Positions 1 to 41,882 of a stretch of DNA of 41,882 bases are shown here, one piece after another. The number at the start of each line of letters is the position of its first letter. Within the stretch, counting starts at the first letter, position 1. The notes below the pieces were generated by a model, which was not told the origin of the DNA, ran no database searches, and saw nothing but the letters and a program-made list of their open reading frames with translations. Source of the DNA: a virus (lineage: Duplodnaviria > Caudoviricetes); the IMG/VR virus record IMGVR_UViG_3300017648_000192, positions 1 to 41,882 of that record. One strand, written 5' to 3'. Position numbers and translations under genes: made by a program.

Positions 1-155
1 TCATCCGGATTTCGTATCAGGACGCGAACGGGTCCGCGTGTGCTTTTCGGCCGCCTCAGCGGCCTCGCCCCACCCGCCTGCGGCCATCCGCCCCGACGGG
101 CGATGGGCGTGGACCATGTCAACTATCCTGCAATTCACTCTATTTTGGGCAAGCA

Positions 156-189
156 AGGAGGCCGGGCAGGATTTCCTGCCCGGCCTCCT
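156..189 (-). terminator. Stem-loop downstream of gyrA, probable terminator
   Basis: Perfect 16-bp inverted repeat AGGAGGCCGGGCAGGA (156-171) / TCCTGCCCGGCCTCCT (174-189), about 30 nt after the gyrA stop; U-tract weak. Confidence 0.6.
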
Positions 190-217
190 CGTATCCGGAT
201 TATGGCGACTGAATCGC

Positions 218-2722
218 TTATCCGAGATTGGGATCGGCGATGATGGTGTCTTCCGCCTCGTCCTCAAGGCTGTTGAGACGGGCCTGGGCGGCCGGATCCT
301 TCGGCTCGATGACGGCCATCGACGCGATCGCCTGGTCGTCGGCCAGCTTCATCAGGGTCACGCCCTGTGTCGCTCGACCGATGAGCGAGATCTGACTGGC
401 GGCGATGCGGATCGCGATGCCGGACGTGTTCATAAGCATGATCGTATCGTCCGGATGGGCCATCGCGGCACCGACGATCTTGCCGGTGCGCCTCGTCAGC
501 CGCATGGCCTGGATGCCCTTGCCGCCACGTCCCTGGGCACGATACTGCTCGATCTCGGTGCGCTTGCCGAGACCACGCTCGGAAACGACGAGGAGATCAT
601 GTTCCGGCTCGATGACCTCGAAGCCGATGACCTTGTCGTCGCCGTCCATTCGAATGCCGATGACCCCTGCCGCGGGCCGACCCATCGGGCGCACGTCGGA
701 TTCGTGGAAGCGGATTGCCTGGCCACCGGTCGTGATGAGGATGACATCGCTGTCACCGTCGGTCTCGCGAACCCAGGCCAGCTCGTCGTGATCGTCCAGA
801 CCGATGGCGATCAGGCCATTCGAGCGAACGGACTTGAACTGGTCGAGACTGACGCGCTTCACACGTCCCTGGGATGTCGTGAAGAAGAGGTAATGATTCG
901 GATTGTAGTCGCGCACCGTCATCAGGGTCGTGATCGTCTCGTCTGGCTGCATGCTGAGGACGTTGACGATCGGCAGCCCCTTGGCGGTACGGCTGGCGTC
1001 CGGGAGCTCGTGGACCTTGAGCTGGTAGACCCGACCGCGGTTGGTGAAGACCAGCAGCGAATCCATCGTGTTCGCGCTCAGGATGTGCTGTATCGCGTCT
1101 TCGTCGCGCATGGTGACGCCGGTCTTGCCACGGCCTCCGCGATTCTGCGTCGCGTAGACCTCGTCGGCCATCCGCTTCACGTAGCCGCGCTTCGTGATCG
1201 TGACGAGCACGTCGATCTCTGGGATGAGATCTTCCTCGCTGAGAATGCCGGAGACATCCTGGATCCGCGTGCGGCGCGCATCACCGTAGCGTTCTTTCAG
1301 CTCGGCCATGTCGTCGTGAATGATGTCCAGGATCTTCTGCGGATCGGCAAGAATCGCTTCCAGACGTGCGATCTCGGCCATGACTTCCTTGTACTCGGCC
1401 TCGATCTTCTGCCGTTCGAGAGCGGCGAGGCGGGCGAGCCGCATGTCGAGGATCGCCTGGGCCTGGACATCGGAGAGCTTGAAGCTGGCACGGAGATTCT
1501 TCTTCGCCGTTTCCGTCGTCCGCGAGCGCCGGATGGTCGCGATCACCTCGTCGATATTGTCGAGGGCGATTTTCAGACCTTCGAGGATGTGTGCGCGTTT
1601 GCGGGCGCGATCGAGCTCGAACTCGGTGCGGCGGCGGATGACCTCCTGCCGATGAACGACGTATTCCTGCAGGGCCCGCTTGAGCGTGAGAATACGCGGC
1701 TGCGTGCCCCGCTCGACGAGCGCGAGCATGTTGACGCCGAACGTCTGCTGCAGCGCCGTGTGCTTGAACAGGTTGTTCAGCACCTTCATCGGCTGGGCGT
1801 CACGCTTCAGCTCGATCACGATGCGCATACCGGTCCGGTCGGACTCATCACGGAGACCGCTGATGCCGTCGAGCTTGCCGTCGCGGACCATATCCGCGAT
1901 GCGCTCGAGCAGGGTCGACTTGTTGACCTGGTACGGAATCTCCGTGACCACGATTTGGAAGCGATTACTGCGCTCGGCTTCCTCGACGAAGGCCTTGGCG
2001 CGGATGATGACCCGACCACGGCCGGTCGCATACGCCGCCTGGATGCCCTCGCGACCGAGAATGGTGCCTCCGGTCGGGAAGTCCGGTCCCGGTACGATTT
2101 CGAGGAGCTCTTCCAGCGAAATGTCCGGATTGTCGACGAGCGCCGAGACCGCGTCGCATATCTCGGCGAGATTGTGCGGCGGGATATTGGTCGCCATGCC
2201 GACCGCGATACCGGCGCTGCCATTGATCAGCAGGTTCGGCAGTCGAGCAGGCAGCACGGTTGGCTGCATCATCGAGTTGTCGTAGTTCGGCATCTCGTCG
2301 ACGGTCTGCTTGTCGATGTCGACCAGCAGTTCGTCGGCGATGGCCGTGAGCTTGGCCTCGGTGTAGCGCATGGCGGCCGCGCTGTCGCCATCGACCGAGC
2401 CAAAGTTGCCCTGACCGTCGACGAGCGGGTAGCGCAGGCTGAAATCCTGCGCCATACGAACGAGCGTGTCGTAGGCTGCGGTATCGCTGTGCGGGTGGAA
2501 GTTCTTGATCACCTCGCCCACGATACCGGCGCTTTTTCGGTAGCGGGTATTGGAGCGAAGGCCCATCTGGCTCATGGCGTAGAGCACACGCCGGTGAACC
2601 GGCTTCAGGCCATCGCGGGCGTCCGGCAGCGCGCGCTGCACGATGACGCTCATCGCATAGTCGAGGTAGGATTGCCGCATTTCTTTTTCGATGCTGGCAA
2701 CCCGTACGTTTCCGATTTCCAC
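218..2722 (-). CDS. gyrA: DNA gyrase subunit A
   Basis: [26 protein letters not shown], catalytic AAAMRYTE, GyrA-box QNRGGRG, C-terminal beta-pinwheel repeats; GTG start with AAGGAG SD. Confidence 0.98.
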
Positions 2723-2772
2723 GGTTATCGGCTCCTTTGAAAAGACGTGAGTGTTAGTGAGCCTAACGCCCT

Positions 2773-2801
2773 AGTATACTAAAAATCCCTATAGTTATCA
2801 C
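2773..2801 (-). promoter_or_regulatory. Putative sigma70 promoter of gyrA
   Basis: Minus strand GTGATA (2801-2796), 17 bp, TATACT (2778-2773). Confidence 0.45.
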
Positions 2802-2812
2802 GTTTTTGACCC

Positions 2813-4012
2813 CTATCCGCTGTCCGATTGACGCACCGTTGACGCACTGACCTCTGTTTTCGTGCGTGTTGTCGTATCCGGGTCATCAAATCCGAGCAAA
2901 TGTGTGAGCGCGCCGGTCCCCTGACGTTGCGTTTCGATGGTGACGTGGGCGTATGTGTTCATGGTCGTGACGATGCTTGCATGTCCCAGGATCTCCTGCA
3001 CCACGCGTTGGGGAACGCCAGCGGCGAGCATTGCCGTGGCCACCGAGTGCCGAACGTCATGAAGCCGCATCGCCGGAAGGTTGCATGATTTCACCGCCTT
3101 GTGCCATCGCCAGTGCACGGTTTTGGGGTTGAGGAACTCACCGTCGCGATGGATCACATACGGGCCCTGCCGACGTTCGTGGCACTGCTGAAGAATGTCG
3201 ATCATCCAACGCTCGATAGGGACGGAGCGACCGCGGCGGTTTGTCTTCGTGCCCCGCACAACGGCGTATTTTCCGTCTTCCTGTCGCGCCAGATGGGCGT
3301 GGATGGCAATCACCCCATCGTCCAAGTTTACCGCGCTCCACTCCAGTGCGAGCGCCTCACCGATACGGCACCCCGTCGCGATGAGCAGAGCCCACAATGG
3401 TCCGTATGTCACGTCCTTCCGCGTGCGAGAGACGAACCGGCGCATTTGGAGCGGCGACCAGGTTGTGTACGAGACCTCATCCGGGCGAGGGTAGGTAAGG
3501 TGATGTGCAGGACTCCGTGAAAGAACGCCGTCCTGCACGGCTGCGTCGAACATGCTGATGATACCGACCATATAGGTCTGGATCGACGATGTTTTGAGGC
3601 CATCGCCGGTCATGATGTCGATCAGGCGCTGGACATCGTGACGTTCCACGCGGGAAATGAGCATGGTGCCGAAAAAATCGTTCCCATACTTCCGCCAAAC
3701 CCGCTTCACCGTCGTGGTCCGACTCCCGCTCCAGATCGATCGTTTCCGCGACAGCCATTGCTCGTGGTAGTCCGCAACGGTCAGGTCTGCGGTGTCGATC
3801 CGGCGTCCATGTCGGATATCCGCCCGAAGTGCCGAGATCCAGTCTTCGGCCGCTTTGGCCGTCGAGAACGTCTGACTCTCGTGCCGCCGACGATCGCGAG
3901 GCCCCCAACTCAGGCGCGCCCGATAGGTCACGTCGCCGGTTTTTGGGCTTACGCGAGGATGCACACCTTCCAGCAGCAGGCGATTGGTGATCGGATCTCT
4001 TCGTCGCGCCAT
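2813..4012 (-). CDS. int: Tyrosine recombinase (phage integrase)
   Basis: Catalytic set TGCRIGE (R), TKT (K), HDVRH, LGH, TYAH (Y); N-terminal arm-binding and core domains. Confidence 0.96.
   Translation of the reverse strand: MARRRDPITNRLLLEGVHPRVSPKTGDVTYRARLSWGPRDRRRHESQTFSTAKAAEDWISALRADIRHGRRIDTADLTVADYHEQWLSRKRSIWSGSRTTTVKRVWRKYGNDFFGTMLISRVERHDVQRLIDIMTGDGLKTSSIQTYMVGIISMFDAAVQDGVLSRSPAHHLTYPRPDEVSYTTWSPLQMRRFVSRTRKDVTYGPLWALLIATGCRIGEALALEWSAVNLDDGVIAIHAHLARQEDGKYAVVRGTKTNRRGRSVPIERWMIDILQQCHERRQGPYVIHRDGEFLNPKTVHWRWHKAVKSCNLPAMRLHDVRHSVATAMLAAGVPQRVVQEILGHASIVTTMNTYAHVTIETQRQGTGALTHLLGFDDPDTTTRTKTEVSASTVRQSDSG
2828..2847. repeat. Direct repeat TTGACGCAC x2, candidate integrase arm-type sites near attL
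   Basis: TTGACGCAC at 2828-2836 and 2839-2847 in the low-complexity 3' end of int. Confidence 0.35.
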
Positions 4013-4045
4013 CCTCTTGCCTTTCCGTCATCTCTTGCAGAATAC

Positions 4046-4057
4046 GAACTAATGTTC
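4046..4057. promoter_or_regulatory. LexA/SOS box (GAAC-N4-GTTC)
   Basis: cGAACTAATGTTCt, between TTGCAG (4035-4040) and TAGTTT (4058-4063), which are 17 bp apart, in the int / ORF4113 divergent gap. Confidence 0.75.
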
Positions 4058-4112
4058 TAGTTTATAGCTATTAGCATATCGACACTACATCAGTGAGGCA
4101 AGGAACAGAGTC

Positions 4113-4451
4113 ATGGCGGACGATCGTTTGGCGGGTGGCGCAGTCCTGATTGATAGTGCAAACACAATGATACTTAGTGGAAATATTTCATTTATTTCAG
4201 ACGGAAAATCAAGGTCTGAAATCGTCATCATGAACCCAGACAGTGGTCGGGAGGAGAGGTTGGTTTTTTCCCATGGATCGACCTGGATGGCGGTGTATCA
4301 CCTTATCCAGGTGATCCGGGAATTGTTCCAGACGAATGAACTCGAGGTTCAGATAGAGATATCTGAACGCCCATGCCCCGAATGTGGCGGGGCGGGAATG
4401 ATCGAGGACACAGAAGGGAATTGGCGTGACTGCCGATCATGTGCGCCATAG
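4113..4451 (+). CDS. Hypothetical protein with C-terminal CxxCxGxG...CxxC zinc finger; candidate SOS-induced antirepressor
   Basis: AAGGA SD; CPECGGAG...CRSC; downstream of LexA box. Confidence 0.6.
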   Translation: MADDRLAGGAVLIDSANTMILSGNISFISDGKSRSEIVIMNPDSGREERLVFSHGSTWMAVYHLIQVIRELFQTNELEVQIEISERPCPECGGAGMIEDTEGNWRDCRSCAP

Positions 4452-4458
4452 CTGGTGC

Positions 4459-4980
4459 TTATGATTCCAGTGATCTCTCCACACACGACACCGCGATCTT
4501 GGCGCCATCACGATCCATTGTGAGTTTCCATGGGGTTTTGGCGCCTGGTCCCCACAGGGTGTGCTCCAATGCATTGTCATTGATAGAATTGATGAGTCCG
4601 TTACCAGTGTAGCTTCCATCGGCATCGATACGTGTCGTTGCCCAAACGCCGACCGTTCCGGGCGCGATGTCGTCACCAACCATCTCAGCAGCCACAAACC
4701 AAATATCAGCGTCGGGATCATATGTATCGCGAGACAGGACGATATATCCGTTTGTAAGGTCAAAATCCTCTCCGTCCGCCAGTTCGGCCAAGATTTGATC
4801 GTCATCATCTCTATCCGGATAGATTTTGACATCAGCCTCAAACGGAATGTCGTCGGCCCGAATGCAACGACTGTCAACTTGCGGCGTTGACAACGGAGAT
4901 ACGTCATTCGCGGCAAGGTGAACTGCCAACAGCGCCCCAATCATTGCAAGACCGACTGATGTTAAAAGAAATCGATTCAC
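4459..4980 (-). CDS. Exported acidic protein co-transcribed with repressor (possible superinfection exclusion)
   Basis: N-terminal signal/TM MNRFLLTSVGLAMIGALLAV; D/E-rich; begins 2 nt after repressor stop with GAGGAG SD. Confidence 0.7.
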   Translation of the reverse strand: MNRFLLTSVGLAMIGALLAVHLAANDVSPLSTPQVDSRCIRADDIPFEADVKIYPDRDDDDQILAELADGEDFDLTNGYIVLSRDTYDPDADIWFVAAEMVGDDIAPGTVGVWATTRIDADGSYTGNGLINSINDNALEHTLWGPGAKTPWKLTMDRDGAKIAVSCVERSLES

Positions 4981-4982
4981 GC

Positions 4983-5381
4983 CTATTCCTCCTCTTTCAT
5001 CAGTTCCGGAATCGGGAATATTCCCCGCTGCATCTTTCTCAGCGTGTCCAGGTATTGTTCGGTCGTTTTTAGCAATCCGTCGTTCCAGGTGATCGCATCG
5101 ATCGCCGGCTGAAGCTTTCGCACGGCATCGCTGCGTGGATCCTCGGGGAATTCGACCTCATCCTCAGCGAGCTCACCAGCGGCAATCAGGATATCTACGT
5201 GGCGCACACCCAGTGCAGCCGCGAGCTTCCTGCGCACGTCCGCCTCGGGGAGCTTTGTGGTGCCCTTTTCAACTCGATTGACGGTGGTCCTCGGGACGCC
5301 AGAGTGATTCGCCAGTTCGGTCTGGTTCCATCCCAAATCTTCTCGTCTTGAAATGATGAAATCTTTCAGTGTGCGCATCAT
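4983..5381 (-). CDS. XRE-family HTH prophage repressor (CI-like), no S24 autocleavage domain
   Basis: RREDLGWNQTELANHSGVPRTTVNRVEKG HTH; divergent from early operon; start placed at ATG 5381, 7 nt after a minus-strand TACAGT -10. Confidence 0.88.
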   Translation of the reverse strand: MMRTLKDFIISRREDLGWNQTELANHSGVPRTTVNRVEKGTTKLPEADVRRKLAAALGVRHVDILIAAGELAEDEVEFPEDPRSDAVRKLQPAIDAITWNDGLLKTTEQYLDTLRKMQRGIFPIPELMKEEE

Positions 5382-5388
5382 GCACACC

Positions 5389-5439
5389 ACTGTATCGCTG
5401 TTCATACCTATTGACATCATAGTGCGTGTCCTGTACAGT
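5389..5439. promoter_or_regulatory. Divergent lysis/lysogeny promoters
   Basis: Rightward TTGACA (5411-5416), 17 bp, TACAGT (5434-5439); leftward -10 TACAGT (5394-5389) with ATGTCA -35 overlapping the rightward -35. Confidence 0.65.
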
Positions 5440-5474
5440 TAGTGTACTGATGATGCAATCAGAACACCGAGGTT

Positions 5475-5663
5475 ATGAACATGGCACAAGCGACAGAGCA
5501 AGACGAGCTCGACCAGATCACCACAACGGCGACACATGTCTTCACGCTTCGCCAAATGACGTGGATTCGGCGTGAGGCTAAGCGGCGAAGCGTCAGCATG
5601 AGTGAGGTCGTCCGCGAGGCAGTCACCCAGGCGATGGCGCATCCAGAAAAGGAAGCAGCATGA
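5475..5663 (+). CDS. Ribbon-helix-helix (CopG/Arc-like) regulator in the Cro position
   Basis: Strand TATHVF then helices LRQMTWIRREAKRR-SVSMSEVVREAV. Confidence 0.7.
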   Translation: MNMAQATEQDELDQITTTATHVFTLRQMTWIRREAKRRSVSMSEVVREAVTQAMAHPEKEAA

Positions 5664-5896
5664 CCGACATACCCGCACCCGCAACCGTTGCCGAACTGAT
5701 GGCCGCGACCGGCCTTGGCCGCGACTCCGTCCGCCGGGCTATTCGCGAAGGGCAGTTGCCCGGGCGCCTCATCGGCCGGCGCTACGTCATCACTCGCGGC
5801 GAGTTCGATGCCTTCGTCGAAGGCCGATGGCAGCCCAAGCCGGTTGAGCCGATCCGTCCGATCTCGTCGTTCGTCCAGCGTCGCAAATCCGCCTGA
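5660..5896 (+). CDS. Excisionase-like HTH DNA-binding protein
   Basis: TVAELMAATGLGRDSVRRAIREGQLPGRLIGRRYVITRGEFDAF matches the HTH_17/Xis pattern. Confidence 0.85.
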   Translation: MTDIPAPATVAELMAATGLGRDSVRRAIREGQLPGRLIGRRYVITRGEFDAFVEGRWQPKPVEPIRPISSFVQRRKSA

Positions 5897-5908
5897 GAGG
5901 ACACATCC

Positions 5909-6103
5909 ATGACCTACACCCGCGAAACCACACATATCCTCACCGCCGATCCGAAGCTCGTTGAGGCCAAGCTCCGCCGCCTCCGCAAGCAGGGCTGGAT
6001 CATCCACAGCGCCACGCCCGGCGTTCGCCGCACGATCGTCGTCGCAGATGTCCCGGTCGAACGGCCAACACGGCGACCGGTTGACCTGCCCCTCGCATCC
6101 TGA
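5909..6103 (+). CDS. Hypothetical phage protein
   Basis: GAGGA SD, operon context. Confidence 0.6.
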   Translation: MTYTRETTHILTADPKLVEAKLRRLRKQGWIIHSATPGVRRTIVVADVPVERPTRRPVDLPLAS

Positions 6104-6224
6104 CATTCGCCGCACCTCTCATGCATCGCGGCCGCGTGCGCACCCATCCGGGCGGCATCCTGCCAGCACTTTCGCCGCGACATCCACCAGGCGCACCACC
6201 AGCGCCCACGACGACACACCGGTG

Positions 6225-6351
6225 GCGTTGTGCGTGATCGGCATTCCGTCCTCATCTCCTGCGGGATGGCGGTCACGCACGATGTCAGCGGGACATCGAC
6301 CAACCAGGTGACGACCGGGGCAACTACTTCCCAGGGGCCCCGGTCATCACC
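6225..6351 (+). ncRNA. Structured non-coding segment in early operon (three hairpins)
   Basis: Stems 6230-6280 (G-U rich), 6280-6298 and 6307-6351 within a ~360-nt gap lacking a convincing ORF. Confidence 0.4.
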
Positions 6352-6465
6352 GCACGGACAGGAGGCGCCACGACGCACCACCAAGACGCAGCGCCATTGC
6401 TGCCATGTAGGGGACTGTAGCGGACATGGATCGATAGCGAATCAATTTCGGGGGAGATAGCAACG

Positions 6466-6780
6466 ATGTCGAATAACACGCACCCGACCGATGACGGACT
6501 GGCCGAGTTGGCGGTCGCACGTGGCGCAATGGTTCGCCTGTTTGCATCGGACGGAGTGATCACACCGGAAGAGAGGAACGTCGTTCGGCTTTTTGACGAG
6601 GGGACCGCAGAGATCGCCTTCGGTCGTCGTCTGGAGCGGGTGATGGATTTCGTGATCCGGGCGCGCGGCAGGATGTCCCGCTACGGACAGCAGCTCGCGA
6701 ACGAGGCGGGGCTTGTGATCCTCCCGTTCGAGGACGAGAAAAGCAAGATCGTCCCGCTTTTCGAGGACCAGCAGGCATAA
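6466..6780 (+). CDS. Hypothetical phage protein
   Basis: GGGGAG SD, helical protein-like sequence. Confidence 0.7.
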   Translation: MSNNTHPTDDGLAELAVARGAMVRLFASDGVITPEERNVVRLFDEGTAEIAFGRRLERVMDFVIRARGRMSRYGQQLANEAGLVILPFEDEKSKIVPLFEDQQA

Positions 6781-6833
6781 CAGAACGCCCTCATCCGGGC
6801 ATGGATGGGGCGCTCACAGGAGACACATCGCAA

Positions 6834-7067
6834 ATGTCTGTCGCCATTGTATCAGAACCAGTCACACCACCAACCACCGCCATTCACCTCTTCATTTGGG
6901 CGAACACCGCGCAGCACGCATTCGAGGCGCTCGCGCTGCCGCCGACCCGATACCCGCGCTACACGAGCGAGGCCGCGGCACGGGAGGCCAGCGCACTTGG
7001 CGTCGACGGCTTCCCGGACGAGGGCGAGCACCTGTTTCGCGTCGGATACATGGAGGTTCAGCCATGA
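6834..7067 (+). CDS. Hypothetical phage protein
   Basis: AGGAG SD after hairpin 6786-6812; ATGA overlap with next gene. Confidence 0.6.
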   Translation: MSVAIVSEPVTPPTTAIHLFIWANTAQHAFEALALPPTRYPRYTSEAAAREASALGVDGFPDEGEHLFRVGYMEVQP

Positions 7068-7315
7068 GTACCGTCGATCTTCGCCGTTACGCCAGCCACG
7101 TCATCCGCAAGCCCAACCGGCCCGACCCATCGCCCGTGATGCGATGCAGGCCGGACGTGGTGGTCCACCACGACAGCGACACGGTGTCACTGGAGCACCT
7201 GACGCGGGCGCAGGCCGAGCGGTTGTACGCGCTGGCGCTCACGGACGTGCATTTGTTCGGCCTCACGTACGCATTGGGGCACATGTTGGGGATTGACCCG
7301 GAGGAAGCAGCATGA
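7064..7315 (+). CDS. Hypothetical phage protein
   Basis: GGAGG SD, ATGA overlaps at both ends (MSTVDLRR...). Confidence 0.65.
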   Translation: MSTVDLRRYASHVIRKPNRPDPSPVMRCRPDVVVHHDSDTVSLEHLTRAQAERLYALALTDVHLFGLTYALGHMLGIDPEEAA

Positions 7316-7527
7316 CCACGCGCACTCGCCACACCACGCGCACCTTCACCGACTCCGGCATCGGTGCGGACCTCGAGCAGCAGCGCCGCGAGCGCACGGT
7401 CGCCGAACGCCTGCCGAGCCGGGCGGACATCGCCGCCGGCGTCGTGGGGATCGCGGTCGTGATCGGCGTGCTGGCGCTGGCGTTCGGGGCGACGGCGCTG
7501 TTGGTCGGCGCGCTGTGGACGCCGTAG
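7312..7527 (+). CDS. Small membrane protein
   Basis: C-terminal hydrophobic segment IAAGVVGIAVVIGVLALAFGATALLV; ATGA coupling. Confidence 0.65.
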   Translation: MTTRTRHTTRTFTDSGIGADLEQQRRERTVAERLPSRADIAAGVVGIAVVIGVLALAFGATALLVGALWTP

Positions 7528-7541
7528 GAGGAGGGCAGACA

Positions 7542-7778
7542 TTGAACACCGATACCGATCACGTAGCCCTCCCCACCTGGACGGAGCGCGTTGCTCTCGA
7601 CCAGACCGTGAAAGATGGGTACCGCGTGAAAGAAGTGACGATCACCGTCCAGTACAGCGAAGGAGAACGCCCGACACGAGAAGAGCGACGCAGGCGCGTA
7701 ATGGATGCGATTGCCGATGGGCAAATGTCCGCAGACGCCATGAATCATCACCGTCACGAGCAGCAGAAGTACCAATAA
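7542..7778 (+). CDS. Hypothetical phage protein
   Basis: TTG start with GGAGGAGG SD. Confidence 0.55.
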   Translation: MNTDTDHVALPTWTERVALDQTVKDGYRVKEVTITVQYSEGERPTREERRRRVMDAIADGQMSADAMNHHRHEQQKYQ

Positions 7779-7790
7779 AGGACAGCAATC

Positions 7791-8345
7791 ATGGGTGCAT
7801 TTGGATACCAGCAGACAAGCAACGGCGGCGGCCCGCTCGAGATGTTCCGGGGCGAACTGGATGCCAGTGGGGATCCGATCTTCGAGGAGGTGGATCGCGG
7901 AGCCTACGTCGCTCCGCCACGTGGCGAGTACGTTCTCATGGTCACCGGATTCTCGCGACCGTGGGAAGAGCCGAACAAGTTCCGACCCGGCGAAATGAGC
8001 AAAAAGACAAATCTGGAGCTTGAGATCGTGGAAGGCCTCGGGGCCGGTCATAAATTCCTATGGAGCTTCCAGACGTTCACACTTGCAATGGGTGAGATGC
8101 CGTCCAACTGTGGACGCATTTACTCCGCAGGCGTCCTGGATGGCGCGCGCATCGAACGCGGGAAGCAGGTTTTTTTCGACGACATGATTCGCAAACCCTT
8201 CATCGCCTACGTCAATCCGTCTGACGCCTTGAACGACAAGGGACAGCCGAAATACGCGTCCGTGGCGAAAGAGACAATTGCGCCGTACCGGCCAGCCTCC
8301 GAAGACACCTCATACAACCCCTTCAAGAAGCCGAACGCCGCCTAG
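7791..8345 (+). CDS. Probable phage single-stranded DNA-binding protein (DUF669-like OB fold)
   Basis: PPRGEYVLMVTG...LELEIVEG.GAG.KF pattern, YNPF near C-terminus, upstream of primase. Confidence 0.55.
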   Translation: MGAFGYQQTSNGGGPLEMFRGELDASGDPIFEEVDRGAYVAPPRGEYVLMVTGFSRPWEEPNKFRPGEMSKKTNLELEIVEGLGAGHKFLWSFQTFTLAMGEMPSNCGRIYSAGVLDGARIERGKQVFFDDMIRKPFIAYVNPSDALNDKGQPKYASVAKETIAPYRPASEDTSYNPFKKPNAA

Positions 8346-8348
8346 CGG

Positions 8349-8395
8349 TTCATTCAGCCCGGTGGCAGGAACGGCCTGCCACCGCACTGAATGAA
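8349..8395 (+). other. Long hairpin immediately before primase gene
   Basis: TTCATTCAG..CGGTGGCAGG / CCTGCCACCG..CTGAATGAA. Confidence 0.5.
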
Positions 8396-8397
8396 GT

Positions 8398-10713
8398 GTG
8401 AAAGGGTTCGTCTTGGTGGATGTTGTGCAAACATTTGGAGAGCTCGCCGACGGGATCGGCGCAACAGAATTACCGGGGACGGACCTGATCGTCGTCATCA
8501 TGCGGGACGGATCGATCGCGCACATGCCGCTATCAGAGGTCCGCAATGCGCCGGCGCCGGCTGACGCCCATGTGTATTTCGCAGGTGGCGCGTTCGCGGC
8601 CGGAACCGTGTCCGAGAAATCCGGTCGCAAACAAGACAACCTGCGCGCCGTCCTCTGGCTTCAGTTCGATGCCGATCTGCAGGACTACAGCGGCATGCCG
8701 GCGGAGGTGCTTCACACCCTGCCGGACGATGACATCCAGCGCTGGATCAAGGCCATGCGTGAGGATCTCGAGTCCTGCATGTCCGGGATCGGCTTACCCA
8801 TCCACCGCCTGGACTACACCGGATACGGACTCTGTGCCTACCTCTATCTGGAGCCTACCCTCGACGCCGATATTGCGACGATTCGCGACGCGCACAAGGC
8901 GTTCATCAAGGCGATCAACGACAAGGCGGGCATCCGACTGGTCGACCCGGTCGCGTCCGACGCCGGGACACGGATCACACGACTGCCGGGCACGTACAAC
9001 GTCAAGAACCCCGCCCGACCCCGCCTGGTAAAAACGCTGGCGTACCACAAGGGCCAGCAGGTCACGATGGACCAGGTCAAGTTTGCGCTTCGACGCGCGA
9101 TGGCCGCACCGGATCCTGTGACGATGCCCGAACGGCGCGCGCTCCCCATGTCGATCGCGGACGAGATCGTGAGCGCGATTGAGCCGCACTGGACGCTCGG
9201 ACAAAAGCACGCGTTGGCGCTCGCGCTCTCCGGCATGCTGGCGAAAGCCGGGATTCCCGAAGAACAGACCTTGGGTGTCATCGAGCGCCTGAGCGGAGGC
9301 GATGCCCAGCCATTCGATCGCGTGCGGTGCGTGCAGGACACGTACAAACGCCTGCACGCCGGGCAGGACAACCGGGGATTCATGAGCCTCCGGGAGATGA
9401 TCCCCGCCGATGCTCTCACGTACATCACGGAGCGCATCGATCGAATCACCAGGGCGACCGCGCCTGGCGGCGTCTTCTCGTTCGAGGCGAAGGCCCGATC
9501 GAAAGACGGTCAGGAAAATAAATTCACATCGTCACTCAATGTCCAGCCCGTTCCTGATATTTGCTTCAACGGATGGGTCGGCGACTACGTCAGCATGATG
9601 CTGCCGCTTTCGGAAGCGCCGGAATCGTTCCATCTGGCTTCGGGGCTGGGTCTCATTGGAGCAAGTGCCGGGCGCAAAGTGAGCGCCCGATACATAAAGC
9701 GCCTTTATGCCAATCATTTCTTTATGCTCGTTGGCATTGCCGGATACAGCCGTAAGGATACGGCAATTGAATTCGCCCTTGAGTTCCCCGACCACATGAG
9801 TGGGCGATCTTTCAACAGCGCTCCGTTCCAAATCCTCACGGACGTTGGGTCGCCACAGGGACTCATGGAGTACATGCAGAAATACCCCAATATCTGGCTG
9901 TATGTAACTGAGTACGAGCGTCTTGCCGCCAATGCTCATCGATCCTCTACATCGGCCATCTTCCCTTTGCTTACAACCGCGTGGAACACTCCAACAAAAA
10001 TCCAGAACGTCACCAAAGGATCGCCAATGGAGGCGAAGTTCCCGTACCTGTCAACGATTGCCGCCGTTCAGCCGGACATCCTCTCGAAAAATATGCTACC
10101 CGAAGATATTTCCAATGGGTTTGCCTCCCGATGGCTCTTCATCCCCGGAGAAGGTGGTGACCCGCTAGCCTATCCACCAGCCATCAATGAAGTACAGGCG
10201 CATGACCATTACGCAAGCCTCTTGCGTACCGTCGACCGCTATGGCGATAGCGACCGCGACACAATGCTTGAACTTGCCCCGGATGCACTAGAGCGATGGA
10301 CCGCCTGGTATAAGGCTGACCGCCGGACGATGCCCGAAAGTGACGATGAAGCATCGATGCGATCTCGCCTCGGTGTCCATATCCAAAAAATCGCGCTCAC
10401 CTACGCCATTGGTGACGGGGAACAAAGCCACATCCAGCTAAGTCAACTCGAATCTGCGATCGCCTTTGTAGAGTGGAGCTGGTCCCACACCCGCCAAATG
10501 ATGAAGGAATGGGGCGTCCCGGCATTCAACGCTATCGAGGTCAAGGTCGAGCAAGTCCTGAGGTCCAATGGACCAATGAAAAGGCGTGTACTTCAAGGAA
10601 AGTGCAAGAACCGCCGATGGGGCGCAACCGACTTCGCTAAGGTCCTGGAGGCAATGGTCCGGAACGGAACGGTGGAAATAGATGCGGAGGGAAATCATGC
10701 AATTGCATCGTAA
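8398..10713 (+). CDS. AEP/RepB-type primase fused to DUF3987 (YfjI-like) P-loop helicase domain
   Basis: WLQFDAD, TGYGLCAY, RITRLPGTYNVK primase motifs; PriCT-like helices; GIAGYSRKDTA Walker A-like; GFASRWLF; C-terminal winged helix; exact start uncertain (8398-8416). Confidence 0.82.
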   Translation: MKGFVLVDVVQTFGELADGIGATELPGTDLIVVIMRDGSIAHMPLSEVRNAPAPADAHVYFAGGAFAAGTVSEKSGRKQDNLRAVLWLQFDADLQDYSGMPAEVLHTLPDDDIQRWIKAMREDLESCMSGIGLPIHRLDYTGYGLCAYLYLEPTLDADIATIRDAHKAFIKAINDKAGIRLVDPVASDAGTRITRLPGTYNVKNPARPRLVKTLAYHKGQQVTMDQVKFALRRAMAAPDPVTMPERRALPMSIADEIVSAIEPHWTLGQKHALALALSGMLAKAGIPEEQTLGVIERLSGGDAQPFDRVRCVQDTYKRLHAGQDNRGFMSLREMIPADALTYITERIDRITRATAPGGVFSFEAKARSKDGQENKFTSSLNVQPVPDICFNGWVGDYVSMMLPLSEAPESFHLASGLGLIGASAGRKVSARYIKRLYANHFFMLVGIAGYSRKDTAIEFALEFPDHMSGRSFNSAPFQILTDVGSPQGLMEYMQKYPNIWLYVTEYERLAANAHRSSTSAIFPLLTTAWNTPTKIQNVTKGSPMEAKFPYLSTIAAVQPDILSKNMLPEDISNGFASRWLFIPGEGGDPLAYPPAINEVQAHDHYASLLRTVDRYGDSDRDTMLELAPDALERWTAWYKADRRTMPESDDEASMRSRLGVHIQKIALTYAIGDGEQSHIQLSQLESAIAFVEWSWSHTRQMMKEWGVPAFNAIEVKVEQVLRSNGPMKRRVLQGKCKNRRWGATDFAKVLEAMVRNGTVEIDAEGNHAIAS

Positions 10714-10730
10714 ACCTCTGCATCTCCCCC

Positions 10731-10941
10731 TCTGTGCTGGACATGCTGGACATCATGTCCAGCACAGAAAACCCCTATGGATTCAACGAAAAACAAATGC
10801 GCGGGACGTGCTGGACAGCAAGTCACTATATCGCGATTTTTGCGCAACATGTCCAGCAGTCCAGCAATCCTCCAAAAACGTTGATACTACGCGGTTTTAT
10901 TCGCTGGAAACCATGTCCAGCATCGTCCAGCATGTCCAGCA
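10731..10941. repeat. Iteron cluster, probable phage replication origin
   Basis: Nine copies of TGCTGGAC/GTCCAGCA (10735, 10744, 10809; 10757, 10851, 10859, 10915, 10925, 10934), 15-bp perfect inverted repeat 10731-10745 / 10754-10768, AT-rich spacers. Confidence 0.7.
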
Positions 10942-11055
10942 CGTAATTTTTGACAATCGCGCACCGCCATAGTGTCGTGGCGTAACCGAACAACTAGTCA
11001 AGCAGGAAGAAGCTTTTTCAGAGAGGTCTCTGATAAGGCCAGGGGAGCCATTGTC

Positions 11056-11436
11056 ATGAAAAACAACCAACTCGCGCTCTTCCCGGATGCTATCGACGAA
11101 TCTGCTCAAGCGACGTTCCGGACAAAAGACGAAGTTGAGCATCAAAAACAACAACGACGAAAGAGCAAGGCGAAGTCGTGGACAATGCCGGACGTGCCCG
11201 ACGGTCCGTGTTGTTTTCGATGTGGCCACTGGAGACGTCCAGAGAAGTTGAATGACTTCGGGGCGTGTCGCGTACTGGGTCGCGCCGAAGGTCGATCAAC
11301 GGACCTGACGATCGAACAAGGCCAAATCGTCGATATGAAAGAGGCGATGAAGCGCAACGTCTTCACGGAGTCTCTACGGACGCGGGCGGTGTTCAGCTGC
11401 AGCGCGTTCCGGGACGCCGCAGAGGCAGCAGCATGA
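11056..11436 (+). CDS. Hypothetical Cys-rich (zinc-binding) protein
   Basis: GGGGAG SD; CCFRCGHW...GAC...CSAF. Confidence 0.65.
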   Translation: MKNNQLALFPDAIDESAQATFRTKDEVEHQKQQRRKSKAKSWTMPDVPDGPCCFRCGHWRRPEKLNDFGACRVLGRAEGRSTDLTIEQGQIVDMKEAMKRNVFTESLRTRAVFSCSAFRDAAEAAA

Positions 11437-11795
11437 TCACAACCTGGACGCACCCAACGACCGGCGAGGTGGTGAGCCTCAACGCTATCGAGCCGTTGAT
11501 CCATCAATGGCAGACGACGCCGCGTGAGAGCGTCCGACGCATGGCGTGGGATCAGCTGCACCGGATCGGCGTGCAGCTCGACGAAATTGTTGCAGACCTG
11601 GGACGCGATCTCTCTCGCGGTTACGACATTCTCGACATTGCCCCGAGTGATGAGAACGAAGCCCGCTGGCTGGAATGGCTCCAACAATACGAGGCCGCGT
11701 GTGACGCGCAATCGCTCATCACGTACAGCGTCGTGGAGCAAAATCCGAAATTAATTTCGCATCGCCGTTCGCCTGATCGTCAGGAGGCCGCGTGA
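11433..11795 (+). CDS. Hypothetical phage protein
   Basis: ATGA coupling, MITTWTHP... Confidence 0.65.
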   Translation: MITTWTHPTTGEVVSLNAIEPLIHQWQTTPRESVRRMAWDQLHRIGVQLDEIVADLGRDLSRGYDILDIAPSDENEARWLEWLQQYEAACDAQSLITYSVVEQNPKLISHRRSPDRQEAA

Positions 11796-12481
11796 TGCCA
11801 GCGTTCTCCTATCAATCGGGCAGGCCGGCCAAGAATGTCACCAAAAACATCACACAACCGGTGTCAGCAGATGCAATCGATCCGGCGTGGGGTGATGTGA
11901 ATACGGACCCGCACGCCGTGCCGGCGAATGCGGATCGAGCCCTATTGGCGTCATACCTCGCCGACACCGGAATGCTGATGGAGCAGTGGATTGACGAGCT
12001 CTCACTGCTCGCCTGCGACGAACAGTGGCTGCGGTGCAAGCTGCAGGACCCAGTGCTCGCGGACGATCCGCATCGACCAGCGGCGATCAGTCGCGCGGAG
12101 GCGATGGAAGAGGACATCATCGATCGCGTTCGTGTCGTCATCGAGGCCGAAGCCGCGGCCGATCGTCAGTGGCAATTCCTCACGATCGATGAACGAAAGT
12201 CCACGTATGCCGACTACTGGTGGCGTGCGGACGCGCATCAAGAGCGACTAATCGGCCAGGCATGGCGCGTCATGGCGCCGCGTTACCGCTGGCCGCCTGG
12301 GTGGCGCATCAATCGCCTGTGGCTGAGCGGACTGCCGTTGTGTGTCGTCATGGATCTCCGCATCTTCAAGGTTCTGGATATCACGCTCAATCCCCGCCCG
12401 CCGTCCATTTTCGACGAGACCCGCCACGACGCGATTCCCGACGACCTGAAAGACGAGATGATGAAAGGCCTGAAATCATGA
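11795..12481 (+). CDS. Hypothetical phage protein
   Basis: GGAGG SD, coupled to neighbours. Confidence 0.7.
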   Translation: MPAFSYQSGRPAKNVTKNITQPVSADAIDPAWGDVNTDPHAVPANADRALLASYLADTGMLMEQWIDELSLLACDEQWLRCKLQDPVLADDPHRPAAISRAEAMEEDIIDRVRVVIEAEAAADRQWQFLTIDERKSTYADYWWRADAHQERLIGQAWRVMAPRYRWPPGWRINRLWLSGLPLCVVMDLRIFKVLDITLNPRPPSIFDETRHDAIPDDLKDEMMKGLKS

Positions 12482-12780
12482 ACCACGAGCCTATCCCCGG
12501 CCTCGCCAACAAAATCCGGGACACGCTCAAGCGTCGCGTTGACGATCGATTTTTCGATTGTGCCGCCGGCCTCAGTGACGACGACATCTACGCACAGGCG
12601 CCGTCGGACGAGATCGATCGCATCGTCCGCCTTCGCCCGACAGACAACAGCGACATCCGGCAATGGCTGGCATTCCGGGACGAGGCCGACCGCCAGCTCA
12701 CGACGAAGGCAATCAACGAATGGATCAAGAACCTGATGCGCGAACACGGGATGTTCGCCCGAGGACGGAGAGCAGCATGA
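12478..12780 (+). CDS. Hypothetical phage protein
   Basis: ATGA overlaps at both ends (MNHEPIPG...). Confidence 0.65.
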   Translation: MNHEPIPGLANKIRDTLKRRVDDRFFDCAAGLSDDDIYAQAPSDEIDRIVRLRPTDNSDIRQWLAFRDEADRQLTTKAINEWIKNLMREHGMFARGRRAA

Positions 12781-13091
12781 GCGATATGTGGAAGCGTTTC
12801 GAGGCCTTGACCCCAGACGAATTCAGCGACGCGGCGACGAGCGTGGCACTTGGCGTCGTGGAGCTCCTAGGTCGAAAACGTGAGAGCTACGGCCCATCCA
12901 ATCTGACGCAGTTCGGTGATCACGGTGTACTGGTGCGCACATCGGACAAGCTGCAGCGGCTTGCCCACATGCATCGAGAAGGTATTGACATGACTGCCGT
13001 CAATGAGAGCGCAGAAGACGCGTGGCGGGATATCGCTGGATATGCACTGTTGGTCCTGATCGCACACAGCCACAAGGAGCCCGCCCGATGA
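12777..13091 (+). CDS. DUF1599-like nucleotide-modification-associated (all-alpha pyrophosphatase-like) protein
   Basis: KRESYG...VRTSDKLQRL...ESAEDAWRDIAGYALL signature. Confidence 0.72.
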   Translation: MSDMWKRFEALTPDEFSDAATSVALGVVELLGRKRESYGPSNLTQFGDHGVLVRTSDKLQRLAHMHREGIDMTAVNESAEDAWRDIAGYALLVLIAHSHKEPAR

Positions 13092-13468
13092 AACCTGCAT
13101 TCACCATCACCTGCGCCTATTGCGGCCGCACCGTCCCCCGCGAACACGGCGCGTACCAGACCTATTGCACCGCCGACTGCCGGAAGCGCGATACACGACG
13201 CCGCAAACGTCGCGCCCGTGCCGTCCAGCAGGCCGTGCATCCCTTGCGCACCCGCCTGTACGCCAACCGGGAGCGCAACATGCACGACCGGCGTAGTCGC
13301 GAGGCGGCGTCCCGCGCCGAATCCCCGGACGTCCCGTCGCCGACGCGCTGCTCCCCGGCATCGTGCCACGCCATGCCGATCGTCCGGGCGCGAAAGAGAG
13401 CCGTAGAGGCAGCGCGATGGCACGCAATGGGGACGCTGCCGGCGCTGGAAAGCGAGCGTGCAGCATGA
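13088..13468 (+). CDS. Hypothetical zinc-finger protein
   Basis: CAYCG...YCTADC followed by basic helix; AGGAG SD. Confidence 0.55.
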   Translation: MKPAFTITCAYCGRTVPREHGAYQTYCTADCRKRDTRRRKRRARAVQQAVHPLRTRLYANRERNMHDRRSREAASRAESPDVPSPTRCSPASCHAMPIVRARKRAVEAARWHAMGTLPALESERAA

Positions 13469-13776
13469 TCGAGCACCTGACGACTACGATCCTGCAATGC
13501 ATGGCCGATGCACCGAACCCGACTGCGGGAGCACGGTTAGCCGCCTACCGCGTCACCGACGAGCTGCGCAAGGCGATGACACGGGCGCCAGTCCTGCGGC
13601 ACGTCACCGAGTCCATCCATGATGACAATCTCGCGAAACACGGCATGACGGGACCCGCATACGCGTTTCGCACCATGACGCCCAAAGCGCGGGTCCGCCT
13701 GACGAGCGATCGACACGATGTCATTACCGCCGCGTGGGACGCCCTGTTGAATGACGGGAAGGACGGTGACGCATGA
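13465..13776 (+). CDS. Hypothetical phage protein
   Basis: ATGA overlaps at both ends. Confidence 0.6.
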   Translation: MIEHLTTTILQCMADAPNPTAGARLAAYRVTDELRKAMTRAPVLRHVTESIHDDNLAKHGMTGPAYAFRTMTPKARVRLTSDRHDVITAAWDALLNDGKDGDA

Positions 13777-14321
13777 CGCACCTCACCGTCACCGCAAAGC
13801 AGGCCGCGGCGATCCGCAAGCTCGTCCACGAGAACTGGACGCCGGATGCAGCCTATCAGCACGTCGTACGTACAGCGCAGGAGGCCACAGCGGCATCTGG
13901 GAGCGATGGAGCGGGCGAAAAGGCATCAGGAGCCATTGCGACACCTGCGGCGCGTCCTGAGGCAAATGCGGCGCGCAGGGGGCACAAGTATGGCGCGAAG
14001 TCCGTCACCATCGACGGCCACAAGTTCCCATCTCTTGCCGAGGGGCGACGCTACGAACAGTTGAAACTCATGCGGGACAACGGGCTCATCAAGGGGCTAG
14101 AGCTGCAACCTCGGTTCAAAGTGAGGATCAATGGCATCCACATCACAACCTACATTGCGGATTTTCGATACGTCGATGCGGGGACTGGTGAAACCGTCAT
14201 TGAGGAGGTCAAAGGGTTCCGAACCGATGTCTACAAACTCAAAAAGAAGCTGGTGAAGGCAGTGCTGGGGATCGACGTCGTGGAAATCAATGCACGAGAC
14301 GTGAAGGAGCTGGTGTCATGA
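13773..14321 (+). CDS. DUF1064 family PD-(D/E)xK nuclease
   Basis: KYGAKSVTIDGHKFPSLAEGRRY...LELQPRF...YIADFRY...EEVKG.RTDVYKLKKKL. Confidence 0.85.
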   Translation: MTHLTVTAKQAAAIRKLVHENWTPDAAYQHVVRTAQEATAASGSDGAGEKASGAIATPAARPEANAARRGHKYGAKSVTIDGHKFPSLAEGRRYEQLKLMRDNGLIKGLELQPRFKVRINGIHITTYIADFRYVDAGTGETVIEEVKGFRTDVYKLKKKLVKAVLGIDVVEINARDVKELVS

Positions 14322-14653
14322 CCACCATGCACTGCGCCGTCATCGGTTGCGGCCGCACCAAAGGCGTCACCGGCCCGTACCAGGCCTGCGAGTACCACCG
14401 TGCGGACTTCCGGGCCGGGGTGAGCCTCGACCTGCGGACCGGGTACACGATTTACCTCAATCATCACGGGGAGATTGACGCCAAATTGACGAAGGATGTT
14501 TTTGGGAGCCGTCACGAGGACTGGCATCCCGGCGAAACACGGGCATTTCTGGAGGGCGCAATTCAGCGAATTCATGGTAAAATAAAGGGGCAATTGAACG
14601 AAAGTGGCGAGGCGGTGCTACCAACACCCCTCGCCGTGACCAATCATCGCTAG
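14318..14653 (+). CDS. Hypothetical protein (N-terminal Cys/His motif)
   Basis: AAGGAG SD, CAVIGC...CEYH; 3' end overlaps a promoter/leader cassette. Confidence 0.55.
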   Translation: MTTMHCAVIGCGRTKGVTGPYQACEYHRADFRAGVSLDLRTGYTIYLNHHGEIDAKLTKDVFGSRHEDWHPGETRAFLEGAIQRIHGKIKGQLNESGEAVLPTPLAVTNHR

Positions 14654-14669
14654 GAGGATGATCGGCATG
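14575..14669 (+). promoter_or_regulatory. Extended -10 promoter plus two-hairpin leader (copy 1)
   Basis: TGgTAAAAT 14575-14583; hairpin 14606-14635; second hairpin around TAGGAGG. Confidence 0.6.
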
Positions 14670-14918
14670 ACGAATCATATTCCCAACTCCACAACTGAAT
14701 CAACTGAATCTACCTACGATGCCAATATCCGTAAGGGGAGGGCGCTCATTGCTGACCTCACGGAGCGCATTGAACATGGCGAGTGGCTTATCCGCGAGCG
14801 GCGCAAGCTGGGTCTTCCAACGCGCGATCTTGTGACGCTACTCGAAACGAGGCGCAAGCAGCTTGCGGCGGCGCGTCTTGTTTTTCGCATCCTCGGGGAA
14901 AGCGAGGTGCAGCCATGA
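14667..14918 (+). CDS. Hypothetical helical protein
   Basis: TAGGAGG SD; ATG 14667 has better spacing than 14658. Confidence 0.6.
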   Translation: MTNHIPNSTTESTESTYDANIRKGRALIADLTERIEHGEWLIRERRKLGLPTRDLVTLLETRRKQLAAARLVFRILGESEVQP

Positions 14919-15355
14919 CCAACCCCACAACTGAATCAACCCAATATGACGCCGTCATTGTGACCGGTGATCGGTATGCGTTGTGGCCGGACTGGCGAGA
15001 CGTTGTCGAACATGCCGTCAATCAGTACGTCGAATCGGCAGCATCGGTGCTCCACGGAGCCGCGCGCGGGATTGACACGCTGGTTGCCGATTACTTCCGT
15101 CGCACACGTCCATACGTGTCGATTCAGGGGTTTCCCGCCGACTGGAATGCACATGGACGTGCTGCCGGACCTATCCGCAATCAGGAGATGCTGGATGTGC
15201 TGTTGGACCTGTCGCAAACAGGCGCTCGCATTGCCGTCCTGGCGTTCCACAACGACCTTGCCGGGTCCAAGGGGACGAAACATATGGTCGGTATTGCCCG
15301 GAAGGCCGGGGTTCCTGTGCATGTGTTCACGCGGAAGGGAGAAGTGAAGCCATGA
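14915..15355 (+). CDS. SLOG family (DUF2493/YspA-like) protein
   Basis: VIVTGDR, HGAARGID, ADWNAHGRAAGPIRNQEML, AFH...SKGTKHM. Confidence 0.85.
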   Translation: MTNPTTESTQYDAVIVTGDRYALWPDWRDVVEHAVNQYVESAASVLHGAARGIDTLVADYFRRTRPYVSIQGFPADWNAHGRAAGPIRNQEMLDVLLDLSQTGARIAVLAFHNDLAGSKGTKHMVGIARKAGVPVHVFTRKGEVKP

Positions 15356-16497
15356 CAATTAGGCACCTTGATCTCTTCTCAGGCATTGGCGGATTCGCGC
15401 TCGCCGCATCGTGGACGGGGATCGTGGAGACGGTCGGTTTCTGCGAGGTCGATCCCTGGTGCCGGCGCGTCCTGGCGAAGCACTGGCCGGAGGTACCTCA
15501 ACATGACGATATCCACACCCTCACAGGTGAGTCTCTGGACAGATTCGGACGCATCGACCTCATCACCGGAGGCTACCCTTGCCAGCCATTCAGTGTTGCC
15601 GGGCAGCGACGAGGCGCGGCGGATGACCGCCACCTCTGGCCGCACATGCGCCGTGTTATTGACACAGCACGACCGCGTTTCGTGTTGGCTGAAAACGTTG
15701 CTGGGCACATCTCGCTGGGCCTCGACACTGTTTTGGCTGACATGGAAGCCGACGGCTACACCTGCGGGGCGGTTGTTATTCCGGCTGGTGCCGTCAACGC
15801 GCTACACCGCCGGGACAGGGTCTGGATTGTGGCCCACCGCAACAGTGGCGATGAGGGACAACCGATCCCCGCACGGGAAGCAGGAGGTCCGCCCGTCTTT
15901 GGAGAGCGCGGCACGAGCACATCCACGGTCGGCGTCGATTCCGACGCCGACCGTGCAGGACGGGAAGAACAATGCGGGACCCAGCCAGCACGAGCGGAAC
16001 ACGCCGCCGTTGAATACGTGGGTGGTCCAGAATCCGTGGCCGACGCCGAGGCACGAAGGGTTCGACGCGGGGGCGCATCGGGGCAGGCCGGACAGCCTGC
16101 ACAGCGCGGTCAAAGCTTGGCCGACGCCACGGGCGTCCGAGAGCGAAATGCGGACGTACAAGCGCCCGGCAAGTCACGAGAACGGGACGCACGGCAAGCA
16201 CTTGCAGGTGGAGGCCCTTCGGGATCACGGAACGACAGACGGATCACTGAAGCTCCACGGACGCTGGACGCTGGCCCTGATGGGATTCCCGCCGACGTGG
16301 TGCGACGACCTGCCGGACGATTCGCTCATCCCGACATGATTCGTGCGTCCTGGGCGGATGGGACGTGGGAATGCGACCTGCCGCGCGTTGTTGCCGACGA
16401 ACCGGACCGACGCCGAAAATTGATGGCGGCTGGTAACGCCATCGTCCCCGAGGTCGCCTACGAGATCCTGCGCGTGATGCTGGGCGGTGTCATATGA
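15352..16497 (+). CDS. DNA (cytosine-5) methyltransferase, alpha chain (motifs I-VIII and X; motif IX not seen)
   Basis: DLFSGIGG, GGYPCQPFS, ENVAG, HRRDRVWIVA, C-terminal LMAAGNAIVPEVA. Confidence 0.92.
   Translation: MTIRHLDLFSGIGGFALAASWTGIVETVGFCEVDPWCRRVLAKHWPEVPQHDDIHTLTGESLDRFGRIDLITGGYPCQPFSVAGQRRGAADDRHLWPHMRRVIDTARPRFVLAENVAGHISLGLDTVLADMEADGYTCGAVVIPAGAVNALHRRDRVWIVAHRNSGDEGQPIPAREAGGPPVFGERGTSTSTVGVDSDADRAGREEQCGTQPARAEHAAVEYVGGPESVADAEARRVRRGGASGQAGQPAQRGQSLADATGVRERNADVQAPGKSRERDARQALAGGGPSGSRNDRRITEAPRTLDAGPDGIPADVVRRPAGRFAHPDMIRASWADGTWECDLPRVVADEPDRRRKLMAAGNAIVPEVAYEILRVMLGGVI
15503..16339 (+). CDS. Nested +1-frame methyltransferase beta chain (repeat modules plus motif IX)
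   Basis: GGAGGT SD (15489-15494) 8 nt before ATG 15503; WPTA/IPTP/WPTP/WPTP repeats; LHGRWTLALMGFPPTW resembles motif IX. Confidence 0.72.
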   Translation: MTISTPSQVSLWTDSDASTSSPEATLASHSVLPGSDEARRMTATSGRTCAVLLTQHDRVSCWLKTLLGTSRWASTLFWLTWKPTATPAGRLLFRLVPSTRYTAGTGSGLWPTATVAMRDNRSPHGKQEVRPSLESAARAHPRSASIPTPTVQDGKNNAGPSQHERNTPPLNTWVVQNPWPTPRHEGFDAGAHRGRPDSLHSAVKAWPTPRASESEMRTYKRPASHENGTHGKHLQVEALRDHGTTDGSLKLHGRWTLALMGFPPTWCDDLPDDSLIPT

Positions 16498-16742
16498 CCT
16501 ACATCGATCACGTTACCGACCCTACCTGCGACGAATGTGGAATGCCGCTGCATTTTCGCAACGTCTACGGGGTCTCCGGGGCAATCGTCCCGCTTGACGT
16601 GTATCGATCGCCCTCCAGCGCAGGTCTGGTATGGGTGCTGATGGCGGGACGCGGGGATGATGCGACGGTCGATCACCAGTGTGGTTCCGGATATACGGAC
16701 CACCGGGATACGTGCCCGGCACGAACGGAGATTGTGCAATGA
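16494..16742 (+). CDS. Hypothetical zinc-binding protein
   Basis: CDECG...HRDTC; ATGA coupling. Confidence 0.6.
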   Translation: MTYIDHVTDPTCDECGMPLHFRNVYGVSGAIVPLDVYRSPSSAGLVWVLMAGRGDDATVDHQCGSGYTDHRDTCPARTEIVQ

Positions 16743-17422
16743 GAATCAAGGAACGTGAACTTCTCGATGTTACCGAATCCATGACCGTGACCGACTGTGC
16801 GCAGTGCGGTGTCGTGTTCGCTCTGCCAACAACATATGTCAGTCGGCGCCGGGATGACGGATTGACCTTTTACTGCCCGAACGGTCATCTCCTTTCGTAC
16901 ACGGGCGGTGACAAAAAGCGAATCAGAGATCTCGAGGCGAACCTGGAATTCGTCCGCGGACAACGTGATGGTCAGGAGCGCAGGGCCGAAGCGGCCCTGC
17001 GGAGCCTTAGTGCCACGAAGGGTGTTGTTACCAAGCTCAAAAAGCGAGCGGCAGCGGGGATATGCCCGTGCTGTAATCGGCATTTCGACGCGCTCGAAAG
17101 CCACATGGAGGCGATGAAAGATGTCGAGCGCCTCTATCCCCGCATCCCCCTAGACGCGTTCGCATTGGCAGCACTCGATGCGCTTGATATGGCTGATTTC
17201 GAGCCGTCGCTTGAGGACGTGCTGATTCAGCGCGGCGTGATGAGGGCTACATTGGAGTTTCTTCCTGCGATGAATGGACATCAGAGGCGTGTGACGTTTC
17301 GGGTTGGGGACGGGTCGTCGTTTGGCGAGTTCGGCACTGGCCCGACAATCGACGCCGCGATCCGGGCGGCGGTGGCCGTAGCGAAGAAGGGTGAAAAACC
17401 CCATAACCACGGGGAAATCTGA
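16739..17422 (+). CDS. Hypothetical protein: zinc ribbons plus coiled coil, possibly a two-gene fusion
   Basis: CAQCG...FYCPNGH, coiled coil, CPCCNRH; GGAG SD. Confidence 0.6.
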   Translation: MRIKERELLDVTESMTVTDCAQCGVVFALPTTYVSRRRDDGLTFYCPNGHLLSYTGGDKKRIRDLEANLEFVRGQRDGQERRAEAALRSLSATKGVVTKLKKRAAAGICPCCNRHFDALESHMEAMKDVERLYPRIPLDAFALAALDALDMADFEPSLEDVLIQRGVMRATLEFLPAMNGHQRRVTFRVGDGSSFGEFGTGPTIDAAIRAAVAVAKKGEKPHNHGEI

Positions 17423-17510
17423 TATAATAAGGTCAACCTAAACAAATGGAGAGGCGGTGCGCTAACACCCCTCTCCGTGGCCCATCATCACTAGGAGGAT
17501 GACCGGCATG
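17420..17510 (+). promoter_or_regulatory. Extended -10 promoter plus two-hairpin leader (copy 2)
   Basis: TGaTATAAT 17420-17428; hairpin 17448-17476; near-identical to 14575-14669. Confidence 0.65.
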
Positions 17511-18020
17511 GGAACTATAAAGATTCCCCTCCACTCCCGCAAGTACCCCAACCTCTATGCCCTCATTGACGAAGAAGACTACGAGCTGGTGCGCCAGTAC
17601 AGGTGGAACCCTGACACTCGTTCCCGAACTGTATACGCACAAACACAGATAGGCCAAAAGACTGTGTACCTTCACAGACTGCTGGTGGGTCCTGATTCAA
17701 GCGGACATGTAGATCATGCTAATCAAGATGGCTTGGATAATAGGCGGTCAAACTTGCGTGTTTGCACTCAATCAGAGAACAACAGGAACAGCAGAATACC
17801 AGTTAGTAAAACAGGATATCGCGGTGTGGAAAGGACTGTGAGTGGGAAGTACCGTGCATACATTTACGAGAATAATCGACGAGTTCTGATAGGCCTGTTT
17901 GATCTGCCGGAGATTGCGGCAATTGCACGAGACGAGATGGCGAGGAAGATTCACGGTGACTTTGCGGTGCTCAACTTTCCCAAGCCCGGAGAAAGAGGAA
18001 TTGATGTACACACACGATGA
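17508..18020 (+). CDS. HNH endonuclease with C-terminal AP2 DNA-binding domain
   Basis: YLHRLL...VDHANQDGLDNRRSNLRVCTQSENNRN; GYRGV...YRAYI...GLF...AAIARD...HGDFAVLNF. Confidence 0.92.
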   Translation: MGTIKIPLHSRKYPNLYALIDEEDYELVRQYRWNPDTRSRTVYAQTQIGQKTVYLHRLLVGPDSSGHVDHANQDGLDNRRSNLRVCTQSENNRNSRIPVSKTGYRGVERTVSGKYRAYIYENNRRVLIGLFDLPEIAAIARDEMARKIHGDFAVLNFPKPGERGIDVHTR

Positions 18021-18357
18021 CCCCGACGTCGCCCCCTGTACGACGCAGATCACCGTCGCTGCCGAACGCGAGCGGCAGATGCTGGCGGAGATCGACGCGC
18101 TCAAGAGGGAGCTTGCCGCCCAATCGGACATTTCTGACGTAGCGAGTGATGAGCGCGACAGAGCATGGCGGGCGGAGATCGACCGCCTGCGCGGCAAGTG
18201 CAACCGGCTGCAGGCCTGCATACGAGAGCTGGATCGCGGTTGGTCCGAAAGCGAGGGCGCTGCTACCTATACCGATGATGAGATTGTCGATGTGTACGAA
18301 CTACGCCCCGGTGACCTCGACCCCGAGCCCCACGGCACACAGGAGAGCGGGCAATGA
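18004..18357 (+). CDS. Hypothetical coiled-coil protein
   Basis: GAGGA SD, ATG 18004. Confidence 0.6.
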   Translation: MYTHDDPDVAPCTTQITVAAERERQMLAEIDALKRELAAQSDISDVASDERDRAWRAEIDRLRGKCNRLQACIRELDRGWSESEGAATYTDDEIVDVYELRPGDLDPEPHGTQESGQ

Positions 18358-18647
18358 AGGGAGTGTCCGATGCCGAGGTTGTCAGAAGACAACAAGCATT
18401 CAAGCAATTCCGTGATGGCATCGTTGCCACACAACTCGTCGATGAACAGAAAGACGATATAGCCCGGCTCAAGGCACAAGTGGAATGGCTCCGCGCGGCG
18501 TTGATCAATGTGGAGGTCAGCACAGCCGTGAACTACCGTCAGGGCGACATCGACAGCGCGATGATTGATCGCATCATCGGCGGCATTGACGGAAACATGG
18601 CAGTCGCGGCTGACAGGGCCGAGCCCCACGGCGCGGCCAGCGAGTAG
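18354..18647 (+). CDS. Hypothetical protein
   Basis: AGGAG SD, ATGA coupling. Confidence 0.6.
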   Translation: MKGVSDAEVVRRQQAFKQFRDGIVATQLVDEQKDDIARLKAQVEWLRAALINVEVSTAVNYRQGDIDSAMIDRIIGGIDGNMAVAADRAEPHGAASE

Positions 18648-18658
18648 GCCACAGCCTC

Positions 18659-18746
18659 GCGCTCCGTCTTCACCGGCGGAGCGCTGCCTGCTATACTGGA
18701 ACCACGACCCCTGGGAAGGACGTTCGTTCGCCATGCCCAGGGGTTT
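18659..18746 (+). promoter_or_regulatory. Putative late promoter region
   Basis: Inverted repeat GCGCTCCG/CGGAGCGC (18659-18684), TGcTATACT (18689-18697), stem ACCCCTGGG/CCCAGGGGT (18707-18744) before terS. Confidence 0.5.
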
Positions 18747-18749
18747 CCC

Positions 18750-19196
18750 GTGTCCGGATCGCCCGAACAATCGAAGAAGATGACGCCGAAGCAGCAGCGG
18801 TTCGTGGACGCCTATGTTGGTGAGGCTCGATTTAATGCGTCTCGTGCGGTGATCGAGGCTGGCTACGTCACCAAAAACCCCAACGACCTCGGGTATCAAC
18901 TCCGCAATACTCCGCATGTTCGCGCGCGTATTGACGAAATCTTGGAAAACGAGACCCTCAGAGCCCCGGAGATTCTTCGCGAACTGACCGATGTGGCGAT
19001 GCGCGGTCTGGATGAATTCATCGAGGTCACCCGGTACGACAAAGAGGGAAATCCGGTTGCGGCCAGGATGGATGCCAGTGCCAAGATGAAGGCGCTGGAG
19101 TTGCTGGGGAAGAACCAATCACTCTTTGTTGACAAGGTTGAACAGACCATCGACGTCGAGGTCCCGGTGTTTAGTATCCGTCGGGTGGAAGACTGA
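18750..19196 (+). CDS. terS: Terminase small subunit
   Basis: MTPKQQRFVDAY...NASRAVIEAGY...KMKALELLGK; start may be ATG 18780. Confidence 0.9.
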   Translation: MSGSPEQSKKMTPKQQRFVDAYVGEARFNASRAVIEAGYVTKNPNDLGYQLRNTPHVRARIDEILENETLRAPEILRELTDVAMRGLDEFIEVTRYDKEGNPVAARMDASAKMKALELLGKNQSLFVDKVEQTIDVEVPVFSIRRVED

Positions 19197-20458
19197 TGGT
19201 TGCCACTATGCCATCGGCGATGCCGAACATCAGACCGGTGGAGACGCCGCTGTATTTCAGTGACGCCAATCTCTCAGCGATTGATGCGACAGATCCGGAA
19301 GTTCTCGTTGTGGGACCGGCCGGGACCGGCAAAACATTCGCCGTATGTGCAAAGATCAACAACCTGGCATGGACATATCCAGGCGTCAGAATTCTCATGG
19401 TTCGCAAGACACTCGAATCATTGAAGTCCGGCGCTTTGGCGACATTCATCAGGCACATCAAACCTCAGACGGCACTCATTCACACATTCGGTGGAAACAA
19501 ATTCTTCCCGGCCGAGTTTCGCTATCCGAATGGGTCGGTCATCCTCGTTTCCGGCATGGACAAGGCGGATAAGGTCCTTTCAGCCGAATTCGATGTCATC
19601 TTTTGTAACGAGGCAACGGAACTTTCTGAGGCGGACTGGGAGACACTCAAAAGTCGTCTGCGAAATGGGAGGATGCCCTATCAGCAAATCATTGCTGATT
19701 GCAATCCGTCCGGACCTCGGCACTGGCTCAACGAACGGTGTAATCGTGGGCAGACTCGACGGATTATTACCACACACAAGGACAATCCAGCCTACTGGCG
19801 AAACGGTGACTGGACTGATGTTGGCAGACAGTATGTCCAAGGGACGCTTGCCAGCCTGACAGGTATCCAGCGGAAGCGTCTTTTTGAGGGCGTGTGGGCT
19901 GCCGCTGAGGGGCTCGTCTATCCCGAGTTTGATCCGGAGAAGCACGAGCTCTCCGTTCACGATGACGATCTTTCGTCGTGGCGGGTTGTTCTTGGTGTTG
20001 ATGTTGGATCACGCAATCCTACCGCGATCCTCACGGTTCATATCGCAGGAGACGAGAGGATACATGTTTCGCATGAAGTTTATCGGCGAAACATGACCGC
20101 GACGGAGATCGTGGATGCCATCGTCGGGCGGTGCAACGCTACCGGGGCTGAAGCGGTGTATATCGATCCGTCCGCCAAGGGATACATCGACGACCTGACT
20201 GCAAGAGGGTATCCCGCAAAGCCGGCAATCAATGATGTCCTCGTGGGTATTCAGCGTGTACACGGGGCGTTTCAGACGGGTCTCACCATTGACCCCAGAT
20301 GCACGGAGCTTATCGGCGAGTTGGGGATGTATGCATACCCAGCTAATTCCCGGATAGAAACTGACAAGCCAGAGAAAGAGTTCGACCACGCCCTTGATGC
20401 TCTTCGATACGTCTGTGTGAGTCAAACGCCTCCGCTGGAAGGAAAGCTGGTGTGGTGA
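19196..20458 (+). CDS. terL: Terminase large subunit (PBSX/SPP1-like)
   Basis: GPAGTGKT Walker A, IFCNEATE Walker B, DCNP, GVDVG, DHALDALRY nuclease motifs. Confidence 0.95.
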   Translation: MVATMPSAMPNIRPVETPLYFSDANLSAIDATDPEVLVVGPAGTGKTFAVCAKINNLAWTYPGVRILMVRKTLESLKSGALATFIRHIKPQTALIHTFGGNKFFPAEFRYPNGSVILVSGMDKADKVLSAEFDVIFCNEATELSEADWETLKSRLRNGRMPYQQIIADCNPSGPRHWLNERCNRGQTRRIITTHKDNPAYWRNGDWTDVGRQYVQGTLASLTGIQRKRLFEGVWAAAEGLVYPEFDPEKHELSVHDDDLSSWRVVLGVDVGSRNPTAILTVHIAGDERIHVSHEVYRRNMTATEIVDAIVGRCNATGAEAVYIDPSAKGYIDDLTARGYPAKPAINDVLVGIQRVHGAFQTGLTIDPRCTELIGELGMYAYPANSRIETDKPEKEFDHALDALRYVCVSQTPPLEGKLVW

Positions 20459-22560
20459 AGATCATGGACGCGCTTCGCACCATCTTCCTGGACGATCCCC
20501 GCGCCGCCCGGTCGTTCGTGACCGGTCCTGCTGATGTGGTTGCGCCACCGTTTTCGTGGGCGATCAGCAACGAGTACCAGCCGGCGGCGTACGCCACGTA
20601 CCCGGCGACCAGCAACGGCGTATACGCCTGCATCAACGTCCGCGCCAATAACCTGACGAGCCTGCCACTCAAACTCTACAGCAAAAAGGTTGGCAAGGAT
20701 GGCAAACGGCGGGAGATCACGTCGGGACCGGCGCGAGACCTACTGGACAATATCAACCCGTTCTGGACGTTCGAGCGCTGGCTGAACATGACCGAGCAGA
20801 GCCTCTGTGTGTGGGGCGAGTCGTTTTCGTTCTACTCCAAACAGGGGAACCGGCCGACGGAGCTGTGGTGGGCGCGAGCTGATCAGGTCAAGGTGCATCC
20901 ACACCCGACCGAGTACATCAGCCACTTCACGTACGACACCGGCAACGGGCATCCGATTCGGTTCGAGCGGGACGAGACGCTGTGGCTGCGGTTTGCCAAC
21001 GTCGCGAATCAGTGGGAAGGGCTGTCGCCCCTGGCCGCCGCCCGACTCGCCGCCGACACATCCAACGCAGCGATGCGAAGCAACCACAACATCTTTCGCA
21101 ACGGCCTGACCGGTGCCGGCATGATCTCCCCGCGCGAGGGGACGAACCTGACGCAAGAACAGGCATCGGCGGTGGCGAGCGACCTCAATCGCCGATTCCG
21201 TGGCGTCGATAACGCTCACAAGATCGGCGTTCTGCGTTTCGGCGTCGATATCAAGCAGCTCAGCCTCTCTCCAAAAGACGCCGAGTTTGTGTCGATGATG
21301 AACCTGACGCTGGAGGATATTGCCCGCGCCTACAACGTGCCGATTGACAAGATCGGTGGGCGGCGCACGTACCAGAACGTCGAAGACAGCGAAAAGGTGT
21401 TTTGGTCGGGCTGCATCATCCCCGAAGCCCGGTTTATCGCCGCCGAGATCACCGAACAACTGCTACCGCTCTTCGGTGGAGACATGGTGGCCGAGTTCGA
21501 TACGTCCGGCATTTCCGTCCTGCACGAGGCCGAGTCCGCCAAATGGGAACGCTGGCAAGGCCAGATCACATCCGGAGCCCGGACGGTCAACGAATACCGC
21601 GCCGAGAACGGACTGAACCCGGTTCCGTGGGGCGATGTGTGGTGGGCGCAATCGACCATGATGCCCGTCGTTGACGAAGAGCGACCGATCCTGATGCAGC
21701 CGCCGGCGCTGTCGTCCGGCAGTGATCAGGACGCCGAGGATGACGACCAGCCGGACGACGCTGATCCCGGCGAGCGTCGCTACACCCGGTCGCTGGCGTT
21801 CGGCTCGGCGGAGCACCGGGCGTTGATGGACAAACGCAACGCTGCCGCCGAGCCGTGGGAGCAGCGCATCGGCAATGAATGCGCTCGCCTCCACATGGAT
21901 CTGCAGCAGAGCGTGCTTGCCCGTCTCCGCCAGCGATCACGTAGCGCCGAGCAGGTCGCACTCGATCCCTTCGATCGGTCGCGCTGGGTCAAGGCGTTCC
22001 GCGTCACGATGCGTCCGGTGTTTGAGGGCGTTGTCGCCGAGTCGGCAGAACTGGCACAGGACGAGCTCGGCGTGGCGTTCGCATTCGATGTGCAGGACCC
22101 GGACGTCCTGCGGGCCATCGAGCGACAGGCCCAGCGGTTCGCCGAGGAAGTGCCAGAGACGACGTGGGAGAACCTGCGGGACTCGCTCCGGGACGGCCTG
22201 CTCAATCAGGAAGATATTGATCAGCTTGCCAAACGGGTCGAAAACGTCATGCGGTATCGCATCCGGTCGTCGAAAGAGACGATTGCGCGAACGGAAACGA
22301 CGCGCGCATCCACGACCGGCACGCTGGCGGGCTGGCGACAGAGCGGCGTCGTGCGCGGCAAGCGCTGGGTTGCGGCGCTGGATGACCGGACCCGACCGAC
22401 GCATATCGAGGCGCACGGGCAGGAAGTGGGACTGGACGACATGTTTACCGTTGGCGCTGCCTCCGGTCCGGGACCGGGTGATCTCGATAGCGTGCGCGAA
22501 GTTGCAAATTGCCGGTGCACGGTCGTGCCGGTGCTTGATGTGGAGGGCGAAAAGCAATGA
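20452..22560 (+). CDS. HK97-type portal protein fused to MuF/SPP1 gp7-like head morphogenesis domain
   Basis: VYACINVRA, GLSPL, IARAYNVP, TVNEYR portal motifs; C-terminal IARTET, KRWVAALDDRTRPTH, NCRC. Confidence 0.9.
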   Translation: MVKIMDALRTIFLDDPRAARSFVTGPADVVAPPFSWAISNEYQPAAYATYPATSNGVYACINVRANNLTSLPLKLYSKKVGKDGKRREITSGPARDLLDNINPFWTFERWLNMTEQSLCVWGESFSFYSKQGNRPTELWWARADQVKVHPHPTEYISHFTYDTGNGHPIRFERDETLWLRFANVANQWEGLSPLAAARLAADTSNAAMRSNHNIFRNGLTGAGMISPREGTNLTQEQASAVASDLNRRFRGVDNAHKIGVLRFGVDIKQLSLSPKDAEFVSMMNLTLEDIARAYNVPIDKIGGRRTYQNVEDSEKVFWSGCIIPEARFIAAEITEQLLPLFGGDMVAEFDTSGISVLHEAESAKWERWQGQITSGARTVNEYRAENGLNPVPWGDVWWAQSTMMPVVDEERPILMQPPALSSGSDQDAEDDDQPDDADPGERRYTRSLAFGSAEHRALMDKRNAAAEPWEQRIGNECARLHMDLQQSVLARLRQRSRSAEQVALDPFDRSRWVKAFRVTMRPVFEGVVAESAELAQDELGVAFAFDVQDPDVLRAIERQAQRFAEEVPETTWENLRDSLRDGLLNQEDIDQLAKRVENVMRYRIRSSKETIARTETTRASTTGTLAGWRQSGVVRGKRWVAALDDRTRPTHIEAHGQEVGLDDMFTVGAASGPGPGDLDSVREVANCRCTVVPVLDVEGEKQ

Positions 22561-23345
22561 GCAGGCAGTTTCTCCGGGCGCTGCATGAGCGCGCCGACAC
22601 CGATAACGGAACCGGACCCATCCGATTCGTTGCATCCACCGAAGGTGTGAAGCGGGACGGCATGGATCTCCGCATGGATGCATGGGACCTGGACAACTAC
22701 CGGAAGAACCCGGTGGTGCTGTGGTCTCACGACTATTGGGGGACGCACCTCCCGGTCGGGCGGGCCGAGGTCAACGTCGAGGGCAAGAACCTGATCGCAT
22801 CGGTCGTGTTCGATCCCGACGATGAATTTGCCCGCCAGATTGAACGCAAATACCGCAACGGATTCCTCAATACGGTATCGGTCGGCTGGAATACCCATGA
22901 TGACCGCAACGAACTCCTCGACATCTCCGCCGTGCCGGTGCCGGGAGATCCCGACGCCCTGATGGAACGGCAGATCCGTGGTCTCGCCAGCATTGGCGAA
23001 AAACTCATCGAACTCACCGACGAGCCGGACGCACCGCAGGGTGACGATGCCGAGGCGATATGGACGGGAACGGCGCTCCGCATGGTGCGGCTGTTCGTGT
23101 CCGGCGCTGACGACGCATTCGACCAGCGGGCGTACCGGCGACTTGTCCGGGCCTACCAGCGACTCGACCGCGAGCCGCCGGAGGTGCCGGACCATCTGGA
23201 CGCACTGAGCGTCACTGAGATCCGCGGGCTCTTCCTCGAGGGGGAGCCGGAGCTGGTGCCGGAGCTGTTCGCAGTCCCGGTGCCGACTGACCAGCCGGAT
23301 GACGCGCTCGTGCGTCTCCATGCATTGATAACGGGAGCACAATAA
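22557..23345 (+). CDS. Prohead protease (HK97 family) with C-terminal extension
   Basis: STEGVKRDG, NPVVLWSHD, VSVG, ELLDISAVPVP. Confidence 0.88.
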   Translation: MSRQFLRALHERADTDNGTGPIRFVASTEGVKRDGMDLRMDAWDLDNYRKNPVVLWSHDYWGTHLPVGRAEVNVEGKNLIASVVFDPDDEFARQIERKYRNGFLNTVSVGWNTHDDRNELLDISAVPVPGDPDALMERQIRGLASIGEKLIELTDEPDAPQGDDAEAIWTGTALRMVRLFVSGADDAFDQRAYRRLVRAYQRLDREPPEVPDHLDALSVTEIRGLFLEGEPELVPELFAVPVPTDQPDDALVRLHALITGAQ

Positions 23346-24727
23346 TGCCAAGCACCGAAGATCTCTTGAAGGATATTTCCGATCGCATGACCGCGATCGA
23401 TACCAAGGCGGATGCGGCGACGAATGCGGTGTCCGAAGAGAACCTCCGCAAGTTTGTGGAAGACTATTTCGGCGCACTCGACGACAACGATCCGCTCGTG
23501 CGCAAGATGAGATTCCAGACCGGTGAGGGCGAGGACAAGCTGAAGGGCAGCAAGTACGGCCGGTTTGGTCTCGGCGTCTCCGATATCGAGTGGCTGCACG
23601 ACCTCAAGTCCGCGCAGAAGGAGTCGGGACGCGGCGGTGGTCCGTCCGACGAACTGACGCGCATGTTCAACTCGCTCTCGCCGGCGGTTCGTGCCAACGA
23701 CGCGATGGACACGCAGGAGAGCGGCTACGGACAGCAGCTCATCGGCGCCCAATACGTCGGCGACCTGTGGACCGCGGCCCGGCCGGAGTCGCGCGTGTTC
23801 GGCCTGATCAACACGTTCGAGATGACCGCGCCGACGGCATACCTGCCGGTCGAGGTCGATATTCCCGAGATGATCATGGTCTCGGAATCGACGGCTAGCA
23901 ACTCCAGCGCGTATCCGACCCAGAACACTGGCTCCAACCGTGTGCAGGTCGACGCCAAGAAGTTCGCGATTCACCAGATGTGGAGCGCGGATATCGAAGA
24001 GGACAGCATCATCCCGTTCGTGCCGTTCCTGCGGCGACAGGCGGCGATCTCGCTGGCGCACTACGCGGACAGTCTCGTGCTCAATGGCGACACGACCGCG
24101 ACCGCGACCGGGAACATCAACCTCGACGATGACACCCCGGCGAGCAACAAGCACTTCCTCGCGTTCGACGGCCTGCGTCATGTCGGGCTGGTGGACAACA
24201 CCGGCAACAGCGCGGGCACGCTGGTGGGATCTTCGCTCGGTCTTGGCGACCTGATGGCCGTCAAGGGGCGCATGGTCGACTACACCTATCTCCATGACTG
24301 GGGGCACCCGACCGACGCCACGTCGCTGGTCTACATCGCCGATCCGGCGACGGCTGACCTGATTGCGTCCATCGACAAGATCCGGGATGCCCGGATCTAC
24401 AACGGTGGAACCGACCTGCTCAGCGGCGAAGTGGCCCGGATTCTCGGCCATCCGGTGATTAGCTCGATCGCGGTGCCGAAGACTGAGGCTGACGGCAAGG
24501 CGAGCAAGACCGGCGCAAACAACGTCAAGGGTCAGATTGTGACGATCAACCGGCGCGGCTTCGTGGCTGGTTGGCGGCGTCACGTCAAGATGGCGACCGA
24601 ATTTCTGCCCGCGACGGATCAGCAGCGCATCGTCTACACGCTCCGGCTCGGGTTCGGCCGGTTCACGCCGAGCGGGTCTGCGTCGGGCATCAAGAGCGCC
24701 GATGTGATCTACAACATCGGCCTCTAG
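23345..24727 (+). CDS. Major capsid protein (HK97 fold)
   Basis: Size, position after protease, DIEEDSII, LVLNGD, ILGHPVI motifs. Confidence 0.9.
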   Translation: MPSTEDLLKDISDRMTAIDTKADAATNAVSEENLRKFVEDYFGALDDNDPLVRKMRFQTGEGEDKLKGSKYGRFGLGVSDIEWLHDLKSAQKESGRGGGPSDELTRMFNSLSPAVRANDAMDTQESGYGQQLIGAQYVGDLWTAARPESRVFGLINTFEMTAPTAYLPVEVDIPEMIMVSESTASNSSAYPTQNTGSNRVQVDAKKFAIHQMWSADIEEDSIIPFVPFLRRQAAISLAHYADSLVLNGDTTATATGNINLDDDTPASNKHFLAFDGLRHVGLVDNTGNSAGTLVGSSLGLGDLMAVKGRMVDYTYLHDWGHPTDATSLVYIADPATADLIASIDKIRDARIYNGGTDLLSGEVARILGHPVISSIAVPKTEADGKASKTGANNVKGQIVTINRRGFVAGWRRHVKMATEFLPATDQQRIVYTLRLGFGRFTPSGSASGIKSADVIYNIGL

Positions 24728-24754
24728 ACCGAGGCTACCGCGAGGGAAGAGGAC

Positions 24755-24970
24755 ATGGCGATGACGACGTACCGGTTCACCTGCAATTACGCCAGCGGCA
24801 TCGGCGCCTGGCGGAAGGGCGATACAGCCGAGTTCGACGCCGTGACGGCTGCATGGCTGTTGCGCGACGCTCCCGGCTGCATCGAGCCGGTCGCGTCATC
24901 GTCTCGGGTTGTGGATGCGCCGGAACACGACCGGCAGATGAAGGCCGCGCCGAAGAAGCGGAGTCGCTGA
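24755..24970 (+). CDS. Small head-associated protein
   Basis: GAGGA SD; KGDTAEFDAVTAAWLL; position after capsid. Confidence 0.7.
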   Translation: MAMTTYRFTCNYASGIGAWRKGDTAEFDAVTAAWLLRDAPGCIEPVASSSRVVDAPEHDRQMKAAPKKRSR

Positions 24971-24971
24971 G

Positions 24972-25547
24972 ATGGTTGCGTACGCCAGCTTGGATGACCT
25001 AAGAATGCGCCTCGATATCGGGAACGGCGAGAAGGATGACATACTCGGCCAGGTTCTCGATGCCGCTTCTCGACAGATCGATGGCTGGACGGCCAGGACG
25101 TTCGTTGCCGAGTCTGGCGTCCGCATCCTGACCGCGGAACACGACGGCGAGGTCCAGTTGGGGGACGACCTGCTGAGCGTGACGAGCCTCGCCACCGACG
25201 ATGCTGGCGACCGCTCATACAGCACGGCGTGGGATGCGATCGATTACGAACTGGTCGAGCCGGCGCCGTATTCCGTGATCTATGTCGCGCCATTCGGTCG
25301 TCGGATGTTTCCGCGTGGACGGAACCGGGTTCGTGTCGAGGGTATGTGGGGATACAGCCTGACACCGCCCGCGCCGATCGTGGAAGCGACGTTGCTGCTG
25401 GCCTCCCGGCTTTACACGCGGAAGGACGCGCCGTTTGGCGTGACCGGTTCGGCGGAGCACGGCGAGTTGCAGACACTGCCGGGCATGGACCCGGACGTCA
25501 AGCAGCTCATCCAGCCGTATCGCCGGTTCGGAATGGTGGTGATGTGA
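24972..25547 (+). CDS. Head-tail adaptor (gp6/gp15-like)
   Basis: YASLDDLR...AASRQIDGWT.R.F...WGY...P..IVEATL. Confidence 0.85.
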   Translation: MVAYASLDDLRMRLDIGNGEKDDILGQVLDAASRQIDGWTARTFVAESGVRILTAEHDGEVQLGDDLLSVTSLATDDAGDRSYSTAWDAIDYELVEPAPYSVIYVAPFGRRMFPRGRNRVRVEGMWGYSLTPPAPIVEATLLLASRLYTRKDAPFGVTGSAEHGELQTLPGMDPDVKQLIQPYRRFGMVVM

Positions 25548-26008
25548 TGGCAACGGGTAGCGGACAGATCACGGTCAAAATTCGCGGTCTTGATGAGCTG
25601 GGAAACAAGCTGCACGGCTCGCGAGCTGATGCGCCGGTGTCACGATTCCTCGATCGTGCTGCAATCCATCTGCAAGGCAAGGCGCGCGAGCATGCCGCGG
25701 TCGATACGGGTCGCTTGCGCAACAGCATCGGGACGGAGGCGCCATCGATCAGGAAACGCCGGGTTGGACCGGATACGGAATACGCCGAGCATGTCGAGTT
25801 TGGCACGAAACCCCACTGGCCGCCGCCCGGGTCACTTTCGGGATGGGCGCGACGACACGGGCTCGACGAGGGCGACATTCGACACAAAATCAGTGTTGCC
25901 GGGACGAAACCGCAGCCGTACATGCAACCCGCCGCGGATGACACCGCCGGCTTCATTCCGACGCTGATCCCGGTATTAGCGGCGGAGATCGAGAGCGCTT
26001 ATCAATGA
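25547..26008 (+). CDS. HK97 gp10-like neck protein
   Basis: VDTGRLRNSI, YAEHVEFGT, GTKPQPYMQPA. Confidence 0.85.
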   Translation: MATGSGQITVKIRGLDELGNKLHGSRADAPVSRFLDRAAIHLQGKAREHAAVDTGRLRNSIGTEAPSIRKRRVGPDTEYAEHVEFGTKPHWPPPGSLSGWARRHGLDEGDIRHKISVAGTKPQPYMQPAADDTAGFIPTLIPVLAAEIESAYQ

Positions 26009-26478
26009 GCCAGCACATTGTCGATCTGTTGACAGAGGTCCGGAACGATCTGTGGTCACTGCCGTCCATGCCGAGGGTATATCCATCGGTCCCCGAGTCC
26101 ATCAACGAGTTCCCGGCCGTCGTGGTTACGGAGCTGGGCGGCCGGACGTGGCTCTCATCGCACGGGCGGAGTAGTGGTGTCTCGCCACTGATGACGGAAC
26201 ACGATATCCGGGTCGAGGTGCATATTCCGCGAAAGGACCTCGTGCAGGAATCCGCGTCAATGACGATTATCGCGCACGACGTGGTGCTATGGCTTTATGC
26301 CGGATTCATTAGCGATCGATATGACGCGACGATGGTCACGACCGGAAACCCGCGTACCGCCAACAACGCCACAGCTCCGATTGACTACACCATCGGGCCG
26401 TCAACGTGGGGCGGGAAACAAACCTACGCGATGTTTTGCGACTTCCGGGTCACAACCGAAGAGGAGGTCATCGTATGA
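26005..26478 (+). CDS. Probable tail terminator/completion protein
   Basis: Position; RVYPSVP...FPAVVV pattern. Confidence 0.6.
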   Translation: MSQHIVDLLTEVRNDLWSLPSMPRVYPSVPESINEFPAVVVTELGGRTWLSSHGRSSGVSPLMTEHDIRVEVHIPRKDLVQESASMTIIAHDVVLWLYAGFISDRYDATMVTTGNPRTANNATAPIDYTIGPSTWGGKQTYAMFCDFRVTTEEEVIV

Positions 26479-26720
26479 CACACGACGAACGGGAGCCCAT
26501 CCCGATCATGGGCGAGTGGCGCAAAACGAAGGTGTATCGGTGTCGTCTGTGCGCGTTCGACAGCACCGACAGGGCGAAGTTCGAGGATCACTTCGCGAAG
26601 GCTCACCCGCCGCTCCAGATTCTCGACGGCGGCCTGATCGATGAGTCAGCGCCGGACGAACCGGATGAAGAGACGTCCGCGAAGAATGGCGCGACGCGCA
26701 AGCCGAAAGGCGGGAAGTAA
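26475..26720 (+). CDS. Small protein with canonical C2H2 zinc finger
   Basis: YRCRLCAFDSTDRAKFEDHFAKAH = C-x2-C-x12-H-x4-H; GAGGAGG SD. Confidence 0.7.
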   Translation: MTHDEREPIPIMGEWRKTKVYRCRLCAFDSTDRAKFEDHFAKAHPPLQILDGGLIDESAPDEPDEETSAKNGATRKPKGGK

Positions 26721-27067
26721 TGGCACGAGTGGATATTGCGATTACCACAGCGCCGGGCTCCTATGCGGGCGAAAGTGTCGCCGTGATGTTCACGGCAGCG
26801 GACACGTCTGACAAGAACCAGTTCGCACTCACCAACCGGGACGTGGTGCTGATCCACAACACGGGCGGTGGGGCCGCGACGTGGACCGCCACCAGCGTGC
26901 CCGATTCGTACGGGCGCGAGCAACACATCGCGGCGGAATCGATCGCCGCCGGCGCAGTCCATGTGTTCGGTCCGATCGGGCTGAACGGATGGCAACAGAC
27001 GGATGGCGCGTTTTATCTGGAGGCGTCTGCCGCGACGGTCAAGTTCGCGGTAATTCGCCTGCCATAG
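26720..27067 (+). CDS. Putative virion structural protein (beta-rich)
   Basis: Position before tail tube, A/T/G-rich beta pattern. Confidence 0.65.
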   Translation: MARVDIAITTAPGSYAGESVAVMFTAADTSDKNQFALTNRDVVLIHNTGGGAATWTATSVPDSYGREQHIAAESIAAGAVHVFGPIGLNGWQQTDGAFYLEASAATVKFAVIRLP

Positions 27068-27079
27068 GGAGACACGATC

Positions 27080-27502
27080 ATGGCAACCAGTGCGGTTAGT
27101 TCACACGGGACATTCCTCAAGGTCGGAGATGGTGCGACGCCGTCCGAAAACTTCACGACCATTGCCGAGGTGCTGGATATCAGCGGTCCCGGCACCACGC
27201 TCAACACGGAGGACGCGACCAACCACGACAGCGGCGGATGGCGTGAGCCGATCCCGACCATCCTGGAGGGCGGCGAGGTCACGTTCGATATCAACTACTA
27301 CAAGGATTCGACGCAGACGTCGATGCGGGCCGACATGACGAGCCGGACCCGGCGCACCTACCAAATGGTGCTGCCGATCAATCCGGCGGAAACGCTGACG
27401 TTCTCCGGGTATGTGACCAACTTCGAGTACGCGGCACCGGTCGAAGGTATCCTCCGCGCGTCCTGCACCATCATGGTCACGGGACCGATCACCAGTTCGT
27501 AA
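27080..27502 (+). CDS. Major tail tube protein
   Basis: FTTIAEVLDISGPG...DATNHDS.GWRE...GGEVTFDINY...FSGYVT. Confidence 0.9.
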   Translation: MATSAVSSHGTFLKVGDGATPSENFTTIAEVLDISGPGTTLNTEDATNHDSGGWREPIPTILEGGEVTFDINYYKDSTQTSMRADMTSRTRRTYQMVLPINPAETLTFSGYVTNFEYAAPVEGILRASCTIMVTGPITSS

Positions 27503-27546
27503 ACCGTCTGTCCGTCGTTCGTTGTACTGATCAGGAGACCTGAATC

Positions 27547-27942
27547 ATGGCGTTGCTGACCCGAGACGCGATCCTGGGCGCGTCCGATATCCAGACCGAA
27601 GACGTGCACGTTCCCGAGTGGGGCGGCACGGTGCGGGTCAAGGGGCTGACCGCCGCGCAGCGGGATGCGTTTGAGATGGAGTCCGTGCAGGGGCGTGGCA
27701 AGCAGGCCAGCGTCAATTTCGCCAACATCCGGGCGCGACTAGCGGCGAAGTGCATCGTGGGTGAGGACGGGAAGCCGATCTTCACTGAGTTCGACATCAA
27801 GGCGCTGGGGGAGAAATCGTCCAGCGCACTGAATCGTGTGTTCGACGTGTGTAGTCGCCTGTCTGGCATCGGCGAGTCCGATGTGGAGGAACTGTCAAAA
27901 AACTCCGAAGCCGACCAGAGCGAAGGTTCGCCTTCCGCCTAG
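27547..27942 (+). CDS. Tail assembly chaperone (gpG-like)
   Basis: LLTRDAIL...VHVPEWGG.VRVKGL; A AAA AAC slippery site near the end. Confidence 0.88.
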   Translation: MALLTRDAILGASDIQTEDVHVPEWGGTVRVKGLTAAQRDAFEMESVQGRGKQASVNFANIRARLAAKCIVGEDGKPIFTEFDIKALGEKSSSALNRVFDVCSRLSGIGESDVEELSKNSEADQSEGSPSA

Positions 27943-28250
27943 CCCTGGCACTCGGCATGACGGTAGCTGAACTCCTGGACCGCATGAGCAGCCGGGAGTT
28001 CAGCGAATGGATGGCGTATTACGAATTGGAGCCATTCGGCGAGGAACGGGCAGACTTCCGGCAAGCGCTGACAACAAGCGCGGTCGTGAACTCGGTTCAA
28101 GCCCAGACGAAGCATCCGAAGTGGTCGAAGCCGGCCGACTTCATGCCGTTCCGGCACGAGTCGAAGCAGGAACCGAACAAGCCGGCAGATCCAGAGGAGT
28201 TGAAGAAGAAACTGCTTGCGTTCGCTGGCGGAGGGAAGCGGGGATCGTGA
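27897..28250 (+). CDS. Tail assembly chaperone gpGT extension via programmed -1 frameshift
   Basis: AAAAAAC 27897-27903; -1 frame reads LRSRPERRFAFRLALALGMTVAELLDRMSSREFSEWMAYY. Confidence 0.85.
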   Translation, partial: KKLRSRPERRFAFRLALALGMTVAELLDRMSSREFSEWMAYYELEPFGEERADFRQALTTSAVVNSVQAQTKHPKWSKPADFMPFRHESKQEPNKPADPEELKKKLLAFAGGGKRGS

Positions 28251-28252
28251 CG

Positions 28253-28663
28253 CTAGGACAGATACAGCTCAGAAATGAGGCCGTCGGTAAACCTCGCTAC
28301 ATAGAAGACGTGATCGCTGATGGTGTTTCCTGTCGCATCGTTCCCGGTGAATGCAATCAGTGTATGGACCCAATCTCCGGACTCCGCAATCGACATTACA
28401 TCGAATGTGTAATCACTGTATTGACGTTCTCGGTTGGCGAATCCTGCGTCCGACGCGGACCGGAAAGCGTCAATACCCCGGATGTCGAAGTCGGGAATCG
28501 CAACATCCTCAGTGACGAATCTATCAACTTGAGATGTTTCCCCATTTTCGATCACCGTCTCGATAAATACTCGCATGGTGGCGATGTGGTCGCTCTCGCT
28601 GGCGAGAGATGGCCGTAGGGTTAGGGCGGCAATAGCACCGATCACCGCAGAGCGTCGATTCAT
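28253..28663 (-). CDS. Moron: Tat-signal SnoaL/NTF2-like (ester cyclase-type) protein
   Basis: MNRRSAVIGAIAAL twin-Arg signal; RVFIETVIENG...VDRFVTED...GIDAF...FTDGLISE. Confidence 0.7.
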   Translation of the reverse strand: MNRRSAVIGAIAALTLRPSLASESDHIATMRVFIETVIENGETSQVDRFVTEDVAIPDFDIRGIDAFRSASDAGFANRERQYSDYTFDVMSIAESGDWVHTLIAFTGNDATGNTISDHVFYVARFTDGLISELYLS

Positions 28664-28694
28664 GTTTGAGACCTTTCGAGGCTGAGGATGCGAC

Positions 28695-31394
28695 ATGGCC
28701 ACAATTGCAAAACTCGCTGTCGAGCTCAGCCTCGAAGATAACGCATTCAAGCGCGGACTCCAAAATACGCAAGATCAGCTCAACGAGTGGGGGCGGTCGT
28801 TACGTGAGACCGGATCAATGTTCACGGAGAAGTACACGAAGCCACTTCTCCGTGGAGCAATTGCCACCGTGAACATGGCATCTGATCTTGAACAGGCAAT
28901 GGGCAAAACTGAAGCGGTGTTCGGTGACGCCACTGATTCTGTCATCGAGTGGTCGAAAGGGTCCGCGAAAGCCTACGGGTTCGCACAGTCCGACGCGCTA
29001 GCCATGACGGCGACCTACGGCTCCTTGTTCAAGGTCATGGGGTTCACTAACGATCTCGCGGCCGATTATTCCATGAGCCTGATTGGCCTGTCTGCTGACA
29101 TGGCCGCGTTCAACGATGTATCGAACGATCGGGCATCTCAGGCGCTGATGGCCGGCCTCACCGGTGAGTACATGTCCCTCAGGTCGATGGGTATTTTCCT
29201 CAACGAAGCCGCGGTCTCACAGGAAGCGCTCACCATTGCCCAGGCAGAAGGTAGAAGCGAAATCACGGATTCAGATAAAGTTCTTGCCCGATACAATTTG
29301 ATCCTGAAACAGACAGCACAACAGCAGGGACAAGCTGCCCGGGAGGCGAAGGGGTGGGCGAGTCGCGTGCCGCAACTCCGGGCGCAACTCAAGAACCTGG
29401 GGGCGACCATTGGGCAGCAGTTGACGCCATATGCGCTCGTGCTCCTCGACTGGATTGAGAAGATCGTCAGCGGCTTCCAGAACCTCAACCGACCCATTCA
29501 GCAGTTCATTGTCATTGTTCTGGGGGTTGTCGCTGCTCTCGGTCCACTCCTGATCGCTCTCGGTATCCTGATGCCGCTTCTCTCTGCCGGGCTGGGCGTC
29601 TTCGCTGCACTTGTGTCACCGATTGGCCTCGTCGTAGTCGCACTGGCAGCCCTTGCCGCCGGGGTTATCTATGCCTACACGCACTTCGAGGGGTTCCGTA
29701 ACGTTGTCGATTCTGTCATCGGAAAGATCAAAGATGCGATTAGCGTCATCAGTACCTTTACGGCAGCATTCGACAAAATCCAGACGAAGAAAGAAATTGA
29801 GATCTCGGTCTCCGGAGATGACAGCTACATCGAATGGCAGGAACAGCCGGATGGGTCGATCAAGTACGCCGTGATGCATGTCAACGACGACGGCAGCATT
29901 TCGCAAATCGGTGAGGTCATTGACTCGTACACCGATCCGAATGACCCGAACATCGCCCACATCCTGATCAAAGGTGATGACGGTGAGTATTGGACAACGA
30001 TCGACAAGACGACTGGCGAAATCGGCGATGCCACGATCAAGGTGACGGCCGATACAGAAGAGGCACAGAAGCAGATCGGCGGCGTGCTTGCCGGCCTCCT
30101 ACGCATCCGACAGGCGGCTGAGGATCGCGGCATGCCCATGCTGGAAGGCATCGCTCGCTATGCGGCGATGGCGGTGGCTGGCGTGCAGGGACTCATCTGG
30201 TTTTTTCAGGATCTGAAGCAAGCGGTGACAGACACGATCCAGATTGGGGAGACCCTGAGTGACATTGGCTATGGATGGCTGCAGAACATGGCCGATGGAG
30301 CGGAGCGCAAATGGGGCGAACTTGGTGAATGGTTCGGCACCAGAAAAGATCAGGCCGTAACACTCATTGGGTCGCTCTCCGACATCCTGAAACAGCAAGG
30401 ATCTGATCTTTTCGATGGCCTGTGGACTGGCGCAAAGAGCAAATGGGAAGAGATCCGTACATGGGTCACTGGACGTCCTGATCAAATATCGACGGCTATC
30501 GGCGACCTGACGACAACGCTCCTGCAAAAAGGAAAAGACGTACTCGATGGCCTCTGGACAGGTGCGAAATCCAAATGGGAGGAGATCCGAACGTGGGTAA
30601 CGGGCCGCCCCGCACAAGTGGTAACGGCAATCGGTGACATTACCTCAACGCTGACGCAAAAAGGGAAAGACCTGCTCAATGGACTCTGGAGCGGGGCGAA
30701 GACAATCTGGACGTCCATCAATACGTGGTTGGCTGCACGACCTCAGCAGGCCGTGAATGCGATCGGGTCTGTGACCAATACGCTTTACCAGAAGGGCATC
30801 GATCTATTCACCGGATTCTGGAACGGCATGCTGCTGATGTGGTCAAGCCTGTCCGTCTGGCTCAATGGTCTGGGCGGGTTGATCGCAAGCGGTGTTGGGG
30901 ATCTGAGCGGTGCGCTGTGGGATGCCGGGGTACAGATCATCAACGGGCTCATCGGCGGTATCCAGTCGATGGCAGGATCTGCGATTGACGCGGCGAAGGG
31001 CGTCGTGAGTGATGCGATCGAGGGTGCCAAGAATCTGCTAGGAATCAACTCGCCGTCGAAAGTTTTTGCCTGGATCGGCGAGATGTCAATCGCTGGATGG
31101 GTACAGGCGTTCGATCGCAATGCTCGGAAGATGGTTCGACCGGTCGAAGTCGCCGCCAGGGACGTATCGCGGGTTCCGTTCGACATTGCCGAGGCGGCGG
31201 ATATGGCATCTCTCTCGGAGGGGAGCACATATGGCCATGGCGTTGACAGACTCAGGGCGCAGACACAGCCGATCATCAATAACTACTATGCGCTGACCCC
31301 GGAAGATCTCGAGCGTGTATTGAAGGACTCACGCGATGGCGCAGGGTTCGCACGCCAGTTCGGCGCCGAACTGGCAATGCGGGGAGGCCTGTGA
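28695..31394 (+). CDS. Tape measure protein
   Basis: After chaperones; long helical A/G/W-rich; 44-aa repeats; C-terminal LGINSPSKVF. Confidence 0.93.
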   Translation: MATIAKLAVELSLEDNAFKRGLQNTQDQLNEWGRSLRETGSMFTEKYTKPLLRGAIATVNMASDLEQAMGKTEAVFGDATDSVIEWSKGSAKAYGFAQSDALAMTATYGSLFKVMGFTNDLAADYSMSLIGLSADMAAFNDVSNDRASQALMAGLTGEYMSLRSMGIFLNEAAVSQEALTIAQAEGRSEITDSDKVLARYNLILKQTAQQQGQAAREAKGWASRVPQLRAQLKNLGATIGQQLTPYALVLLDWIEKIVSGFQNLNRPIQQFIVIVLGVVAALGPLLIALGILMPLLSAGLGVFAALVSPIGLVVVALAALAAGVIYAYTHFEGFRNVVDSVIGKIKDAISVISTFTAAFDKIQTKKEIEISVSGDDSYIEWQEQPDGSIKYAVMHVNDDGSISQIGEVIDSYTDPNDPNIAHILIKGDDGEYWTTIDKTTGEIGDATIKVTADTEEAQKQIGGVLAGLLRIRQAAEDRGMPMLEGIARYAAMAVAGVQGLIWFFQDLKQAVTDTIQIGETLSDIGYGWLQNMADGAERKWGELGEWFGTRKDQAVTLIGSLSDILKQQGSDLFDGLWTGAKSKWEEIRTWVTGRPDQISTAIGDLTTTLLQKGKDVLDGLWTGAKSKWEEIRTWVTGRPAQVVTAIGDITSTLTQKGKDLLNGLWSGAKTIWTSINTWLAARPQQAVNAIGSVTNTLYQKGIDLFTGFWNGMLLMWSSLSVWLNGLGGLIASGVGDLSGALWDAGVQIINGLIGGIQSMAGSAIDAAKGVVSDAIEGAKNLLGINSPSKVFAWIGEMSIAGWVQAFDRNARKMVRPVEVAARDVSRVPFDIAEAADMASLSEGSTYGHGVDRLRAQTQPIINNYYALTPEDLERVLKDSRDGAGFARQFGAELAMRGGL
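30411..30830 (+). repeat. 132-bp (44-aa) tandem repeats in tape measure gene
   Basis: DGLWTGAKSKWEEIRTWVTGRP units starting ~30411, 30543, 30675, 30807. Confidence 0.85.
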
Positions 31395-31398
31395 TGAT

Positions 31399-31836
31399 CT
31401 ACTCGGGTCGCGCCTGTACCGGATTCGATGACATTTGCTGCCGCATCACATGCTCCAGCATGGCGTCTCGCTTTGCTTGTCGCATGCGCTCCGCCTCGGC
31501 TTCACGGCGATCCTTGACCTTGCCACGCCAGCCGAAGAACGCCATCACAGCCAGAACGAACGATGCACCGGACCATATCCACATATCGGTGTATCCAAGC
31601 GCGGCAGATCCCCATGCAATCGGCATAGCGAGTCCGAGGATGATCGCTGACACCAGCGGGAATGCGATCACGAGCGCACATGCCAAAAGCCACATGAGCG
31701 CAACGAGTAGCCCCAACGCTCCAGCTCCGGCGAGATCGTCGGAACTGGTTGCCGATCCGACGACGTACCCGATCAACGCCTGGAAGAACATCAATAACCC
31801 GAGTAGCAAGCCCAAAATCAGCACGGCAATACGCAT
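31399..31836 (-). CDS. Moron: multi-pass membrane protein
   Basis: GAGGTGA SD before ATG 31836; about four hydrophobic helices and a charged tail. Confidence 0.7.
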   Translation of the reverse strand: MRIAVLILGLLLGLLMFFQALIGYVVGSATSSDDLAGAGALGLLVALMWLLACALVIAFPLVSAIILGLAMPIAWGSAALGYTDMWIWSGASFVLAVMAFFGWRGKVKDRREAEAERMRQAKRDAMLEHVMRQQMSSNPVQARPE

Positions 31837-31896
31837 GATGTCACCTCTTATGGATCTACGTGTCGATGTGTTGATTCTCGCATCAGGAGGGCTGTG

Positions 31897-34455
31897 ATGG
31901 CAACGAACTACGGCCGCCATTCATCCCAATCGCATTACGACTACGGCTACATCGCGCCGGGCCAGATGCGCGGCGTCACATTTGACCGCACGTCGAAGAA
32001 CATGTGGGCGTATCAGCTCGGGATCCTCGCCGGGAAGCACACGGCGGGACCGGACGGATCGCCCGGCAACGTCACGACCCGGCTCGCGCTGTACGCGGTC
32101 GATGGATCGATGAACCCCACAACCCGGCTTGGGTACAGCGACCAGATGACCGTCTCCACGGTGATGAACACGTGGGACGGTGGCGGCAACCAGGTCGCGG
32201 CGATTGCGGTTTCCACGGGTCCGGCGAATACCGCCATCCCGCTGACGGCAAACACCCGGTACCATCTGGCCGTTCTTGGTACGTCCGGCTCGCTCGGGCA
32301 TGGCATGGCTGCCGCCGCATCGATCTCCGGCGACAACCGGAACTTCTACGACCGCTCCGGCCTGTCGCAACCGCCGCCGAATCCGTTCGGCAGCTACAAC
32401 CAGCATTACGAGGGACATGTCTCCATCTGGGCGGTCTGCGAGGACAATGTCGCGCCGAGCAAGCCGGCGGGGCTGTCGCCATCCGGCACGATTCAGGACA
32501 CGGCGCCGGCGTTCAGTGCGCCCTTCGTGGACGCCAACAGCGATCGCGGCGACCAGCTCAACCAGTTCCGGGTTCAGGTCCGGCGCAAGTCGGACAGCGT
32601 GTCGTTTTGGAACGTCACGCTCAACGCGACGAATGCGGAGAAGACCGCGAAGGCGTTCAGTCGCGCCTACGGCGGATCGGCGCTGGCGCGGGGCACGACG
32701 TATCAGTGGCGGACGCAGGTCAGCGACTATTTCGGCACCTGGTCGGAGTGGTCGAACTGGGTGGATTTCACGCCGTCTGCGCTGGGTCTGATCACCCTCA
32801 ACGGGGCACCGACCAGCAAGATCGAAGAGAACCAACCCGCGTTTCAGGGACGATGGACGCACCAAACCAGCACGTCGATGAAGCGCGTACAAATCAGGCT
32901 CTACAACGGAACCGGGTCGATCCTGCTCCAGACCGGCGCCGACTACGATATCGCCGACGTAGCCTCGTCTGCGGCACCTGGCACGTTGTTCACCGTCCCG
33001 TGGGCGAACGCTGGCCTGTCCGCGCTGAGCTGGGGCACGGACTATCAATACAGCATGCGCGGCTATGACGGGTCGCAATGGTCTGACTGGTCGGCAAAAC
33101 GATCCTTCCGCACCAATGCCGCGCCATCGGTCCCGAGCAACCTGTCGCCGAACGCGCCGCCAACGCCGCTTACCAGCATGCCGCTGCTGATCTGCAAGGC
33201 GACCGACGTTGATGACACCGTGGCAACGGGGCTGAAGGTCTACGCCCGGATCAAAAACAACAGCGGCACGGTGCTGCAAACGCGGGAGATGACGTACAAG
33301 TCATCATCCGATCGCTGGGAATACCAGACGACCAGCACCGACCTGGCATCATTCGCCAAATACCGCTGGGATGCGTACAGCTACGACGGCACCCTGTACA
33401 GCGGCGAAAAGACGAGCGCTGGCACCGCGACGACATCCGCCGAGGGCACATTCGAGTACGCGGCCGGTCCGGTGGTAACGATCACGAGCCCGACGGATGG
33501 CGAAACGCTCACCAGCAGCAGCGTCACCGTGGCATGGACGGTGGCGAACGGCACGCCATTCCGCGCGGTCGTCACGATCTACGACGACGATGGCGAGATC
33601 GTGAGCCGGACCACCGACGTCACCACAAATCCCATCACCCTACCGAGCCCCGGTATCCGGACCGGTCAGTCGTACACGCTCGATGTTGAGGTCACGACCA
33701 CGACATCGCTGGTCGGACTGTCCGCACCGGTCGCGTTCGATGTGGCGTATCCGGCGCCGGACGCGCTCGCCAACGTGCAGGCGACGGCGATCAAGATCGG
33801 CACGGACATCTGGGAGTCCGCAATCCGGATCGACTGGGACCAAACGACGTACCCGTCCGGCGACTGGGTGGACTACACCATCGTGCGGCAGGACAACCCG
33901 GACATCACTGTATTTGCGGGCACGTCGCCGACCGATACGGTGTTCATCGATTATTTCCCGCCATCGGGCGACGACGTGAGTTACATCGTCACGCAATCCA
34001 TTCTCGTCGGGCTGGACACGCTCGTCAGCGTGCCGGTGGTGGTGACGGCGCGGATCGATCTGGGCGGCGTCGTACTGTGCAGCACGCGAGATCCCGAGGG
34101 CGTGCGCACCACGCTGCGGTACACCAGCGAGCGGGAACACGACCGGACGATCGATCAGACCGCCTATTACCCGCTCTCCGGCGCCAACCCGACGACGCTG
34201 CGGTCCCGGCAATACGTCCGCGAGCCGGGCTTCGACGTGCAGTTGTTCGATGATGCATCGGCATCGTCGCACGACCGTCGACGCGAGTTGGAGATCGTCG
34301 ACCGATCCGGCGACACGCTCTGTTACCGGGACAACCACGGGCGGAAGATGTTTGTGACGATGCCCGAATGCCGGATCACCGACCAGGTGCCCGACTGGTA
34401 CGTGGGAACGATCGGCCTGCGCGAGGAGCGGTACAGCGAGGAGGTCGAGTCGTGA
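31897..34455 (+). CDS. Distal-tail-position protein with FN3/Ig-like repeats
   Basis: First + strand gene after tape measure; YQWRTQV..WSEWS and YQYSMRGYDG..WSDWS repeats. Confidence 0.75.
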   Translation: MATNYGRHSSQSHYDYGYIAPGQMRGVTFDRTSKNMWAYQLGILAGKHTAGPDGSPGNVTTRLALYAVDGSMNPTTRLGYSDQMTVSTVMNTWDGGGNQVAAIAVSTGPANTAIPLTANTRYHLAVLGTSGSLGHGMAAAASISGDNRNFYDRSGLSQPPPNPFGSYNQHYEGHVSIWAVCEDNVAPSKPAGLSPSGTIQDTAPAFSAPFVDANSDRGDQLNQFRVQVRRKSDSVSFWNVTLNATNAEKTAKAFSRAYGGSALARGTTYQWRTQVSDYFGTWSEWSNWVDFTPSALGLITLNGAPTSKIEENQPAFQGRWTHQTSTSMKRVQIRLYNGTGSILLQTGADYDIADVASSAAPGTLFTVPWANAGLSALSWGTDYQYSMRGYDGSQWSDWSAKRSFRTNAAPSVPSNLSPNAPPTPLTSMPLLICKATDVDDTVATGLKVYARIKNNSGTVLQTREMTYKSSSDRWEYQTTSTDLASFAKYRWDAYSYDGTLYSGEKTSAGTATTSAEGTFEYAAGPVVTITSPTDGETLTSSSVTVAWTVANGTPFRAVVTIYDDDGEIVSRTTDVTTNPITLPSPGIRTGQSYTLDVEVTTTTSLVGLSAPVAFDVAYPAPDALANVQATAIKIGTDIWESAIRIDWDQTTYPSGDWVDYTIVRQDNPDITVFAGTSPTDTVFIDYFPPSGDDVSYIVTQSILVGLDTLVSVPVVVTARIDLGGVVLCSTRDPEGVRTTLRYTSEREHDRTIDQTAYYPLSGANPTTLRSRQYVREPGFDVQLFDDASASSHDRRRELEIVDRSGDTLCYRDNHGRKMFVTMPECRITDQVPDWYVGTIGLREERYSEEVES

Positions 34456-35531
34456 ACGGTGGGGACATCATCGTCGATTACGAGCTCTGGCGGGCGACGA
34501 TCGACAACCAGCTCGTCGAGAACATCACCGACGTGTTTACGGGCGGACAGGCATCGCTCAACCATGACCGGGCGATCTCCACGCAAGCCACGTTCGAGGT
34601 CCGGGACGCGGCGGCGATCGATCCGTACACGGACTATCTCGCCGTGTTCCTCAATCGCGAATATACCGACGGACGGCCATCGGAGCGCGATCAGCTCGGG
34701 CTTTACACCGCCGGCGTGCCGACTGGCGTGCGTACCGTCGAGATCGCCGAGGGTGTTTATGTCGGCAACGACCTGACGGCCGTGCTGGCCCGGAACGCCT
34801 TCCGCGATACCTACAACATCACGGCGGGGACGAACTACGTCACGGCGGTCATCGCGATCATCGGTCTGACCGACCTGACGCGGTACAGCATTATCCCGAC
34901 CGATCAGGTGCTGGCATCCCCGCGATCGTTTCCCGTGGGCACCACGTACCTCGAGGCGTGCAACATCCTACTGGAGGCGATCGGCTACTACCACATGGCG
35001 ATGGCTCCGGACGGCACGCTGGTCAGCATGCCCAGCCGCAACATCGAATACGTCGAACCGTACCGGATGATCACGCCCGACGACCTGATGGCGCCGGTCA
35101 TCCCACAACCGACCGACACGACCGTCGCCAACGTCGTGATCGTCGTGAAAGACAACCTGAACGAACCGCCGCTGAGCGCAGTCCGCGTCAACGACGATCC
35201 GGCGAGCCCAACATCCACACACAATCTCGGCATCATCACACGAGTCGAGACGCGATCCGAGCTGGCGGATCAGGCAGCCGTCAACGCGCTGGCGGACCGC
35301 CTGCTCTCCGAGGGCCGCACGTTTTACCAGACCGCACGCACGACACTGCTGCCCGATCCGGGCATCCTGTTTCCGCATCAGACCGTCGATATGCAGGGCG
35401 TCGGTCGGTTGTCGATCCTCGACGGTCGCTGGTGGGTTCGGACGGCGACGATGGGCTTTTCGCCGGCATCCGGCGGCGCAGTCGTGGAACTGAACCGCGT
35501 GACTGACCGCATCAAGGGAACGATTGTTTAA
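34452..35531 (+). CDS. Tail tip/baseplate hub protein
   Basis: GTG overlapping previous stop with GAGGAGG SD; ANVVIV...DDPASPTS...G, PDP...TV...WWV pattern of siphovirus hub proteins. Confidence 0.75.
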   Translation: MNGGDIIVDYELWRATIDNQLVENITDVFTGGQASLNHDRAISTQATFEVRDAAAIDPYTDYLAVFLNREYTDGRPSERDQLGLYTAGVPTGVRTVEIAEGVYVGNDLTAVLARNAFRDTYNITAGTNYVTAVIAIIGLTDLTRYSIIPTDQVLASPRSFPVGTTYLEACNILLEAIGYYHMAMAPDGTLVSMPSRNIEYVEPYRMITPDDLMAPVIPQPTDTTVANVVIVVKDNLNEPPLSAVRVNDDPASPTSTHNLGIITRVETRSELADQAAVNALADRLLSEGRTFYQTARTTLLPDPGILFPHQTVDMQGVGRLSILDGRWWVRTATMGFSPASGGAVVELNRVTDRIKGTIV

Positions 35532-35534
35532 ATG

Positions 35535-36023
35535 CTATTTCACGTGACGCCATGTGCGACCAAAAACCGCATCTCGAATAGTCGCGGGATCGACACCATA
35601 TCGCCGCGCCTCTCTCGCATAGAATCCGTAGGGCGCGTTTTTGGCCAGCTTGCGCAGACGTTTTACCGCCATATCGTTCAACTTTGCCTGAGGCGACTCA
35701 CTGCCATGATGAGCGATAACCATTCGTCCTTTGCGGATCATATCTTGTGTATTATCGCGATTCGTCCCCAGGAACAAATGAGAGGGATTGCAGCATCTCG
35801 GGTTGTCACAGGCGTGACAGACAACCATTCCGTCCGGAATAGAGCCCTTGACGAGCATCCATGCGACTCGGTGGGAAGAGATCGCTTTGCGATGAACCCA
35901 AAATTGTCCATATCCAGACGGAATCGTACAGGCTTGCCATTCCCAGCAGGTGGAAAAGTCGCTACTCGTTTCCACCTTCTCCCAGAATCGCTTTATGTCA
36001 CTTGGTGTAAAATCCGGGTGCAT
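35535..36023 (-). CDS. HNH homing endonuclease with C-terminal HTH
   Basis: RFWEKV, CWEWQ, SHRVAW, VCHACDNPRCCNPSHLFLGTNRDNTQDM. Confidence 0.93.
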   Translation of the reverse strand: MHPDFTPSDIKRFWEKVETSSDFSTCWEWQACTIPSGYGQFWVHRKAISSHRVAWMLVKGSIPDGMVVCHACDNPRCCNPSHLFLGTNRDNTQDMIRKGRMVIAHHGSESPQAKLNDMAVKRLRKLAKNAPYGFYAREARRYGVDPATIRDAVFGRTWRHVK

Positions 36024-36113
36024 TCTGATCGCCTCCTACATAGGCTGATTGGAGTGCCGTGCCTCGGGCTGTTCCACCAGCGCCGGGGCTTTCTGCGTGT
36101 CTCAATTATACCA
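36021..36113 (-). promoter_or_regulatory. Extended -10 promoter plus two-hairpin leader (copy 3, diverged)
   Basis: Minus strand TGgTATAAT, then GCCCCGG-C-GCTG-gtggaa-CAGC-CCGAGGC, then hairpin over TAGGAGG. Confidence 0.55.
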
Positions 36114-36150
36114 ATTTCCGCGCGGTTATGGGCCTTTTGGAGGTAACGGT

Positions 36151-36945
36151 ATGAGCTACCTTGACAGTGCGATGAAGCGACTCGAATCAATGGTCGGGAA
36201 TGCATTGGCCCGGGCGGCGCCGTTCCGGGCGATCGTCACCAGCGTGGACGGGAACGGAGTCACGATCCGGCGACTGGAGGCAGCGACGGCCGAGACGGAG
36301 CGCCGGGCACGTGTGTCAGGAATTGCGCCCAAGACAGGTGATGAAATTCTTTGCCTTCCGGTCAACGGAAAGCCGGTGGTATTGGGCACGGTCAATAGGC
36401 CCGGAACCGTTGTTGTTGATCCACGGCCAGCAACGACGGTAATGCCATGGATGTCCGGTCGTTGGTACGGATCCCACACATATCTGGGTGTGTCCGGGTT
36501 CTCGACAGGGACATTAACGCCTAATGCAACGTACAGCATCCCCTTCTCCCCTCCGGTGGATGTCGCCATTGACCGAATCGCCATCATCGTCACCGGCGCG
36601 GTTGCGGGAAGTCAGGCAAGGATCGGGGTGTTAGCGGCGAATGACGCATCCGGTTTTGGCATAGATCCGATTGTAGACGCCGCCGTGAACACCGCAACAA
36701 CAGGGGTCAAGGATGCGGCAATCGACGTCGAGCTACAATCCGGGACGTTGTATACGTTGGCGATTGTGGCATCCCATGCAATCACCATCAATACATTCAC
36801 GCCGGTTCGTACAATGACCGCCAATACCAACGTCATTGCCGGACTGAAGACATCAACATACCGAGACTCGCCGACATTTACCTGGTCGCAACCAACATCG
36901 GCGTGGACTGACACAAACCCATTAATTCAGGTTCGGCGGGCATAA
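36151..36945 (+). CDS. Tail tip protein (N-terminal OB-like domain, beta-rich C-terminus)
   Basis: GGAGGT SD; FRAIVTSVDG..VTI...PKTGDEILCL..NGKPVVLG. Confidence 0.7.
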   Translation: MSYLDSAMKRLESMVGNALARAAPFRAIVTSVDGNGVTIRRLEAATAETERRARVSGIAPKTGDEILCLPVNGKPVVLGTVNRPGTVVVDPRPATTVMPWMSGRWYGSHTYLGVSGFSTGTLTPNATYSIPFSPPVDVAIDRIAIIVTGAVAGSQARIGVLAANDASGFGIDPIVDAAVNTATTGVKDAAIDVELQSGTLYTLAIVASHAITINTFTPVRTMTANTNVIAGLKTSTYRDSPTFTWSQPTSAWTDTNPLIQVRRA

Positions 36946-36996
36946 CGGCAATGTGCCAGGAGGGTACATGCATGATCGACGTCATGGAGGGGCGGA

Positions 36997-37334
36997 ATGT
37001 CCGAGACGATGTTAGCCGCCCTGATCGGGTTAGCGGGCACGACGGTCACGGCGATCGCGACGGTGGTCGTGGCCATCATTCAGACGCAGAAGCTCAGGGA
37101 CGAGCGGTCCACGGCTCGGGAAGATCGCGACATCGCCGCGCAAACGGTTCGAACACTGGAGGTCGAGGCGGAGGTGCAATCGGAACATTGCTCGGGATCG
37201 CCAGCCTCGTCCTCGCCCGGGTCGGGGTCGATCCCGGCGATCGACTTTGCCGGGACCGGTGGCGGGCCGACATGATTACGGCACGGATCGAGAGCGAGAA
37301 GCGCATCCGCGAGCTGACGGGAGGCGAGGTGTGA
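36997..37334 (+). pseudogene. Single-TM coiled-coil protein of lysis region, apparently split by a 1-nt frameshift near 37185
   Basis: Good SD, TM and coiled coil to ...EVQSE, then low complexity; -1 frame continues TLLGIASLVL...RELTGGEV and ends in GTGA overlap with next gene. Confidence 0.5.
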
Positions 37335-37522
37335 GCGAAAAGCCGAAGCCGGACCTCCGCCTCGATCCGCGCTGGACCGTCTTCCGGTGTCCGAAATGCG
37401 GCGGATTTGTCTGCGAAGGCATCCCGGGGATCGGCGGTCACATCGAGACGTACTGTCGGCGGTGCAAACCGCCAGCGGACGGCGAGCGCCCCCGGATCGT
37501 GATCGAGCACAAGGCGGCGTAG
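37331..37522 (+). CDS. Mu Com-like zinc-finger RNA-binding regulator
   Basis: 63 aa; FRCPKCGGFVCEG...IETYCRRCK matches the Com pattern RCxxC...IE.KCxRC; GAGG SD. Confidence 0.72.
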   Translation: MSEKPKPDLRLDPRWTVFRCPKCGGFVCEGIPGIGGHIETYCRRCKPPADGERPRIVIEHKAA

Positions 37523-37568
37523 CGCCCGGTATACTTGGAGCAACAGAGGAAGATCATGGCCCGTTATG

Positions 37569-37609
37569 GCCCGGCATGGCCTCCCAGTGGGAGACGTGTC
37601 GGGCTTTTT
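37569..37609 (+). terminator. Intrinsic terminator in endolysin leader
   Basis: GCCCGGCATG..CTCCC/GGGAG..CGTGTCGGGC followed by TTTTT, 21 nt before endolysin ATG. Confidence 0.7.
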
Positions 37610-37630
37610 GCGTTTCAGGAGCACATCATC

Positions 37631-38863
37631 ATGGCAATCCAGCGCGTCCCATTCCCTCCATACGATGACCGGCCGATCAACCCGTACGCCAAGGTCGGCA
37701 ATGGCGCGAACTACGGCGTGTGCGAGCGCACGGGCGCATCATTCGCTCACAGCATGGTCGGCTACCTCAGTTCGACCGATGCGTGGTTCCGCCGCGCCGA
37801 CGTGGCATCGCTGACCCCGTGGGGGATTGGTGGCAGCGCTGATGGCGCGCTGGACGGCAAGATCTATCGCTGGATGGACTACACGAAATACAGCGACGTA
37901 CAGCCCTGGTCGTCCGGTCCGTGGAATGCACCGGGCTATGGGGATGGCCCGGCATTTGTCGCGATGCGTGGCGTCGAGGGGATTAATGGTCGTGCCGAAG
38001 CGATCGAAACCTCGGATGGCGGCAACATCAACACGCCGATGTCCACAAAACAGTGGCGGTCATTCATCTGGCTCTCAGCCGCAATCGCGCATGCGGGAGG
38101 TATCACCTCGGAGACCTACCGGTCGAAATTGGCGTTCATGCAACACCGGGAAATAACGACGCCCGCATACAAAGACTGTCCATTCGAGCGCATCTACAAC
38201 TACACCGACGAGTACATCGCCGCAATCGTCGCGCTCATGTCGTACTTTGAGGGCAGAAACGACAATATAAACACCCTTCTGTTCACAATCGCTGGCCTGA
38301 CGATCGACCTCCGCGACGTTGGCCGCATGCGCGAAGGGGGAGCGGCACCCGTGCCCACGCCGAAGCCGGACGAGCCGGCAGCTCCTGCCTGGGTGGCCGG
38401 TGCAAGCGTTCGGGCGAAGAAAGAGATCCTCGTCCGGCAGGCGCCATCAACCAGCGCCACGGTCGGCATGGTCATCAAAGGTGGCGAGTTCGCCAAGCTC
38501 ATCACCGGCGATATCCGGACCGGAAACGGCATGGACTGGCTGGACGTCCTGACCGTCAACGGGACGGGCTGGGTGCCGAAACAGGACCTCGAGCTCGCAT
38601 CGAAAGAAACCACCTCGCCAGGTCCGATCTTCCACGCCTTCGACAAGCCCCGTACGTTCACGGTCGGAAGGGGGGGCGCGACCATCCGCCGGTGGGCGAG
38701 TCGCGAATCGGACATCATCGTGCAATACGTCAAGCCGGGGACGAAGATCGCGACGGCCGGCTACTACTTCGGAGAAAAGGTCAGCGGCGAGGACCGGTGG
38801 CTGGTGCAAGACGACGATCCTCGCGGTCGTATCCACGCCGGCGCGTTCGTCGAGTCGATCTGA
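37631..38863 (+). CDS. Endolysin: zinc amidase-like catalytic domain plus SH3-like cell-wall-binding domains
   Basis: FAHS, AIET, QHRE...KDCP ligand pattern; P/A-rich linker; VRQAPST...GWV; AGGAG SD. Confidence 0.8.
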   Translation: MAIQRVPFPPYDDRPINPYAKVGNGANYGVCERTGASFAHSMVGYLSSTDAWFRRADVASLTPWGIGGSADGALDGKIYRWMDYTKYSDVQPWSSGPWNAPGYGDGPAFVAMRGVEGINGRAEAIETSDGGNINTPMSTKQWRSFIWLSAAIAHAGGITSETYRSKLAFMQHREITTPAYKDCPFERIYNYTDEYIAAIVALMSYFEGRNDNINTLLFTIAGLTIDLRDVGRMREGGAAPVPTPKPDEPAAPAWVAGASVRAKKEILVRQAPSTSATVGMVIKGGEFAKLITGDIRTGNGMDWLDVLTVNGTGWVPKQDLELASKETTSPGPIFHAFDKPRTFTVGRGGATIRRWASRESDIIVQYVKPGTKIATAGYYFGEKVSGEDRWLVQDDDPRGRIHAGAFVESI

Positions 38864-38981
38864 GCGGGAGGTGATCGCCCCGCTGGGGCCATCTCGCACT
38901 GCCGGGGTGCGTGTGCGATGCCCGGTCATTTGACGGTTATTTGATTTTCGACACCGTTCCATCACATAAAGGAGCAACGAC

Positions 38982-39242
38982 ATGACCGCACAAACCAAGG
39001 CCGCCGCCCTCCGCGGTGCCCTCATGGCCGTCGGCGTGTTCGTCGTCACGCTGGCCACGGCCCGCCTCGCCGGGAGCGCGTGGGAGCCATCGATCTACAC
39101 GGCCGTCATCGGTGCCGGGGGCGTCTTCGGGATTCGCGCCGGCATCGAGGGGCTGTACGACGCGAACCGCGCCAAAACGGGCGACGTGCGTGACAGCGAC
39201 GTGCAGCCGCTGAACGTGCAAGATCCCCGCACCTGGGTCTAG
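38982..39242 (+). CDS. Holin
   Basis: 86 aa, two TM segments, hydrophilic C-terminus, after endolysin; AAGGAG SD. Confidence 0.7.
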   Translation: MTAQTKAAALRGALMAVGVFVVTLATARLAGSAWEPSIYTAVIGAGGVFGIRAGIEGLYDANRAKTGDVRDSDVQPLNVQDPRTWV

Positions 39243-39256
39243 GAGGGCAATAACCA

Positions 39257-41512
39257 ATGGCAACCCGCCTCGTCTGGGAGATCATCCCCCGCGCTGACGG
39301 CACCCCGTGGGCCGACTTCCTCGTGCACATCGCCGTGCCCGCGACCACCACGACGCCCCGCGGCACGTTCCCCGGCACCGTCATGGCCGGCGGCGTCGAT
39401 GTCACCAACATGCTGCCGTACACGACCGACGCGGACGGCCGCTGGGAAGCCGAACTCGAGGTCGGTGTGCCCCTGGTGCGCATCCCGACCGGGGCAGCGG
39501 TGACACGGGGCACATCCACGTCGTACCCGCAGCCGCGTCCGGTCGCGTTCGTCGTCCCCGACGGTGACGGCCCGATCTCGCTGATGACAATCCTGGCGAG
39601 CACACATCCGGACCCGGCGGACCCGACGCTGCCCAACATCGTGGCCGGGCTGGAGTCCGCGCTCGACGACCATGTGCGCGATTGGGACAACCCGCACGAC
39701 GTCACCGCGTCGCAATTGGCCGATCTCGATAGCGCCGTCAGCGCCGTACCCGATGTGGCGGCCAATACCGCAGCCCGGCACACACACGCCAATGCCGATG
39801 TGCTGGACGCGATCACCGCGCCGTACACGGTGGCGGATGACGACAAGCTCGCGGGCATCGCCGATGGTGCGACCGCCAACGCCACGGATGCCGAGCTGCG
39901 CGACCGGACCACGCATACCGGCGTGCAAGCGATCAGCACCGTAACCGGGCTGGCCGATGCGCTGGATGCCAAACAGGACGCCGATGCACTCGGCACGGCG
40001 GCCTACACGGATGTCACGGAATACGCGACGGCCACGCAGGGCAGCACCGCCGATAACGCCGTGCAACCCGGAACACTGGCGAGCGAGCTGACCGCGCACG
40101 ACGCCGCCAACCGGGATCGCAGTAACCACACAGGTACGCAGGCAGCCAGAACGATCGCGGACTTCGATGCGGCGGTGGAGGCTGTCGGCGACGTGGCTGC
40201 GAACACGGCGGCGCGGCATACGCATGCCAACATGGAGACGCTGGACGACGTGACGGACGCACGGCTGGTGCCGGATGCCCCGGTGCGGGTCGGGCAGATG
40301 GTGTCATGGGATGGGACGGGGCCGGCCTGGCGGGACCTGCCGGGCGCGGTGGTGCCCGATCTCGTGGCATCCCCGCACGGCGCATGGACGCCGGAGGGGG
40401 CGGTGACGGTGACGCCGAGCGCGAGCGTCGAGGTGCGGGGTAATGCGTGGTGGCTGTGCGAGGGGACAAAAAACCTGATCACAAACCCAAGCGTCGAAGA
40501 ATCGCTCTCGGGGTGGAGCGCATCAGGGTCGTCGACGGTCGAACGAGTGATTGCGGCGAGCGAAGGAATCGTTGCCAAGCACGGATCTTATGTGATCAAG
40601 GCGACCCGCAACGACAACAACATAGTCGCGAGTCGACAAGTTACGCTGCTCGTTGCGGGGGAGCACACCTTCTCCGGGTATGTTTGGATTCCGCCGGCGA
40701 TGGGAGGTGCGCTCGGTCGTAATATAGCAACCAGTTATCCCGGGCAATCGGTTGTCGGTCAAGTCCCCGCTGACGACGACGCGCGTGGGGCATGGCAACG
40801 CATTGCGACGACCATCAACGACGTGACCTCTGGGCTTACCGGGTGGCTTCAATTCAATTTCATCACCTCTCCCGGGTATATCGTCTACATTGACGCCACG
40901 CAAGCCGAAGCCAAGCCCTACGCCACGCCATTCACCGTCGGCACCCGGGCCCCCGGAACTATCGCCATCCCCCACGCCACCCGCCCCGCCGTCCTCCTGA
41001 TCCGCTACCGCGAGTCCGGCTTGCCCGTAACCACCGAGGCCGTCACCCTCGACGGCAATGACACCGGCACGTTCGGGCGCTTCGGCGTCGTATCGTGGGA
41101 CGGCAGCGCCATCACCATCGCCACTACCAGCGACACCGGCGCCGAGGCCAACATGTACGACCTGTACGGGGTGGCGGTCTGGGACGACGCCGACGCGCTG
41201 GACGGCCTCACACTGGACGCGCTCATGCGGTTCAGTGGGCCATACACAATGCCCATGGTTCCCGCGTATTACGTGCCGGACCCGTTGCCCGCGACCATCG
41301 CCGGGTATTATCCCGCCAACCGCAAGATCGCGACGGGCGGAACCAGCGCGCGACCACTTCCCGGCACGGACGGCACCGGCATCACGCTGGCCGCCGACAT
41401 GCCCGTGCACGACACCGGGAGACGCCTCAACGTATCGAGCGTCGATTACGCGCTGATCATGACCGACCTGGGGCAGTATTGGACCGCCGCCAGCAAGCTC
41501 ATCGCACTGTAG
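39257..41512 (+). CDS. Tail fibre/receptor-binding protein with HxH fibre repeats and CBM-like domain
   Basis: NPHDVT, RHTHAN x2, THTG/NHTGTQ fibre motifs; NLITNPSVE..LSGW carbohydrate-binding-module-like start. Confidence 0.72.
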   Translation: MATRLVWEIIPRADGTPWADFLVHIAVPATTTTPRGTFPGTVMAGGVDVTNMLPYTTDADGRWEAELEVGVPLVRIPTGAAVTRGTSTSYPQPRPVAFVVPDGDGPISLMTILASTHPDPADPTLPNIVAGLESALDDHVRDWDNPHDVTASQLADLDSAVSAVPDVAANTAARHTHANADVLDAITAPYTVADDDKLAGIADGATANATDAELRDRTTHTGVQAISTVTGLADALDAKQDADALGTAAYTDVTEYATATQGSTADNAVQPGTLASELTAHDAANRDRSNHTGTQAARTIADFDAAVEAVGDVAANTAARHTHANMETLDDVTDARLVPDAPVRVGQMVSWDGTGPAWRDLPGAVVPDLVASPHGAWTPEGAVTVTPSASVEVRGNAWWLCEGTKNLITNPSVEESLSGWSASGSSTVERVIAASEGIVAKHGSYVIKATRNDNNIVASRQVTLLVAGEHTFSGYVWIPPAMGGALGRNIATSYPGQSVVGQVPADDDARGAWQRIATTINDVTSGLTGWLQFNFITSPGYIVYIDATQAEAKPYATPFTVGTRAPGTIAIPHATRPAVLLIRYRESGLPVTTEAVTLDGNDTGTFGRFGVVSWDGSAITIATTSDTGAEANMYDLYGVAVWDDADALDGLTLDALMRFSGPYTMPMVPAYYVPDPLPATIAGYYPANRKIATGGTSARPLPGTDGTGITLAADMPVHDTGRRLNVSSVDYALIMTDLGQYWTAASKLIAL

Positions 41513-41522
41513 GAGCATCACC

Positions 41523-41882
41523 ATGACCGACGAATTTCCGATCGAGGAGCCGACCCCGCAGCCGCTCCATCTCGCCACCCGCGAGGACATCGCTCGCACG
41601 CCGAGTCTTTTCTCCGATACCGTCATGGGCGCACTCAATGTTCACGCTCTGTGGCGTTTGCGAAACCTCGCCGTCCCGGATCAGCAAAGCGAAGCCGACA
41701 TGGCGCTGGCGTTGGCGCTGCTGGCCGATACGGACCGGTACATCCGGGTGGTCATGCGCGTCATCCTGCACAGCTCCGAGCAATCCGGGCTGGAGGACGT
41801 GACGGCGCTGACGGACGCCGACGTGACCCAAATGGTGGAAACGCTGTGGCCGCAGTTCGTGCAAGTGGCCATGGTCCCGTAG
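41523..41882 (+). CDS. Hypothetical phage protein
   Basis: AGGAG SD, complete ORF ending at window edge. Confidence 0.65.
   Translation: MTDEFPIEEPTPQPLHLATREDIARTPSLFSDTVMGALNVHALWRLRNLAVPDQQSEADMALALALLADTDRYIRVVMRVILHSSEQSGLEDVTALTDADVTQMVETLWPQFVQVAMVP

Follow-up and report, generated by a model that had tools for sequence, protein, structure and literature searches.

A zinc-ribbon gene, a Com-site-like hairpin and an overlapping terminator-like stem ahead of a predicted endolysin gene: a candidate antitermination switch in a provirus

What might a small four-cysteine protein do when its gene ends just ahead of three evenly spaced repeats, a terminator-like stem and the Shine-Dalgarno sequence of a likely lysis gene? 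We examined this question in a window of 41,882 nt, the whole stretch of DNA analysed here, which is a single complete provirus record. A first-pass annotation of the letters had suggested that the protein binds the repeats in RNA and keeps the terminator from forming. The provirus encodes an integrase and an HTH repressor, along with primase/helicase, portal, capsid, tail and tape-measure genes, and the left end of the window carries a host gyrA-like gene. As the GyrA of the window is 74-82% identical to that of three genomes (G001, G122 and G169), the first of which belongs to Chloroflexia, the host is likely a member of this class; its order, which we take to be Thermomicrobiales, is a guess. 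The sequencing runs that carry the stretch are soil metagenomes, and four DNA runs from two samples show zero sequence differences across it; no RNA run carrying it was listed among the sequencing runs searched.

The gene in question, like every feature described here, lies on the plus strand. Its ORF (37331..37522) opens with GTG and encodes 63 aa with the cysteines spaced as C20-x2-C23...C42-x2-C45, so that re-reading the ORF and its translation bears out the CxxC...CxxC protein annotated there. A Shine-Dalgarno sequence, GGAGG (37320..37324), stands 6 nt ahead of the start. Immediately upstream is a 20-codon ORF (37272..37334) that overlaps both the preceding stop (ATGA) and the zinc-finger start (GTGA), an arrangement likely to couple its translation to that of the zinc-finger gene, and before it a 92-aa ORF (36997..37275) with a hydrophobic N-terminal stretch and weak matches only (phrog_6664, E 0.0019). 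Because of this good Shine-Dalgarno sequence and the chained stop overlaps of the 92-aa and 20-codon ORFs, the zinc-finger gene looks like the final member of a coupled gene run. On the other side of the leader, a Shine-Dalgarno sequence AGGAG (37617..37621) precedes the ATG (37631) of a 410-aa likely endolysin (37631..38863), whose matches to Amidase_2 (E 0.0016) and SH3_3 (E 1.2e-5) both fall below the curated cut-offs. After a gap of 118 nt with further hairpins comes an 86-aa hydrophobic protein (38982..39242), holin-like by position and composition only (no Pfam or NCBIfam match; one PHROG at E 0.099), and then a 751-aa protein resembling virion fibre or decoration proteins through weak PHROG matches (39257..41512).

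The leader between the two genes contains the hexamer ATGGCC at 37556, 37566 and 37576, and the exact 10-nt spacing reported in the first pass is confirmed. The window has one case of an identical hexamer present three times at this spacing, whereas shuffling produced such a case in 1 of 200 windows, and the pattern ATGGCC-N4-ATGGCC with at most one mismatch has three matches in the window against 0.26 expected, a number that 0 of 100 shuffles reach. Folded as RNA, repeats 1 and 2 give a predicted hairpin (hairpin 1, 37558..37571) in which a dinucleotide AU is followed by GGCC, a 6-nt loop ending in AU, and GGCC again. Repeats 2 and 3 give a second computed hairpin in an alternative register (hairpin 2, 37568..37581), and the two are mutually exclusive since they share one strand. 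The repeats had originally been read as a three-part binding unit; all three are present, but the likely unit is a hairpin made from two of them, the third being decayed in the orthologous locus described below.

The shape of hairpin 1 is that of a known protein-binding site. Com of phage Mu selects a bipartite GAG-N2-CC motif displayed on a hairpin whose stem has 3-4 bp and a C-G closing pair and whose loop has six bases, the GA being crucial (PMC6483171, in part). Side by side, the leader RNA reads AU GGCC CGUUAU GGCC CG and the Mu site GA AUGC CUGCGA GCAU CC; both consist of a dinucleotide, a 4-bp C-G-closed stem and a 6-nt loop running from C to the same dinucleotide. When both strands of the whole window were searched for this geometry with either AU or GA, only the sites at 37556 and 37566 were found. 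Rfam models at their gathering scores matched neither the window nor any of the four other loci discussed below (L015, L035, L083 and L090), and the three weak Rfam matches in 36900-38000 fall far beneath the cut-offs.

The second half of the leader folds into a long terminator-like hairpin (37568..37615) with an 11-bp outer stem (37568-37578 with 37595-37605) and a 5-bp inner stem (37581-85 with 37589-93), followed by TTTTT at 37605-37609 and then GCGTTT. Its computed energy is -28 kcal/mol (z -3.95), a stability that none of 200 shuffles matches. A hairpin with a U-tract just before the endolysin Shine-Dalgarno sequence, as first described, is indeed there; a consensus terminator scan, which covers only simple hairpins with loops of 3-8 nt, misses it. 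The overlap between the repeats and the 5' arm of this stem, also part of the original description, proved real: repeat 2 shares 4 nt with the arm, and repeat 3 is divided among the arm, the internal loop and the inner stem's base. Hairpin 1 thus occupies four bases at the foot of the terminator-like stem, and the two folds exclude each other by computation, both in the window and in the orthologous locus. In prefix folding, hairpin 1 forms first and is displaced only once the 3' arm is complete. Holding hairpin 1 up to the U-tract costs 5.4 kcal/mol in the window and 2.4 kcal/mol in the orthologue, and the residual stem that can then form is computed to stop 4 nt before the U-tract. These model energies support the view that the gap is low enough for a protein to tip the fold.

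From the anatomy, the site geometry and these energies, together with the one-orthologue conservation and the remote Com kinship considered below, we infer binding, termination, read-through and timing as follows. The 63-aa zinc ribbon would bind the AU-GGCC/6-nt loop/GGCC hairpin (37556-37571) in the RNA directly after its own gene, and the bound hairpin would withhold four bases from the foot of the predicted terminator that it overlaps. When the protein is present, what is left of the stem would fall 4 nt short of the U-tract and transcription would run on into the predicted endolysin gene; without it, the hairpin would form early, the long stem would displace it and the transcript would end at the U-tract. 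Since the zinc-finger gene lies where the head-and-tail gene run ends, its product would be expected late, and lysis would be delayed by the switch. Transcripts could arrive by read-through from upstream, perhaps from TATACT as well. We hold it somewhat probable that antitermination by a protein-held hairpin delays expression of the predicted endolysin in this way; the first-pass extension of this control to the holin-like and fibre-like genes is conjectural.

Which parts of the arrangement matter can be judged from a second copy. A scan of 185,579 species genomes returned one locus, L015, in a Chloroflexia MAG. Its zinc finger shares 47% aa identity with that of the window (108 of 182 nt identical), while the 24-nt block covering repeats 1 and 2 and the start of repeat 3 (37556..37579), the candidate protein-binding site, is kept at 24 of 24 nt. 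This is the longest exact match between positions 35001-40000 of the window and all 2667 nt of L015, and a rough figure for the chance of 24/24 at 59% identity is 4e-6. The first 12 nt of the block, unpaired loop bases included, lie outside the terminator, and the spacer ahead of the block has diverged between the two loci. A terminator-like hairpin follows in L015 as well (-25.2 kcal/mol, z -3.5; of 300 shuffles, one is as stable), with G-U changed to G-C in its outer stem and the inner stem remodelled yet paired; after it come four U, a Shine-Dalgarno sequence and an Amidase_2 gene (E 2.3e-11) that has only a short C-terminal stretch in common with the amidase of the window. L015 likewise has a small membrane ORF upstream of its zinc finger.

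Alignment downstream of this one orthologue thus upholds the repeat block and the terminator-like hairpin, but neither the TATACT box nor the third repeat. Repeat 3 reads ATGGTT in L015, where hairpin 2 is weakened and kept only via G-U pairs, and the 90 nt leading up to the repeats contain no TAnnnT, nor do the 1770 nt upstream contain an extended -10. As L015 does not keep them, a local -10 box and the third repeat were both rejected as core parts. The conserved core, as judged by this comparison, is the zinc finger, hairpin 1, the predicted terminator and the putative lysis gene. With no -10-like box in L015, upstream read-through is the likely source of its transcripts.

The box itself (TATACT, 37530..37535) had been put forward as a -10 element. 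The letters are present, as one of three copies on the plus strand of the window, all intergenic, but the promoter part of the claim fared less well: a TG extension is missing, the best candidate -35 matches at 3/6 positions, a consensus promoter scan does not list it (0 promoter-like sites), and the orthologue has no such box. The hairpin after the terminase-side TATACT (18692) has neither the repeat motif nor a U-tract, and so no second site of this kind was found in the prophage. Zinc ribbons are able to bind DNA, and it is conceivable, if quite improbable, that the repeats serve as sites in DNA, spaced by one helical turn, through which the protein represses or activates a TATACT promoter. 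The exact 10-bp spacing would suit such sites, and a TATACT without a good -35 could require an activator. The repeats, however, are placed about 14-40 nt beyond the expected start site, L015 keeps them without TATACT, and the decayed third repeat still pairs by G-U, which is a trait of RNA.

A very improbable reading of the same letters takes the three ATGs as starts of leader ORFs, with ribosomes that cross the leader blocking termination. Every repeat opens with ATG, one per frame, and the first in the window is in the endolysin frame with a purine-rich stretch upstream. Against this, a 10-nt spacing always puts one ATG in frame, and the frames differ between the loci (435, 82 and 30 aa in the window; 133, 296 and 7 aa in L015), for which reason leader ORFs were rejected as a core part.

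If the protein does bind the hairpin in RNA, it could instead control translation of the endolysin or the stability of its RNA, the long stem serving as a switch of access to the Shine-Dalgarno sequence. Mu Com is itself a translational activator (PMC6483171, in part), the U-tracts are short (5 U in the window and 4 U in L015), and pairing of the endolysin Shine-Dalgarno sequence with the 3' arm, once hairpin 1 has freed it, is computed at -10.1 kcal/mol in L015. We nevertheless regard this as unlikely. The corresponding anti-Shine-Dalgarno hairpin of the window reaches only -3.9 kcal/mol, the Shine-Dalgarno sequence is outside the long stem at both loci, and its predicted accessibility is nearly unchanged (in the window from 0.35 to 0.26; in L015 from 0.22 to 0.19). 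In addition, a U-rich tail follows immediately after the stem in both loci.

Are the repeats tied to the zinc finger at all? Scans for the DNA pattern gave 9, 1, 16 and 21 stretches in viral contigs and 17 in metagenome contigs; duplicates among the viral matches (two among the 16, seven among the 21) were examined once, and an upstream zinc finger accompanied none of the arrays (0/9, 0/1, 0/14 distinct and 0/14 distinct in viral contigs; 0/17 in metagenome contigs), so that these scans yielded no further zinc-finger-linked copy. Among 192 genomes of the orthologue's order the pattern was found only in G001, and among 301 genomes of its class in G001 and once more within a coding gene. The genome that carries the orthologue has a triple 10-mer copy without a zinc finger at a host site. 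Arrays of ATGGCC-type 10-mers are thus common without zinc fingers, which makes the repeat alone weak evidence and leaves the case resting on one orthologue. Protein scans for similar loci gave 4, 0, 2 and 1 loci in viral contigs, all spurious or unrelated, and none in metagenome contigs; tblastn searches of 50,697 phage records with the proteins of L035 and L015 returned nothing; and blastn of the leader gave only 21-nt matches in mycobacteriophage records.

These counts bear on the idea that the stem is a real terminator or attenuator of which the zinc finger is not the ligand, the repeats being a common array that travels with the gene and read-through being leaky or owed to another factor. 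The many arrays without a zinc finger, that of the orthologue's host site included, fit it, and the pairing of finger and hairpin is known from two loci (n=2). It appears rather unlikely to us all the same: 24 of 24 nt are kept at 59% coding identity, loop bases included, and a similar layout of finger, hairpin and terminator recurs at three distant loci.

These distant loci are among the weak matches that profiles gave in the orthologue's order (192 genomes) and phylum (401 genomes); one of the genomes searched, G140, is unpublished and enters the counts only. A script examined 33 of the weak-match loci and found a C-terminal CxxC..CxxC in 10. In three of the 10 (L035, L083 and L090), inspection by eye shows a small hairpin and an overlapping terminator-like stem as well as an extended -10; the other seven do not have this layout. 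All three are from Chloroflexota, and their leaders precede capsid-type or tail-type genes. In L035 the hairpin is of the GA type, its loop has 7 nt and the U-tract is poor; the L083 hairpin reads GGCC/CAACGA/GGCC, and that of L090 is of a different type. Holding the small hairpin would cost 10.3 kcal/mol in L035 and 12.1 in L083. Because all three have a -10, the TATACT of the window is plausible, though not essential.

How close, then, is the protein to Com? Scans of Pfam, PHROGs and NCBIfam gave no informative match for the 63-aa protein, PHROG 6417 among them. The Zn_ribbon_Com profile (PF10122), for which the cut-off is 22.9 bits and Mu Com itself scores 36.8 bits, does not match it at E 0.1, and likewise matches none of the four family members tested at E 1; in the orthologue's order, not one of 192 genomes has a match above the cut-off. 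With phmmer, six of 1.84 billion representatives matched at E<=0.001, self included, and profile searches and cluster look-ups extended the family to 11 sequences, 35-48% identical to the query except for a near-copy. When this family was compared with Mu Com by hhalign, the probability was 89.5% (E 2e-6 for the pair) across 28 finger columns; an unrelated CxxC protein of the window, as a control, reached 20% (E 1e-3). A duplicated zinc ribbon from the first search scored 87% in the same comparison, almost level with Mu Com, and the match may reflect only the common zinc-ribbon class; for this reason we call the 63-aa protein a Com-like zinc ribbon and not a Com member. A 4-row alignment with Mu Com gave 97.5%, a figure that is partly circular since the alignment contains L035, which was found with the same profile.

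The residues invariant with Mu Com are R19, C20, C23, C42, R44 and C45, and the Com signature R-C-x2-C...C-x-R-C is present, the finger beginning 14 residues later than in Com. The top feature match in the ESM Atlas is auto-named 'Mu-like prophage protein Com' (0.93, 140 of 256 shared), with a structural similarity of TM 0.55 to a PF10122 cluster, below the naming bar; for the orthologue protein, the Com family is absent from the named clusters. An AlphaFold model of the 63-aa protein (pLDDT 64) predicts four short beta-strands, and fold searches gave nothing clear, with no Foldseek match at E<=0.001 and, in VIA, a best Z of 3.3. The proteins of L083 and L090 match PHROG 6417, 'translational regulator'. 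The family alignment gives tentative support to a remote relationship to Com; of the original label 'Com-like', a probable kinship survives and membership of PF10122 by profile does not.

The likeness to Mu Com/mom extends from the protein, an approximately 62-aa CCCC zinc finger with R-C-x2-C...I-x3-C-x-R-C in Mu, to the RNA, where a target hairpin of identical geometry lies just after or within the gene and a bipartite repeat has 10-nt spacing (PMC6483171, in part). The differences are also clear. The protein of the window lacks a PF10122 match and has an 18-aa N-terminal extension; its hairpin overlaps a terminator-like stem, whereas the Mu structure hides a start codon; and the next gene is amidase-like rather than mom, with its Shine-Dalgarno sequence outside the stem. 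All four hairpins of the window and L015 carry AU and none the GA of the Com motif, which is required in Com (PMC6483171, in part). As the loop ends in AU while the GA is reported to be crucial for Com, a change of specificity must be assumed. The 2019 Com paper, in its available part, reports no solved complex (PMC6483171).

A second parallel is found in Pseudomonas, where com-like genes precede llpA bacteriocin genes and tailocin lytic enzymes, in a role described as unexplored (PMC6240691, in part). There too the gene cluster derives from a phage, and a short four-cysteine gene immediately precedes one with a lytic or killing function, but the com-like genes there match PF10122, and the available part of the paper gives neither an RNA site nor a mechanism. 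In mode of action, by analogy, the element of the window would likely work as BglG, SacY and LicT do on RAT RNA, where a small protein-held hairpin overlaps the 5' side of a terminator (PMC12591593 and PMC3369931, both in part). Those proteins, however, have CAT and PRD domains, a 29-30-nt RAT and control by phosphorylation, as described in the same partial sources; none of these is seen here, and Pfam finds no CAT or PRD domain in the 63-aa protein. ANTAR proteins (EutV, AmiR and NasR) also use six-base loops, with one hairpin at the 5' base of the terminator, but require A1 and G4 in each loop and the simultaneous presence of two hairpins (PMC3369931, in part). The loops of the window start with C, its hairpins exclude each other and its protein has no ANTAR domain. 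The switch belongs to neither the BglG/LicT nor the ANTAR class. Our literature search, whose coverage is thin for subscription journals, found no Com-like antitermination system, and in the available part of a 2025 review of RNA-binding antiterminators the whole words 'zinc' and 'phage' are absent (PMC12591593).

It is tempting to speculate further, and we do so tentatively, holding the idea somewhat short of probable, that Com-type zinc ribbons are one-domain antiterminators of about 60 aa with a re-codable RNA readout, that a branch of Chloroflexia phages switched from a GA to an AU loop, and that the protein opens the endolysin terminator only after the head-and-tail genes have been transcribed. 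Such a readout, if real, would make AU-type and GA-type pairs orthogonal. The locus adds an AU loop variant, a likely Chloroflexia host and an orthologue that separates core from dispensable parts, in a compact unit in which the 63-aa protein, an 18-nt candidate site and the predicted terminator all fall within 300 nt. If the proposed antitermination is true, a very small class of antiterminator would be added, and lysis would be timed here by a device that differs from both Q-type antiterminators and late activators; the change from GA to AU would also offer a natural specificity variant for studying how Com reads RNA. A PHROGs scan of 22 early-region ORFs, made with the switching-on of the late genes in mind, found no activator family. 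Upstream of the coupled genes, at 36061, lies another terminator-like hairpin, which could restrict read-through into the zinc-finger gene.

Zinc finger plus leader modules were also found at three more distant Chloroflexota loci, namely L083 (1492-1730), L090 (1450-1833) and L035 (2358-2023, minus strand), with capsid-type or tail-type genes lying downstream of the modules. These modules are comparators at hand for GA versus AU specificity, GA being the bases of the Mu Com site at the position where the AU-GGCC motif, the candidate protein-binding hairpin of the phage leader (37556-37571), has AU.

Three perfect copies of the phage-leader 10-mer occupy a host site in the Chloroflexia genome G001 (L021 1491-1520; contig C17, near 6600), directly 3' of a gene that resembles, as labeled by eye, an AlbA/ATPase/wHTH protein. 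Neither a zinc finger nor a terminator was found at this array, and its exact 16-mer occurred in 1 of the 192 genomes scanned, G001 itself. The array could be either a chance occurrence or a second binding site. Non-coding ATGGCCC-NNN 10-mer arrays recur across many unrelated viral contigs (L106-L126, from a DNA pattern scan).

Elsewhere in the window, an extended -10 (TG-C-TATACT) and a structured leader lie 5' of the small terminase gene (18689-18750), and this region is likely a late promoter with a structured leader. One hairpin upstream of the TG-C-TATACT covers the -35 region. The hairpin 3' of the TG-C-TATACT is long and GC-rich but lacks a good U-tract; the AU-GGCC motif is absent from this leader.

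The leaders at 17420-17499 (plus strand) and 36110-36023 (minus strand), which belong to the two HNH endonuclease genes, are likewise structured, each with its own extended or consensus -10, and have in common a GGCG..TG..AACA.CCC-like stretch; a window search of Rfam returned no matches for either. The second of these genes is antisense within the tail region, and its leader, taken on the plus strand, gives a terminator-like hairpin at 36061.

Upstream of the zinc-finger gene (37150-37334 region), a 92-aa ORF ends in a low-complexity tail, and an alternative frame reads as a hydrophobic helix and a charged stretch reaching 37334, possibly a small membrane gene that is overlapping or frameshifted. 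No indel was seen there in four DNA sequencing runs. Between the tape-measure gene and the next tail gene, on the opposite strand, lies the gene for a 173-aa membrane protein (31399-31920, minus strand; phrog_9418), a moron-like insert.
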